Assembly (NCBI GenBank): GCA_900552655.1 | Contig: USAE01000002.1 | Span: forward strand, 1-59,020 | Source: an uncultured Clostridium sp. | GTDB lineage: Bacteria; Bacillota; Clostridia; TANB77; CAG-508 | Length of the DNA: 59,020 bases | Direction: 5' to 3' | Part shown: piece by piece, positions 1-59,020 of the stretch | How the letters are laid out: each line of letters begins with the position of its first letter | How positions within the stretch are numbered: the stretch's first letter is position 1 | Made by a program: the position numbers and the translations under genes | Notes under the pieces: model-generated | What the model was told of the DNA's origin: nothing | Database searches by the model: none | Seen by the model: the letters and a program-made list of their open reading frames with translations, nothing else

Positions 1-19
1 GATAAATATATTTATATTT

Positions 20-1462
20 TTGGGAATGCTAATATTTGCATTCATAGTATGTTCTAATTTTTTAAAAGAACATTACACAAATGATTCTTATTATATAAGT
101 GCCTATGGTTATGACTATTATGTAAGACATTTTTTATTATCTAACAGAATGTTTAGTGCATTATTTTTATTAATTTTTAAATGGCTAGATATACCTTTTT
201 ATAAAGAAATTACTATTATGGCAGTAATACTAACTTTTATCATGGTATTGGCTTGGTTTATATTGTATAAATTTGTTATAAAATTAATGAAAAAAGAAAA
301 ATCAATAATATATAATATTTTAATTGGATTAGCATCTTTTTTAGTTGTATTTAACATGTGTACAGCAGAAGGATTATTATATGTGGAAGTTGGAACAATG
401 CCTTTTGGAATATTATTTGCAATATTGGGAGCATGTATTTTAGCAACAGATAGAAAATTTAAATATGTAATAAGTTTAATTTTAGTTACAATGTCTGGAC
501 TATTTTATCAAGCAACAAGTGCAATGTTTGTTTTATTAGCATTAGTACTAATAGCTATAAAACATAAAGGAAATATAAAAGCAATAATAAAAGATACAAT
601 ATTTATAGCAGTTATTTATGGAATTGCAATGATAGTAAATTTCATAGGAGTCAAAATTTGGGCGAAAATATTAGGTGATGAATTTAGAAAATTTGAAATG
701 CCTTCTATTGTAGCTATTCTTGCAACAATTTTAAAATTTGGCGAAACTATATTAATAGATAATGTTGGAATAGGTCCAAAATATTTTTATTTAGCCTTAA
801 TTGCTATTTTAACAGTAATATTTATAATAGGAATAATTTTAAGAAAAAAAGACTATTTTATGATATTAGAATATGTTACTTTAATAATATTAAGTATTAT
901 TATACCAATAATTCCTATTTTAGCGACACCTGCTACACAATATATAGAACCAAGAATGGCTATGTGTTTTGGTTCGATAATAGGAATATTAATAATATTC
1001 TTATTAGCAGTTGTAGAAATAGACCGAAACAAATACTTATTAATAGCTGTAGCAACTATTACAATTTTTAATTTTATAATAAATTCTGTATTTTTAATAA
1101 CAGCATCATCTGCTACATTAGTAACCAATAGACTAGATCATTTTATTGTAAAAGACATAATACAAGAAATAGAAAAATATGAGACAACTTCAGGAAAAAC
1201 AATAAAGAACGTAGGTGTAGCTTTTGATAAAAAATATACAATGTATTATGAAGGTGAACCAGCATTAAGATGTTATAATGTTAGAAGTATGGGAACAAGC
1301 TGGGCAGTAAAGGAAATTATTTCTACTTTTACAGGAAGAACATTTAAAAATACTAATGTACCACAAGATGTAAAAGAGAAATTTTTACAAAATGATTGGG
1401 ATAGATATAATAAAGAACAGTTAGTTTTCGAAGAAGAAAATTTATATATTTGTATTTATTAA
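20..1462 (+). CDS. Polytopic membrane glycosyltransferase, GtrII/Glucos_trans_II-like (GT-C type); probably 5'-truncated by the window edge
   Basis: 480-aa ORF with many hydrophobic helices. N-terminal motif EHYTNDSYYISAYGYDYY parallels HYATDTYNIMNIGYEKY and HYSADTYNIINVGYEKY of the tandem paralogues at 26381 and 27905. The frame stays open back to base 2. A GtrB-like GT2 follows 12 nt downstream. Confidence 0.6.
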   Translation: MGMLIFAFIVCSNFLKEHYTNDSYYISAYGYDYYVRHFLLSNRMFSALFLLIFKWLDIPFYKEITIMAVILTFIMVLAWFILYKFVIKLMKKEKSIIYNILIGLASFLVVFNMCTAEGLLYVEVGTMPFGILFAILGACILATDRKFKYVISLILVTMSGLFYQATSAMFVLLALVLIAIKHKGNIKAIIKDTIFIAVIYGIAMIVNFIGVKIWAKILGDEFRKFEMPSIVAILATILKFGETILIDNVGIGPKYFYLALIAILTVIFIIGIILRKKDYFMILEYVTLIILSIIIPIIPILATPATQYIEPRMAMCFGSIIGILIIFLLAVVEIDRNKYLLIAVATITIFNFIINSVFLITASSATLVTNRLDHFIVKDIIQEIEKYETTSGKTIKNVGVAFDKKYTMYYEGEPALRCYNVRSMGTSWAVKEIISTFTGRTFKNTNVPQDVKEKFLQNDWDRYNKEQLVFEEENLYICIY

Positions 1463-1474
1463 ATAAAAAAGGTT

Positions 1475-2431
1475 GTGAAAAATGTGAAAACGATAACAAT
1501 AATAGTTCCAGCATATAATGAAGAAGAAGCACTACCATATTTTTTTGATAGAATAAAAAATGTAGTAGACGATATAAAAAACTATAATTTCGAAATTCTT
1601 TTTATAAATGATGGAAGCAAAGATAAAACATTAGAAATTATAAAAAAATATAAAGAAAAAGAAAATAGAATATCATATGTAAATCTTTCTAGAAATTTTG
1701 GAAAAGAAGTTGCTATGATAGCAGGTTTGGATTATGCCAAAGGTGATGCAATAGTATTTATGGATGCAGACTTGCAAGATCCACCAGAACTAATTCCAGA
1801 ACTTATAAAATGGTGGGAAGAAGGATATGATGATGTATATGCAAAGAGAAAAACTAGAGCAGGAGAAACTTGGCTTAAAAAATTCACATCAAAAATGTAT
1901 TATAAAGTATTACAATCATTAACAAATGTTCAAATACAAAAAGACACAGGAGATTTTAGACTTTTAGATAAAAGATGTGTAAATGCCTTAAAAAAGATGA
2001 GAGAAACACAAAGATGTTCTAAGAGTATGTTTAGTTGGATAGGATATAAGAAAAAAGAAGTATTATATGACAGAGATCCAAGAATTGCAGGTAAAACAAA
2101 ATGGAATTACAAAAAATTAATAGACTTAGCAATAGATGGAATAACATCTTTTACAACATCACCGCTAAGAATTTCTACTTATTTGGCGATACCAACTTTT
2201 GGTGCATTAGTAATTTATTTTATATATGTAATATGTAAAATGATATTAATTACTCACAAAATAGATGCGTACCAAGCTATAATACTTTTAATATTATTCT
2301 TCTCAGGAATACAAATATTATTATTTGGAATAATTGGCGAATATTTAGGAAGAATATTTAATGAATCAAAAAATAGACCATTATATTTGGTAGATGAATA
2401 CAATGGAGAAAAAGAAACAAACGAAAATTAA
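1475..2431 (+). CDS. GT2 polyprenyl-phosphate glycosyltransferase (GtrB/CsbB/ArnC type)
   Basis: GTG start. Motifs IIVPAYNEE, INDGSKDKT and DADLQDPPELIPE (DXD), plus two C-terminal TM helices. Clear paralogue of 10875..11816. Confidence 0.85.
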   Translation: MKNVKTITIIVPAYNEEEALPYFFDRIKNVVDDIKNYNFEILFINDGSKDKTLEIIKKYKEKENRISYVNLSRNFGKEVAMIAGLDYAKGDAIVFMDADLQDPPELIPELIKWWEEGYDDVYAKRKTRAGETWLKKFTSKMYYKVLQSLTNVQIQKDTGDFRLLDKRCVNALKKMRETQRCSKSMFSWIGYKKKEVLYDRDPRIAGKTKWNYKKLIDLAIDGITSFTTSPLRISTYLAIPTFGALVIYFIYVICKMILITHKIDAYQAIILLILFFSGIQILLFGIIGEYLGRIFNESKNRPLYLVDEYNGEKETNEN

Positions 2432-2443
2432 AAAATCAATATA

Positions 2444-2485
2444 AAATAGAAATAGTGTAAAATTTATACTATTTCTATTTTTTTC
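2444..2485 (+). terminator. Rho-independent terminator
   Basis: ATAGAAATAGT (2446-2456), an 11-nt loop, ACTATTTCTAT (2468-2478), then a T-run. Confidence 0.75.
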
Positions 2486-2509
2486 GACTAAAAATGAACA
2501 AAACTAAAA

Positions 2510-2538
2510 TTGACACATAAAAAATGTTATAGTAAAAT
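2510..2538 (+). promoter_or_regulatory. SigA-type promoter of the lectin-hydrolase operon
   Basis: TTGACA (2510-2515), a 17-nt spacer, TAAAAT (2533-2538), located about 30 nt upstream of the start codon. Confidence 0.6.
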
Positions 2539-2568
2539 GACGTTAATTTAACAAAAGAGGTGGTTGTT

Positions 2569-4878
2569 ATGAAAAAAAGTATATATAAATTTGGCTTAAT
2601 AATATTGTGTATTATATTGGTAATTATGAGTAATATAAATGTATATGCAAAACAAAAAACAAATATGATAGAAAACAACATAAGTAGTGAAAATGATATA
2701 GAAGATAATGAAGAAGAACTAAGAAAATTAATTTTAAATACTAATAGTAATGAAATAAATGAGAATAATACAATACATGAAGATATTAAAAATAATGTAG
2801 AAACAATTAAGCTATCTAGCAATGGAGTATATAGTTTAGCAGTAGGAGCAGATTCAAATAAAGTAATAGAAGTGGCAGGAAGTAGTCCTGCAAATGGTGC
2901 AAGAGTAGATATATGGAATAATGGAAATGTACCGGCGCAAAAATTTAATATAGAGCTTATAGAAGAAAAGTATTATAAAATAACAGCAAGACATACAGGG
3001 AAAAGTTTAACTGCAAAAAACGGAAAAGTAGAAGAAGGAACCCCAATAGTACAAGAAGACTATAAGGGATTAGATACTCAAAAGTGGATAATAAGAGATA
3101 GTAAGGTAAACGGGCTTGTAATATCTTTATTAGCAAACCCAGAACTTTCTATAACAGTAGAAGGAAGCATAGAAAATGGTACAAATATAATATTAAGCAA
3201 AACCGAAAATAGTGCCAATCAAATGTTATACTTTTTTAATAAAAATGAACAAGAAAGAACAGTAAAGAATGGTGTATATAGTTTAGCAGTAGGAGCAGAT
3301 TCAAACAAAGTAATAGAAGTAGCAGGAAGTAGTACTGCAAATGGTTCAAGAGTAGACATATGGAACAATGGAAATGTACCAGCACAAAAATTTAATGTAG
3401 AATATAAAGAAGGATACTATAAAATAACAGCAAGACATACAGGGAAAAGCTTAACAGCCAAAAACGGGAAAATAGAAGAAGGAACCCAAATAGTACAAGA
3501 AGACTATAAGGGATTAGATACTCAGAAGTGGATAATACAAGATAGCAAAATAAATGGGCTTGTAATATCTTTATTAGCTAATCCAGAACTTTCTATAGCA
3601 GTAGAAGGCAACATAGAAAATGGAGCTGGAATTATCTTAAGTAAAACTCAAAATAATAACAACCAAATGCTATATTTTTTAAGTAAAACTGAACAAGAAA
3701 GAACTGTAACTAATGGAGTATATAGTTTAGCAGTAGGAGCAGATTCAAACAAAGTAATAGAAGTGGCAGGAAGTAGTAAAGAAGACAATGCAAAAGTAGA
3801 TATATGGAATAATGGAAATGTACCAGCACAAAAATTTAATGTAGAATATAAAGAAGGATACTACGAAATAACAGCAAGTCATACAGGAAAGAGCTTAACA
3901 ATTAAGAATGGAAAATTACAAGAGGGAACAGAAATAGTTCAATCAACATATAAAGGATTAGACACTCAAAAATGGATAATACAAGATAGCAAAATAAATG
4001 GTTTAGTAATATCTTCATTAGCTAATCCAGAATTATCTATAACAGTAGAAGGAAAAATAGAAAATGGATCAAAAATAGTATTAGCTAAAACACAAAATAA
4101 TGATAACCAAATGTTTTATTTCTTTGATGCGTTAAATAAAAACATAAAAGAAGGATTATATGGTAAATCTGGTTTAATGTATAAAGGTGAAAAAGGAAAC
4201 TATTTAAAATATTATCAAATAGGAAATGGAAAAAAGCATTTGTTTACAACATTTTCTGTACATGGATTTGAAGACTCTTATAATAAAGACGGTTCAGAAT
4301 TAACTTACATTGCAGATGAATTTTTTAAATATTTAAAAAATAACATGAGTGCAAAATTGATAAATGAATGGACAATATACATATTGCCAGTTGTAAACCC
4401 AGATGGTCAATATGATGGATGGACACATAATGGACCAGGACGTACAACAGTATATAGTTGGGCGCCAGAACATAAAGGAATAGACATTAACAGATGTTTT
4501 CCAGTAGGTTATACAAAAACAAGTTCAGACAGAAATTATAATGGAACAGAACCATTACAAGCATACGAAGCACAATCATTAAGAGATTTTATTTTATCAA
4601 ACAAAGGAGATACAAATATTATTTTAGATGTACATGGTTGGCTAAATGAAACAATAGGAGATAATGAATTAGGAAAATATTATAGAAACGAAATGGGAAT
4701 AAATAAACATATAGGCACTTATGGAAATGGATATTTAATACAATGGGCAAGAACAATACCTAATACTAAATCATTATTACTAGAATTACCAGAAGTAAAT
4801 AGTCACGAAGAACTAGTAAAGATGAAATTAGACCAAAAATTTATTAATGCAACAATGAAAATATTAGAAGATTATTAA
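2569..4878 (+). CDS. Secreted cell-wall peptidase: signal peptide, 3 ricin-B-lectin (beta-trefoil) modules, C-terminal M14 zinc-carboxypeptidase-like domain
   Basis: RBS AAGAGGTGG 5 nt before ATG 2569 (the track ORF starts at 2560). Hydrophobic N-terminus ending VYA/KQ. Three ~148-aa repeats carrying AQKF / TQKW / NQM(L/F)YF sub-repeats (QxW-like). C-terminal motifs VHGFED (HxxE), VVNPDG, INRCFP, GTEPLQAYEAQ, DVHGW, LLLELP. Confidence 0.8.
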   Translation: MKKSIYKFGLIILCIILVIMSNINVYAKQKTNMIENNISSENDIEDNEEELRKLILNTNSNEINENNTIHEDIKNNVETIKLSSNGVYSLAVGADSNKVIEVAGSSPANGARVDIWNNGNVPAQKFNIELIEEKYYKITARHTGKSLTAKNGKVEEGTPIVQEDYKGLDTQKWIIRDSKVNGLVISLLANPELSITVEGSIENGTNIILSKTENSANQMLYFFNKNEQERTVKNGVYSLAVGADSNKVIEVAGSSTANGSRVDIWNNGNVPAQKFNVEYKEGYYKITARHTGKSLTAKNGKIEEGTQIVQEDYKGLDTQKWIIQDSKINGLVISLLANPELSIAVEGNIENGAGIILSKTQNNNNQMLYFLSKTEQERTVTNGVYSLAVGADSNKVIEVAGSSKEDNAKVDIWNNGNVPAQKFNVEYKEGYYEITASHTGKSLTIKNGKLQEGTEIVQSTYKGLDTQKWIIQDSKINGLVISSLANPELSITVEGKIENGSKIVLAKTQNNDNQMFYFFDALNKNIKEGLYGKSGLMYKGEKGNYLKYYQIGNGKKHLFTTFSVHGFEDSYNKDGSELTYIADEFFKYLKNNMSAKLINEWTIYILPVVNPDGQYDGWTHNGPGRTTVYSWAPEHKGIDINRCFPVGYTKTSSDRNYNGTEPLQAYEAQSLRDFILSNKGDTNIILDVHGWLNETIGDNELGKYYRNEMGINKHIGTYGNGYLIQWARTIPNTKSLLLELPEVNSHEELVKMKLDQKFINATMKILEDY
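2821..4130 (+). repeat. Three tandem ~444-447-bp coding repeats (ricin-lectin modules), near-identical at the DNA level
   Basis: Units start at 2821, 3268 and 3712 with AATGG(A/T)GTATATAGTTTAGCAGTAGGAGCAGATTCAAA... Confidence 0.9.
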
Positions 4879-4922
4879 ATAATAATATATATATTCGGAT
4901 AATATAATTAGGAGAGGTAAAT

Positions 4923-7900
4923 ATGAAAAACAAGAGAATAATATTAATTTTAGTAATAATGTTTACTATATTAAATTTAGTAGGTGTAAATATATATGCA
5001 GAGTCAAATAATATAATAGAAGATCAAAATAACCTATTAGAAGAAAATATATTAAATAATAATATTATGCAAGAAGCAAATAATGTAAATGAAACAACAG
5101 TAGATAATACTATAGAATCAGAAGAGGAAAAAGATACAACTATAGAGAGTGAAGAAATTACAGAAGATACAACAACACAAGAAGAAGTAGAAAGCGACAT
5201 AGTACAAGAATACATTAATGAAAAAACAGTAAAGAATGGAGTTTATAGGTTTGCTTCATGTTTAGATTCAAATAAGGTAATAGAAGTAGCAGGAAGTAGT
5301 AAAGAAGATAATGCTGTAATAGATATATGGAACTATGGAAATGTACCAGCACAAAAATTTAATGTACAATATGAAAATGGATATTATAAAATAACAGCAA
5401 GACATAGTGGTAAAAGCCTAGCAGTAAAAGATGGAATAATTAAAGAAGGAAGCCAAATAGTTCAAGAAACATACAAAGGACTAGATTCACAAAAATGGAC
5501 TATAAGAGATAGTAAAATAAATGGATTAATAATTTCACCATTATCCAATCCAGACTTATTAATAACAGTAAAAGGAAATGTTTTAAATGGAGCAAAAATT
5601 GTTTTAGGAAAAGCAGAAAAAAATAATAACCAAATGTTTTATTTCTTTAACGAAAATGAAGCTGAAAGAACTGTAAAAAACGGTGTATATAAATTGGCTA
5701 TAGGTGCAGATTCTAGCAAAGTAATAGAAGTAGCAGGAAGCAGTAAAGAAGATAATTCTATAGTAGATATATGGAACTATGGTAATGTACCAGCACAAAA
5801 ATTTAATGTACAATATGAAGATGGATATTATAAGATAACAGCAAGACATACAGGAAAAAGTTTAACTATTAAAAATGGAACAGTACAAGAAGGAACAGAA
5901 ATAGTACAGTCAACATATGAAGGATTAGATACACAAAAATGGATAATAAAAGATAGTAGAATAAATGGACTAGTAATATCATCACTAGCTAATCCAGAAT
6001 TAGCAATAACTGTATCAGGAAATATAGAAAATGGTTCTAAAATAGTATTAGGAAAAAATAATAATAGTAATAACCAAATGATTTACTTTTTAAATGAAAG
6101 TAATTCAGAAAAAACAGTATCAAATGGAAAATACCAACTGTTAATTGGGGCAAGCCAAGAAAAATCTATAGAAGTAGCAGGAAGCAGTAAGGAAGATAAT
6201 GCAAAAGTAGATATATGGGACTATGGGCATGTAGCGGCTCAACAATTTAATATAGAATATGTAGAAGAAGGATACTATAAAATAACAGCAAGTCACACAG
6301 GTAAAAGTTTAACTGCTAAAAATGGAACAGTACAAGAAGGAACAGAAATAGTACAATCAACATATGCTGGGTTAGACACGCAAAAGTGGTTAATAAAAGA
6401 TAGTGGCATAAATGGTCTTACAATATCTTCAATGGTGAAGCCAAACTTAGCATTTACTATAGACGGAAAAATAAATAATGGTGATAAAATCGTTTTAAAG
6501 AATTTAGAAAAAAACAATAATCAAATGTTTTATTTTATTAAAACAGTAGAAACAAAACAAACGGTTAAAAATAATCTTTATAAAATATTAGTAGGAGCAA
6601 ATGCAAATAAATCTATAGAAGTAGCAGGAAGTAGTATAGAAAACAATGCAAAAATGGATATATGGGATTTTGGAAATTCAAGAGCACAGAAATTTAAGGT
6701 AGAATATGTTGATGGTTATTACAAAATAATAGCATCACATAGTAATAAAAGTTTAACTGTTAAAGAAAATAAAATTCAAAATGGAATAGAGATAGTGCAA
6801 GATGATTATAGAGGAGATTTTAGCCAAAAATGGACCATAAGAGATAGCAAAATAAATGGACTAATTATATCACCTTTAACAAGACCAGATTTAGCAATAA
6901 CTATAGAAAACAGAATTGAAAATGGTTCTAAGCTTATATTAACATCTTTACAAAAAAATGATAGACAAATGTTCTACTTTTATACTACAAATATAGGAAT
7001 TAATATAGATTCTAATAAATATCCTGGAGTAGCAGAGGCAGTAGATAATTTGACAAGCAAACATCCAAATTGGGAATTTGAAGTGTTATATACAGGTCTA
7101 GACTTTTACACCGCAGTTCAGGGAGAATACGAATATGATAATAGAAAAGCAAATTTAGTATATACTCCAACATATAAAGGGGATTGGATTGCGCCAAACC
7201 CATATGTTAGTGGAACTTGGGCATCAGCTTCATATAATGGAATTGCATATTTTATGGACCCAAGAAACTTTTTAAATGAAGTAGATGCTTTCCAATTTGT
7301 AGATTTAGCAGATTATGCAAACAGTGGTGCAACATTGGCATCTATACAATACCAAGTAAATGGAACTTTTTTAAATAACTTTGCAGAAGATGTTAGAGTT
7401 TCATGTGAAAGACAAAATGTAAACCCTTACTATATAATCGCAAGATTATTCCAAGAACAAGGAAAAGATGGTTCTGCTACAATTTATATGGATGGTGGAG
7501 ATGGAAAATTATATTTTAATCCATTTAATATAGGTGCAGTAGTTGGAAATGATGTTGCAACAGCCTTAGCTAAAGCTAAAGCTATGGGATGGGATAGCAT
7601 GCAAAAAGGTATAGAAGGCGGAATAAAATTTGTAAAAGAAGGATATCTAGATGCAAAACAAAATACACTATATTTAAATAAGTTTGATGTAAATCCAAAT
7701 AGTCCAGGTGGCTTCTATACACATCAATATATGCAAAACTTATCTGCAGCATATAGTGAAGCGCGTATATTTAGAGGAGCATATGTAGATACAGGAACAT
7801 TAGATAATAAAATTAAATTTATTATACCAGTATATGAAAATATGCCTCAAACACCAGCACCTAAGCCAACAGGAGAAGGTGGTTCAACAGAACCAGATGG

Positions 7901-8351
7901 ACCAACAATAACAGACAAAGGACCTATGAGTGTTAAAGTTTTTGATGTAAGCACAACATTAAAAATAAGAACAGGACCAGGAGCTAAATATGGTGAAATA
8001 GAAAGAGTAACTAACGGAACTGTTTTATTATCAATAGAAAGATTATCTAATGGATGGCAGAAAGTAATAACTCCATCTGGCAATGTAGGATATGCTTCAG
8101 GAAGTTATTTACAATTTATAAATGACGTTTCAAATTGTAATGAGAAAATTAAGATAACGACATCTTCTAGTGTAAATATTAGAATTGGCCCAGGGCAAAG
8201 TTATGAAAGTATAAAACAAGTAAGAAATGGAACAACTGGTGTCAGAATACTAAAAGACACATATTATGCAGACGGATTTTGTTGGGATTTAGTTATTTTA
8301 GACGACGGAACAAAAGGATTTGTTGCCTCAAAATATTTAACAGTAATTTAG
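4923..8351 (+). CDS. Secreted cell-wall glycosidase: signal peptide, acidic linker, 4 ricin-B-lectin modules, GH73-like N-acetylglucosaminidase, 2 SH3b domains
   Basis: Signal peptide ending NIYA/ES, then an E/T-rich linker. Four lectin repeats homologous to those of the upstream gene. Motifs YFMDPRNFL, IIARLFQEQGKDGS, YFNPFNIGA and YTHQYMQNL are typical of glucosaminidase (GH73) autolysins. The tail KIRTGPGAKYG..GWQKV and NIRIGPGQSY..GFVASKYL indicates two SH3b domains. Confidence 0.8.
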   Translation: MKNKRIILILVIMFTILNLVGVNIYAESNNIIEDQNNLLEENILNNNIMQEANNVNETTVDNTIESEEEKDTTIESEEITEDTTTQEEVESDIVQEYINEKTVKNGVYRFASCLDSNKVIEVAGSSKEDNAVIDIWNYGNVPAQKFNVQYENGYYKITARHSGKSLAVKDGIIKEGSQIVQETYKGLDSQKWTIRDSKINGLIISPLSNPDLLITVKGNVLNGAKIVLGKAEKNNNQMFYFFNENEAERTVKNGVYKLAIGADSSKVIEVAGSSKEDNSIVDIWNYGNVPAQKFNVQYEDGYYKITARHTGKSLTIKNGTVQEGTEIVQSTYEGLDTQKWIIKDSRINGLVISSLANPELAITVSGNIENGSKIVLGKNNNSNNQMIYFLNESNSEKTVSNGKYQLLIGASQEKSIEVAGSSKEDNAKVDIWDYGHVAAQQFNIEYVEEGYYKITASHTGKSLTAKNGTVQEGTEIVQSTYAGLDTQKWLIKDSGINGLTISSMVKPNLAFTIDGKINNGDKIVLKNLEKNNNQMFYFIKTVETKQTVKNNLYKILVGANANKSIEVAGSSIENNAKMDIWDFGNSRAQKFKVEYVDGYYKIIASHSNKSLTVKENKIQNGIEIVQDDYRGDFSQKWTIRDSKINGLIISPLTRPDLAITIENRIENGSKLILTSLQKNDRQMFYFYTTNIGINIDSNKYPGVAEAVDNLTSKHPNWEFEVLYTGLDFYTAVQGEYEYDNRKANLVYTPTYKGDWIAPNPYVSGTWASASYNGIAYFMDPRNFLNEVDAFQFVDLADYANSGATLASIQYQVNGTFLNNFAEDVRVSCERQNVNPYYIIARLFQEQGKDGSATIYMDGGDGKLYFNPFNIGAVVGNDVATALAKAKAMGWDSMQKGIEGGIKFVKEGYLDAKQNTLYLNKFDVNPNSPGGFYTHQYMQNLSAAYSEARIFRGAYVDTGTLDNKIKFIIPVYENMPQTPAPKPTGEGGSTEPDGPTITDKGPMSVKVFDVSTTLKIRTGPGAKYGEIERVTNGTVLLSIERLSNGWQKVITPSGNVGYASGSYLQFINDVSNCNEKIKITTSSSVNIRIGPGQSYESIKQVRNGTTGVRILKDTYYADGFCWDLVILDDGTKGFVASKYLTVI
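5235..7000 (+). repeat. Four tandem ~444-bp coding repeats (ricin-lectin modules), more diverged than those in the upstream gene
   Basis: Units begin near 5235, 5679, 6123 and 6570. Each contains ATAGAAGTAGCAGGAAG(T/C)AGT (IEVAGSS). Confidence 0.85.
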
Positions 8352-8415
8352 AAAGGAGAATGGTAAATTAATATTAAAATTGATTTACCATTTCTTTAAT
8401 AAAGGAGGAAAAACA

Positions 8416-9006
8416 GTGAAAATCAGAATATGTATACTTAGTGTGCTTTTAGTATTTATTATAGGTTCTTTTAATATAGCATTAGCAGAAACAGGAAGAC
8501 TTGTAGATATTCCAGTACCTCCAGAAAGTTCTGGATATACAGACTTTACAGAAGAAGAGGCTAAAGAAAAGGCAGAAGAATTCGAAAAAAATAAAAATGA
8601 TCTTACAACTGCACAAGATTATGTAGGGAAATCAAGTAACAATTATTTAAAAATGCTTAAAGTTGAAGGATATGAATTAACACCAGAATTTAATAGGCAA
8701 AACGACTCGTACACAATTTATGTAAAAGATGATAGTATAAATAATTTTAATGTTATTGCAGAAACTGACAACGAAAAAGCAAGAGTAGAAGGAATAGGAA
8801 ATATAAACATTTCTAGTAACGATAGAAAAATTAATGTAAAAGTAACAGCAGAAAATGGTAATATAAATATGTATACAATTAATGTAGAAAATGAATCCAA
8901 TAAGCCAAAAGACCAAAAAGGCAATATATTAATTAGTTTTATAATTATAATAGTTGTAGCCACAATAGTGATATCAATAATTTTTGTAAGGAAGAAAAAA
9001 GACTAG
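8416..9006 (+). CDS. Membrane-anchored protein with cadherin-like beta-sandwich domain
   Basis: GGAGG RBS then GTG 8416 (the track ORF starts at 8380). Signal peptide. YLKMLKVEGYELTPEFNRQNDSYTIYV...INVKVTAENGNINMYTINV fits the cadherin-like beta-sandwich pattern. C-terminal TM helix followed by RKKKD. Confidence 0.6.
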   Translation: MKIRICILSVLLVFIIGSFNIALAETGRLVDIPVPPESSGYTDFTEEEAKEKAEEFEKNKNDLTTAQDYVGKSSNNYLKMLKVEGYELTPEFNRQNDSYTIYVKDDSINNFNVIAETDNEKARVEGIGNINISSNDRKINVKVTAENGNINMYTINVENESNKPKDQKGNILISFIIIIVVATIVISIIFVRKKKD

Positions 9007-9032
9007 AAAGAATTGTTTATAAGGAGAAAAAA

Positions 9033-9797
9033 ATGCAAAAAAAATATTATATAATTATTGCAGTAATTTTAATAATTATTATATTACTTTTTGTTTTTAT
9101 AAATAGTAAAGATGAGAAAAATATAATAAATAATATTGAAAATAATAATATAGAAAATATTTCGAATTTAGAAAAAAACGAAATAAAGAATATAATAGAA
9201 CAAGTATCAGAAGATGAACTAAAAGATATAAAAGAATTTCAAAACAGTATATCTTCGGTAGGAAACCCCAATATTTATAAGATAGAAGAAGAACATGATG
9301 GAAGAAAAATATTACAAATAAAACCAGAAGTGCAGTATGTAGTAGCTTTAGCTGGAATAGTAAAAAATGATATTCCAACAGAAGAGGAAGTTTACACTTT
9401 ATTAGAACAAGCACCAAGACATAATGGCATTTGGATAGAGAAAAATTCTAGAGAAGACTTTATGGTCTTACTACAAGAAAATAATATTAACAATTTTAGC
9501 ATAAATAAAAATGGATATTTAGAAAGCAATAAGAAAGATATACAAACAGAACAAGAAAAACAATTAAAAGAAATGATAGACTCAAACAAATTGTATATAA
9601 TAGATATGTCTGGAAAAACATATCAAAGAGATTATTTAACAGGTGAAATTGTAGAATATCCATTCGAAGATATGGATCCATACCAAACAATAGAGCCATA
9701 TAAAATAGAAAATAGTGCTATATTAGCGATAACCTCTAATAAAGAGAATAAGTTAGAGCAAAAAGAAATATTAGATGCAATTTTACAAAATAGGTAA
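9033..9797 (+). CDS. N-terminally membrane-anchored hypothetical protein
   Basis: 254-aa ORF with RBS AAGGAGAA and one N-terminal TM helix. No motif recognised. Last gene before the terminator of the hydrolase operon. Confidence 0.5.
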   Translation: MQKKYYIIIAVILIIIILLFVFINSKDEKNIINNIENNNIENISNLEKNEIKNIIEQVSEDELKDIKEFQNSISSVGNPNIYKIEEEHDGRKILQIKPEVQYVVALAGIVKNDIPTEEEVYTLLEQAPRHNGIWIEKNSREDFMVLLQENNINNFSINKNGYLESNKKDIQTEQEKQLKEMIDSNKLYIIDMSGKTYQRDYLTGEIVEYPFEDMDPYQTIEPYKIENSAILAITSNKENKLEQKEILDAILQNR

Positions 9798-9802
9798 GAA
9801 TA

Positions 9803-9850
9803 AAATTAAGCTATTATTTATTATAAAATATTAGCTTAATTTATTTTTTT
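9803..9850 (+). terminator. Rho-independent terminator
   Basis: AAATTAAGCTA (9803-9813), a loop, TAGCTTAATTT (9832-9842), then ATTTTTTT. Confidence 0.7.
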
Positions 9851-9911
9851 CTTGTAAAAGTTGCTATATAATGGTAAGATATAAGCAAATTAATAATAGT
9901 AGGTGAAAAAT

Positions 9912-10862
9912 ATGGAAAATATTAAAATTTTTGCTTGTAGTAAATATGCAGAAGAATTTACTAAAGAAATTTGTGATTATCTAAAACTTCCAATGGGAAA
10001 AATAAATGCGATGAAGTTTAAAAATGATAATAATTTTGTACAAATTTTAGAAACAGTAAGAGAAAAAGATGTTTACTTAGTACAAAGTAATGTACCTCCA
10101 GTAAACGAAAGAATAATGGAATTATTAATAACGATAGATGCAGTAAAAAGAGCTTCAGCAGGTAAAATAAATGTTGTTTTACCATATTATATATATTCAC
10201 GTTCAGATAAAAAAGATCAACCAAGAGTACCAATAACAGCAAAGTTAATAGCAGAGTTATTAGAAGCTGCAGGTGCAACTAGAGTTATTACTTGCGACTT
10301 ACATAACCCAGCAATACAAGCATATTTTAACAATATAAATTGTGATAGGCTTTCAGCCGAAAGACTTTTAGAAGACTATTTTTTGAATAAGAAATTAGAG
10401 AATATGGTTATTGTTGCGACAGATGCAGGTAGTTCTAAAAAAGCATATAAGTATTCAGAATTTTTTAATTGTCCTATAGCAATGCTAGATAAAAGAAGAG
10501 ATGGAAATAATGATAAAGCTATAGGTACAACAATTATTGGTGATGTAAAAGATAAAAACGCAATTATATTTGATGACGAAATTGACACAGCTGGTTCTAT
10601 GATGGAAACAGTAAGAGTACTAAAAGAGTTTGGAGCAAAAGCCATTTATGCAGGTTGCACACACGGAGTTCTTTCTGGTCCAGCTATAGAAAGAATACAA
10701 AATTCTCCTATAGAAGAACTTGTAATTACAAACACTATACCATTAACAGAATCTAAAAAAATAGAAAAAATTAAAGTTGTTTCTATAGCTCCATTATTTG
10801 CAGAAACAATTAGGCATTTAAACGAAAAAAGGCCATTAGGTGAGCTATTAAAAAGAAAGTAG
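9912..10862 (+). CDS. prs: Ribose-phosphate pyrophosphokinase
   Basis: RBS AGGTG 6 nt before ATG 9912. Motifs DLHNPAIQAYF, VATDAGSSKKA and IIFDDEIDTAGS (PRPP loop). Confidence 0.9.
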   Translation: MENIKIFACSKYAEEFTKEICDYLKLPMGKINAMKFKNDNNFVQILETVREKDVYLVQSNVPPVNERIMELLITIDAVKRASAGKINVVLPYYIYSRSDKKDQPRVPITAKLIAELLEAAGATRVITCDLHNPAIQAYFNNINCDRLSAERLLEDYFLNKKLENMVIVATDAGSSKKAYKYSEFFNCPIAMLDKRRDGNNDKAIGTTIIGDVKDKNAIIFDDEIDTAGSMMETVRVLKEFGAKAIYAGCTHGVLSGPAIERIQNSPIEELVITNTIPLTESKKIEKIKVVSIAPLFAETIRHLNEKRPLGELLKRK

Positions 10863-10874
10863 AGGGATATAAAA

Positions 10875-11816
10875 ATGAAAAAAATATCAATTGTAGTTCC
10901 AATGTATTATGAAGAGGAAGTAGCAAGAGAATGTTATAATAGATTAAAAAATATATTAGATAAAATAGAAAACTATAATTACGAATTAATATTTATAAAT
11001 GATGGGAGTAAAGATAAAACATTAAGCATTTTAGAAGAAATTGCAAAAAAGGATGAAAATGTAAAAATAATTTCATTTTCTAGAAATTTTGGACATCAAT
11101 GTGCTGTAACAGCAGGTTTACAATATGTAACTGGTGATGCAATAGTAATAATAGATGCAGACTTACAAGACCCACCAGAGCTTATTCCAGAAATGCTAAA
11201 ACTTTGGGAAGAAGGAAACGAAGTAATATATGGAAAACGAAAATCTAGAGATGGTGAATCTAAGTTTAAACTGCTTACTGCGTCTATGTTTTATAAAACT
11301 TTAAATGCTTTGTCAGATGTAGATATACCAAAAGATACAGGAGATTTTAGATTAGTAGACAGAAAAGTGGTAGATGTTATAAATGCATTACCAGAACATA
11401 ATAAATTTTTAAGAGGTCTATTTAGTTGGGTTGGATTTAAACAAACACCTTTTGAATACGAAAGAAAAGAAAGATTTGCAGGAAAAACCAAATATCCATT
11501 AAAGAAAATGTTAAAATTAGCACAAGATGGTATTTTTAGTTTTTCTACAAAACCACTTAAAGTTGTAGGAACAATGGGAATTATTTCTATAGCAATATCT
11601 GTAATCATTTTAATATATGCAATTTTATCATATATATTTAATTGGAATAATTTAACTGCAGGTTGGACATCTTTAATGGTTACGATGACATTTCTAAGTG
11701 GAATGATACTTATATCTCTATGGATGATAGGTGAATATATAGGAAGAATTTATGATGAAACAAAAAGAAGGCCACAATATATAATAGAAAGAACAATTAA
11801 TGTAGATAAAAAATAA
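10875..11816 (+). CDS. GT2 polyprenyl-phosphate glycosyltransferase (GtrB/CsbB/ArnC type), second copy
   Basis: Motifs IVVPMYYEEE, INDGSKDKT and DADLQDPPELIPE, plus two C-terminal TM helices. Confidence 0.85.
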   Translation: MKKISIVVPMYYEEEVARECYNRLKNILDKIENYNYELIFINDGSKDKTLSILEEIAKKDENVKIISFSRNFGHQCAVTAGLQYVTGDAIVIIDADLQDPPELIPEMLKLWEEGNEVIYGKRKSRDGESKFKLLTASMFYKTLNALSDVDIPKDTGDFRLVDRKVVDVINALPEHNKFLRGLFSWVGFKQTPFEYERKERFAGKTKYPLKKMLKLAQDGIFSFSTKPLKVVGTMGIISIAISVIILIYAILSYIFNWNNLTAGWTSLMVTMTFLSGMILISLWMIGEYIGRIYDETKRRPQYIIERTINVDKK

Positions 11817-11817
11817 T

Positions 11818-12849
11818 ATGAAAATTGGGGGAATGGCAATGTATGATGTTTCAGTTATTACAATATTTAAAAGCAGACATAAAAAAGTAAAAGAGAGCTT
11901 AAATAGTTTAATAAATCAAACTTTACCAAATGTAGAAATAATTTGTATTTATAAAGAAGAAAATTCAGAAATAGATGAATTTGTAAAAGAAACTCAAAAA
12001 AAATATAATAATATAAAAATTATATATAAAACTAAGGCACAAGATGTAACAGCTAAAAATAAAGCACTAGAAGAAGCTAGTGGAAAATACATTTTAATAA
12101 TGAATGGAAATATGAATCTAGAAAAAACAGCATTAGAAAAAATGTATAATGCAGAAGAAAAAAATGAAACAGACATTGCAATTTGTGGTTATAATATAAT
12201 AGACTTAAATACAAACCTAATAATAAGTAAAGGCCTAAATAATAAATTTAAAGAAATAGAAGAATTAAATGGAAAAAATAATGCTTTTGCATATTTAAAT
12301 TTAGATGCAGGTAATAAATTAATAAAAAGAGAAATAATAAAAGACTTAAAGTTTCAAAATTATGATGAATGCCAAGATGAAATATTTATATTAAGTTGTT
12401 ACAGTAATGTAAATAAAATTTCTTTTATAAATGAAGAGTTATTCTATAAATATGAGGATAATTCAGCAAACAACTTAAAAAATATAATTCAAATAAAAGA
12501 CTTAAGAAATGGCTTAATAGATGTAAAAAAGAGATTTAAAGAAGTTGGAAAATACGAAAAAATGAAAAATGTGTTAACATATATAGCATTTACAAAAATA
12601 GGAATGAGGTCATTAATAGAAATAGCATTTGACCCAAAAAATGATTTAAAAGAAAACATTAGAGAAACAATGAATTACTTAGATATAAATTTCTTTGAAT
12701 GGAGAAAAAATCCATTTTTTAAATTAAAAAATGTTCCAAGAAAAAGCTTTTGGGTTGCACATACTGTATATAAATATGGCTTCCAACAAATATTTATAAA
12801 AACATATAAAAGATTAATAGAAAAAGGAAATAAGCCTTTAGCTTTTTAA
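11818..12849 (+). CDS. Family-2-like glycosyltransferase (soluble, divergent)
   Basis: N-terminal VSVITIFKSRHKKVKESLNSLINQTLPNVEIICI resembles the GT2 Rossmann start. ATG 11839 is the better-spaced start relative to the GGGGGA RBS. The remainder is unrecognised. Confidence 0.5.
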   Translation: MKIGGMAMYDVSVITIFKSRHKKVKESLNSLINQTLPNVEIICIYKEENSEIDEFVKETQKKYNNIKIIYKTKAQDVTAKNKALEEASGKYILIMNGNMNLEKTALEKMYNAEEKNETDIAICGYNIIDLNTNLIISKGLNNKFKEIEELNGKNNAFAYLNLDAGNKLIKREIIKDLKFQNYDECQDEIFILSCYSNVNKISFINEELFYKYEDNSANNLKNIIQIKDLRNGLIDVKKRFKEVGKYEKMKNVLTYIAFTKIGMRSLIEIAFDPKNDLKENIRETMNYLDINFFEWRKNPFFKLKNVPRKSFWVAHTVYKYGFQQIFIKTYKRLIEKGNKPLAF

Positions 12850-12865
12850 TATAATAAAAAATACC

Positions 12866-12908
12866 GTACAAGTTTTTGGTAAATCCATTAAAAAACTTGT
12901 ACTTTTTT
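12866..12908 (+). terminator. Rho-independent terminator
   Basis: GTACAAGTTTTT (12866-12877), a loop, AAAAACTTGTAC (12891-12902), then TTTTTT. Confidence 0.8.
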
Positions 12909-12980
12909 AATATAAATGATATATTTTTAAAGAGTAAATGTAAAGATATTTGCACACTATTTAATATATAGGAGAAGGTT

Positions 12981-13988
12981 ATGGAAGAGGAAAATTTAAT
13001 AAATCCAGAATTAATAAATGAGGAAGAAAATAGATTAGAAAATTCGTTAAGACCTAAAACTCTTGCAGAATACATAGGTCAAACAAAAGTTAAAGAAAAT
13101 ATGAAAGTATATATAGAAGCTGCCAAAAAAAGAGGGGAGCCTTTAGACCATGTTCTTTTGTATGGACCACCAGGGCTTGGTAAAACAACATTATCTAATA
13201 TCATTTCTAATGAAATGAATTCTAATATAAAAATTACATCTGGTCCAGCAATAGAAAAGCCAGGGGATTTAGCAGCATTACTTACAAACTTATCTGAGTT
13301 TGATGTGTTGTTTATAGATGAAATCCATAGGCTTAATAAAAGTGTAGAGGAAATTTTATATCCAGCGTTAGAAGACTATACATTAGATATAATTATAGGT
13401 AAGGGACCAAGTGCTAGGTCTATAAGATTAGATTTACCTAAATTTACTTTAATAGGAGCAACAACCAAAGCAGGTTCCTTAACTACTCCTTTACGTGATA
13501 GGTTTGGAATTGTAGAAAGATTAGAATTATATGAACCAGAAGATTTACAAAAGATAGTAAAAAGATCTGCAGGAATTTTAAGCGTTGAGATAGACGAAAA
13601 AGCAAGTATGGAAATTGCAAAAAGATCTAGAGGAACGCCAAGAATTGCAAATAGAATTTTAAAAAGAGTAAGAGATTATGCAGCAGTTTTAGGTGATGGA
13701 ACAATAGATTTAAATATGGCGAAAATAGCTTTAAATAAATTAGAAATAGATGATTTAGGGCTTGACCAAACAGATAGGAATATATTGCTTACAATAATCC
13801 AAAAATATGCAGGTGGACCTGTTGGAATAGAAACGTTAGCAGCTACAACAGGAGAAGAAATAGAAACAATAGAAGACGTATACGAACCATTTTTAATGCA
13901 AATAGGTTTTATAGCTCGTACGCCAAGAGGAAGAGTTGCGCTTCCTTCAGCTTTTGAACATTTAAATTTAAAACAAGCTGAAAAATAA
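12981..13988 (+). CDS. ruvB: Holliday junction branch-migration helicase RuvB
   Basis: [12 protein letters not shown], Walker [10 protein letters not shown], Walker B FIDEIHR, and RGTPRIANR. Confidence 0.95.
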
Positions 13989-14038
13989 AACTTTATATTA
14001 CAAATAATAGAAAATTAAGATTTTAGATTGGAGATAAA

Positions 14039-15518
14039 GTGAAAGAGAAAACAAAAGCAAGATTAATAGATATTGCTGTTTTTTGTATAGCAATATTATT
14101 GTTTTTAGCTACAGTGCTACCAAGGAATTTAGCTAATTTAGACGAAATATGGAATTTTAACTTTGCAAGAAATATTGCTAATGGCTTAATTCCATATAAA
14201 GACTTTAATATGTTACAAACACCTTTACTGCCATTTATACTTCGGTGGTATTTTTAAAATATTTGGCCAAGAATTATTTGTTATGAGAATAGTATCTGCT
14301 GTATTAGGAGCAGGGATAATTTTTATATCATATAAAATTCTTAAAGAGCTAAAACTAAATACAAAATGGTCAATTCTAACATTAATTTTATTGTTTTTAT
14401 TTATATCAGATAGTTTTTATTTAGATTATAATTATGTAATATTATTTATAACTTTACTTATCATCTTTTTAGAAACTAAATATAAAAATTATAGTAAAAA
14501 ATATAATTTTCTAATAGGAATATTAGCAGGAAGTACAATACTATTTAAACAAAGTACAGGTGTAATAATATGTGCAATAACAGCTTTGTATTTAGCATTA
14601 GAAGATAGAAACAAAGAAGTATTAAAAGCTATAATATACAGAGTAATTGGAATTATAGTTCCTGGAATAATTTTTACTATATATTTAATTTGTACAAATT
14701 CTTTAATGGACTTTATAGATTATTGTGTTTTAGGAATTGGTACATTTACCAATAATGTATCATATATGAAATTATTACAAGGAAAAGATTTAGAAGCTTT
14801 TTTAGGAGTAGTAACACCAATTACATTCTTAATTTTATTTATTGAAATTATAATAAATATAAAGAATAAGAAGATAAAAGAAAATAAAAACAAGTTAATA
14901 TTATTTGTGTTTGCTTTAGCACAATTTACAGTTGTGTACCCAATAGCAGACGAGATACATTTTAAAATAGCGGTATTCCCAATATTTTTAGTGATGTTAT
15001 ATTACATATTTAAAGAAATCCAAGAAATAAAAAATATAAAAATTTCTATTTTTATAGAGCATTTTATGAATATAATAACAATATCTTTGGTAGGAATGCT
15101 AATATTAAGTGGAATTAATGACATATTTATATATACACAAACAGAAAAGTCAGTATTAAAGCATTTTAGTAATATTCCAATATCAAATACGTTGCAAGAA
15201 AGAATTTTAGAAGTAAATAAATATATAGAAGACGAAGAAAGAGATGTATATATTTTGGATTCGGAAGCAGCTGTATATATGATACCATTAGATAAATATA
15301 ATAAAGACTTTGATATGTTTTTAAGAGGAAATTTAGGTGCAAAAGGTGAAGAAGGACAAATAGAAAAAATAAAAGAAATGAACAACACAGTGTTGTTAAT
15401 AAAAAATGAAAAAATACCATTAAATTGGCAAACACCTAAAGAAGTAATAGAATATGTAAAAAATAATTTAGAAAAAATAGGTACAATAAACTTTTTTGAT
15501 ATATATATATCAGAGTAA
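14039..15518 (+). pseudogene. ArnT/PMT-like GT-C membrane glycosyltransferase split by a +1 frameshift near 14240
   Basis: The 72-aa ORF 14039-14257 ends ...LQTPLLPFILRWYF*. The next frame is open from 14190 and reads ...FGGIFKIFGQELFVMRIVSAVLG into ORF 14283-15518. Together they give one typical GT-C N-terminus (DE..W motif, first loop, FG..xx.RxxSA). Confidence 0.7.
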
Positions 15519-15522
15519 TAAT

Positions 15523-17121
15523 ATGCAAGTGAAAGGGAAAAAATACCAAATGGAAAAAAATGGAAAAGCAAGCACGATTATAAAAAATATTATATTAGTA
15601 TTTGCAACTATTACATTTATAGCTGTTTTAATCTTGAATTTTATATACAATGCAAATACCGACAAACTTAGTGCAGTTGAAATAGAATATGTAAAAATTA
15701 TTAATTTGATTATAAGTATTTTTATTGCCATAACTATATTAATTGCTTCACATTATTTAAATAAAATTAAATTTAGCAAAATTGCAAAAACTGCTATAAT
15801 AGTTACTTTAATTTTTATATATGTAATTGTACAAATTAGATGGTCAAACACAACAATTGGAAGACCATCTGGTGACCAACAAATAATATATAACATGGCA
15901 AAAAGTTATATAGAAGGAAATAATGAAAATTTATATAAATCAGAATATTTAGCTAAAAATCCACAACAACGAAGTTTGCTAGTTATGTATATTTTAATAA
16001 TGAAAGTGGTAAATAGCACAGATTATGTATGGCTATATTTAGCTAATATTTTGGCAAATGTACTTTCTATATTTGCATTATGTCTAATATTAAAGAAACT
16101 ATCGGAGAAATATAGTGTTAATAAAGCATTATTTGCTATTTTAACATTAACTTTTATACCAATGATATTATTATGTAATTTTATATATGGTGACATCATT
16201 GGATTAGCATTTATTTTGTTTTCTGTATATTTTATAATAGAATATGCGAAAAAGAATAAGAAAATATTTGGAATAATTTCTGCAATTTTAGCATCTATCG
16301 CAATGATGTTTAGAATGAATTACATTATATTTGTTATAGCTATGGTAATATATATTATTTTAAACTTTAAAAAGGAAAATATTTTTAAGCAGATAATACA
16401 TATTATAATATTTATAGCTATAATACTTATTCCATATAAATTGGTTGGAGCATATGTGGCAGAAAAACTAGATTTAGACAAACAAGCAACAATACCTACA
16501 AGCAGTTATTTATATATGTCACTTTATGATGGAGAAAGAGGTGCAGGGTGGTATAGCCAAGAAGCAATGAAAGTAGCACAAACAGATGTGAAGAATGCAA
16601 AAAATTATTATCCACCAATATTAAAAGAGAGAGTAAAATATTTAGTTACACATCCTTCAGAAGGTTTTAGATTTTACAAAAATAAGATTGTTTCTATGTG
16701 GACAGATAATGCCTTCCAATGTATATTTTATAATTTACCAGTTCATTTAGATGGTATGCCTAAAGAATTATATGATAGCGCAATAAACGAGAATGAATTT
16801 TATAGTAATTATTTTGTAGAAAAAGGCTCAAAACAAATAAAGATATATATGAAAGGAATAGTACTTTTAGTATTTTCATTAAGCTTAGTAAATTTATTAA
16901 AGTATAAAAAAGAATTATCTAATGAAGCAATTTTAATGATAACAATATTTTTAGGAGGATTTTTCTTCCACGTATTATGGGAAGCAAAATCAAGATATGT
17001 AATTCCATATTTTGTAGTTCTTATTCCTATTGCGTGTATAAGTCTTAATAAAGAGATATCAGATTTTTCTATTATAAAAAGAATAAAAAATATTTTTAGA
17101 AAAAAGGAGAAAGTAAAATGA
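15523..17121 (+). CDS. Polytopic GT-C-like membrane glycosyltransferase
   Basis: About 530-aa ORF with at least 10 hydrophobic helices, adjacent to other GT-C genes. The start is uncertain (TTG 15496, ATG 15523 or ATG 15550). Confidence 0.55.
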   Translation: MQVKGKKYQMEKNGKASTIIKNIILVFATITFIAVLILNFIYNANTDKLSAVEIEYVKIINLIISIFIAITILIASHYLNKIKFSKIAKTAIIVTLIFIYVIVQIRWSNTTIGRPSGDQQIIYNMAKSYIEGNNENLYKSEYLAKNPQQRSLLVMYILIMKVVNSTDYVWLYLANILANVLSIFALCLILKKLSEKYSVNKALFAILTLTFIPMILLCNFIYGDIIGLAFILFSVYFIIEYAKKNKKIFGIISAILASIAMMFRMNYIIFVIAMVIYIILNFKKENIFKQIIHIIIFIAIILIPYKLVGAYVAEKLDLDKQATIPTSSYLYMSLYDGERGAGWYSQEAMKVAQTDVKNAKNYYPPILKERVKYLVTHPSEGFRFYKNKIVSMWTDNAFQCIFYNLPVHLDGMPKELYDSAINENEFYSNYFVEKGSKQIKIYMKGIVLLVFSLSLVNLLKYKKELSNEAILMITIFLGGFFFHVLWEAKSRYVIPYFVVLIPIACISLNKEISDFSIIKRIKNIFRKKEKVK

Positions 17122-17681
17122 AATTGTTAATGCATACTTGTTGTGCACCTTGTAGTGTATATTGTATAGATTCATTAAGAAAGGAAAATATAGAACCGAC
17201 AGTATATTGGTATAACCCAAATATACACCCATATATGGAATACAAGGCAAGAAGAGATACATTAAAAGAATATACTAAAAGCATAAATGTTGAAGCTATA
17301 TTTGAAGAGGAATACGGACTAGATGAGTTTTGCAAAAATGCAATAGGGGATCTTAAAAATAGATGCCAAAATTATTGCTATAAAGTTAGATTGGAACAAA
17401 CAGCAAAATTTGCAAAAGAACATGGTTTTGACACAATTTCTACAACTCTTTTAGTAAGTCCTTACCAAAAACATGAAATTTTAAAAGAACAAGGCGAAGA
17501 AATTGCAAAAAAATATGGTCTGAATTTTTTATATAGAGATTTTAGAGTTGGCTTTAGAAAGGGTCAAAATAAAGCAAGAGAATTAGGTTTGTATATGCAA
17601 AAATATTGTGGGTGTGTGTTTTCTGAGGAGGATCGTTATAGCAAGCAGATTGAGAAGGATAAAAAAAGAAACATTAAATAG
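17118..17681 (+). CDS. queH: Epoxyqueuosine reductase QueH (DUF208)
   Basis: LLMHTCCAPCS, WYNPNIHPYMEY, STTLLVSPYQKHE and QKYCGCVFSE. The ATGA start overlaps the preceding stop. Confidence 0.85.
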   Translation: MKLLMHTCCAPCSVYCIDSLRKENIEPTVYWYNPNIHPYMEYKARRDTLKEYTKSINVEAIFEEEYGLDEFCKNAIGDLKNRCQNYCYKVRLEQTAKFAKEHGFDTISTTLLVSPYQKHEILKEQGEEIAKKYGLNFLYRDFRVGFRKGQNKARELGLYMQKYCGCVFSEEDRYSKQIEKDKKRNIK

Positions 17682-17704
17682 TAATTTGCTGTTAGGAGGA
17701 TGCT

Positions 17705-18109
17705 ATGAAATTTGTAAAATATGATAATAAAAGTTTAATTAATTTTTATAGCGAAAATGGACTAGAATTTGATGAAAACAAATGTTATTTTGGAATTAAT
17801 GTCGAATCATTTGCTTTGTTAGAAAATGAAAAAATTATTGGAGCAGTGTCTATTTCAATTTATAAAGAAAAAAGTTTTATTGAGGCACTAGCAGTAGATA
17901 AAGAATATAGAAATAAAGGATATGGAAAACTATTAATAGAAAAAGCAATAGAAAAACTAGAAAAACCAGTATATACAATTTCAAAAGTAGATAAATTCTA
18001 TTTAAAAAACGGATTTGTATATGATAATTCAGACTTAATAGATAAAGAGTGTAAAACCTGTGATGAATATAATGTTACTTGTTTTCCGAGAGTTGTAGTA
18101 TATAAATAG
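17705..18109 (+). CDS. GNAT-family N-acetyltransferase (small, Cys-rich C-terminus)
   Basis: AVDKEYRNKGYGKLLIEKA is the acetyl-CoA-binding motif A (Q/RxxGxG/A). RBS AGGAGG. Confidence 0.75.
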   Translation: MKFVKYDNKSLINFYSENGLEFDENKCYFGINVESFALLENEKIIGAVSISIYKEKSFIEALAVDKEYRNKGYGKLLIEKAIEKLEKPVYTISKVDKFYLKNGFVYDNSDLIDKECKTCDEYNVTCFPRVVVYK

Positions 18110-18161
18110 TTACACAAATTACAAGTTATAGAGATATAGAAAGGGAGATGAGAGTGTAAAT

Positions 18162-19178
18162 ATGAATCCAATAGAAAATTTAAAAGATTTAATCATATAT
18201 CAAAGTCAAAATAATGAAAATATATCTGTAGAAGTTTTATATGACAATGAAGATTTTTGGTTAACACAAAAGTCAATGGCTAAGTTATTCAGTGTGGCAG
18301 AAAATAATATAACATATCATTTACAAAATATATTTAAAACAGGAGAATTAGAAGAAAATCGAACTACTCAAAAAATTAGAGTAGTTCAAAATGAAGGAAC
18401 CAGAAAAGTTTCAAGAGAAGTAAACTTTTACAGTTTAGATGCAATAATTGCTGTAGGGTATAGAGTAAACTCAAAACAAGCAACAGATTTTAGAATATGG
18501 GCAACTAATACATTAAAAGAATACATAAAAAAGGGATTTGTATTAAATGATGAATTATTAAAAAATGGACCAAAATTTGGAAAAGATTACTTTAAAGAAC
18601 TTTTAGAACGTATTCGTTCAATTAGGACAAGTGAACGTAGAATATGGCAACAGATAACAGATATATTTGCAGAATGTAGTATTGATTATGATAAAGATTC
18701 AGAGATAACACATCAATTTTATGCAATGATACAAAATAAATTTCATTATGCAATTACAGGAAATACAGCAGCAGAAATTATATATATAAAAGCAGACCAT
18801 ACCAAGGATAATATGGGATTAACAACTTGGAAAAATTCACCAGAAGGAAGAATATTAAAATCAGATGTGATGATTGCTAAAAATTATTTAGAAGAAAAAC
18901 AAATAAAGCGATTAGAGCGAGCAGTAACTGGATATTTTGATTATATAGAGGACTTGGTGGAAAGAGAAAATACATTCACAATGGAGGAATTTTCTAAAAG
19001 TGTTAATGAATTTTTAGAGTTTAGAAAATATGATATTTTAAAAGATAATGGAAAAATTTCTAGAAAAATGGCAGAAGAAAAAGCAGAAAAGGAGTATAAT
19101 GAATTTAATAAAACTCAAAAAATTATTTCTGACTTTGATAAATTATTATTGGAAACAAAAAGATTAAATAATAAATAA
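18162..19178 (+). CDS. RhuM-family protein (Virulence_RhuM)
   Basis: FWLTQKSMAKLF...NITYHLQNIF..GEL, YSLDAIIAVGYRVNSKQATDFRIWAT and ERRIWQQITDIF match my recollection of the RhuM family. Confidence 0.7.
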   Translation: MNPIENLKDLIIYQSQNNENISVEVLYDNEDFWLTQKSMAKLFSVAENNITYHLQNIFKTGELEENRTTQKIRVVQNEGTRKVSREVNFYSLDAIIAVGYRVNSKQATDFRIWATNTLKEYIKKGFVLNDELLKNGPKFGKDYFKELLERIRSIRTSERRIWQQITDIFAECSIDYDKDSEITHQFYAMIQNKFHYAITGNTAAEIIYIKADHTKDNMGLTTWKNSPEGRILKSDVMIAKNYLEEKQIKRLERAVTGYFDYIEDLVERENTFTMEEFSKSVNEFLEFRKYDILKDNGKISRKMAEEKAEKEYNEFNKTQKIISDFDKLLLETKRLNNK

Positions 19179-19264
19179 ATTTGTGGTCATAATGTGTTAT
19201 TACAGAGGCGGATAGGTACAGTAAGCAAATTGAGAGAGATAAAGCAAAAAACATGAATAAGTAA
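19177..19264 (+). repeat. Decayed duplicate of the queH 3' end (copy R1)
   Basis: AAATTTGTGG...GAGGCGGATAGGTACAGTAAGCAAATTGAGAGAGATAAAGC aligns with queH 17601-17684 (AAATATTGTGG...GAGGAGGATCGTTATAGCAAGCAGATTGAGAAGGATAAAAA). It reads RYSKQIERDKAKNMNK* against queH DRYSKQIEKDKKRNIK*. Confidence 0.7.
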
Positions 19265-19337
19265 ATAAATAATAAGTTGTCGATGAAATTAAATTTTGTT
19301 TTTTAAACAAAAAGTAGAAAATGAAGGAAAGATATGC

Positions 19338-20039
19338 ATGATACATAAAATGAAATTAAGTGAAAGTACATTCGAAAGAATAAAAAATGGAACTAAAACA
19401 ATTGAATTTAGATTAGATAATGAAAAAAGACAGCAAATAAAAGTTGGAAACAAAATTGAATTTTCAAAATTACCAGATTTACAAGAAAAGTTGTTAGTAG
19501 CTGTTACTGAGTTATATAAAGAAGATACTTTTGAAAATTTGTTTAGAAAACTATATACAGATGAAGAGGAAATAAATAAAAGAACTAAATCAATGGAGCA
19601 ATACTATTCACACGAAAAAGAGAAGGAATATGGAGTTTTAGGTATAAAAATAGAGTTAATTAGTAATAACTTTAGATATACATATAACAAACTAGTAAGA
19701 GATAAAATTCCAGAAAATATAGATAGCGAGCCGGGGAGAAAAAGCAAATATAGAATTCTTAATGATAGTGAATATTTAACTGAATTAAATAAAAAGGTCT
19801 TGGAAGAAGCTAATGAATTTATAGAAGAAAATAGTATTGAAGAACTTGGTGATTTAATGGAAGTTATAAATTCAATAATGAAATTAAAAGGTTATAAAAT
19901 GGAAGATGTACATAAAGCAATGAAAGCTAAGGCTGATAAAAAAGGAACTTTTGATAATAAAATATATTTAGAATATATTGATGAAGATAAAAGAAATATA
20001 GAGGAAGAAAAGGAACTAAATAAAGAATTTAGAAAGTAA
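19338..20039 (+). CDS. Fusion protein: N-terminal ASCH domain plus C-terminal all-alpha (MazG/PRA-PH-like) NTP pyrophosphohydrolase
   Basis: RBS GAAGGAAAG before ATG 19338. The N-terminal half (MKLSESTFERIKNGTKTIEFRLDNEKRQQIKVGNKIEF...EYGVLGIKIE) follows the ASCH pattern. The C-terminal half (YNKLVRDKIPENI...LEEANEF...EELGDLMEVI) follows the house-cleaning NTP-PPase pattern. Confidence 0.65.
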   Translation: MIHKMKLSESTFERIKNGTKTIEFRLDNEKRQQIKVGNKIEFSKLPDLQEKLLVAVTELYKEDTFENLFRKLYTDEEEINKRTKSMEQYYSHEKEKEYGVLGIKIELISNNFRYTYNKLVRDKIPENIDSEPGRKSKYRILNDSEYLTELNKKVLEEANEFIEENSIEELGDLMEVINSIMKLKGYKMEDVHKAMKAKADKKGTFDNKIYLEYIDEDKRNIEEEKELNKEFRK

Positions 20040-20080
20040 TAACAATTATATCTTGTAATGATATAGAATTAGAGCATTTT

Positions 20081-20213
20081 ATGTTAAATATGAAAAACAA
20101 AAATACAAAAAGAGATTTTTAGATTAATAGCAAAAAATAAAAATATTACGCAAAAAGAAATGTCAGAAGAACTTAATATAACGAAGAGAACTATAAAAAG
20201 AATAAATTTGTAG
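20081..20213 (+). pseudogene. Remnant of an HTH regulator gene, frameshifted and truncated
   Basis: MLNMKNKNTKRDF* in one frame; the adjacent frame reads KEIFRLIAKNKNITQKEMSEELNITKRTIKRINL*, a typical wHTH segment that stops mid-domain. Confidence 0.5.
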
Positions 20214-20352
20214 GAATAATGTTTTATTGTAAAGGAGTATATTTGTTTTCAGAAGCCGAAAAAAGAATATACAAAGTTTAATAAAAATCAAAAGATTGTT
20301 TCAGATTTTGATAAGTTGCTTATTAAGGCAAATTGAGAACGATAAAAAGTAG
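20204..20352 (+). repeat. Composite remnant (copy R2): queH 3'-end fragments interrupted by a frameshifted RhuM 3'-end fragment
   Basis: 20204-20236 (AAATTTGTAGGAATAATGTTTTATTGTAAAGG) resembles R1 (AAATTTGTGGTCATAATGTGTTATTACAGAGG). 20255-20330 aligns with RhuM 19083-19158 (FNKNQKIVSDFDKLL against FNKTQKIISDFDKLL). 20326-20352 (CAAATTGAGAACGATAAAAAG) resembles the queH end. Confidence 0.6.
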
Positions 20353-20360
20353 GGAAATAT

Positions 20361-20783
20361 ATGATAAGAAAATTTGAAAAAAAAGATATAAATGATGTAA
20401 TGATAATATGGAAAAATGAGAATATAAAAGCCCATCAATTTATAGAAAGGGAATATTGGGAAAACAATTATAATTATGTAAAAGAAATTTTACCAAATGC
20501 AGAAATATATGTTTATGTTATTGAAAATCATATAGTAGGATTTATAGGATTAAACCAAAATTATATTGAAGGAATTTTTATAGATGCACATAGTCAAAGT
20601 AAGGGTATAGGAACTTTATTATTAAATAAAGTAAAAGAAGATAGGAATACTCTAACGTTAAGCGTATATAAGAAAAACGTAAATGCTATTAAATTTTACA
20701 AAAAAAATAATTTTATTATTACAAGTGAAAGCATAGATAAAGATACAAATGAGATAGAATATATCATGACTTGGGTTAAGTAA
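20361..20783 (+). CDS. GNAT-family N-acetyltransferase
   Basis: IFIDAHSQSKGIGTLLLNKV is motif A; also KKNVNAIKFYKKNNF. Confidence 0.8.
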   Translation: MIRKFEKKDINDVMIIWKNENIKAHQFIEREYWENNYNYVKEILPNAEIYVYVIENHIVGFIGLNQNYIEGIFIDAHSQSKGIGTLLLNKVKEDRNTLTLSVYKKNVNAIKFYKKNNFIITSESIDKDTNEIEYIMTWVK

Positions 20784-20822
20784 ACGAAAAAGTTAAGAGT
20801 GTAATAAAACAAGGAGAAAAAT

Positions 20823-21524
20823 ATGGAGAACAAAGAAGAGAAAATCGTAACAAAAGAAAACGGTAAAAAGTCTAAAATAAAAAGCATATTATCAGGAATA
20901 CTAACAGCCATAAAAAAATGTCCTAAAATTATTAAAAGAGGAATACTAGTAATAATTTTAATAGCAATCGTGGCATTAGGAATAAACTATAGCTATGTTT
21001 TTAATAAAGAAGCAGAAACATTAAGCATAGAATTTAAAAATGTTGGACAGCTAGTAACACAATCTGCTTTTATAAGAGTATTAGAAGATAGCACTGTTAA
21101 TAGAACAATTTTCGAAAAATTTGAAATACCATTTACAGAAAGTAGAAAAATGTTTAGTTATATAGTACAAGTAGACGCAGGAATAAATTTTGAGGAAGTA
21201 TATATAGAAGATATTAATGAATCAACAAAAACAATAAAGATAAAACTTCCACATTCAACAATATATAATGCTACGCCAGATTTAGAATCTTTTAAATCTT
21301 ACATAGATTCAGAAAGTTGGTTTTCTAGAATTGATTCAGAAAAATATAATGAAGCATTAAAAGATTTAACAAATCAGGGAAAACAAGATGCTAGTGATAA
21401 TGGTATATTAGAAAAAGCAGATGAAAATGGAAAAAACATTATAGAAAGTTTTATTAAAAGTAATAAAAAGTACAAAGACTACAAAATAGAATATGAGTAT
21501 ATAGGAGAGAATAAAGATGAGTAA
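20823..21524 (+). CDS. Membrane-anchored protein, DUF4230-like
   Basis: N-terminal TM helix. IEFKNVGQLVTQSAF...IPFTESRKMFSYIVQVDAGINFEEV...IKIKLPHSTIY follows the pattern I associate with DUF4230. Confidence 0.45.
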   Translation: MENKEEKIVTKENGKKSKIKSILSGILTAIKKCPKIIKRGILVIILIAIVALGINYSYVFNKEAETLSIEFKNVGQLVTQSAFIRVLEDSTVNRTIFEKFEIPFTESRKMFSYIVQVDAGINFEEVYIEDINESTKTIKIKLPHSTIYNATPDLESFKSYIDSESWFSRIDSEKYNEALKDLTNQGKQDASDNGILEKADENGKNIIESFIKSNKKYKDYKIEYEYIGENKDE

Positions 21525-21630
21525 AAAAGAGAAAAAGGGTAAAGGCATATTTAAGGTAATTATGTATATATTATTAGGAATTATAGTTGCAATAGGGCTA
21601 TTTTATTTGTGTTTAGCATTAACAAGATAA
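21517..21630 (+). CDS. Possible 37-aa membrane peptide (not in the ORF track)
   Basis: ATG 21517 overlaps the upstream stop. It encodes MSKKEKKGKGIFKVIMYILLGIIVAIGLFYLCLALTR*, a basic head plus one TM helix, and is followed by the terminator. Confidence 0.35.
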   Translation: MSKKEKKGKGIFKVIMYILLGIIVAIGLFYLCLALTR

Positions 21631-21691
21631 TTAAAAGCAATTATCAATTTGTAAAACAAAATTAAGTTAGCAAGAAAATAATAAAACAAAG

Positions 21692-21727
21692 AAAGCAGTT
21701 ATTATAGTTTAATAACTGCTTTTAGTT
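21692..21727. terminator. Bidirectional terminator between convergent genes
   Basis: AAGCAGTTATT (21693-21703), a 7-nt loop, AATAACTGCTT (21711-21721), flanked by an A-run and a T-run. Confidence 0.75.
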
Positions 21728-21737
21728 AATGTATATT

Positions 21738-22724
21738 TTATAATAAATCTTTTAAAATTTCTTCATTAGACTTAGGTAAAAGGTAAGAAACAGGAATGTC
21801 TAAAACAGTAACAGCACCAGTTTTTCCTTCTTTACGTAATCTATAAATTCCTCTTGCATAAGCAACTAAAACACTTGCAGTAAATTCTGGATTAGAATCT
21901 AACTTTAAAGAAAATTCAGCAACTTGATTGATATTATCACTAGTACGTCCACTTCTTAAAACGAATCCACCATGTGGCATACCAGAATGATTTTTAAGAA
22001 GTTCATCTTCAGTTATAAAATGTACAACAGTATTATATGATTCAAAATAATTTGGCATTTCTTTTATTTCCTTTTCGACTGTTTCTTTATCTGCACCATC
22101 TTCTAAGACTACAAAACATTCTCTCCACATAACTTCTCTTACAGAGGAAAAAGTAGGATTTTCTCCAGACCTTACTTTTTCTACAGCTTCTTCATAAGGA
22201 ACTGTGTATTGAACAGCATTTTTTACTCCATTAATTCTTCTTATAGCATCAGAATGACCTTGGCTTAAGCCTCTACCATAGAATACATAATTATTACCGT
22301 TAGGAAGAATTGCTTCTAGTAAAGCTCTGTTTAAAGAAAATAATCCTGGATCCCAACCACAAGAAATTAAAGATAAGTGGTTACTTTCTTTGGCTTCTTT
22401 ATTAACATTTTTAAAATATTCTGGTATTTTTGCATGTGTATCAAAACTATCTATAGTATTAAATAATTTTGCTATTTCAGGTGTTTGCTTTGGCAAATCT
22501 GTAGCAGAACCGCCACATAATATCATAATATCTATTTTATCTTGCATATCTTTTACATCATCTACGGAAAATACTTTTGTTTCAGGATGTAAAGTTTTAA
22601 GAGTATTTGGATCTCTTCTTGTAAAAACTCCGACAAGCTCTATATCATCATTATTATATATAGCAGTTTCTACGCCTTTACCTAGATTTCCATACCCATA
22701 AATTCCAATTTTTATTTTATCCAT
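21738..22724 (-). CDS. ddh: meso-Diaminopimelate D-dehydrogenase
   Basis: IGIYGYGNLGKGVE, CGGSATD, GWDPGLFS, GLSQGHSDAIRRI, GMPHGG and NPEFTASV are collinear with Corynebacterium Ddh. Confidence 0.9.
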   Translation of the reverse strand: MDKIKIGIYGYGNLGKGVETAIYNNDDIELVGVFTRRDPNTLKTLHPETKVFSVDDVKDMQDKIDIMILCGGSATDLPKQTPEIAKLFNTIDSFDTHAKIPEYFKNVNKEAKESNHLSLISCGWDPGLFSLNRALLEAILPNGNNYVFYGRGLSQGHSDAIRRINGVKNAVQYTVPYEEAVEKVRSGENPTFSSVREVMWRECFVVLEDGADKETVEKEIKEMPNYFESYNTVVHFITEDELLKNHSGMPHGGFVLRSGRTSDNINQVAEFSLKLDSNPEFTASVLVAYARGIYRLRKEGKTGAVTVLDIPVSYLLPKSNEEILKDLL

Positions 22725-22967
22725 TTATTTTACCTCCATTAGTTATTTTTTACCAATATAATTTTACTACAAACTAATGGAAAATACTACAAAAAATTGA
22801 AGAAAATCTTATATATAAAATAAATATGTAACATAATACATATATAAAACATAATATAAGAAAAATATATATCCTAATGGGTGTATTTTATGGCTATATA
22901 CTACGAAGTAACAATTCGGGTGAGAAATAATAGCAAGTTCTAAACTTCAAATGAAGGGAGATAGAAT

Positions 22968-23960
22968 ATGAATAAAATAATTGGAAATACACCAATGATA
23001 AAAATAAATTATGAATTTAATAACAAGAAGAGCTACATATATACAAAATTAGAATATTATAATTTAACTGGTAGTATTAAAGATAGGGTTGCGCTTTATA
23101 TGATAAAGAATGCCAAAAAGAGAGGAGATTTAAAAGATAATATGCCTATAATAGAGGCAACAAGTGGAAATACAGGAATATCTTTGGCTGCTATAGGCAA
23201 AGCATATGGGCATAAAGTATATATTTTTATGCCAGACTGGGTAAGTGAAGAAAGAATAAAGTTAATGGAGGCATATGGTGCAGAGGTAAGATTATATTCA
23301 AAAGAAGAAGGTGGATTTGTAAGGTGTATAGAAGAAGCGAAGAAATTAGCACAAATTAAAGGTGGTTATTTAACTAATCAATTTTCAAATAAGGATAATT
23401 TTTTAGCACATTATGAAACGACAGGTAAAGAAATTATAGAGCAATTACCAGAAGAAGTAGGAGGTTTCATTTCTGGTGTTGGTACAGGTGGAACTTTAAT
23501 GGGAATAGGAAAAAGATTAAAAGAAAAATTTAAAGATATGTTAATATCGTGTGTAGAGCCGGATAAAATGCCTTTAATTACAAATTTAAAAAATAATTTG
23601 CAATATGATAAACAAGAATTAAGAGAACATAAAATAGAAGGTATAGGGGACGAATTTATTCCAGATTTAATTAATATAAATGATTTAGACGATGTTATAT
23701 TAGTAAATGACGAAGATGCGATAAATATGGCAAAGAAAATGGCTAATGAATTAGGAATAGGTGTAGGAATTTCTTCTGGAGCAAATTTTTTAGGAGCAAT
23801 TTTATTAAACGAAAAAACAAATAAGCCTGTAGCTACAATATTTGCAGATGATAATAAAAAGTATTTATCTACAGATTTGTTTAAAAATAATGAAATATTA
23901 AGAAAATATCCCAATTTTATTTCTGACAACATAAAACTTAATAGCTATGAGGTGATTTAA
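22968..23960 (+). CDS. cysK: Cysteine synthase / O-acetylserine sulfhydrylase family (PLP fold type II)
   Basis: NLTGSIKDRVA (PLP Lys), EATSGNTGISLA and GVGTGGTLMGIG. Contains an extra ~25-aa insert (KMPLITNLKNNLQYDKQELREHK). Confidence 0.8.
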   Translation: MNKIIGNTPMIKINYEFNNKKSYIYTKLEYYNLTGSIKDRVALYMIKNAKKRGDLKDNMPIIEATSGNTGISLAAIGKAYGHKVYIFMPDWVSEERIKLMEAYGAEVRLYSKEEGGFVRCIEEAKKLAQIKGGYLTNQFSNKDNFLAHYETTGKEIIEQLPEEVGGFISGVGTGGTLMGIGKRLKEKFKDMLISCVEPDKMPLITNLKNNLQYDKQELREHKIEGIGDEFIPDLININDLDDVILVNDEDAINMAKKMANELGIGVGISSGANFLGAILLNEKTNKPVATIFADDNKKYLSTDLFKNNEILRKYPNFISDNIKLNSYEVI

Positions 23961-24096
23961 AAATAATGAATTTTAAAAAATCTTCCTAAACTTTACAAAG
24001 GGGGATTACTCCAAAGAATTCCTAAAATTCACAAAAAAATCTGGTGGCCAATTAGTTATAAATTATTATACTTTTTAGCCACCAGAAACATTACTT

Positions 24097-24432
24097 TTAA
24101 CTTGGAACTTGAGAGATTCTATAGGTGCTATATCCACCCATTTCCTCTCTTTTTGTAATTTCAGAGAATTTAAATTCACAATACGAGTCGAAGAAATGCA
24201 TATATCGTCCAACAAACTTCTCACTAAGCAGAAGCTCTTGGTGAACATCTAAATGATATCCTGCAATTATATCATATTCTTCAAACTTTGCTTCATCAGC
24301 TATCAAATGATTGCAAACTTTTATTTCGCACTCAATAGATTTTTCATTAAGTACGTTTCTTAAAAGATCTGCAATGACAGATAGATCTAAATTCCGAAAC
24401 TGTTCTGAGTAAAGCAATAAAACCTTTTTCAT
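24097..24432 (-). CDS. Hypothetical protein (111 aa)
   Basis: GGAGG RBS precedes ATG 24432 (the track ORF extends to 24483). No motif recognised. Isolated minus-strand gene. Confidence 0.45.
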   Translation of the reverse strand: MKKVLLLYSEQFRNLDLSVIADLLRNVLNEKSIECEIKVCNHLIADEAKFEEYDIIAGYHLDVHQELLLSEKFVGRYMHFFDSYCEFKFSEITKREEMGGYSTYRISQVPS

Positions 24433-24610
24433 AATGTTAACCTCCTTGGGAATTCCCGCTGTAAATTTAAGTTTTTGATTCACATTATATTATACAGTAT
24501 TTTACATAAAATTGCAAATATATAAAAATTTACAATTAAAATCTAAAACAGAAATTAATAATATATTGTATATAAAAAATTGCAAATACACCAAATTTAT
24601 AATTAAAACA

Positions 24611-24639
24611 TTGATAAGCTAACGAAAAATTTGTATAAT
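24611..24639 (+). promoter_or_regulatory. SigA-type promoter of the ABC-F gene
   Basis: TTGATA (24611-24616), a 17-nt spacer, TATAAT (24634-24639). This leaves a leader of only ~30 nt. Confidence 0.65.
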
Positions 24640-24674
24640 CTATGTAAGCAATAAAATATGGAGATAGGAGAAAA

Positions 24675-26231
24675 ATGGCATTATTAGAAGTAGAAAATTT
24701 AACACATTCATTTGGAGATAAACTATTATATAAAGATTCTTCATTCGAACTATATAAAGGCGAACATATGGGGATTGTAGGACAAAACGGAGCAGGTAAA
24801 AGTACACTTATAAAAATATTATTAGGTGAAATATTGCCAGATAAAGGCGTAGTAAAATGGCAAAATGGTATTACAATAGGAAAACTAGACCAATATGCAA
24901 TAGTAGAAGAAAATCAAACTATTTTTAATTATTTAAGGACTGCGTTTAGCAAGCTATATAAAGTAGAAGAGGAATTAAATAAGCTATATGAAGAAATGGC
25001 AGAAAATTATAACGAGAATATATTAAATAAAGTTTCAAAATATCAAGAGGAATTAGAAGAAAAGAATTTTTATGCAATAGATAGCACAATACAAAAAATT
25101 GCAAGTGGATTAGGAATAACAGCACTTGGAATGGAAAATAATTTAAAAAATTTAAGTGGAGGTCAAAGAGCAAAAGTAATTTTAGCTAAATTACTTCTTC
25201 AAAATCCAGAGGTTTTAGTATTGGACGAGCCAACTAACTTTTTAGACAAAGAACATGTTGAATGGCTTTCTGAATACTTAACAACTTTTAAAGGTGCTTT
25301 CATAATTGTGTCACATGATTTTGAATTTCTAGAAAAAGTTGCGACATGTATTTGTGATATAGAATTTAATAAAATGAAGAAATATAAAGGTACATATTCT
25401 AGTTTTTTAAAGCAAAAAGAGTTATTAAGAGAAGATTATATAAGACAATATAACTCACAACAAAAGGAAATAAAAAAACTAGAAGAATACATTGCTAAGA
25501 ATAAAGTAAGAGCATCTACAGCACAAATGGCAAAAAGTAGAGAAAAGAAGTTAGAAAAAATGGAGAAAATTGACAAACCTTCTTTTACAACAAAGCCACA
25601 CTTTAGGTTTAATTGTGTAGAAAGTACAGCGCAAGTAATATTAGAAGTTAATAATTTAGAAGTAGGGTATTATTATCCATTACTTCCAAAGATGAAATTT
25701 GATATACGCAATGAAGAAAAAGTAGTTATAACAGGTTTTAATGGTATAGGTAAATCTACATTATTAAAAACTATAATGGGTGAAATAGCTCCTATTGCTG
25801 GTGAATTTAAATTTTCTGAAACTATTAAAAACATTGGTTATTATGAACAAGACTTAAAATGGGAAAATGAAGAAGATACACCTCTTAACATAATTTTGAA
25901 GGATTTTCCAAAGTTAACACAAAAGCAAATAAGAAAACATTTAGCTGATTGTGGAATAAAGAAAGAACATGTAATACAACCTATTACAACACTAAGTGGT
26001 GGTGAACAAGCAAAAGTAAAACTATGTAAATTAATATTAAAACCTTGTAATTTATTAATTTTAGATGAACCTACGAATCATTTAGATGCAGATACAAAAG
26101 AAGAGTTAAAAAAAGCTATAACAGAATTTAAAGGAACTGTTATCTTGGTTTCTCATGAAGCCAGTTTTTACAAAGATTTAGCTACAAGAGTAGTTAATAT
26201 AGAAAATTTATGTATAAAAAGATTAAAATAA
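24675..26231 (+). CDS. ABC-F family ATPase (two NBDs, no TMD; translation-factor type)
   Basis: GQNGAGKST / LSGGQRAK / LVLDEPTN and GFNGIGKST / LSGGEQAK / LILDEPTNHLD, separated by the charged linker QQKEIKKLEEYIAKNKVRASTAQMAKSREKKLEKME. Confidence 0.85.
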   Translation: MALLEVENLTHSFGDKLLYKDSSFELYKGEHMGIVGQNGAGKSTLIKILLGEILPDKGVVKWQNGITIGKLDQYAIVEENQTIFNYLRTAFSKLYKVEEELNKLYEEMAENYNENILNKVSKYQEELEEKNFYAIDSTIQKIASGLGITALGMENNLKNLSGGQRAKVILAKLLLQNPEVLVLDEPTNFLDKEHVEWLSEYLTTFKGAFIIVSHDFEFLEKVATCICDIEFNKMKKYKGTYSSFLKQKELLREDYIRQYNSQQKEIKKLEEYIAKNKVRASTAQMAKSREKKLEKMEKIDKPSFTTKPHFRFNCVESTAQVILEVNNLEVGYYYPLLPKMKFDIRNEEKVVITGFNGIGKSTLLKTIMGEIAPIAGEFKFSETIKNIGYYEQDLKWENEEDTPLNIILKDFPKLTQKQIRKHLADCGIKKEHVIQPITTLSGGEQAKVKLCKLILKPCNLLILDEPTNHLDADTKEELKKAITEFKGTVILVSHEASFYKDLATRVVNIENLCIKRLK

Positions 26232-26380
26232 CAATTAGTATAAACGTAAAAAAGATTATAAATACACCTTGAATAATTCTTAAAAAAATTATATGATTGT
26301 AAAGAAAAAATTAATATATAGTGATTAATAAAAGGATAATCATTAACACAAAAAAATTACAAAAGAATAAGGGAGAAGGC

Positions 26381-27889
26381 ATGAAAACAAGAACAAAAAA
26401 TTTAATATTATTTTTTATTTTATTTGTAATAACAGGGGCTGTTTTTTGGAATTATATATCAATGCACTATGCAACAGATACATATAATATAATGAATATA
26501 GGGTATGAAAAATATGCAATAAATAATTCCTTAAGTGATGGAAGAATATTTATGTTTCTAATAGGTATGTTTGCAAATTGGGCAAATATTCCTATTAATA
26601 TTTTTGTAATAACATTAACTGTTATAGGGTTAATAATATCATGTATAGCAGTTATTGTATTAAAAAATATGATAATAGAGTTTGGTAAAAAAGAAAATAA
26701 AATACAAGAAGTTATTGCAGTTTTAATATCATATTGTACAGTATTTAATTTTATGTATGTAGAGAACTTATACTTTGTAGAAGCAGGAGTAATGGCATGT
26801 AGTATATTACTTTACATATTAGCAGTAAAACAAATTATAAATAGAAATAAGTTATATTTATTAAAATCAGGAATATTAGCAGTACTAGCAACGTTTTGTT
26901 ACCAAGGAACAATTGGACTATTTGCACTATATGGAATAGTATTTTCTATTGCTAAAAATGGGAAAAATATAAAAGAAATATTAAAAGATTTTGGTGCGAT
27001 AATTTTAATAACAATAATTTCATTTGTGGCAAATTTAATTCAAATAGATATTGCAACTCAAATTGCAGGTACTACTCAAAAAAGATTAAATGGAATACAA
27101 AATTTATTTAAAAATTCTGTACATATTTTAAGAAATTTTGGAACTATGGTATTTGGAACAATGTTTGTAAGTAATTGTGGTCTATTTCCTAATTATTTAA
27201 TGTTAATATTTGTTTTACTTATTACACTTATATCTGGAATTTATGAAATAAAATCTAAAAGAAATGGCTTAGTATTTAATATTATATTTCTTTTCTTTGT
27301 AACAATGCTTATAACATTTGCAATGTGTGTTGTGAGTATAGCAAGTTATGATACAGGACGAATTCATGTACCTGTTGGAGCTTTTATAGGAGTAATATTT
27401 ATATACTTATTTTGTTCAACTAAAATATTTGAAGATGAAACAATTATTAAATATTTATTAATGGCAACATTAGTAGCATATAATATTATTCTAGTAGTAA
27501 ATACAATTTCATTACTGTACCAACATAAACAAGTAAATAAGTTAGAAGAAGAACAATGTGCAGGAATAGAAGAATATATAAAAGAATATGAAAAAGAAAA
27601 TAATGTAAAAATTACAGAAGCAAGATATTTTAAACTTTCAAATATGAAACCATATGGATATTTTAACGAAATAAAAAATGAGTCTGTTCTTACATATGAT
27701 GGTGTTGCATGTACTTGGTCTGCAATAGCTACAATTAATTTTTATACAAATAGGAATTTTGAAGATAATTATTTAGAAGCATATCCTAATAGAGATTTAT
27801 TTTATGCATATGCTGCAAAAAGAAAGTTGGGCTATGAAGGAAATTTTGTAATAATGGATAATATTTTGTATTTCTTAGCATATATTTAA
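26381..27889 (+). CDS. GtrII/Glucos_trans_II-like polytopic glycosyltransferase (paralogue A)
   Basis: RBS GGGAGAAGG before ATG 26381. HYATDTYNIMNIGYEKYAINNSLSDGRIFMF. At least 10 TM helices and a soluble C-terminal domain. Collinear with the next gene. Confidence 0.6.
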   Translation: MKTRTKNLILFFILFVITGAVFWNYISMHYATDTYNIMNIGYEKYAINNSLSDGRIFMFLIGMFANWANIPINIFVITLTVIGLIISCIAVIVLKNMIIEFGKKENKIQEVIAVLISYCTVFNFMYVENLYFVEAGVMACSILLYILAVKQIINRNKLYLLKSGILAVLATFCYQGTIGLFALYGIVFSIAKNGKNIKEILKDFGAIILITIISFVANLIQIDIATQIAGTTQKRLNGIQNLFKNSVHILRNFGTMVFGTMFVSNCGLFPNYLMLIFVLLITLISGIYEIKSKRNGLVFNIIFLFFVTMLITFAMCVVSIASYDTGRIHVPVGAFIGVIFIYLFCSTKIFEDETIIKYLLMATLVAYNIILVVNTISLLYQHKQVNKLEEEQCAGIEEYIKEYEKENNVKITEARYFKLSNMKPYGYFNEIKNESVLTYDGVACTWSAIATINFYTNRNFEDNYLEAYPNRDLFYAYAAKRKLGYEGNFVIMDNILYFLAYI

Positions 27890-27904
27890 AATTTGGGTGA
27901 TAAA

Positions 27905-29440
27905 ATGAAAGAATTAGAAAATAAAAAGAAAACAACCATACATATAAAAAAAGATTATATAATTTTTTTAGTAATATTTTTGTTAGCAGTAATAATGTAT
28001 ATTAATTGGATTAATATACATTATTCTGCAGATACATATAATATTATAAATGTAGGGTATGAAAAATATGCTACTAATTGGTCTTTAAAAGATGGCAGAT
28101 TAATAATGTATTTTATTACAATAATTTTTGCAAAACTAAATATTCCAATAGAGGTATATGTAATAAGTACACTACTAGTAGCTTTAGTAATATCTTGTAT
28201 TTGTGTAATAAAGCTAAAGAATATAATTATTAATTGTAGCCATAGTGAAAATAACAAAACAAAAAAAATATTTGTTACAATAGCATCATTTTTTACAATA
28301 TTTAATTTTATGTATATAGAAGATATGTATTTTGTAGAATCTATTGTAATGGCACTAAGTTTATTGCTATTTACTTATTCTGCAAATATAATAGTTAATA
28401 ATAAAAAATTAAAAAATAGAATAATAGCACTAATCTTAGCAATAGTTGGTATAATAGCATATCAGGGAACAGCAGGATTTCTTATAATACTAACATTTGT
28501 TATAAGTTTACTAACAAATAAAGTAGAACTAAAAGGAAACAAAGATAAAATAAAAACAAACATAAGACACATATTTTTAGATACATTTATGGCAGGAATT
28601 ATAAATGCTATAGCAATTGTTATAAATATGATATTAGTTAAAGTAGTAGGAAATATTACAGGACAAGTTCAAACAAGAGTGGGAAGTATATTTGCTATAT
28701 TCGAAAATTTAAAATATATTATTAATAATTTTAATGTTATATTAAAAGAAAATATTGGGTTATTTCCGACAAATTTATTATACATTTTTATAGGAATTAC
28801 ATTAATTTTAGCACTTATATATGACTTAAAAACAAAAAGCGTAAACTTCCTAACAATAAAACTAATGTGTATAATAATTATAAGTGTAGTTTGTGGTTTT
28901 TTAGTATCTTTAGGTACATTATCTAGTTTTTATACAGGAAGATTGCATTATTGTATAGGAACAATGATGGGTTTTGTATTAATTTGTCTAATTATGGAAA
29001 ATGAGGACGAAATTTTTAGAAGAATAATTGAATTAATTTTGATAATGTATAGCATTGTTAATATATATAATTGTATAATAGTTACATACGAACATAAATT
29101 AGTAAATGAGTATGAAAAACAATCTGCTAAAGAAATAGAAGAGTATATAGAAAAATACGAAAAAGAAAATAAAAAGCAAGTAGAAAATATAGCAATATAC
29201 ACAATAACAGGGCAAAATTATAAAACATATTTTAAGGAAATTAATAGGAAATCTGTAGTAACCTACAATGCATTAAGGTGTAATTGGTCAGCAGATGGAG
29301 TTATAAATTTTTACACGGATAGAGAATTAAATACAGTAAATTTAAATAAAGAGCTACTACAGGAATATTTAAAAGTAGAAAAAGATAATGGCTATGGAAT
29401 AATAAATAATACATTAATTGTAGAATGTTATATGTATTAA
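27905..29440 (+). CDS. GtrII/Glucos_trans_II-like polytopic glycosyltransferase (paralogue B)
   Basis: HYSADTYNIINVGYEKYATNWSLKDGRLIMYF. Shares FNFMY(V/I)E(N/D)(L/M)YFVE and the C-terminal CxWSA..INFYT motifs with paralogue A. Confidence 0.6.
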   Translation: MKELENKKKTTIHIKKDYIIFLVIFLLAVIMYINWINIHYSADTYNIINVGYEKYATNWSLKDGRLIMYFITIIFAKLNIPIEVYVISTLLVALVISCICVIKLKNIIINCSHSENNKTKKIFVTIASFFTIFNFMYIEDMYFVESIVMALSLLLFTYSANIIVNNKKLKNRIIALILAIVGIIAYQGTAGFLIILTFVISLLTNKVELKGNKDKIKTNIRHIFLDTFMAGIINAIAIVINMILVKVVGNITGQVQTRVGSIFAIFENLKYIINNFNVILKENIGLFPTNLLYIFIGITLILALIYDLKTKSVNFLTIKLMCIIIISVVCGFLVSLGTLSSFYTGRLHYCIGTMMGFVLICLIMENEDEIFRRIIELILIMYSIVNIYNCIIVTYEHKLVNEYEKQSAKEIEEYIEKYEKENKKQVENIAIYTITGQNYKTYFKEINRKSVVTYNALRCNWSADGVINFYTDRELNTVNLNKELLQEYLKVEKDNGYGIINNTLIVECYMY

Positions 29441-29455
29441 GAAAGAAGGTTAATT

Positions 29456-32161
29456 TTGGGAAAACTAGTATTAATAGATGGAAACAGTATTTTAAATAGA
29501 GCGTTTTATGGCATTATGGGGAATAAAATGCTTACAACTAAAGATGGAACACCAACAAATGCAGTATATGGCTTTTTAGCTATTATGTTTAAAATATTAG
29601 AAGACATTAAACCAGAATATTTAGTTGTTGCATTTGACTTAAAAGGTCCTACCACAAGACATGAAATGTACGAAGGTTATAAAGCAAACAGAAAGGGAAT
29701 GCCAGATGAACTTGCTTGCCAAATGCCAATAATAAAAGAAATTTTAAGGGCAATGAATATAGACATAGTAGAAAAACAAGGTTATGAAGGTGATGATATT
29801 TTAGGAACATTGTCTGTTTTTGGAGAAAAACAAGGCTTGGATGTAACTATATTATCTGGAGATAGAGATACATTTCAGCTTGCAACAGATAAAGTAACAA
29901 TAAGAATACCAAGAACAAAAATGGGTAAAACAGAAGTAGAAGACTTTAATAGGGAAAAAGTAAAGGAAATATATAACTTAGAGCCAAAACAATTAATAGA
30001 AGTAAAGGGACTTCAAGGGGATACATCTGACAATATTCCTGGTGTTCCTGGTATAGGTGAAAAAACTGCTTTAAAATTAATACAAGAATATAATAACATA
30101 GAAAATTTATATAAATTAATAGAAGAAGGACAAGCTCAAGATATAAAAGGAAAAACTAGGGAACGTATAATAGAAAACAAGGAGCTAGCTAAGTTGTCTA
30201 AAGAATTAGGTACAATAAATATTAATTCACCTATAGAAGAAAACTTAGAAGATTTTAAACTAGAAGAATGGGACAAAAAAGAAGTTTTAAGAATATTTAA
30301 AGAATTAAACTTTAATAGATATATAGAAAGATTTAATTTAGCTTCAGAAGAGGATAATACATTAGAAGAAGTAACAGAAAAATATGAAATAGAAGAAATA
30401 GATATAAAAAAAGCAAAAGATATTATATTAAAAACAAAAGAATTGTTTTATCATTTTTCTACAAAAGAAGTAAATAAGGAAGAGTATATAATAAAAAAAG
30501 AATTTAATACTTTTTCATTCTATAATAAAGAAGAAAATAAAGCATATTTTGTAAAAATTAATACAGAGGATTTAGACATACTAAAAGAAATATTCGAAAA
30601 TGAAGCTATAAAAAAATATGGTTACAAAACATCGGAAGACTATATTATATTAAAACAAAATGGAATTTTGCCAAAAAGTATAATATATGATGCAGAAATA
30701 GCAATATATGACTTAGATCCATCAAATATGAAATACAAAATGCAAGATGTAGCATTACAATATTTAGATTTTAATATGGACGAATATTTAAATGCATTAG
30801 GAATAAAAAAACAAGAGCAAATAAATTTATTCGAACAAACTTCAGAAAATGATGAATATGAAAAAAATATTAACACTTTATACAGTTATTTAATACAACA
30901 ATTATATGAAAAAACTATGAAGGAATTAGTCGATTTAGATGAAGTAGAATTATTTAATGATATCGAAATGCCTTTAGTAGAAGTACTTTCAGAAATGCAA
31001 TATGAAGGAATACAAATAGATAAAGAAGAGCTAGAAGAATTTGGAAAGAATCTTAAACAAAAAATAGAAGAAATTACTAAAGAGATATATAATTTAAGTG
31101 GAACCGAATTTAATATAAATTCTCCAAAACAATTAGGAGAAATATTATTTGAAAAATTAGAATTACCAGTAATAAAGAAAACAAAAACGGGTTATTCTAC
31201 AGATGTAGATGTTTTAGAAAAATTAAAACAAGAACATCCAGTAGTAGAAAAAATATTAGAATATAGAAGTTTAACAAAGCTAAATTCAACTTATGTTGAA
31301 GGTTTAAAACCATATATAAATAAAGCAACAGGAAGAATACACTCTTATTTTCACCAAACAATAACAGCAACAGGAAGAATTAGTTCTACAGAACCAAATC
31401 TTCAAAATATACCAACAAGAATAGAACTTGGAAAGCAATTAAGACGTGCATTTAAGCCAAAAGATGGTTATGTATTTATAGATGCAGATTACTCACAAAT
31501 AGAATTAAGAGTTTTAGCGCATATTTCTAACGATGAACATATGATAGAAGCTTTTAATAATAACGAAGATATACATAAACAAGCCGCAGCAAGTGTATTT
31601 AAAGTACCTTTAGATGAAGTTACTAAAGAACAAAGAACACATGCTAAAGCTGTTAATTTTGGAATAGTATATGGAATAAGTGATTTTGGTTTAGGAGAGC
31701 AAATAGGTGTATCTAGAAAAAAAGCTAAAGAATATATAGAACAATATTTAGAAAAATACAATGGTATAAAGAGATTTATGTCAGATGTTGTAGAAGAAGC
31801 AAAAGAAAAAGGATATGTTGAGACCTTATTTAAAAGAAGAAGGTACATACCAGAGCTTAAGTCAAAGAATTTTAATATAAGACAATTTGGAGCAAGAGCT
31901 GCTATGAACACTCCAATACAAGGAACAGCAGCAGATATAATGAAAATTGCAATGATTGATGTATTTAAAAAGCTAAAAGAAAGAAATTTAAATTCAAGAT
32001 TAATATTACAAATACATGATGAGCTTTTAATAGAAACTAAAGAAGAAGAAAAAGAAGAGGTTAAGGAAATATTAAAAACTTCTATGGAAAATGCAATAAG
32101 CTTAAAAGTACCATTAAGAGCAGATGTTGGTGAAGCTTATAATTGGTATGATTTAAAATAA
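29456..32161 (+). CDS. polA: DNA polymerase I
   Basis: TTG start. 5'-nuclease region LIDGNSILNRAFY and GDTSDNIPGVPGIGEKTA. Polymerase motifs DYSQIELRVLAH, AKAVNFGIVYGISDFGL and QIHDELL. Confidence 0.95.
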   Translation: MGKLVLIDGNSILNRAFYGIMGNKMLTTKDGTPTNAVYGFLAIMFKILEDIKPEYLVVAFDLKGPTTRHEMYEGYKANRKGMPDELACQMPIIKEILRAMNIDIVEKQGYEGDDILGTLSVFGEKQGLDVTILSGDRDTFQLATDKVTIRIPRTKMGKTEVEDFNREKVKEIYNLEPKQLIEVKGLQGDTSDNIPGVPGIGEKTALKLIQEYNNIENLYKLIEEGQAQDIKGKTRERIIENKELAKLSKELGTININSPIEENLEDFKLEEWDKKEVLRIFKELNFNRYIERFNLASEEDNTLEEVTEKYEIEEIDIKKAKDIILKTKELFYHFSTKEVNKEEYIIKKEFNTFSFYNKEENKAYFVKINTEDLDILKEIFENEAIKKYGYKTSEDYIILKQNGILPKSIIYDAEIAIYDLDPSNMKYKMQDVALQYLDFNMDEYLNALGIKKQEQINLFEQTSENDEYEKNINTLYSYLIQQLYEKTMKELVDLDEVELFNDIEMPLVEVLSEMQYEGIQIDKEELEEFGKNLKQKIEEITKEIYNLSGTEFNINSPKQLGEILFEKLELPVIKKTKTGYSTDVDVLEKLKQEHPVVEKILEYRSLTKLNSTYVEGLKPYINKATGRIHSYFHQTITATGRISSTEPNLQNIPTRIELGKQLRRAFKPKDGYVFIDADYSQIELRVLAHISNDEHMIEAFNNNEDIHKQAAASVFKVPLDEVTKEQRTHAKAVNFGIVYGISDFGLGEQIGVSRKKAKEYIEQYLEKYNGIKRFMSDVVEEAKEKGYVETLFKRRRYIPELKSKNFNIRQFGARAAMNTPIQGTAADIMKIAMIDVFKKLKERNLNSRLILQIHDELLIETKEEEKEEVKEILKTSMENAISLKVPLRADVGEAYNWYDLK

Positions 32162-32223
32162 TTAAAGAAATATTGTACAAAAATGATGAAAGGAGAGTAT
32201 GATTGTATATCATACAATGAAGG

Positions 32224-32790
32224 ATGGTTAATAAATTACTAAAGATAATAGTTATATTATTAATTTTATGTGCTATAATATATGTATCTTTCGGAATATT
32301 TAAAGTTCATAAAATAGTAATAAGACAAATCTACCCACAAAAATATTCTGAATACGTAGAAAAATATTCGAACGAATATGATGTAGATTCATTATTAATA
32401 TATGCGATAATTAAGGCAGAAAGTAACTTTAAACCAGATGTTATTTCCAAAAGCAATGCTGTAGGATTAATGCAACTGATGGATGCAACTGCAAAAGATG
32501 TAGCTAATAAATTGGGAATGGAATATAAAGAAGAAGATTTGGAAAATCCAGATATAAATATAAAACTTGGAGTTAAGTATTTTTCTACATTGTATGATAA
32601 ATACAAAAATATTCCGATTGCATTAACAGCATATAATGCAGGAAGTGGCAATGTTAATAAATGGATTTCTGAAGATATTATTGCTTCAGATGGCTCTAAT
32701 GTAGAAAACATTCCATTTAGAGAAACAAATAATTATGTAAGAAAAATATTAAGAGATTATGAAATTTATAAAGATATTTATAATAACTAA
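32224..32790 (+). CDS. Membrane-anchored lytic transglycosylase (SLT domain)
   Basis: N-terminal TM helix. AIIKAESNFKP, AVGLMQLM and AYNAGSGNV. Confidence 0.8.
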   Translation: MVNKLLKIIVILLILCAIIYVSFGIFKVHKIVIRQIYPQKYSEYVEKYSNEYDVDSLLIYAIIKAESNFKPDVISKSNAVGLMQLMDATAKDVANKLGMEYKEEDLENPDINIKLGVKYFSTLYDKYKNIPIALTAYNAGSGNVNKWISEDIIASDGSNVENIPFRETNNYVRKILRDYEIYKDIYNN

Positions 32791-32819
32791 TAATAAATTA
32801 TAATTAAGGAGGAATTAAT

Positions 32820-33824
32820 ATGTCAATTTTAGTTACAGGTGGTGCTGGATATATTGGTAGTCACACAGTTATAGAACTATTAAATACTGGTAGAGAAGTT
32901 GTTATAGTAGATGATTTTTCTAATAGCAAACCAGAGGTATTAGATTCAATTAAAAAAATAACAGGTAAAGATTTTAAATTCTATGAAATTAATTATTTAG
33001 ATAAAGAAAAACTAGATAAAGTTTTTAAAGAAAATAATATTGAAGCTGTTTTAAATTTTGCAGGTTTTAAAGCTGTTGGAGAATCTGTTCAAAAACCTAT
33101 AGAATATTATACAAATAATATTTCTGGAGCTTTAACATTATTAGAAGTTATGAAAGAAAATAATGTTAAGAAATTTGTATTTAGTTCTTCAGCAACAGTT
33201 TATGGCTCTCCAGAAATTATACCAATTACAGAAGAATGCAAAACTGGTGGAACTACAAACCCATATGGTACAAGCAAATTATTTATAGAGCAAATTTTAA
33301 AAGATATATATGTGTCAGATAATACTTGGGATATAGTAATTTTAAGATATTTTAACCCAATAGGAGCACACGAAAGTGGACTAATAGGTGAAGAACCACA
33401 AGGAATACCAAATAATTTAATGCCATATATAGTAAGAGTTGCAAATGGCACATTAAAGGAATTATCTGTATTTGGAGATGACTATGATACCACAGATGGT
33501 ACAGGTGTAAGAGATTATATTCATGTTGTAGATTTAGCAAAAGGACATATTAATGCATTAGAAAAATTAGAAAAAGAAGGAAAAGGTTTATTTATATATA
33601 ACTTAGGAACTGGAAAAGGGTATAGTGTTTTAGATATGGTAAAAACATTTGAAGAAGCAACAGGAATGAAGGTTCCTTATAAAATAGCACCTAGAAGAGC
33701 AGGAGATATAGCTACTTGCTATTCTAATCCAACAAAAGCAAAAGAAGAACTAGGATGGACTGCAGAAAAAGATTTAAAAGAAATGTGTATAGATTCATGG
33801 AACTACATTAAAAATAAAATGTAA
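32820..33824 (+). CDS. galE: UDP-glucose 4-epimerase
   Basis: VTGGAGYIGSH, SSSATVYG, YGTSK and RYFNPIGAH. Confidence 0.9.
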   Translation: MSILVTGGAGYIGSHTVIELLNTGREVVIVDDFSNSKPEVLDSIKKITGKDFKFYEINYLDKEKLDKVFKENNIEAVLNFAGFKAVGESVQKPIEYYTNNISGALTLLEVMKENNVKKFVFSSSATVYGSPEIIPITEECKTGGTTNPYGTSKLFIEQILKDIYVSDNTWDIVILRYFNPIGAHESGLIGEEPQGIPNNLMPYIVRVANGTLKELSVFGDDYDTTDGTGVRDYIHVVDLAKGHINALEKLEKEGKGLFIYNLGTGKGYSVLDMVKTFEEATGMKVPYKIAPRRAGDIATCYSNPTKAKEELGWTAEKDLKEMCIDSWNYIKNKM

Positions 33825-33866
33825 GAATTGGTTAGAAATAGATAAAAAATAAATTTTAGGTGAAAA

Positions 33867-34856
33867 ATGGTGGAAGATAATAAAGAAGCAAAAGCACAAA
33901 ATAATAGCAATAAAATAGTATTTATATATAGAATTATAGTATCAATTATAATGATAGTTAGTATAATATTAGTATATATATTAAATCATTTAGGAGAAAG
34001 TAAGGAAGTTGATGCTATGGCAAATGTAATTAATCAAAACAGTATTAATGAGACTAACACTGTTGGAGAGGAAAATATTACATCAGAAGAAAATTTTAAA
34101 AAACTTAATGATTGGCGTTTAGTTTTAGTAAATTATGAAAATGAAATGCCAAGAGATTATATTCCACCACTAAGTAATATAGATAAAGAAAGACAATTTG
34201 ATTCTAGAGCAATAAATAGCTTGCTACAAATGATGCTAGACATGAATAATGCAGGAATAAATCATATATGGGCGCAATCTGCATACAGAAACCCTAAAAA
34301 GCAAGAGCATTTAATACAAGAAAGCATACAAGAATATTTAGAGGAAGGAAAAACGGAAGAGGAAGCAAAAGCATTAACAGCAAGGTCTATAGGAGAACCA
34401 TATAAAAGTGAACACAATTTAGGTTTAGCAGTAGATTTTAATGATGTAAATTATGAATTTGAAGAAGAAAAAGCATTTTCATGGCTTGTAGAAAATGCAG
34501 AAAACTATGGTTTTATACTAAGATATCCAAAAGACAAAGAAGAAATAACAAAAATAAAATACGAACCATGGCATTGGAGATATGTAGGTATAGAAAATGC
34601 AAAAGAAATAAACAAATTAGGATTTTGCTTAGAAGAATACATACATTACTTAAAAACCGGGATTCAGGGACGGACCTTAAAATCCCGGTTATATTTTTTA
34701 TATAGTAGTAAAGTTCTCTTAGTAGGAGAACTTTCTGCACTAGAGAATTATATTAACCTAAGATTTTCTTATAATTTACATTTGCTAGAAAATCTTAGGT
34801 ACGTTTTTTGCAAAAAAATAAAAAAATTGCTAGATAAAAGAAAAAAATTGTGTTAA
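33867..34856 (+). CDS. VanY-type D-alanyl-D-alanine carboxypeptidase (peptidase M15B) with N-terminal TM anchor and an apparently repeat-encoded 3' extension
   Basis: SAYRNPKKQEHL, SEHNLGLAVDF and YEPWHWRYVG. The domain ends near LEEYIHYLK (~34652), but no stop occurs until 34854. Confidence 0.8.
   Translation: MVEDNKEAKAQNNSNKIVFIYRIIVSIIMIVSIILVYILNHLGESKEVDAMANVINQNSINETNTVGEENITSEENFKKLNDWRLVLVNYENEMPRDYIPPLSNIDKERQFDSRAINSLLQMMLDMNNAGINHIWAQSAYRNPKKQEHLIQESIQEYLEEGKTEEEAKALTARSIGEPYKSEHNLGLAVDFNDVNYEFEEEKAFSWLVENAENYGFILRYPKDKEEITKIKYEPWHWRYVGIENAKEINKLGFCLEEYIHYLKTGIQGRTLKSRLYFLYSSKVLLVGELSALENYINLRFSYNLHLLENLRYVFCKKIKKLLDKRKKLC
34657..34688 (+). repeat. 32-nt palindromic element, copy A (GGGAT-N3-GGGACG-N9-ATCCC)
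   Basis: CCGGGATTCAGGGACGGACCTTAAAATCCCGG, extended to a 10-bp stem (AACCGGGATT/AATCCCGGTT) and followed by ATATTTTTT, so it is terminator-like. Confidence 0.85.
34702..34803 (+). repeat. Modular ~100-bp hairpin repeat, copy 1 (module 2 plus module 3)
   Basis: AAAGTTCTC-N7-GAGAACTTT, then CTGCACTAGAGAATTAT, then CCTAAGATTTTCT-N17-AGAAAATCTTAGG and TACGTTTTTT. Collinear with 56419-56523. Confidence 0.8.
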
Positions 34857-34895
34857 AATAGCAAATGCGCTAAAAAGAAAGAAGGGAGAATAAAA

Positions 34896-36644
34896 ATGAT
34901 AAAAGAATTATCAAAATATGTAAAACAATACAAAAAGTATGCAATTTTAACACCAATTATGGTTATTTTAGAAATCATAATGGAAGTTATAATTCCATAT
35001 CTTATGGCAAAAATCATAGATGTAGGAATACAAAATAATGATTTAAACTATATTATAAAAATGGGAATAATGCTTGTTGTATCTGCAATAATGTCATTAA
35101 TATTTGGAGTACTTTCTGGAAAGTTTGCAGCAACTGCATCAGCAGGATTTGCAAAAAACTTAAGACAAGGAATGTTTTACAACATACAAAATTTTTCATT
35201 TACAAATATAGATAAATTTTCTACATCTAGTTTAGTAACAAGACTTACAACAGATGTAACAAATGTTCAAAATGCATTTCAAATGATTATAAGACTATTA
35301 GTAAGAGGTCCTGTAATGATAATATTTGCCTTGATTATGGCATTTTCAATAAATAAAAATTTATCATTTGTATATATAGCAACAATGCTTCCTCTTGCAA
35401 TATTACTTGCGTTTATAACATTTAAAGCTCATCCATATTTTGAAAAAGTATTTAAAAAATATGATGAATTAAATAGAGTAGTGGGAGAAAACTTAAATGC
35501 CATTAGAGTTGTAAAATCATTTGCAACAGAGGATTTTGAAGAAGATAAATTCGAAAAGGTAAACTTATTAGTATATAAATTATTCAAAAAAGCAGAAAAA
35601 ATAGTAATATTTAACAGCCCATTAATGCAAATTGCGATATATGGTTGTGTGTTACTATTATCTTGGCTTGGAGCAAAAGCAATTGTAGTGGGAACTATGC
35701 AAACAGGAGAACTTTCTAGCTTAATTACATATGCTTGGCAAATTCTTTCAAGTTTAATGATGCTTTCTATGGTATTAGTTATGATAATTATATCACAATC
35801 ATCTGCAGAAAGAATTATGGAAGTAATTAATGAAGAGCCAACGATAAAGAACAAGGAAAATCCAATAAAAGAGATTAAAGATGGTAGTATAGAATTTATA
35901 GATGTTGACTTCCAATATGATGATGCAAAAGCAAATGAAATGTTGCCATTAGAAGATATAAACTTAAAGATAAATTCTGGAGAAACTGTTGGAATCTTAG
36001 GAGGGACAGGTAGCTCTAAAACTTCTTTAGTAAATTTAATACCTAGATTATATGATGTAAAATCTGGATTCGTAAAAGTTGGAGGAGTAGATGTAAGAAA
36101 CTACGACCTTAATGCTTTAAGAGATGAAGTTGCTATGGTGTTACAAAAAAATGTCCTATTTTCTGGAACAATTGCAGAAAATTTAAGATGGGGAAATAAA
36201 AACGCTACAGACGAAGAATTAATAGAGGCTTGTAAATTAGCACAAGCAGATAGCTTTATTCAAGAATTACCAGATAAATATAATACTGTATTAGACCAAG
36301 GTGGTACAAATGTTTCTGGAGGTCAAAAACAAAGAATTTGTATTGCAAGAGCATTACTTAAAAAGCCTAAAATATTAATTTTAGATGATTCTACTAGTGC
36401 TGTAGATACAAAAACAGATGCACTAATTAAAAAAGCATTTAAAGAGAAAATACCGAATACAACAAAGATTATAATAGCACAAAGAGTAAGTTCTATTATA
36501 GATGCAGACAAAATAATTGTTATGGATAATGGTAAGATAGACGGAATTGGTACAGCTGAAGAATTATTAAAAACAAATGAAATTTATAAGGAAGTATATG
36601 AATCTCAAATGGGAGGAGATGATAAAGAAGATGAAAAAGACTAG
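34896..36644 (+). CDS. ABC exporter permease/ATPase, subunit with degenerate nucleotide site (heterodimer partner 1)
   Basis: 6-TM domain plus NBD. Walker A GGTGSSKTS, signature VSGGQKQR. Walker B ILILDDSTS has D in place of the catalytic E, and IIAQRVSS has Q in place of the switch H. Confidence 0.85.
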   Translation: MIKELSKYVKQYKKYAILTPIMVILEIIMEVIIPYLMAKIIDVGIQNNDLNYIIKMGIMLVVSAIMSLIFGVLSGKFAATASAGFAKNLRQGMFYNIQNFSFTNIDKFSTSSLVTRLTTDVTNVQNAFQMIIRLLVRGPVMIIFALIMAFSINKNLSFVYIATMLPLAILLAFITFKAHPYFEKVFKKYDELNRVVGENLNAIRVVKSFATEDFEEDKFEKVNLLVYKLFKKAEKIVIFNSPLMQIAIYGCVLLLSWLGAKAIVVGTMQTGELSSLITYAWQILSSLMMLSMVLVMIIISQSSAERIMEVINEEPTIKNKENPIKEIKDGSIEFIDVDFQYDDAKANEMLPLEDINLKINSGETVGILGGTGSSKTSLVNLIPRLYDVKSGFVKVGGVDVRNYDLNALRDEVAMVLQKNVLFSGTIAENLRWGNKNATDEELIEACKLAQADSFIQELPDKYNTVLDQGGTNVSGGQKQRICIARALLKKPKILILDDSTSAVDTKTDALIKKAFKEKIPNTTKIIIAQRVSSIIDADKIIVMDNGKIDGIGTAEELLKTNEIYKEVYESQMGGDDKEDEKD

Positions 36645-38484
36645 AAAAAATACAGCTTTCAGGTTATTAAAATATTCTATGGGAGGCTATAAATTACAAT
36701 TTGCAATAGTTTTAATTACTATAATAGTAAGTGCAACAACGAGTGTTATAGGAATACAATTTATTCAGAAACTTATAGATAATTATATTATTCCACTTAT
36801 AGGCAACCAAAACCCTAACTATACATTATTATTACATGCTATAGTTGCTATGGGAGGTATATATTTAGTTGGGATTATAGCAACATATATTTATAACAGA
36901 TTAATGCTAAACATAACACAAGGTACACTTAAAAAGATAAGAACAGATATGTTCAAACATATGCAAAGGTTGCCAATTGGTTATTTTGACAGTCATAACC
37001 ATGGTGAAATTATGAGTACATATACAAATGATGTAGACACTTTAAGAGAAGCTATAAGCCAAAGTATACCTCAAATGTTTTCAGCAATAGTATCTATGAT
37101 TGCAATATTAATATCAATGATCATAACTAACGTGTATTTAACTGGAATTGTTCTTGCAATGGTTGTAATAATGATGTTTGTAGCTAAATTTTTTGCAAAA
37201 CATAGCTCAACACATTTTATAAATCAACAAAAAAATATTAGTAAGGTTGATGGATATATAGAAGAAATGATGAATGGGCAAAAAGTTGTAAAAGTATTTT
37301 GTTACGAAGAACGTTCTAAACAAAAATTTGATGAATTAAACGAAGAGTTATTTCAAAGTAGTAAAAAGGCAAATTCTTATGCTAATACATTAATGCCATG
37401 TATAATGAATATTGGAAACATAGGTTATGTATTAGTAGCAGTGATAGGAGGAATTTTAGCTGTAAAGCAAGTTCTTACAATTGGAAGTATTGCAGCGTTT
37501 TTACAATATATAAAAGCTTTTACAAATCCTCTAGGACAAGTTTCACAACAAATTAATTTTATTGCAATGGCTTTAGCAGGAGCTGAAAGAATTTTTGACT
37601 TAATAGATGAAAAAGTAGAAGAAGATGACGGATATGTAACTCTTGTAAATGCTAAAGAAGAAGATGGAAAAATAATAGAAGTAGCAGAAAGAACAGGAAC
37701 TTGGGCATGGAAACATCCACATAGTGATGGAAGCATTACATATACTAAATTATGTGGAAATGTAGAGCTTGAAGATGTAAACTTTGGATATGTAAAAGAT
37801 AAACAAATTTTATATAATATAAGTTTGGACGCAAAAGAAGGTGAAAAGGTTTCTTTTGTAGGACCAACAGGGGCAGGAAAAACAACTATTACAAATTTAA
37901 TAAATCGTTTCTATGACATTCAAAGTGGAAAAATTAGGTATGATGGAATTAATATAAATAAAATGAAAAAAGATGATTTAAGAAAATCATTAGGTGTAGT
38001 TTTACAAGATACACATTTATTTACTGGAACAATAAAAGACAATATAAAATATGGAAATATGAATGCAACAGATGAAGAAGTTATTGCTGCTGCAAAACTT
38101 GCTAATGCAGATAGATTCATAAGACATTTGCCACATGCATATGACACAGAAATAACAGGTGATGGAGAAGGCTTATCACAAGGACAAAGGCAACTATTAG
38201 CTATTGCAAGAGCAGCACTTTATAATCCACCAGTACTAATATTAGATGAAGCAACAAGTTCTATAGATACTCGTACAGAAAAAATAGTACAAGATGGAAT
38301 GGATAAACTAATGAAAGGTAGAACAGTTTTTGTTATTGCACATAGGTTATCTACAATCAGAAATTCGGACTTAATAATGGTTTTAGACCATGGTCATATT
38401 ATAGAAAGAGGAAATCACAACGAATTAATAAAAAATAATGGAATGTATTATGGTCTATATACTGGAGCAATAGAGATAGAATAA
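36631..38484 (+). CDS. ABC exporter permease/ATPase, canonical subunit (heterodimer partner 2)
   Basis: RBS GGGAGGAG before ATG 36631 (the track ORF starts at 36577), overlapping the upstream stop. GPTGAGKTT, LSQGQRQL, LILDEATSSID and VIAHRLST. Confidence 0.85.
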   Translation: MKKTRKNTAFRLLKYSMGGYKLQFAIVLITIIVSATTSVIGIQFIQKLIDNYIIPLIGNQNPNYTLLLHAIVAMGGIYLVGIIATYIYNRLMLNITQGTLKKIRTDMFKHMQRLPIGYFDSHNHGEIMSTYTNDVDTLREAISQSIPQMFSAIVSMIAILISMIITNVYLTGIVLAMVVIMMFVAKFFAKHSSTHFINQQKNISKVDGYIEEMMNGQKVVKVFCYEERSKQKFDELNEELFQSSKKANSYANTLMPCIMNIGNIGYVLVAVIGGILAVKQVLTIGSIAAFLQYIKAFTNPLGQVSQQINFIAMALAGAERIFDLIDEKVEEDDGYVTLVNAKEEDGKIIEVAERTGTWAWKHPHSDGSITYTKLCGNVELEDVNFGYVKDKQILYNISLDAKEGEKVSFVGPTGAGKTTITNLINRFYDIQSGKIRYDGININKMKKDDLRKSLGVVLQDTHLFTGTIKDNIKYGNMNATDEEVIAAAKLANADRFIRHLPHAYDTEITGDGEGLSQGQRQLLAIARAALYNPPVLILDEATSSIDTRTEKIVQDGMDKLMKGRTVFVIAHRLSTIRNSDLIMVLDHGHIIERGNHNELIKNNGMYYGLYTGAIEIE

Positions 38485-38495
38485 GAAAAAATACA

Positions 38496-38527
38496 CCGGG
38501 ATTTTAAGAAACGTCCCCGAATCCCGG
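38496..38527 (-). repeat. 32-nt palindromic element, copy B (inverted orientation)
   Basis: The reverse complement is CCGGGATTCGGGGACGTTTCTTAAAATCCCGG. It lies 12 nt after the ABC operon stop. Confidence 0.85.
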
Positions 38528-38540
38528 AGCAGAATCTTGA

Positions 38541-38569
38541 TTGACAAATAAACCTAATTAAGTTATTAT
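38541..38569 (+). promoter_or_regulatory. SigA-type promoter of the asp23 operon
   Basis: TTGACA (38541-38546), a 17-nt spacer, TATTAT (38564-38569). Confidence 0.55.
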
Positions 38570-38626
38570 ATAAATAGATATATTGGAAATAATTTATATT
38601 AAATAATATTTTAAGGAGGTATTATT

Positions 38627-39010
38627 ATGGACGAAGAAAAAATGGTAGAACAAGAAATTAATGTAGCTAATGAAGTTGTAGCTACTATTGCTGGTATGGC
38701 AGTTTCTAAAGTTGACGGTGTCGCAAAAATGGCAGGAGGTTTTACAGAAGGTCTTAAAGCCATAGGCGGTAAAAAGCAAATGTCAAGAGGAATTAAAGTA
38801 GAAACAGATGGAGAAAATGTAAAAATAGAAATAAATATTATTGTAAGATACGGAGTAAACATAAGGGAAGTAGGAAAAAATATTCAAGAAAAAGTTAAAG
38901 AAGAAGTAGAAAACATGACAGGAAATAAAGTTGATAGAGTTGTTGTTAATGTTCAAGGCGTAAAAGTTGATGACGATACAGAGGAAAAGATAGATAATAT
39001 GGAGGAATAA
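38627..39010 (+). CDS. Asp23/Gls24-family envelope stress protein
   Basis: NEVVATIAGMAVSKVDGVAKM, IKVETDGENVKIEINIIVRYGVNIREVGKNIQEKVKEEVENMTG. Confidence 0.85.
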   Translation: MDEEKMVEQEINVANEVVATIAGMAVSKVDGVAKMAGGFTEGLKAIGGKKQMSRGIKVETDGENVKIEINIIVRYGVNIREVGKNIQEKVKEEVENMTGNKVDRVVVNVQGVKVDDDTEEKIDNMEE

Positions 39011-39014
39011 TGTT

Positions 39015-39557
39015 ATGGACCAAATAAAAGATTTATTAAAAAAATCTGGTACGTCTAATATATTGGTATCAATAATTTTTGGACTATTTGGAGTAATATT
39101 ATGCATTTTGAATGAAGGTGCAGTAAAAGTAATTTCTTGCTTAATAGGCTTACTATTTATAATAATAGGAGTTGCAAGATTAGTAAACTATGTAAAAGGC
39201 AGAGGAATTGGAGAACATTTTAATTTTGACTTATTGTGTGGATTAGTTGCATTAGTTCTTGGAGCGGTTGCTATAATTTATACAGATGCAATAGGGATAA
39301 TATTAAGACTAATAGTAGGAACTTGGATTGTATATAGTGGGATAACGAGAATTTACTTATCTTTAAAATTAAAATTTTTTAATTCATCAATATGGATAAT
39401 TAGTTTAGTATTATCAATTTTAATGGTCATATTTGGTGTATATATTATGCTAAATAGCGGAGTAATTGTAACATTAATTGGTTCATTAATGATTGCATAT
39501 GCAATAATAGATATAATAGAGAGTATAATTTTTATAAAGAAAATAAAACAGTTTTAA
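39015..39557 (+). CDS. DUF308/HdeD-like membrane protein
   Basis: Six hydrophobic helices with repeated G-rich helix pairs (IIFGLFGVILCIL..LIGLLFIIIGVARL). Common partner of Asp23 genes. Confidence 0.55.
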   Translation: MDQIKDLLKKSGTSNILVSIIFGLFGVILCILNEGAVKVISCLIGLLFIIIGVARLVNYVKGRGIGEHFNFDLLCGLVALVLGAVAIIYTDAIGIILRLIVGTWIVYSGITRIYLSLKLKFFNSSIWIISLVLSILMVIFGVYIMLNSGVIVTLIGSLMIAYAIIDIIESIIFIKKIKQF

Positions 39558-39562
39558 AAAAA

Positions 39563-39615
39563 GATACAAGATTATATAGTATGAATAATTCTTATACTAT
39601 AGTCTTGTATTTTTT
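39563..39615 (+). terminator. Rho-independent terminator
   Basis: ATACAAGATTATATAGTAT, a loop, ATACTATAGTCTTGTAT, then TTTTT. Confidence 0.8.
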
Positions 39616-39693
39616 CTTGAATAAAGAAAACCTTAGAATAAGAACAATTACACGTCATAAATTTTATTTACAAATAAAACACAATTAGGAAAT

Positions 39694-39731
39694 ACTATGG
39701 ATATAATTAACATGTAAAATATATCCATAGT
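39694..39731 (+). promoter_or_regulatory. Perfect 12-bp inverted repeat just upstream of the RBS of the alarmone synthetase gene
   Basis: ACTATGGATATA (39694-39705), 14 nt, TATATCCATAGT (39720-39731). No T-run follows; the RBS AAAGGGG starts 6 nt later. Confidence 0.4.
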
Positions 39732-39838
39732 AACCAGAAAGGGGTGACGCTAAATTAGAAAATAATATTATTAAATCTCAAAAAGAGATATTTAAAAACG
39801 AAAAAATAACAGTAAAAAGCGACATTTTTAATAAATTA

Positions 39839-40396
39839 ATGTCAGTATACTCACTAAGCATAGAACAAATTAGAAAAATTGTTGAAGAGTGGGAGGTGAA
39901 GTACAAGGAAGTAAATTTAATAGATCATGTTAAATATAGAATAAAAAGTCCTAAAAGTATAATAGCTAAAATGAAAAAGAAAAACTACGACTTAAATTAT
40001 GCAGAATTAATAGATAAAATAAATGATGTAGCAGGAATTAGAATTATTTGTCCATTTAAGGAAAATGTGTATATAGTAAGACAGTTAATAATGGAAAATC
40101 CAAATATACATATATTAGATGAAAAAGACTATATTCAAAATCCTAAAAAAAGTGGTTATTCAAGTTTACACTTAATTATAGAAATCCCTGTAGAAACTGA
40201 ACTTGGAAAAGTATATGTAAAAGCAGAGATACAAATAAGAACAATGGCTATGGACTTTTGGGCAAGTTTAGAACATGAGCTTAAATATAAAAATAGCAAT
40301 ATTACCAAAGCAGCTTCTAAAAAATTATTAAAAGCAGCTAAAGTAATGAAAAAGCTAGATGCTGAAATGTCAGTAATAGCAAATGAAATACGTTAA
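39839..40396 (+). CDS. Small alarmone synthetase (RelP/RelQ-type GTP pyrophosphokinase)
   Basis: YRIKSPKSIIAKM, DVAGIRIICPF, SGYSSLHLII and EIQIRTMAMDFWASLEHELKYK. The start is uncertain (the frame is open from 39734 but has no better initiator). Confidence 0.85.
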   Translation: MSVYSLSIEQIRKIVEEWEVKYKEVNLIDHVKYRIKSPKSIIAKMKKKNYDLNYAELIDKINDVAGIRIICPFKENVYIVRQLIMENPNIHILDEKDYIQNPKKSGYSSLHLIIEIPVETELGKVYVKAEIQIRTMAMDFWASLEHELKYKNSNITKAASKKLLKAAKVMKKLDAEMSVIANEIR

Positions 40397-40416
40397 ATTC
40401 CCCTTTTAATAAATAT

Positions 40417-40457
40417 AAAGCTATCTTAAAAGTATTATTTTTAAGGTAGCTTTTAAA
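40417..40457 (+). terminator. Rho-independent terminator
   Basis: AAAGCTATCTTAAAA, a loop, TTTTAAGGTAGCTTT, then T. Confidence 0.6.
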
Positions 40458-40555
40458 ATTGAACAAATTATTTGTATTTTTATAAATAATATAGTAATAT
40501 ATTGTAGTGTATGATAAAATAATAAAACAAATGCGAAAGAAAAGGAGTGTAATAT

Positions 40556-42895
40556 TTGGAAAAGGAAAGTTTAAAAGGTTTAACAAACAAACAAGTAGAA
40601 GAAAGAATAAAAGATGGAAAAGTAAACAAAGTTGAAGATAATAAAACAAGAACTAATTGGGAAATTATTAGAGATAATGTATGTACATTGTTTAACTTAT
40701 TCAATCTTTTAATAGCAATTGCTTTAATAGCAGTTAAAGCATATACTAATTTAGCGTATATGCTAATTATAGTAGTAAATATTATAATTGGAGTAGTACA
40801 AGAAATACATGCAAGGAACTTAGTACAAAAATTATCTGTATTAAAAGTTTCTAAAGCAAACGTGATTAGAGATGGAAAAGAAAAAGAAATAAATATAGAC
40901 GAAATAGTTATAGATGACTTAATAGTATTAGATTCAGGAAAACAAATTTGCGCAGATTCTGTAGTAATGAGTGGCGAAGTAGAAGTTAATGAGTCATTAC
41001 TTACAGGAGAATCAGATACAATATTAAAACAAAAAGGTGATAAATTATTATCTGGAAGTTATGTAGTTAGTGGAAAATGCTATTCTAAAGTAGAAAAAGT
41101 AGGAAAAGATAACTTTGCAGAACAAATTACAAGTGAAACTAAAAAATATAAGAGAGCAGAATCAGAACTTGTAAATTCTATGAAAAAGGTTACAAACTTT
41201 ACTAGTTTTGTAATAATACCAGTAGGTTTAATTCTTTTTGTTCAAGCATATTTCTTTAGAAATGTAGATATAACAAATTCTGTTGTTTCTACTGCAGCAG
41301 CATTATTAGGAATGCTACCTAAAGGACTAATGTTACTTATAACAATATCTTTAGCAACAGGAGTAATAAAACTTGCTAAAAAACGTGTATTAGTACAAGA
41401 TTTATACAGTGTAGAAACATTGGCACATATAGATACTTTATGTTTAGACAAAACAGGTACAATTACAGAAGGAAGAATGAAAGTAGACAATGTAAAAATA
41501 TATAATGAAAAATGTATGCCACACACTATGCAAAAAATGATGGTAGCATTTGTAAATGAGATGTCAGATAATAATGCAACATTTATGGCCCTTAAAGACT
41601 ATTATAAAGGTGAAGATAAATTTGAAATAGAAGATAATATGGCATTTTCTTCTGAAAGAAAATGGAGCTCAATAAGCTTTAAAGGAATTGGCTCTATAGT
41701 ATTAGGAGCACCAGAACGTTTAATAGAAAAAAGTAAAATGGAAATGCCAGAAGAAGTTGTAACAGCACAAAAAGCGGGAAAAAGAATGCTATTTGTAGGG
41801 TATTCAAAAGAAACTGTAAGTGATGAAAACTTACCAAATTTAGAAATTGTTGCCTCTATAACATTGGACGATCCATTAAGAAAAAATGCAAAAGAAATGT
41901 TAGGTTTCTTTAAAACACAGTCTGTAGATATAAAAATAATTTCTGGAGATAATCCATTAACAGTTTCAAGTATAGCTAAAAAAGCAGGACTAGAATCGTA
42001 TGATTCTTATATAGATTTGTCAACAATAAATTCAGATGATCAAATTCCAGAATTAGTAGATAAATATAGTGTATTTGCAAGGGTTATGCCACACCAAAAA
42101 AGTTTAATAGTAAAAGCTCTTCAAGAAAAAGGACATTCTGTAGCAATGACTGGTGATGGGGTAAATGATGTTGTTGCACTTAAACAAGCAGATTGTAGTA
42201 TAACGTTACCAGAAGCTTCAGACATTGCAAGACAAGTTTCACAAATAGTATTATTAAATTCAGATTTTAGTGTATTAAAAGATGTATTAATGGAAGGAAG
42301 GAGAGTTGTTAATAATATAACAAACGTAGCTAGAATATTCTTTATTAAAACAATATATTCAATGCTATTAGCATTATTCAACATAGTAACAAATACAGCA
42401 TTCCCATTTATACCAATACAAATAACACTAATAGATTTAGCAATAGAAGGTTATACATCATTCTTCTTATCTTTCTTAGAAAATTCGAAACCATTAAAGG
42501 GAACTTTCTTACGAACTGTAATAAGGAATGCATTGCCATATGCTTTAACAATAATTATTAGTATCATACTTATAACATTTACAAGATCTGGTATGGGATT
42601 AAATATAGAAGAATCACATACTCTTATGTATTTAATTATAGGTGGTGTAAGCATTTTTGCAGTAATAGAAGCATGTAGACCATTTAATAGGATAAGTACA
42701 TTTTTATGTACAACAACAGCAGTAGGATTTTTCTTTGCAGCAATTTTATTTAAGAAATTATTACATTTAACAGCTATAAATGAGCAAGTAATACTTATAT
42801 TAGGAGCTAGTTTAATTTTGGCATATATTGTAGTTACAGGTCTTAAATATTTAATTAATAATTTAAGTAATGATTTAGAAAAAGCAAGAGAATAA
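40556..42895 (+). CDS. Cation-translocating P-type ATPase (type II-like)
   Basis: TTG start after RBS AAAGGAG. LTGESD, CLDKTGTITEG, MTGDGVNDVVALKQAD, and an N-terminal GLTNKQVEERIKDGKVN cation-ATPase-N segment. Confidence 0.85.
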   Translation: MEKESLKGLTNKQVEERIKDGKVNKVEDNKTRTNWEIIRDNVCTLFNLFNLLIAIALIAVKAYTNLAYMLIIVVNIIIGVVQEIHARNLVQKLSVLKVSKANVIRDGKEKEINIDEIVIDDLIVLDSGKQICADSVVMSGEVEVNESLLTGESDTILKQKGDKLLSGSYVVSGKCYSKVEKVGKDNFAEQITSETKKYKRAESELVNSMKKVTNFTSFVIIPVGLILFVQAYFFRNVDITNSVVSTAAALLGMLPKGLMLLITISLATGVIKLAKKRVLVQDLYSVETLAHIDTLCLDKTGTITEGRMKVDNVKIYNEKCMPHTMQKMMVAFVNEMSDNNATFMALKDYYKGEDKFEIEDNMAFSSERKWSSISFKGIGSIVLGAPERLIEKSKMEMPEEVVTAQKAGKRMLFVGYSKETVSDENLPNLEIVASITLDDPLRKNAKEMLGFFKTQSVDIKIISGDNPLTVSSIAKKAGLESYDSYIDLSTINSDDQIPELVDKYSVFARVMPHQKSLIVKALQEKGHSVAMTGDGVNDVVALKQADCSITLPEASDIARQVSQIVLLNSDFSVLKDVLMEGRRVVNNITNVARIFFIKTIYSMLLALFNIVTNTAFPFIPIQITLIDLAIEGYTSFFLSFLENSKPLKGTFLRTVIRNALPYALTIIISIILITFTRSGMGLNIEESHTLMYLIIGGVSIFAVIEACRPFNRISTFLCTTTAVGFFFAAILFKKLLHLTAINEQVILILGASLILAYIVVTGLKYLINNLSNDLEKARE

Positions 42896-42906
42896 TAGGT
42901 GATGTA

Positions 42907-43707
42907 ATGCAAAATATATTTTTAAATATATTTTTAATAATAGGGATTTTATTAATATATAGTGGAGTATCTGGAATATTAACAGATATATATAGAAAAA
43001 GAAAAATATTAAATAGAAAGTATTTAATACTAATGCTTGGGATTATGGTGGTTTTTTCTGCCATAATTCCAAATTTAATTAATAACAAAATAACGATATT
43101 TATTAAATATGTATCAATATATTTTTCTATAACTTTTATCATATTTTGTATATTAAGCATAATAGTTAATTTAAATATTCGAAAAAGAACATATAATGTA
43201 ATAATTGTTTTAGGTGGATACTTATTAAATGGTAACCAATTAACAAGAGCTCTAACAAAACGACTAAATTTGGCCATAGAATTGTACAATAGTCAAAAAG
43301 AGAGACCAAAGATTATTGTATCTGGTGGAAAAATAAGAGAAGAAACAATAACAGAAGCAGAAGCGATGGAAAAATATTTAATTAGTAAAAATATTCCAAT
43401 ACAAGATATTATAAAAGAAGATAAGTCTAAAAATACTTTGGAAAATTTTAAGTTTTCTAAACAAAAACTAGAAGAACTCAATATAAGTGAAAATATAGCA
43501 TTTGTAAGCAATAATTTTCATATACTAAGGTCAAAGATTTATGCTTCAAAAAATAAAGTAAAGGCTAAAGGAATAGGTGCTAAAACTTTATGGTATTATT
43601 TTCCAGAAGCTTTTGTAAATGAATATTTAGCAATTTTATTATTAAGTAAAAATATATTAATCGTATATTTTTTTATAGCAATTTTTTTAACAATAATAGC
43701 AAAATAA
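42907..43707 (+). CDS. DUF218 (YdcF/ElyC/SanA-like) protein with N-terminal TM helices
   Basis: IIVLGGYLLNGNQLTRALTKRLNLAIELY, KIIVSGG, TEAEAMEKYL and SKNTLENF. Confidence 0.7.
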   Translation: MQNIFLNIFLIIGILLIYSGVSGILTDIYRKRKILNRKYLILMLGIMVVFSAIIPNLINNKITIFIKYVSIYFSITFIIFCILSIIVNLNIRKRTYNVIIVLGGYLLNGNQLTRALTKRLNLAIELYNSQKERPKIIVSGGKIREETITEAEAMEKYLISKNIPIQDIIKEDKSKNTLENFKFSKQKLEELNISENIAFVSNNFHILRSKIYASKNKVKAKGIGAKTLWYYFPEAFVNEYLAILLLSKNILIVYFFIAIFLTIIAK

Positions 43708-43740
43708 ATTTAAGTATATAATTACGAAAGGAACAAAAAA

Positions 43741-44337
43741 ATGAAAAAATATGGCTTTTTTGGAGGGAGTTTTAACCCACCAACTATAGCTCACGAAATA
43801 ATAGCAAAAGAAATAGCAAAAGAATTTAACCTAGATAAAGTATATTTTGTACCAGTTGGCGATTTTTATAATAAAAAAGATTTAATAGATGAAAGAAAAA
43901 GGTTTGAAATGCTTAATCTTATTACAGATAGTAATATAGATGTTTTAGATATAGAATTAAAAGCTAAAAAAAGCTTACAAACAATAGATGCGTTTAACTT
44001 AATAAACAATAAATTTAATTTATCTAAAAATTATTTTATTCTAGGAGGAGATAACTTAGAAAAGTTACCTAATTGGGAAAATGCAGAAAAATGCTTAAAT
44101 AGTAATATTATTGCTATTAAAAGAGGAAAGAAAATAGAAGATATAATCGAAAATAATAAATTATTAAAGTTAAATAAAGAAAGAATATTTATATATAATA
44201 CTAATAAATTATCAAATTATAGTTCTACAGAAGTGAGAAATGCAATAAAAAATAACAATAAAGAAATATTAAAAGAAATGCTTAACGAAAAAGTGTATTC
44301 ATATGTAGAAAAAAATATGCTATATAAAGGAGAATAA
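43741..44337 (+). CDS. nadD: Nicotinate-nucleotide adenylyltransferase
   Basis: FGGSFNPPTIAHE and SSTEVRN. Confidence 0.85.
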   Translation: MKKYGFFGGSFNPPTIAHEIIAKEIAKEFNLDKVYFVPVGDFYNKKDLIDERKRFEMLNLITDSNIDVLDIELKAKKSLQTIDAFNLINNKFNLSKNYFILGGDNLEKLPNWENAEKCLNSNIIAIKRGKKIEDIIENNKLLKLNKERIFIYNTNKLSNYSSTEVRNAIKNNNKEILKEMLNEKVYSYVEKNMLYKGE

Positions 44338-44339
44338 TA

Positions 44340-45458
44340 GTGAAAATATTATTAGTAATGGATCAATTCGAAAATGCAAATAATGGTACAACAATTTCTG
44401 CAATAAGATTTGCAGAAGGATTAAAAAAAAGAGGACATGAAGTAAGAATATTAAGTACAGGAACAGAAGGTGAAAATAAATATGTTGTAAAAACATTAAA
44501 GCTTCCAATAGGTGTTTCTAATATTATAAAATCACAAGGGATGTGCTTTGGAGTACCAAATGAAGAGATAATAAGAAAAGCAATGGAAGGTGTAGATATT
44601 GTACATTTTTATATGCCTTTTTGGCTTTCTAAAGCTAGTTTAAAAATTGCGGAAGAATTAAAAATTCCTCATACAGCTGCATTTCATGTACAACCGGAAA
44701 ATATAACATATACAATAAAATTAGGAAATAATAAATTAGTTAATAAAAAAATATATAGTAAATTTAGAGATAACTTCTTTAATAAATTTAGACATATACA
44801 TTGTCCTAGTAAGTTTATTGCAGATCAATTAGCACAAAATGATTATACTGCAAAATTGCATATTATTTCTAATGGAATACAAGATAAATTTCAGTTTACT
44901 CCAAAGGAAAAACATGATAAAATAGTAATAACTATGGTAGGTAGATTATCTGGAGAAAAAAGACAAGATTTATTATTTGAGGCGATAAAAAAATCTAAAT
45001 ATGAAAAGAATATTCAATTAGTATTGGCAGGGAAAGGACCAAAATATAAACAATATGTTCAATTTGGTAAAGAATTAACAAATGAGCCAATAATAACATT
45101 TTTAGATGAAGAAAAATTACTAAAATTGCTAGCAAATACAGATTTATATGTACATACCTCAGATGCAGAAATAGAAGCTATTTCTTGTTTAGAAGCAATT
45201 GCTTGTGGAAATGTACCTATTATAGCTAATAGTGAAAGATCCGCAACACCACAATTTGCATTAGATGAAAGAAGTTTATTCGAGGCAGGAAACAGTGATG
45301 ATTTAGCTAAAAAGATAGATATGTGGTTGGATAATACAGAAGAACTAAATAACATGAGAAAAGTATACAGTGAAAGTGCAGAAAAATATAGAATAGAGAA
45401 GAGTATGGAGAAAATAGAGGAGATGTTTAATGATGAAATTAAAGAATACAATATTTAA
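44340..45458 (+). CDS. GT4-family glycosyltransferase (glycolipid-synthase-like)
   Basis: GTG start. MKILLVMDQFENANNGTTISAIRFAEGLKKRGHEV, GRLSGEKRQD, E..SCLEAIACGNVPI. Confidence 0.75.
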   Translation: MKILLVMDQFENANNGTTISAIRFAEGLKKRGHEVRILSTGTEGENKYVVKTLKLPIGVSNIIKSQGMCFGVPNEEIIRKAMEGVDIVHFYMPFWLSKASLKIAEELKIPHTAAFHVQPENITYTIKLGNNKLVNKKIYSKFRDNFFNKFRHIHCPSKFIADQLAQNDYTAKLHIISNGIQDKFQFTPKEKHDKIVITMVGRLSGEKRQDLLFEAIKKSKYEKNIQLVLAGKGPKYKQYVQFGKELTNEPIITFLDEEKLLKLLANTDLYVHTSDAEIEAISCLEAIACGNVPIIANSERSATPQFALDERSLFEAGNSDDLAKKIDMWLDNTEELNNMRKVYSESAEKYRIEKSMEKIEEMFNDEIKEYNI

Positions 45459-46152
45459 TTTTTTCGCAAACATATTTTATTATCTTATAGCAGTACCAAT
45501 AGTGTTTTTAATAGACAAAATATTTCTTGACTATAAAGTTATAGGTCGAGAAAATATAAAAAAAGTTCCGGGAGGAAAGATAACAATATCTAATCATATG
45601 CACTATCTAGATTGTACAATGAATGGACTTGCAAATTTCCCGGATTATTCATATTTTGTTACACTAGAGTCAAATTTCAAAATACCTGTAGTAGGTCCGT
45701 TAATAAAAATGTTAAGAGCAATTCCAATACCAACAAAGATAGAAGAGAAAAAGCAATTTTATAAAAACATTTCTAAACTTTTAGAAGAAGGAGAAACAAT
45801 ACATATATATCCAGAAGGAGAATTACGTGTATATGAAAAAGAATTAAACAAATTCCATAAAGGTGCATTTGCAATGGCAGTAGAAAACAATGTACCAATA
45901 ATACCAACAGTAATAACAACACATAAACCAGAAGGAATTTACAAATACATAAAGACAAAACCAGTAATGACACACGTAATACTAGAACCAATATATCCAG
46001 ACTTAACAATAGAAAATAAACTAGAAAGAATAGAAAAATTAAAACAAGAATCATACTATAGAATGAAAGAAGTTCTAGAAAGAACAGAACTTTGCTACGA
46101 AATCGGGATCGAGGGACGGTCCTTAAAATCCCTATTAAAAAATGGATTTTAA
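45430..46152 (+). CDS. PlsC-family lysophospholipid acyltransferase; last ~17 codons are encoded by palindromic element copy C
   Basis: ISNHMHYLD (HX4D), IHIYPEGE and FHKGAF. The tail reads ...CYEIGIEGRSLKSLLKNGF*. Confidence 0.75.
   Translation: MMKLKNTIFNFFANIFYYLIAVPIVFLIDKIFLDYKVIGRENIKKVPGGKITISNHMHYLDCTMNGLANFPDYSYFVTLESNFKIPVVGPLIKMLRAIPIPTKIEEKKQFYKNISKLLEEGETIHIYPEGELRVYEKELNKFHKGAFAMAVENNVPIIPTVITTHKPEGIYKYIKTKPVMTHVILEPIYPDLTIENKLERIEKLKQESYYRMKEVLERTELCYEIGIEGRSLKSLLKNGF
46103..46134 (+). repeat. 32-nt palindromic element, copy C
   Basis: TCGGGATCGAGGGACGGTCCTTAAAATCCCTA. Confidence 0.8.
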
Positions 46153-46188
46153 AGTAAGCTAATATAAAGAATTTTCTTACTATATAAG

Positions 46189-46218
46189 AAGCAATGTAAA
46201 AAACACATTGCTTTTTTT
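46189..46218 (+). terminator. Rho-independent terminator
   Basis: AAGCAATGT, a loop, ACATTGCTT, then TTTTT. Confidence 0.75.
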
Positions 46219-46282
46219 GTTGCAATATATAAGCTTTTATTATATAATAAGCACGGAAAATAGGATAGGATAAGGTGATTTT

Positions 46283-47989
46283 ATGATAGATTTTAAAGAG
46301 AAAATAGCAGAAGAAATAAGCAAAAAAATAGACATTACAAAAGAAGAATTAAAAGAATATTTAGAAATACCAAAAGATAGTAAAATGGGAGATTATGCAC
46401 TTCCTTGTTTTAAACTTGCAAAACAAATGAGAAAATCACCAGTAGATATTGCAAATGGAATAAAAGAAGAAATAGAAGTTCCAAACACTTATATTTCTAA
46501 AATTGATGCAATAAATGGTTTTTTAAATATATTTATAAATAACGAAATGCTAGTAAAAGATTTATTAAACGAAATGGAAAATAAAAAAGAAGCATATGGG
46601 TCTTCTAACATTGGTAATGGAAAGAATATAATAGTAGAATATTCTTCTCCAAATATTGCAAAACCATTTCACGTTGGACATTTAAGAACAACAGTAATAG
46701 GTAGAGCTCTATATAATATGTATAAATTTCTTGGGTATAATACTATTGGAATTAACCATTTAGGAGATTGGGGAACACAATTTGGTAAATTAATAGAAGG
46801 TTATAAAAGATTTGGGAACGAATATAATTTAGAAGAAAATCCAATAGATAAACTTACAGAAATTTATGTAAGAATTAACGAATTATGTAAGGAAGATGAA
46901 TCTGCACTAGAAGATTGCAGAAATAATTTTAAGAAACTAGAAGACGGAGATGAGTATTGTACAAACATTTGGAAGAAATTTAAAGAACTAAGTTTAAAAG
47001 AATTCCAAAGAATATATGATATTTTAGATGTTCACTTTGATTCAAATAATGGTGAATCATTCTATACAGACAAAATGCCAGAAATTGTAGAAATTTTAAG
47101 AAAGAATAATAAATTAGTAAAATCACAAGGCGCAGAAATAGTAGACTTAGAATATGCAGATATACCACCATTAATGGTAGCAAAGTCTAATGGGTCAACA
47201 ACATATGCTACAAGGGACTTAGCAGCAGTAGTATATAGAGCAAGAACATATGATTTTGATAAATGTATATATGTAGTTGGATCTGAGCAAATATTGCATT
47301 TTAAACAAGTATTCGAAGTTGCAAAATATTTGGATTTAGACCCAAAATATACAAATGGATTAATACATGTACCTTATGGAATGGTAAGATTAAAAACAGG
47401 AAGAATGTCTACAAGAGAAGGTACTTTAATAAAATTAGAGGACATTTTAAATGAAGCGATAACAAGAGCGAAAGCAATAATAGAACAAAAAAATCCAAAC
47501 TTAGAAGGAAAAGAAGAAATAGCAAAAAAAGTTGGAATAGGTGCAGTAATATTTAATGACTTATCTAACAATATTATAAAAGATGAAGTTTTCGATTGGG
47601 ATATTATGCTGAATTTCCAAGGAGAAACAGGACCATATATACAATATATGTATGTAAGAACAAAGAGTATCTTAGAAAAAGAAAATTATATTATGAATAA
47701 GGACTTAGTAGATATTTCAGAAATAGAGGAAAATGGAATGGAAGTTGTAAAACAACTTTATAAGTTTGAAGAAACTATAAAACAAGCAATAGACAAAAAT
47801 GAACCATCAATAATATCACGTTACTTAATAGAAATTTCTAAATTATATAGTAGTTTTTATAATGATAACAAAATATTAGTAGAAGATGAAAAGATAAAAA
47901 ATACAAGACTTTGCTTAACATATATGGTGGGTAATGTATTAAAAATAGGTGCAAACTTATTAGGAATGGAAATGCCAGACAGAATGTAA
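46283..47989 (+). CDS. argS: Arginine--tRNA ligase
   Basis: SSPNIAKPFHVGHLR (HIGH) and GRMSTREG (KMSK-like). Confidence 0.95.
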   Translation: MIDFKEKIAEEISKKIDITKEELKEYLEIPKDSKMGDYALPCFKLAKQMRKSPVDIANGIKEEIEVPNTYISKIDAINGFLNIFINNEMLVKDLLNEMENKKEAYGSSNIGNGKNIIVEYSSPNIAKPFHVGHLRTTVIGRALYNMYKFLGYNTIGINHLGDWGTQFGKLIEGYKRFGNEYNLEENPIDKLTEIYVRINELCKEDESALEDCRNNFKKLEDGDEYCTNIWKKFKELSLKEFQRIYDILDVHFDSNNGESFYTDKMPEIVEILRKNNKLVKSQGAEIVDLEYADIPPLMVAKSNGSTTYATRDLAAVVYRARTYDFDKCIYVVGSEQILHFKQVFEVAKYLDLDPKYTNGLIHVPYGMVRLKTGRMSTREGTLIKLEDILNEAITRAKAIIEQKNPNLEGKEEIAKKVGIGAVIFNDLSNNIIKDEVFDWDIMLNFQGETGPYIQYMYVRTKSILEKENYIMNKDLVDISEIEENGMEVVKQLYKFEETIKQAIDKNEPSIISRYLIEISKLYSSFYNDNKILVEDEKIKNTRLCLTYMVGNVLKIGANLLGMEMPDRM

Positions 47990-48002
47990 GGAGGAAAAGA
48001 AT

Positions 48003-49367
48003 ATGGGAAAATATTTTGAAACAGATGGAATTAGGAGAATTGCAAATACAGAGCTAACTCCAGAATTAGTTTATAAAGTTGCAAAGGCAGGAGCTTACGT
48101 GCTAGCTAAGCACTCTGACCATAGTCCAACAATTTTAATTGGAAGAGATACTAGAATTTCTGGTAGTTTAATAGAAAGTGCAATGACAGCAGGTTTCTTA
48201 AGCTATGGAGCAAATGTAAAGCAATTAGGAGTTTTGCCAACACCAGCTGTTGCATATTTAACTAGAAAATTAAAAGCAGATGCAAGTGTTGTAATATCTG
48301 CATCTCATAACACTTATGAATTTAATGGTGTAAAATACTTTAGTAATGAAGGAACAAAAATACCAGACAATATAGAAGAAGAAATAGAAGAAGTTATGGA
48401 CTCTGGCAAATTAGATGAACTTACAGCTTGTAACGATAAAATAGGAATATCAGAAAATGCAGAAGAATTAGTAGACGAATATGTATATTTCTTTAGAAAA
48501 ACATTTGAAGAAATTATAGAAAAATACAACACAGACGATTTTAAAGTTGTAATAGATACAGCTAATGGAGCAACATATGAAGTTGCAGAAAAAGTGTTTT
48601 CTAAATTAAAAATTAATCACAAAATTATAAATAATGCACCTAATGGAATAAATATTAACAAAAATTGTGGATCAACACATTTAGAAATGCTTCAAAAATA
48701 TGTAGTGGAGAATGGATACAGCTTAGGAATAGCATATGACGGTGATGGAGATAGATGTTTATTAGTTGACGAAAACGGTGAAGTTATAGATGGTGACAAA
48801 ATATTAGCAATTGTTTCAAACTATATGAAACAAAAAGGTACATTAAAGAAAGATACTTTAGTTGCAACAGTTATGAGTAATTTAGGACTAGATATATATT
48901 CTAAAGAGAATGACATTAACTTCGTTAGAACAAAAGTAGGAGATAGATATGTATTAGAAGAAATGAAGAAAAACGGATACAACTTAGGAGGAGAACAATC
49001 TGGACATATTATATTTTTAGACTACAATCCAACAGGAGATGGAATATTAACTTCATTAATGTTTATTTCTATCATGTTAGAAAAAGCAGAAAAAGCAAGT
49101 AAATTAGAAGAAATAATAAATATATATCCTCAAGTACTTATAAATGCAAAAGTTTCTAACGAAAAGAAATATGATTTCGACAAAGATGCAGTTATTAGAA
49201 GTTCAATAGAAGAAGTAGAAAGAGAATTCTCTGGAACTGGAAGAGTTTTAATAAGAACATCTGGAACAGAGCCATTAGTAAGAGTTATGATAGAAGGTAA
49301 AGACCAAGAATATATAACTGAAAAAGCTAAATCTATAGCAGAATTAATAGAACAAAGATTAAGCTAA
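48003..49367 (+). CDS. glmM: Phosphoglucosamine mutase
   Basis: ISASHNTYEFNGVKYF (phosphoserine loop), AYDGDGDRC, GGEQSGHIIF, RTSGTEPLVRVM. Confidence 0.9.
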   Translation: MGKYFETDGIRRIANTELTPELVYKVAKAGAYVLAKHSDHSPTILIGRDTRISGSLIESAMTAGFLSYGANVKQLGVLPTPAVAYLTRKLKADASVVISASHNTYEFNGVKYFSNEGTKIPDNIEEEIEEVMDSGKLDELTACNDKIGISENAEELVDEYVYFFRKTFEEIIEKYNTDDFKVVIDTANGATYEVAEKVFSKLKINHKIINNAPNGININKNCGSTHLEMLQKYVVENGYSLGIAYDGDGDRCLLVDENGEVIDGDKILAIVSNYMKQKGTLKKDTLVATVMSNLGLDIYSKENDINFVRTKVGDRYVLEEMKKNGYNLGGEQSGHIIFLDYNPTGDGILTSLMFISIMLEKAEKASKLEEIINIYPQVLINAKVSNEKKYDFDKDAVIRSSIEEVEREFSGTGRVLIRTSGTEPLVRVMIEGKDQEYITEKAKSIAELIEQRLS

Positions 49368-49395
49368 AAAAATAAATAAAAGGAAGATGATGTAG

Positions 49396-50982
49396 GTGGA
49401 TAAAAAAACATATTATATAACTACTCCAATTTATTATCCAAGTGGAAAATTTCACATTGGTACAGCATATACAGAAGTATTTGCAAATACAATGAAAAAA
49501 TATAAACAAAAAAGAGGATATGATTCATATCTTTTAACAGGGTTAGATGAGCATGGGCAAAAAGTTCAAACAGTTGCAGAAAATGCAGGAAAAACTCCAC
49601 AGGAACATGTTGATGAAATGGCAGAAAATGCAAAAAAACTTTGGGAAAAGATGAATATAGAATATGATGACTTTATAAGAACAACGGAGCCAAGACACTA
49701 TAAAATTGTAGAAGATATTTTCGAAAAGCTTTTAGCAAAAGGAGATATTTATAAAGGAGAATATGAAGGATGGTATTGTATGCCATGCGAAACATATTTT
49801 ACAGAAACACAATTAGTAGATGGAAAATGCCCAGACTGCGGTAGAGAAGTTAAGAAAATGAAAGAAGAAGCATATTTCTTTAATATGAAGAAATATGCAG
49901 ATAAATTAATACAATTTTATGAAGAAAATCCAAAGTTTATAGAACCGGAATCTAGAAAAAATGAAATATTTAATAATTTCTTAAAACCAGGTTTAGAAGA
50001 TTTATGTATAACAAGAACTACTTTCGACTGGGGGGTAAAAGTAAAAAGTGATCCTAAACATGTTATATATGTATGGCTTGACGCACTAACAAATTACATT
50101 ACAGCTCTAGGTTATGGATCTGATAATGAGGAATTATTTAATAAATATTGGCCAGCAGACTTACATGTTGTTGGTAAAGACATTATAAGATTTCACGGAA
50201 TATATTGGCCAATTTTCTTAATGGCATTAGATTTACCACTTCCAAAGAAAATTTATGCACATGGTTTTATAATGATGAAAGATGGTAAAATGTCTAAATC
50301 TAAGGGAAATGTAATTTATCCAGAAATTTTAATAGATAGATATGGTATAGATGCTACAAAATATTTCCTAATTAGAGAATTTCCTTTTGGACAAGACACT
50401 ATATTTACACCAGAAGGTTTTGTTGAAAGATTTAATTATGACTTATGTAATGATTTAGGAAATCTACTAAATAGAACAATAGGAATGATAAATAAATACT
50501 TTGATGGAAATATCTATGAATATAATGGCTATAAAAATGAACCAGACGAAGAAATAGAAAAATATTCATTAGAACAAATAAAAATTGTAGAAGAAAAAAT
50601 GGAAAATTTACATTTGAATGAAGCATTAGCAGAAATTTGGAGCTTAATTTCTAGAACAAATAAATATATAGACGAAACAGCCCCATGGTTACTTGCAAAA
50701 GATGAGGATATGCAAGATAAATTAAAATCTGTAATGTATCATTTATGTGAAAACCTAAGAAAAGTTGCAATATTAATTAGTCCATTTATGGAAGAAACAT
50801 CAAATAGCATATTTAATCAACTAGGTCTAACAAACGAAAATTTACAAACATGGGAAAGTTTATATGAATATAATAAAATTCCTGATGGCACAAAGGTAAT
50901 AGAAAAAGGAGTACCTTTATTTGTAAGATTAGATTTAGAAGAAGAAGTTTCTTATATAAGAGAACAAATGTCAAAAAAATAA
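49396..50982 (+). CDS. metG: Methionine--tRNA ligase (short form)
   Basis: GTG start. [11 protein letters not shown] (HIGH), KMSKSKGN, and the zinc knuckle CMPCE...CPDCG. Confidence 0.95.
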
Positions 50983-51047
50983 AATTTGTATAATATGAGT
51001 ATAATAAATTTAAAATAAAAACTATAATTTTAAGGAGGACAATTTAT

Positions 51048-51362
51048 TTGGAATTAGACCTATTAAACAACATTATTAGGGGGCAAAACGATATTGATAT
51101 GAATCAATTTAAAAGGGAGCTAACAAATAAATTAGAAGAAATGGAAAATAGATTTACAGTTGATAGAATTGAAAACGATATAGCAGTTTTAGAAAATCGT
51201 GATACAGGAGAAATGTTTAATGTAAATAAAAGCGATTTACCACAAGAGTTAAAAGAAGGAACAATTTTAAAAATGGTTAACAACAAGTATGAAATAGACA
51301 AAGAAGAACAAAAAAAGGTTGAAGATAGAATAAGAGATAAAATGAACAAATTGTGGAAATAA
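51048..51362 (+). CDS. DUF3006-domain protein
   Basis: FTVDRIENDIAVLENRDTGEMFNVNKSDLPQELKEGTIL. This family commonly precedes ComEC-type MBL genes. The start is uncertain (TTG 51048). Confidence 0.6.
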   Translation: MELDLLNNIIRGQNDIDMNQFKRELTNKLEEMENRFTVDRIENDIAVLENRDTGEMFNVNKSDLPQELKEGTILKMVNNKYEIDKEEQKKVEDRIRDKMNKLWK

Positions 51363-51389
51363 AACAAAAGAAAGAATGGAGTAAGTAAC

Positions 51390-52409
51390 ATGGAAAAGAA
51401 AGATGATAATGAGCAAATTAGTCTTTGGGAAAAGTCAAAATTAGGGAGAAAAACTAAATATTATAAAATACACACATGGCTTAGTAGACTAGCTTCACTA
51501 ATAATTTTAATTGTTTTACTAGTATTAGGAAAGAATTATTGGGAAACACACGACTACAATAATTATATAGAAAATGCATTAGGAAACAAAATTCAAGATG
51601 ATGTTATAATAAATGACATAGAAAAAACAAATACTATAGAAACAGAAGCAGTAGCAGATGGAAATCTTAGAGTGTATTATATAGATGTAGGACAAGCAGA
51701 TAGTACTTTAGTTATAGATAAAGACAAAACTATGTTAATAGATGCAGGAACAAATGAAGCAGGAGATACGGTCGTACAGTTTTTAAAAGATAAAGGGATA
51801 ACTAAAATAGACTATTTAATAGGAACACATCCTCATGAAGACCATATCGGAGGACTAGACGATGTTATAGATAATTTTGACATTGGAACAATTTATATGC
51901 CAAAAATGCAAACTACAACAAAAACTTTTGAAGATGTTTTAGATAGCATTGCAAATAAAAACTTACAAGTTACAACTCCAGTTGTTGGAGATACATTTAA
52001 ATTAACAAATGCAAATTGTACTATAATGGCTACAGACACAAAGGATACAAAGGACAATTTGAATTTATCTTCTATTGTTTTAAGAATGTCATATGGAGGA
52101 AATAGTTTCTTGTTTATGGGAGATGCAGAAGCAGAAGTGGAAGCTAGTAGGACATGGCAACCAGCAGATGTTTTAAAAGTGGGGCACCATGGGTCAAGAA
52201 CATCTTCTACACAAAACTTTGTTTTTCAAGTAATGCCATCTATAGCAATTATACCAGTAGGAAAAGATAATTCATATAATTTGCCAAATAAGGAAACATT
52301 AGATAAGTTAAGTTCTGTTGGTGCAAAAATATATAGAACAGATGAAGATGGTAGTATTCTTGTTGTAAGTGATGGTTCTAATATAAAAGTGGAAACAAAA
52401 GTAAGATAG
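51390..52409 (+). CDS. Membrane-anchored MBL-fold hydrolase (ComEC C-terminal-domain-like)
   Basis: N-terminal TM helix. VYYIDVGQADSTLV, IGTHPHEDHIGG and LKVGHHGS. Confidence 0.8.
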   Translation: MEKKDDNEQISLWEKSKLGRKTKYYKIHTWLSRLASLIILIVLLVLGKNYWETHDYNNYIENALGNKIQDDVIINDIEKTNTIETEAVADGNLRVYYIDVGQADSTLVIDKDKTMLIDAGTNEAGDTVVQFLKDKGITKIDYLIGTHPHEDHIGGLDDVIDNFDIGTIYMPKMQTTTKTFEDVLDSIANKNLQVTTPVVGDTFKLTNANCTIMATDTKDTKDNLNLSSIVLRMSYGGNSFLFMGDAEAEVEASRTWQPADVLKVGHHGSRTSSTQNFVFQVMPSIAIIPVGKDNSYNLPNKETLDKLSSVGAKIYRTDEDGSILVVSDGSNIKVETKVR

Positions 52410-52421
52410 AAGGAGAAAGAA

Positions 52422-53885
52422 ATGAAAGAGTTTATAAGGAAGCATTTAAATAAATTAAACATAGGGCTTATTCTATTAATTGCAGTAGTACCTATGCTTC
52501 TATGCTTTAATGATAGTTTGTGGTTTGACGAGGCATATTCTGTAGGAATTGCAAGACAACCATGGGGGAATCTATTAATTTCTACAATTAATGATGTTCA
52601 CCCAATATTGTATTATGTATTGCTTAAGTTATATTCATTAATTTGTGGAACTAGTGTAATAGCATTAAGAATATTTTCAGTAATTCCAATAATTTTATTA
52701 GCAATATTTTCATTTGTAAAAATAAGGAAAAAGTTTGGTGAAAAAGTAAGTTTTTACTTTAACTTAGTGCTTTTATTATTGCCTGTTACAATGCATTACG
52801 GTTCACAAATAAGAATGTATAGCTTAGCAATGCTTTTTGTTACAATAACAGCAGTATATGCATACTTAGCTTATAAAAATAATAAGAAGAAAGATTGGAT
52901 AATATTTGCAGTAGCTAGCATTTGTAGTGCATATACACATTATTTTGCATTATTTACTATTGGAATTATAAACATTTTATTGCTTTTCTTTATAATAAGA
53001 GAGAAAAAGGAACTTTTAAAAAGATGGTTTATATATGGTGCTATACAAATAATTTGCTATTTACCAGGAGCATTAATTTTCTTTATGCAATCATCTAGAG
53101 TAGCAAATGGATTTTGGATAAGTGTACAATATCCAGATATTATAACTCAAATTATAGAATTTTTCTTTTTAGATAGTATTAATTCTGGTTTACCATCTAT
53201 ATTTGGTATATTTATAGTAGTATACATGATTTTAAGAGTACATAAATTATATTTAGAAGATAAAAAGAAAATAAGACCAGTTACAATAGCTCTAACTACT
53301 TGTGGATTAGTAATACTTGTAACATTATTAATTTCTTTTGTAAGAGCAGTATTTATACCAAGATATATGTTACCAATGTTGGGATTATTTATATTCGCAT
53401 TAGCATATATATTATCTGTCGAAAAAAGTCGAATAGTAAAAATAGTAATATGTGTTGGGTTAATAGGACTAAGTGTTTGGAATGGAGTTACTCTATGGAC
53501 TAAATCTTATTCCGAAGAGAATAGCAAGCCAATAGATGCAATTAGAGCTGAAGTACAGGAAAATGATATTGTTGTATATACAACAATAGGACCTAGTAGT
53601 TCGGTTGCTATAGAGTTTGACAATAATAAACAATATTTTTACAATAAAGATAATTGGACTGTAGAAAAAGCTTATGGAGCTTTTGCACCACAAATGAAAG
53701 TTATAACCAATTTAGAAGAAATTGAAAATTATACTGGTAGAATATGGGTAATAGATGCTGCAGATTCTAATATGTATGACTATATAAGCGAAATGGAAGG
53801 AACAAATATTATAAAAAATAAAGAAGAATATAGCCATCCATTTAGTGGTGATAAATTTATAATATCATTATTTGAAAAAAAATAA
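52422..53885 (+). CDS. ArnT/PMT-like GT-C membrane glycosyltransferase
   Basis: LWFDEAYSVGIA, VHPILYYVLLK..GTSVIALRIFSVIP. At least 11 TM helices and a soluble C-terminal domain. Confidence 0.7.
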   Translation: MKEFIRKHLNKLNIGLILLIAVVPMLLCFNDSLWFDEAYSVGIARQPWGNLLISTINDVHPILYYVLLKLYSLICGTSVIALRIFSVIPIILLAIFSFVKIRKKFGEKVSFYFNLVLLLLPVTMHYGSQIRMYSLAMLFVTITAVYAYLAYKNNKKKDWIIFAVASICSAYTHYFALFTIGIINILLLFFIIREKKELLKRWFIYGAIQIICYLPGALIFFMQSSRVANGFWISVQYPDIITQIIEFFFLDSINSGLPSIFGIFIVVYMILRVHKLYLEDKKKIRPVTIALTTCGLVILVTLLISFVRAVFIPRYMLPMLGLFIFALAYILSVEKSRIVKIVICVGLIGLSVWNGVTLWTKSYSEENSKPIDAIRAEVQENDIVVYTTIGPSSSVAIEFDNNKQYFYNKDNWTVEKAYGAFAPQMKVITNLEEIENYTGRIWVIDAADSNMYDYISEMEGTNIIKNKEEYSHPFSGDKFIISLFEKK

Positions 53886-53898
53886 AAAAATTTAATTG

Positions 53899-53942
53899 TA
53901 CGACAGGTTTCGACAAAAAATATCGACACTATATGCTATAAT
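53899..53942 (+). promoter_or_regulatory. Three Spo0A-box-like sites and an extended -10 promoter upstream of the Spo0E-family gene
   Basis: TACGACA (53899-53905), TTCGACA (53909-53915, the exact complement of TGTCGAA), ATCGACA (53922-53928), and TGCTATAAT (53934-53942). Confidence 0.5.
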
Positions 53943-53964
53943 TTGTATATAGGAGGGATGCGAT

Positions 53965-54126
53965 ATGGATGTTACTTTAAAAATTCAAAAACATAGAGCA
54001 AAATTAGAACAAATGATTTTAGACAAAGAGGACTATAATGACATTGTGAGGCAAAGCCAAAAGTTGGATAAATACATAAATATCGCAATGGAGCAAATGA
54101 TGTCGAAATCAAGAAGTAATAACTAA
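53965..54126 (+). CDS. Spo0E-family sporulation regulatory protein (aspartyl-phosphate phosphatase), 53 aa, not in the ORF track
   Basis: RBS AGGAGGG. Sequence MDVTLKIQKHRAKLEQMILDKEDYNDIVRQSQKLDKYINIAMEQMMSKSRSNN*, containing the SQxLDxxI signature. Confidence 0.75.
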   Translation: MDVTLKIQKHRAKLEQMILDKEDYNDIVRQSQKLDKYINIAMEQMMSKSRSNN

Positions 54127-54155
54127 AAGCACTATTCAATAGAATAGTGCTTTTA
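54126..54155 (+). terminator. Rho-independent terminator
   Basis: AAAGCACTATTC, a loop, GAATAGTGCTTT, then T. Confidence 0.75.
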
Positions 54156-54261
54156 GTGAAAGTATTAATAAATTTAAAGAATAAAATAACAATATGATTG
54201 ACATTATAAAGAATAAGAAATAAAATAATAGAGAAAATGAATTTAAGGAAGGTGATTTTTT

Positions 54262-55191
54262 ATGCCATTTGTAACAACAAAGGAAATGTTTGAAAAATCT
54301 ATGAAGGAGAAATTTGCAATAGGTGCATTTAATATTAATAATATGGAGTTTGTACAAGCAATAATGGATGCAGCAGCTAAAGAAAACTCACCAGTTATAT
54401 TACAAACTTCAGCAAGTGCTATAAAATATGCAAGAATACCATATTTAAAGAAAATGATAGAAGCTGGTTTAGAAGAACATGATATTCCAGTAGCACTACA
54501 CTTAGATCATGGGCCAGATTTTGAAACTTGTAAAATGTGTGTAGATAATGGTTATACATCAATAATGTTTGACGGTTCAAAATACGACTTCGAAACAAAT
54601 ATTAAATTAACAAAAGAAGTTGTAGATTATGCTCATGCACATGGTGTAGTAGTAGAAGCAGAACTTGGAAAATTAGCAGGAATTGAAGACGATGTTAATG
54701 TTTCTGCGGAAGATGCAATGTATACAGATCCAGAAGAAGCAAAAGAATTTGTAGAAAGAACAGGATGCGATTCTTTAGCGATAGCAATTGGAACAAGTCA
54801 TGGAGCTTACAAATTTAAAGGTGAAGCAAAATTAAGATTTGATATTTTAGCTAAAATAAAAGAAAAAATACCAAATACACCAATAGTATTACATGGAGCT
54901 TCAACAGTTATACCAGAACTTGTAGAAATTTGTAACAAATATGGAGCAGACCTACCAGGAGCAAAAGGTGTTCCAGACGAAATATTACATGAAGCAAGTA
55001 CTTTAGGAGTATCAAAAATAAATGTAGATACAGACTTAAGATTAGCTATGACAGCAGGAATAAGAGAAACATTTGTAGAAAGCCCAAATGTATTTGACCC
55101 AAGAAAATATATGGGAAAAGGAAGAGACTTAATAGAAGAAACAGTAGCACACAAAATAAGAGAAGTATTTGGTTCAAGCAACAAAGCATAA
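54262..55191 (+). CDS. fba: Fructose-1,6-bisphosphate aldolase, class II
   Basis: AFNINNME, LHLDHG, GTSHGAYKF, LHGAS and KINVDTD. Confidence 0.95.
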   Translation: MPFVTTKEMFEKSMKEKFAIGAFNINNMEFVQAIMDAAAKENSPVILQTSASAIKYARIPYLKKMIEAGLEEHDIPVALHLDHGPDFETCKMCVDNGYTSIMFDGSKYDFETNIKLTKEVVDYAHAHGVVVEAELGKLAGIEDDVNVSAEDAMYTDPEEAKEFVERTGCDSLAIAIGTSHGAYKFKGEAKLRFDILAKIKEKIPNTPIVLHGASTVIPELVEICNKYGADLPGAKGVPDEILHEASTLGVSKINVDTDLRLAMTAGIRETFVESPNVFDPRKYMGKGRDLIEETVAHKIREVFGSSNKA

Positions 55192-55223
55192 CAGGGATCG
55201 GGGGACGGTCCTAAAAATCCCTT
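55192..55223 (+). repeat. 32-nt palindromic element, copy D
   Basis: CAGGGATCGGGGGACGGTCCTAAAAATCCCTT starts 1 nt after the fba stop. Confidence 0.8.
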
Positions 55224-55253
55224 CTTTACATATTATAAAGAAGGGATTTTTTA
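55216..55253 (+). terminator. Rho-independent terminator sharing its 5' arm with element D
   Basis: AATCCCTTCTTT (55216-55227), a 9-nt loop, AAAGAAGGGATT (55237-55248), then TTTT. Confidence 0.75.
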
Positions 55254-55270
55254 TATATAATTATAGACTA

Positions 55271-55314
55271 ACTAAGATTTTCTTAGAATTTATATTTGCA
55301 AGTAGAATATCAGG
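55271..55314 (+). repeat. Module-3 repeat copy (related to 34757-34799)
   Basis: ACTAAGATTTTCTTAGAATTTATATTTGCAAGTAGAATATCAGG compared with CCTAAGATTTTCTTATAATTTACATTTGCTAGAAAATCTTAGG. Confidence 0.6.
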
Positions 55315-55333
55315 TTCACTTTTTTCTATAAAA

Positions 55334-56011
55334 TTATTTATCTAATTTTTTGTTTTCAGGATTTTTAAAGCTTAAATACCATGTCATACCATTTTTATTT
55401 TTGCTAAGACTATCATTCCTTTGGCAAAGTGAGGAAAAAGTTTGTGGAGGAGGAATTATCATCGGGTTACCAGGAACCCAATTAGCAGGTGTCATACACT
55501 TATTTTGGTCAGCATATTGCAAAGCAGTTACAGTTCTTAATATTTCGGGGATATATCTACCTACATTCATAGGATAAACAAAAATGCTCCTAATAATTCC
55601 ATTATTATCAATAATAAAGACATTTCGTACAGTTTCAGTTGTACTTATATCATTGGAAATCATACCATATTTTCTAGAGATAATTCCGCTTTGATCTGCA
55701 ATAATTGGAAAATTTACAACAAGACCTGTCTTTAAATAAATATCATATAACCAAGCTAAATGGGAGTTTAAACCATCTACACTTATTCCAATAAGCTCGG
55801 TATTTATTTTCTTAAAATATGTATCTGCTTTAGCGAAGCCAATTATTTCGGTAGTACACACTGGGGTAAAGTCTCCAGGGTGAGAAAAAAATACTACCCA
55901 TTTGCCTTTATAGCTAGAAAGAGAAATATCACCAGTTGTAGAAATAGCATTAAAATCTGGAGCTTCCATACCAATTTTTAAATTGTTATTCATCATTATT
56001 TCATAATCCAT
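55334..56011 (-). CDS. Peroxiredoxin (Prx6-like, AhpC/TSA family)
   Basis: WVVFFSHPGDFTPVCTTE, ISVDGLNSHLAW and RNVFIID. Confidence 0.9.
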   Translation of the reverse strand: MDYEIMMNNNLKIGMEAPDFNAISTTGDISLSSYKGKWVVFFSHPGDFTPVCTTEIIGFAKADTYFKKINTELIGISVDGLNSHLAWLYDIYLKTGLVVNFPIIADQSGIISRKYGMISNDISTTETVRNVFIIDNNGIIRSIFVYPMNVGRYIPEILRTVTALQYADQNKCMTPANWVPGNPMIIPPPQTFSSLCQRNDSLSKNKNGMTWYLSFKNPENKKLDK

Positions 56012-56205
56012 AAAAATATACTCCTTTATATTTTTATTAATAGTATATGGAATAAAAATATTTTTGTTAATAAAATGTCAATAATAATAAAAATGTGGAT
56101 AATTAATAACGAAATAATTTGGTTAATAAAATACGAACTAGAATAAAAAAAGAATATAAGTGAATAATAAGAATAGTTACAATAAAGATATGGAGGTATA
56201 ATAAT

Positions 56206-56370
56206 ATGGAGTATAACCAAAAAATACATTGTTCGGTAGGTAGTTGTAAATATAATGATGTAACAGTTCAAGAATGCAAATTAAAGGCTATAAATGTTAT
56301 GCCAAATACAAATGTAAACACAGGGACTGAGAAAGAAACAATGTGTGTAAGTTATAAAAAAGACCAATAA
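56206..56370 (+). CDS. DUF1540-domain small protein (54 aa), not in the ORF track
   Basis: RBS TGGAGGT. Sequence MEYNQKIHCSVGSCKYNDVTVQECKLKAINVMPNTNVNTGTEKETMCVSYKKDQ*, with the pattern C-x4-C...C...C typical of DUF1540. Confidence 0.65.
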   Translation: MEYNQKIHCSVGSCKYNDVTVQECKLKAINVMPNTNVNTGTEKETMCVSYKKDQ

Positions 56371-56380
56371 TATAAAAAAT

Positions 56381-56417
56381 AAAAAAGCACAATACGTTAT
56401 TTGTAATGTGCTTTTTT
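56381..56417 (+). terminator. Rho-independent terminator
   Basis: AAGCACA...TGTGCTT followed by TTTT. Confidence 0.65.
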
Positions 56418-56418
56418 A

Positions 56419-56523
56419 TACAGTAGGAAAGTTCTCCTAGTATGAGAACTTTCTGCACTAGAGAATTATGGAGAACATTAAATTTTCCTAAAATTTACAT
56501 TTATTATAAAATCTTAGATTTGA
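56419..56523 (+). repeat. Modular ~100-bp hairpin repeat, copy 2
   Basis: TACAGTAGGAAAGTTCTCCTAGTATGAGAACTTTCTGCACTAGAGAATTAT..TTCCTAAAATTTACATTTATTATAAAATCTTAGA is collinear with 34702-34803. Confidence 0.8.
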
Positions 56524-56540
56524 AAAATAAAACTTGAATT

Positions 56541-56999
56541 TTAAGAGCGTCCACCAATTCCAAAACCTTTTAATATTTGCTTATTAGCGTCTTTCTTTTT
56601 TAAATCTTCTCTTTTATCATATAATTTTTTACCTTTAGCAAGGGCAAGTTCCAATTTTACTAAACTTCCATTAAAATAGATACTTAATGGTATTAAAGCA
56701 TAACCTTTTTGTTTTATTTGACCATATAATTTTAGAATTTCTTTTTTATGTAGTAAAAGTTTTTTAGGTCTTAAAGGATCTTTATTATATATATTTCCAT
56801 GTTCATAAGGACTTATATGCATATTATATACATAGCATTCAGAATTAGAAATACTAGCATAACTATCTTTTAAATTAACTTTTCCTTGTCTAATAGATTT
56901 AATTTCTGTACCAGACAATACTATTCCAGTTTCATAAGTATCTAATATTTCATAATTATGTCTGGCGGTTGGATTTTTAGCAATTAATTTTGTGTTCAT
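56541..56999 (-). CDS. smpB: SsrA-binding protein
   Basis: [32 protein letters not shown] and [14 protein letters not shown]. Confidence 0.95.
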
Positions 57000-57044
57000 A
57001 AAATTACCTCTCTTATTTTTGTTATTTTATTATAACATGAAAAT

Positions 57045-57090
57045 AAAAAAAGTAAAGATTAAGCTGTTACAAAGGAAAGTAACAGCTTAA
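57045..57090 (-). terminator. Rho-independent terminator of the 57138 gene
   Basis: TAAGCTGTTAC (57060-57070), a loop, GTAACAGCTTA (57079-57089). On the minus strand a T-run follows. Confidence 0.7.
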
Positions 57091-57137
57091 AATTAGGAAC
57101 TTTAATTACACGCATAGTTTAATTAAAGTAATTTTTA

Positions 57138-57572
57138 CTATTCATCACGATTTCTTTTTAATAAATACCAAACAAGAAAAGCAATACCTAATGTAATAGC
57201 AACAACTATAATCCAAGACCAAACAGTACCATTAGAAAAAACTGAAGTGGTTGCATCGGTAGCAGTTTTTGTTACATTATATGCGCCATTTTTAGCACCT
57301 TCTGTAGCTTCAACAATACCGTTTTTAAAATCCTTTGTTTGCTCGGTAGTTTTTGTGACTATATTACTAGACATATCTTTCATTGAATTAGAAGTATTTT
57401 TTACAGCACCGTAGGCATTTTGCATAACATTTTCTGTATGCCCAACACCATTTTGTGTAGACTCCGCAGCTTTATGAAGCATATCGTTATTAGCGAAAGA
57501 ATTACCAGTTATAAAAAATATTATTAGAGCAGAAAATATAACAAAAGAAATCTTTTTAGCTAGATTAGCCAT
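57138..57572 (-). CDS. Small exported protein with C-terminal TM anchor (hypothetical)
   Basis: Signal peptide ending SFA/NN, an N/T/K-rich low-complexity middle, and C-terminal WSWIIVVAITLGIAFLVWYLL followed by KRNRDE. RBS AGGAGG. Confidence 0.6.
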   Translation of the reverse strand: MANLAKKISFVIFSALIIFFITGNSFANNDMLHKAAESTQNGVGHTENVMQNAYGAVKNTSNSMKDMSSNIVTKTTEQTKDFKNGIVEATEGAKNGAYNVTKTATDATTSVFSNGTVWSWIIVVAITLGIAFLVWYLLKRNRDE

Positions 57573-57647
57573 AATTTACCTCCTGCTAAAGTTTGAAATA
57601 TTATAAAATATCTCCTTATTATTTTTAGAAATTTAATAAAAAATATA

Positions 57648-57680
57648 CAAAAAAAATAAACCAATCTAACTAAAGATTGG
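57648..57680 (-). terminator. Rho-independent terminator of the 57688 gene
   Basis: CCAATCT (57661-57667), a loop, AGATTGG (57674-57680). On the minus strand a T-run follows (A-run 57648-57660 on the + strand). Confidence 0.65.
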
Positions 57681-57687
57681 TAGAAAA

Positions 57688-57978
57688 TTAATGTTTTAAT
57701 CTAATTAATATCGCAATACTTAATAAGATAAGAAGTATTCCAATTACAATTAACAAAATATTTAAAATATTAGAAATATCTAAACCACCAGAAGCTGAAG
57801 TAGAAGAGTAGTTTGTAGGTGCAGGTGGAGCATAAGTGTCTTCCGTAACTGCAGTATTAGATGTTTCATTTGATGTAAGATTCATGTCTATATCATCCAC
57901 TGCAAAAACAGGGGAAATATTTACAAAAAATAAACTTAAAATTATTATTGGTACGATTAATAAAAATTTTTTTATCAT
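57688..57978 (-). CDS. Small exported protein with C-terminal TM anchor (hypothetical)
   Basis: Signal peptide ending VFA/VD, an S/T/P-rich spacer, and C-terminal ILNILLIVIGILLILLSIAILI followed by RLKH. RBS GGAGG. Confidence 0.6.
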   Translation of the reverse strand: MIKKFLLIVPIIILSLFFVNISPVFAVDDIDMNLTSNETSNTAVTEDTYAPPAPTNYSSTSASGGLDISNILNILLIVIGILLILLSIAILIRLKH

Positions 57979-58139
57979 ATGTTTAAAACCTCCTAAAAAT
58001 GTCCTTATTCATATTATCTATTTTATACATAACAATCATACACAAAAATACAAAAAAAGTCCATACAAAACTAAAAAAAATTAAAAAAATATTGACATTA
58101 TAAAATCTTAAATATATCTTAAAGGAAAGGAGTGATAAC

Positions 58140-59020
58140 ATGGATGAATATATGCAAAAACTAGTGAAAAGTAAAGAATTTGAAATATATAAAAATTTAG
58201 ATAAAGCAACGCTAAAAATAATGTTAATGTACCTAAAATTTAATTTAATAGAAATATATAAACAAAATGAAAATGAAGCAAGTAATAATCAAATTAGATA
58301 TGCTGTTATAAAAAGTTGTATCCCATCAGATTACAATTATTTAGAGTTTTTGATGGACTGTAATTATAGAATTAATTTAAATCTTGCAAGAAATGTCTTT
58401 ATAGACAGAATTGGAGAAAAGAAAAACAAATGCCAAAATTGCAATATAGGGTATTGCATTAAATATTTATTAAGAAATTTTTTATGCGAAATATTAAAAA
58501 TACAAAATAGGGATAAAAGTATAATAAATGCTGAAGAATTAATAAAACAATTTTTAAATGAAGAAGATAACATTGTGTTAAATAACACGGCAAAAGTTCA
58601 ATTTGATAATATAGATATAGTTTCTTTAATGTTTGTAGAATTAATTTTAAAAAATAAATTTATACAATTAAAAGAATATAATGAGGAAACAAAAATAGCT
58701 AAATTTAATGTATTAAACTTAGTAAATTTAGAAGATTATACTTATTATATTAATAAAATACATCAATACTATTCTGGAGACTATAACAATGAAGTTGCAA
58801 TTAATATAGATGAATTTGAAAAAAGTATCAATCCTGCAGATGTGACCAATTATAAATATATTTATAAGCTAGCTTCATATTATACATTTTTAATAGAAAA
58901 TAAAAAAATAGATGTTATAAAACAATTAGAAAAATATATATTACAAAGAAATAAAGATAAAATTAGTAATAGAGGTAAATTATTTAATAGAATATATTTA
59001 GAACGTGTAGAAAAATTATC
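58140..59020 (+). CDS. Hypothetical protein, 3'-truncated by the window edge (not in the ORF track because there is no stop)
   Basis: RBS AAAGGAGTG 6 nt before ATG 58140. The frame is open for 293 codons to the end of the window. Contains C-x2-C-x4-C (CQNCNIGYC). No family recognised. Confidence 0.6.
   Translation, partial: MDEYMQKLVKSKEFEIYKNLDKATLKIMLMYLKFNLIEIYKQNENEASNNQIRYAVIKSCIPSDYNYLEFLMDCNYRINLNLARNVFIDRIGEKKNKCQNCNIGYCIKYLLRNFLCEILKIQNRDKSIINAEELIKQFLNEEDNIVLNNTAKVQFDNIDIVSLMFVELILKNKFIQLKEYNEETKIAKFNVLNLVNLEDYTYYINKIHQYYSGDYNNEVAINIDEFEKSINPADVTNYKYIYKLASYYTFLIENKKIDVIKQLEKYILQRNKDKISNRGKLFNRIYLERVEKL

Follow-up and report, generated by a model that had tools for sequence, protein, structure and literature searches.

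The window analysed in this study, a stretch of 59,020 nucleotides from an uncultured Clostridium sp. (contig USAE01000002.1), raises the question of how degenerate copies of the 3' end of one gene, queH, came to lie between the accessory genes that follow it. An earlier note, made from the sequence alone, had proposed serial insertion at one hot spot, with no recombinase visible in the window, and had offered the genes between the copies as an undescribed defence module. From our analysis, the repeated queH ends are real and mark the docking site of large mobile elements, which inserted repeatedly and then decayed. We consider it likely that the queH 3' end (∼17596-17640) is the attachment site of integrative, probably conjugative elements, and that their accretion and decay built the array seen here. 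The locus adds a new case to a known process and does not represent a new defence system.

The target gene, queH (epoxyqueuosine reductase QueH; Pfam QueH, 5.7e-61), occupies 17118-17681 of the forward strand, to which all the features described below belong. Its product has a conserved C-terminal tail, reading ...CGCVFSEEDRYSKQIEKDKKRNIK up to the stop, and this tail motif is kept in 59 unfused species. Local alignments were tested against 500 dinucleotide-preserving shuffles. The queH tail at 17615-17684 aligned with 19193-19264 at a score of 55, far above the shuffles (19.0 ± 3.1, maximum 37), none of which reached 55. A DNA profile that combines the tails of 59 species, searched in 80 related loci, matched the window at 19181-19247 (E=3e-6). 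The copy that the earlier note had placed after the RhuM gene is therefore real; this decayed end, hereafter scar 1, spans 19179-19264 and still reads ...EADRYSKQIERDKAKNMNK followed by a stop. In the 80 related loci the profile gave eight extra matches with E<1, every one of them on the queH strand and downstream of the gene; none was found upstream of queH or on the opposite strand.

A further queH copy had been claimed at 20204-20352, interrupted by the RhuM 3' end, and here the region is more composite than proposed. At its left edge a regulator gene with HATPase_c_4 and HTH domains has left its 3' part as a stump (20100-20213; HTH_24, 7.6e-7), readable in frame at 20100-20210 and 97% identical to 18713-18814 of the sister strain L137, in which the gene is intact (274 aa); the HTH remnant of the earlier note is thus borne out. 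A pseudo-att fragment at 20194-20242 resembles the first half of scar 1 (19173-19214 against 20201-20242, score 37; shuffle maximum 33, 0/500) and is 95% identical to L137 18889-18932. It is followed by a 34-nt remnant of the cas9 N-terminal coding region (20230-20263), 100% identical to L137 19034-19067, which falls inside a 94-aa ORF matching TIGR01865 Cas9 (3e-23) with two 35-nt CRISPR-like repeats after it. The frameshifted RhuM 3' fragment at 20252-20330 is real (score 60 against ∼19080-19150, 0/500 shuffles) and comes closest, at 84-85% identity, to RhuM-A as found in L078 and L073, not to the window's own RhuM. The second half of the queH tail (..QIENDKK and a stop; 20327-20351), directly before the last acetyltransferase gene, draws support from its position and from its similarity to scar 1; its direct match to the queH tail (20327-20348, score 32) was reached by 2 of the 500 shuffles and is marginal alone. 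As a whole, the claimed further copy of queH is fragmentary and marginal.

No recombinase genes were found within the window, in agreement with the earlier note, nor was the element arm described below, and the comparative data point to a large serine recombinase pair in an element that lands in queH. In related uncultured gut Clostridia this element, 18-52 kb in size, has genes for two large serine recombinases and, on its right side, a conserved arm of 183 nt. At the left it brings a substitute for the 3' end of queH, between 60 and about 570 nt long, which is a short tail or a tail continued in frame by a GNAT domain, so that a different allele, even one with an added domain, may be installed. 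The arm is non-coding, ends in ...AAATAGGAAnAG and abuts the displaced queH tail at position 60 of the tail profile, which corresponds to the F|SEEDRY codons of queH; this junction was seen in 6 GTDB species, 20 metagenome loci, L111-L115 and L127. Some 30 junctions fall at identical nucleotides of queH, and since the displaced tails are lineage-specific and the arm is common to all, the insertions are independent. The recombinases (Resolvase, Recombinase, Zn_ribbon_recom and DUF4368 domains) are encoded immediately 5' of the arm in L099, L105, L111-L116 and L127, and we infer that they catalyse the integration.

One complete element of ∼52.5 kb was found on a single 1.85-Mb contig with host flanks matching those of the window. 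It begins with queH-GNAT, ParA/ParB, a SpaA-type protein and RadC, and closes with a sigma-like gene, DUF6870, the two recombinase genes LSR1 and LSR2, cargo, the arm and the displaced tail; ParA/ParB also stand directly behind queH in three species representatives. Tandem accretion is shown by arrays with two arms and two displaced tails, two arms being present in each of L105 and L091. In L105, 8096-11288 is 97.9% identical to L098 7874-11068, starting at the SEE junction; upstream of the common segment lies the QueH core in L098, and LSR2 with an arm in L105.

The arm also invites an RNA-level reading, in which the insert is intron-like, the 183-nt arm is the 3' part of a ribozyme and splicing joins the QueH core to the downstream tail. 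Its final G does fall exactly where the queH frame resumes, and the downstream tails are open and seemingly protein-constrained. However, every upstream queH is already complete at its 3' end and in frame, the arm has no Rfam match even at permissive settings and no consensus fold, and recombinase genes adjoin it, which makes splicing extremely improbable; the apparent constraint is explained by the tails being lineage-specific copies of each species' own tail.

Integration at the DNA level is seen most directly in the window's own species, two strains of which carry such elements exactly at the queH site. In L127 the order is LSR1-LSR2-arm-tail_A, with the tail-profile match (5460-5503) directly after the 183-nt arm, and the strain is 99.9% identical to the window from 17625 onward; the current queH tail of the window, tail_A (17625-17684), equals the displaced tail right of the inserted element in L127. 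From the other side, L132 is identical to the window up to 17630, where in L132/L122 an element of ∼18 kb begins and QueH becomes a 344-aa QueH-GNAT fusion, while L137 is identical up to 17629 and then diverges. Homology to the occupied sister strains thus breaks at 17625-17630, and these junctions place the putative attB at 17596-17640 (AAATATTGTGGGTGTGTGTTTTCTGAGGAGGATCGTTAT), a region with a partial dyad, AATAT...ATATT. The window is the presently unoccupied state of the array, with the decayed remains of earlier events. The earlier note had set a conserved order, scars included and with no variable content, against its own reading; gene order and scars are indeed fixed in 10 of the 10 places with an identical QueH protein among the matches listed, for which 24 of 1049 index blocks were read, but tail-swapped strains are invisible to that search, and look-ups via RhuM and RuvB revealed variable content behind queH.

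The family probably circulates in a clade of AT-rich gut Clostridia, its members encoding two adjacent large serine recombinases near the right end, with the 183-nt arm terminal. Each would insert at the F|SEEDRY codons and bring its own queH 3' end, so that QueH stays intact and the previous 3' end is pushed downstream as an orphan copy. Later elements would insert again at the queH-proximal site, and older ones would lose their recombinases and most genes by deletion, leaving an array of cargo genes split by decaying queH tails. The window's array reads, in order, as tail_A, the first acetyltransferase gene (GNAT1) and RhuM; next scar 1, an ASCH-domain fusion gene and the HTH-gene stump; and lastly the pseudo-att piece, the cas9 crumb, the RhuM stump, the tail crumb and the second acetyltransferase gene (GNAT2).

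Each scar of the window may stem from such integration, but scar 1 at least needs an additional or different recombination step. About 22 nt of it come from left of the crossover, on the queH side, and its left half scores 24-26 as attB-left against 16 or less for any element arm; it is therefore not a clean attR, and irregular recombination contributed too. Scar 1 has the 'TGGTCATAATG' indel in common with L080 11572-11636. Its retained attB-left half is among the observations that favour a cassette turnover independent of recombinases, mainly by homologous recombination with queH and the pseudo-tails as homology arms or by homology-facilitated illegitimate recombination after DNA uptake, of which the window's scars would be by-products in place of site-specific integration. 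In the same direction point the varying duplicated lengths, ∼70-90 nt in the window and L048, ∼220 nt of queH in L042, with the second copy joined to a truncated gene, and ∼240 nt of a GNAT end in L041, as well as the right junction of L122, which lies 50 nt upstream of RhuM and away from the att site. Such a turnover is possible as a full account, though we think it unlikely, because the ∼30 same-nucleotide junctions beside a conserved arm and recombinase pair, and the empty and occupied alleles breaking at 17625-17630, would be left unexplained. We regard it rather as a secondary process, at work on arrays made by integration.

The spread of RhuM also fits this secondary process. The gene (subtype A; 18162-19178; Pfam, 1.3e-107) differs between three species pairs by 0.10-0.18 at synonymous codons, against ∼0.4 for RuvB/queH, and the segments common to the species comprise the ORF with 20-40 nt upstream and 0-80 nt downstream. 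Judged from these comparisons, RhuM-A has been exchanged horizontally between species as an ORF-sized unit, and its spread as a bare ORF into different contexts resembles the outcome of homologous or illegitimate recombination rather than that of an integrase. The cargo had been said to match no named system, which does not hold for RhuM, a match to the PADLOC single-gene defence candidate PDC-S05 (1.7e-152). In E. coli, one member of this family gave protection from T7, T5 and T4 (bioRxiv 10.1101/2024.09.26.614923), and a defence role here is a candidate one. RhuM was proposed earlier as a toxin domain in R-M loci (PMC3710099), whereas the window's RhuM belongs to an array at an integration site, not to an R-M operon.

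The remaining genes are GNAT1 (17705-18109; Pfam Acetyltransf_1, 8e-13), which has no close relatives among 80 related species, GNAT2 (20361-20783; Pfam; PRK10562-like, NCBIfam 113 bits against a cutoff of 125) and, at 19338-20039, an N-terminal ASCH domain (Pfam ASCH, 1.7e-8; PDB 2z0t/1xne/1s04) fused to a small all-alpha NTP-pyrophosphatase-like domain. For this fusion the ASCH half of the earlier assignment is confirmed, and the other half holds at superfamily level only, through relatives: it has no direct Pfam, PDB or PHROG match, and its relatives give weak MazG-like, dUTPase_2, PRA-PH and MazG matches and keep invariant E44, E45, E48, E57 and D60.

That GNAT1, RhuM, the ASCH fusion and GNAT2 form one undescribed defence or abortive-infection module could be argued from their adjacency on the same strand with no terminator predicted between them, from an order fixed in most strains of the species, from RhuM's candidate defence family and from the defence-type genes that gather at the site in relatives (PDC-S02, an OLD-family nuclease, Fic, zeta toxin and the cas9 remnant). 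Against this, only RhuM and the ASCH domain of the four recur in 80 species; the two acetyltransferases have no homologue in the 80 related loci, and where the ASCH domain recurs, its fusion partner and its neighbours are others (in L041 a 78% identical domain is fused to a Nudix domain). Scars of different ages lie between the genes, RhuM travels alone, and PADLOC recognises it alone. Sister strains swap parts as well: GNAT1 is missing from L122, and L137 has kept the flanks but none of GNAT1, RhuM-A and the ASCH fusion, its GNAT2 being 5'-truncated and abutted by an element-arm fragment, with homology resuming at window position 20468. The missing co-occurrence largely refutes the module, which we regard as very improbable.

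The queH arrays fit the published model in which elements integrate, decay to CIMEs and accrete (PMC5704250), and close counterparts are ICESt1/ICESt3 at fda of Streptococcus thermophilus, where ICEs and IMEs accrete with recombinase-less CIMEs (reviewed in PMC5704250, PMC5812530). In both, integration is site-specific at a gene 3' end which the element restores, older elements decay and lose integration genes, new arrivals use the att site holding the gene end, and cargo is separated by att-derived repeats. However, ICESt1/ICESt3 have tyrosine integrases and identical direct repeats of tens of bp, whereas the queH element has a large serine recombinase pair and its 'repeat' is a whole replacement 3' end. 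With respect to such systems, queH as target and uncultured gut Clostridia as hosts are new.

SCC elements and composite islands of staphylococci lie at the 3' end of rlmH (orfX) and are moved by the large serine recombinases CcrA/CcrB. By analogy, the queH element would share with them two paralogous large serine recombinases and entry at the 3' end of an RNA-modification gene with a housekeeping role, which is not inactivated; tandem arrays including recombinase-less pseudo-elements bounded by integration-site copies, and resistance plus defence cargo, appear to be further parallels. The target gene differs and the hosts are unrelated, and at 18-52 kb the queH elements are larger and encode partition proteins and a surface adhesin, features which suggest that they move by conjugation. 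Serine-recombinase transposons and IMEs of the Tn4451/Tn5397 type are known from Clostridia (PMC5704250) and resemble the queH element in their large serine recombinases with a DUF4368 C-terminal region, their Firmicutes hosts and a sigma-like/HTH regulatory module adjoining the recombinase. They use one recombinase with 2-bp crossover repeats and often disrupt the target, whereas the queH element has two recombinases, a single fixed target and a carried replacement of the target's 3' end.

From our analysis of the AT-rich window (26.5% GC), the plus strand carries, in order, queH (17118-17681), a first GNAT gene (GNAT1, 17705-18109), RhuM (18162-19178), an ASCH-domain protein gene (19338-20039), a second GNAT gene (GNAT2, 20361-20783) and a DUF4230 gene, with ddh on the opposite strand. 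An earlier note had read repeats of gene 3' ends in this interval as insertion scars, and local alignments against 500 dinucleotide-preserving shuffles show that the repeats are real. A second copy of the final ~70 nt of queH is found at 19193-19264 (score 55, shuffles 19 ± 3), one of the final ~75 nt of RhuM at 20252-20330 (score 60) and one of the stretch 19173-19214 at 20201-20242 (score 37), none of these scores being reached by any of the 500 shuffles. A queH-tail DNA profile built from 59 related species recovered the first queH copy (scar 1, 19179-19264) at E=3e-6, and all eight of its extra matches (E<1) in 80 related loci lay on the same strand and downstream of queH. The second queH copy of the earlier note lies in a composite scar (scar 2, 20194-20351), and its direct match to the queH tail, at 20327-20348, is marginal (2 of 500 shuffles reach the score). 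Both scars are queH-end copies in direct orientation, with recombinase-less cargo between. No recombinase gene is encoded in the window, as had been noticed, so that the window represents a target site holding remnants rather than a recombinase-carrying element. An integron cassette array is rejected on the absence of IntI or any other integrase in the window and of attC sites, the repeats being copies of coding 3' ends and not attC-like palindromes. As no intrinsic terminator is predicted on the plus strand between queH and a hairpin at 21692-21722, and promoter-like matches behind queH are no more frequent than expected by chance, co-transcription of the downstream genes with queH is possible.

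The region behind queH was compared in 80 related loci (one genome per species scanned), all from MAGs of uncultured gut Clostridia. The RuvB-to-queH synteny is kept, while the DNA behind queH is highly variable, its usual downstream anchor being DNA polymerase I; the ORFs downstream of queH fall into 229 protein clusters, 184 of which are singletons. ParA/ParB genes lie immediately behind queH in three species representatives. In the 80 species the 7-10 kb behind queH contain no recombinase, the elements extending beyond the flanks compared. Among the genes gathered at this site are several of defence or toxin type: an OLD-family TOPRIM/AAA nuclease (15110-16942 of the sister-strain locus L137) and, at L041 3008-4033, L004 5652-6593 and L042 9004-9618 in related species, a DUF1016-type nuclease (PADLOC PDC-S02), a PezT-like zeta toxin and Fic proteins. 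On the other side of queH, the pair of PMT_2-type membrane glycosyltransferase-like genes between RuvB and queH (window 14283-17121; variants in L082, L088, L126 and L139) is variable as well, and RuvB directly precedes queH in many related species that have no such pair. Within the species, the second gene of the pair is called as 495 or 532 aa depending on the strain; L139 has it in two pieces of 342 and 184 aa, and the L090 copy shares only 91% identity with that of the window.

The commonest first gene after queH in the 80 loci is RhuM, in three subtypes of 41-89% identity. Subtype A (L008, L050, L073, L078, L004 and L043) shows a synonymous divergence of 0.10-0.18, against ~0.4 for RuvB and queH in the same species pairs, and the segment shared between species extends little beyond the ORF, so RhuM-A has passed between species on its own, as an ORF-sized unit. 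Subtypes A and C occur together in L050, and in L008 a subtype-C fragment (13516-13579) directly follows the subtype-A gene, mirroring the RhuM stump in scar 2 of the window. The window's own RhuM matches Pfam Virulence_RhuM (1.3e-107) and, at full length over residues 8-333, the PADLOC PDC-S05 model PDLC04868 (1.7e-152), and is hence a predicted member of this single-gene candidate defence family. A PDC-S05 representative in E. coli lowered the plating of T7 and T5 ~1000-fold and of T4 ~10-fold (bioRxiv 10.1101/2024.09.26.614923); RhuM had earlier been proposed as a toxin domain (PMC3710099).

An arm of 183 nt, conserved and interrupted by stops in every frame, precedes an orphan tail (an older queH 3' end pushed downstream) in six species, and ends ...AAATAGGAAnAG precisely where the queH frame resumes, between F and SEEDRY. 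A pattern scan of metagenome contigs found 20 further copies, each abutting the 3' part of queH at the same profile position. The arm is not present in the window and numbers ~30 copies in all (e.g., L043 13563-13745, L048 11585-11765, L025 12944-13123 and L127 5280-5460), every one immediately before a displaced queH 3' end, and the ~30 junctions, in independent genomes, fall at tail-profile position 60 (F, then SEEDRY). Since the orphan tails keep each species' own peculiarities while the arm is common to all, the insertions at queH were independent events at one site. The intact site (putative attB, window ~17596-17640) is partly dyad-symmetric about the junction, and its comparison with the right junctions narrows the crossover to (C)AGAGGA, though not to one dinucleotide. 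The arm begins with ~45 nt resembling a fused-type queH junction (EE.RYYNRN) and a GGTTATATATTATAACC hairpin, and is conserved about as well as coding DNA; some copies keep only the last 70-100 nt, and in recombinase-bearing copies a terminator and a TGnTATAAT promoter precede it. An intron or ribozyme reading of the arm is rejected: neither gathering nor permissive thresholds give an Rfam match, RNAalifold finds no consensus structure in the six-sequence set and the upstream queH is always complete. A guide-RNA-like reading, by analogy with omega-RNA or bridge-RNA, is rejected too, as no TnpB, IscB or IS110 gene is a consistent neighbour; the IS110, IS91, IS3 and IS200 genes in L091, L092, L103, L105 and L127 are incidental insertions. 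A phage origin is likewise rejected, the arm pattern having no match in viral contigs.

The probable agent of the insertions was found in relatives. Directly before the arm in L099 and L105 lie two neighbouring genes for large serine recombinases (LSR1 and LSR2) of 560 aa, with the domains Resolvase, Recombinase, Zn_ribbon_recom and DUF4368. Close homologues occupy the same place in the module of L111-L116, which runs sigma-like gene, small ORFs, DUF6870, LSR1, LSR2, optional cargo, arm and displaced tail. Together with the shared junction position, this recombinase pair supports the serial insertion at one hot spot that had been proposed from the window. On one 1.85-Mb contig, contig_4608 of ERZ28754359, whose host genes upstream of the element are those of the window, a QueH-GNAT gene and the arm are separated by 52.5 kb, the element spanning 1,192,700-1,245,250 of the record; the first genes of the insert encode ParA/ParB, a SpaA-type surface protein of 1369 aa and RadC. 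As read from the outer 10-12 kb of this possibly conjugative 52-kb element, the element genes seen are ParA/ParB, the SpaA-type surface protein, RadC and a giant SNF2/LPD16 protein. In one species another, more divergent pair of large serine recombinases, with 34-40% identity, is encoded on the upstream side of queH (L026 2274-5304).

Arrays with two arms and two displaced 3' ends occur in L105, L091 and L098. L105 is 97.9% identical to L098 starting exactly at the SEE junction, upstream of which L098 has the QueH core and L105 has LSR2 and the arm; a recombinase-bearing element thus landed before an older recombinase-less unit, which is a case of tandem accretion. The older unit comprises a GNAT 3' part, a PnuC-like gene, a RhuM-like gene and an arm, and behind it comes a GNAT 3' part that is older again and likewise still open. 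Unrelated insertion sequences were also observed inside the arrays, namely an IS91-like gene with a split tyrosine recombinase (L103 2030-4039), an IS110-family transposase (L092 1493-2704) and an IS3-like transposase (L105 71-1476), which shows that decaying elements are hit by further insertions.

The C-terminal tail of QueH is conserved (CGCVFSEEDRY-SKQIEKDK...), and in 17 of 76 species the QueH ORF continues in frame into an added domain, which is a GNAT in most and a second, unrelated type in a few (L031, L063, L075 and L137). A database search for QueH-GNAT returned 3597 proteins at E<=1e-60, and fusions are found, for example, at L041 1922-2956, L004 1946-3025, L117 10001-11050 and L132 14138-15172. 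As the GNAT-coding part in L117 and L132 is on the element side of the crossover, integration itself creates the fusion in these two. The idea that GNAT1 was the original partner of queH and corresponds to the fused GNAT domain was rejected, the similarity between the two being only distant (E ~1e-4). Conceivably, integration deliberately rewires a host tRNA-modification enzyme, its tail being swapped for element-supplied alternatives that include an in-frame GNAT, so that an element-borne domain is expressed only when integrated as a QueH fusion, while the arm (in LSR-bearing copies equipped with a TGnTATAAT promoter of its own) would be more than att-flanking DNA, namely a functional RNA or a regulatory site through which excision or integration is controlled; we regard this as improbable.

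Within the window's own species, both allele states are present: the window is empty, and L127 and L132/L122 are occupied. A look-up by the exact QueH protein gave only the window's gene order among the matches listed, and is blind to strains with a replaced QueH tail. In look-ups by RhuM and RuvB, the window order without an element accounts for 8 of the 10 contexts listed in each, and three further states (L127, L132/L122 and L137) appear besides it. Homology to the window breaks at 17625-17630 in all three. L127 has a sigma-like gene, DUF6870, LSR1 and LSR2 (in both, the domains Resolvase, Recombinase and Zn_ribbon_recom) and the arm; the tail of the window itself and GNAT1-RhuM-ASCH-GNAT2 come next, at 99.9% identity to the window from 17625 on. 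L127 additionally has an IS200-type Y1 transposase gene (9704-10204) between a 37-aa ORF and ddh (window ~21727-21736), at or beside the bidirectional terminator hairpin (window 21692-21722).

For this species, the element's left end is seen in L132, which with L122 represents the two ends of one contig carrying an ~18-kb element that starts at window 17630 and converts QueH into a 344-aa QueH-GNAT fusion. Its cargo comprises ParA/ParB, a SpaA-type protein, a 2320-aa SNF2/LPD16 protein and, adjoining the latter, an Erm-family 23S rRNA methylase (L122 3732-4646; 209.7 bits, just under the 212 cutoff of a broad Erm model) and an ANT(6) aminoglycoside adenylyltransferase (L122 5039-5896; 454 bits, above cutoff). 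The right end of this element has been lost along with the window's tail and GNAT1, and a deletion has made an off-site junction just upstream of RhuM in L122.

L137, which diverges from the window at 17629, has a different fused QueH C-terminus, the OLD-family nuclease, another RhuM, an intact 274-aa HATPase/HTH gene, an arm fragment and a truncated GNAT2. It also has a 94-aa Cas9 N-terminal fragment (18939-19307; TIGR01865, 3e-23) followed by two 35-nt CRISPR-like repeats 66 nt apart; a type II CRISPR-Cas locus was once part of this array and has since been almost wholly deleted. The HTH remnant of the window (20100-20213) is the 3' part of the HATPase/HTH gene, 20194-20237 is the pseudo-att piece that follows this gene in L137, and the 34 nt at 20230-20263 are identical to part of the L137 cas9 fragment; L137 thus explains scar 2. 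Some 22 nt of scar 1 derive from DNA on the queH side of the crossover point. Its 'TTGTGGTCATAATG' junction type is found, among all loci compared, only in the window's species and L080, which shares the scar 1 indel behind another RhuM subtype. Indels are present and the element arm is absent in the window scars, and scar 1 looks like a whole pseudo-attB rather than an attR, and may have been produced directly by homologous or illegitimate recombination.

The earlier note had further proposed the cargo (GNAT1, RhuM, the ASCH fusion and GNAT2), with its defence-like content, as a candidate undescribed module. This proposal is not supported: the four genes do not co-occur elsewhere, vary between sister strains and do not make up one system. 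GNAT1 and GNAT2 are unremarkable and have no close relatives in the related loci. The ASCH domain has PDB relatives (2z0t, 1xne and 1s04) and recurs, at 78-83% identity, in L041 4580-5488, L044 11801-12139 and L066 3069-3242, with fusion partners of different nucleotide-pyrophosphatase types: MazG-like-looking in the window (19338-20039) and Nudix in L041. The C-terminal half of the window's protein has no Pfam, PHROG or PDB match of its own; its 5438 relatives are usually stand-alone proteins of ~105-129 aa with an EExxE...ExxD pattern (E44, E45, E48, E57 and D60 invariant) and only sub-threshold matches to families of the all-alpha NTP-pyrophosphatase superfamily, namely MazG-like, dUTPase_2, PRA-PH and MazG (4-8 of 59 relatives each). 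A single-sequence AlphaFold2 model of the fusion was unusable (pLDDT 39).

We propose that the window is the currently empty state of a repeatedly used attachment site, and that the intact genes between the scars would be leftovers of earlier arrivals. Because scar 1 is irregular, irregular duplications occur elsewhere (L041 and L042) and the L122 junction is off-site, the arrays are evidently reshaped by both homologous and illegitimate recombination. The queH gene is a previously unreported integration hot spot, with no joint mention of queH and serine recombinases in the literature searched, and a family of two-recombinase integrative elements is tied to it in an abundant, uncultured, small-genome lineage of gut Clostridia (the exact QueH protein is found in 1049 index blocks of the sequence collection). 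Since one conspecific element carries the Erm-family methylase and ANT(6), the site also matters for how resistance genes spread among gut bacteria. The locus provides a natural series of empty, occupied, truncated and accreted states, useful for following the decay of elements into small defence islets without visible mobility genes, and makes available a new large serine recombinase pair together with its defined attB/attP pair. Worth following are the element-borne replacement of the QueH C-terminus, in-frame GNAT fusions included, the marked conservation of the 183-nt arm and the conspecific resistance genes.

In essence, no new kind of system is revealed: the elements are a serine-recombinase integrative family of known type, the target queH is new and the window is a decayed accretion array of this family. 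The queH array resembles the SCC composite islands at rlmH, which likewise depend on two large serine recombinases. The array also follows a published route, in which site-specific integration is followed by decay to recombinase-less remnants and renewed integration at an att site containing the end of a gene (PMC5704250), here the end of queH.
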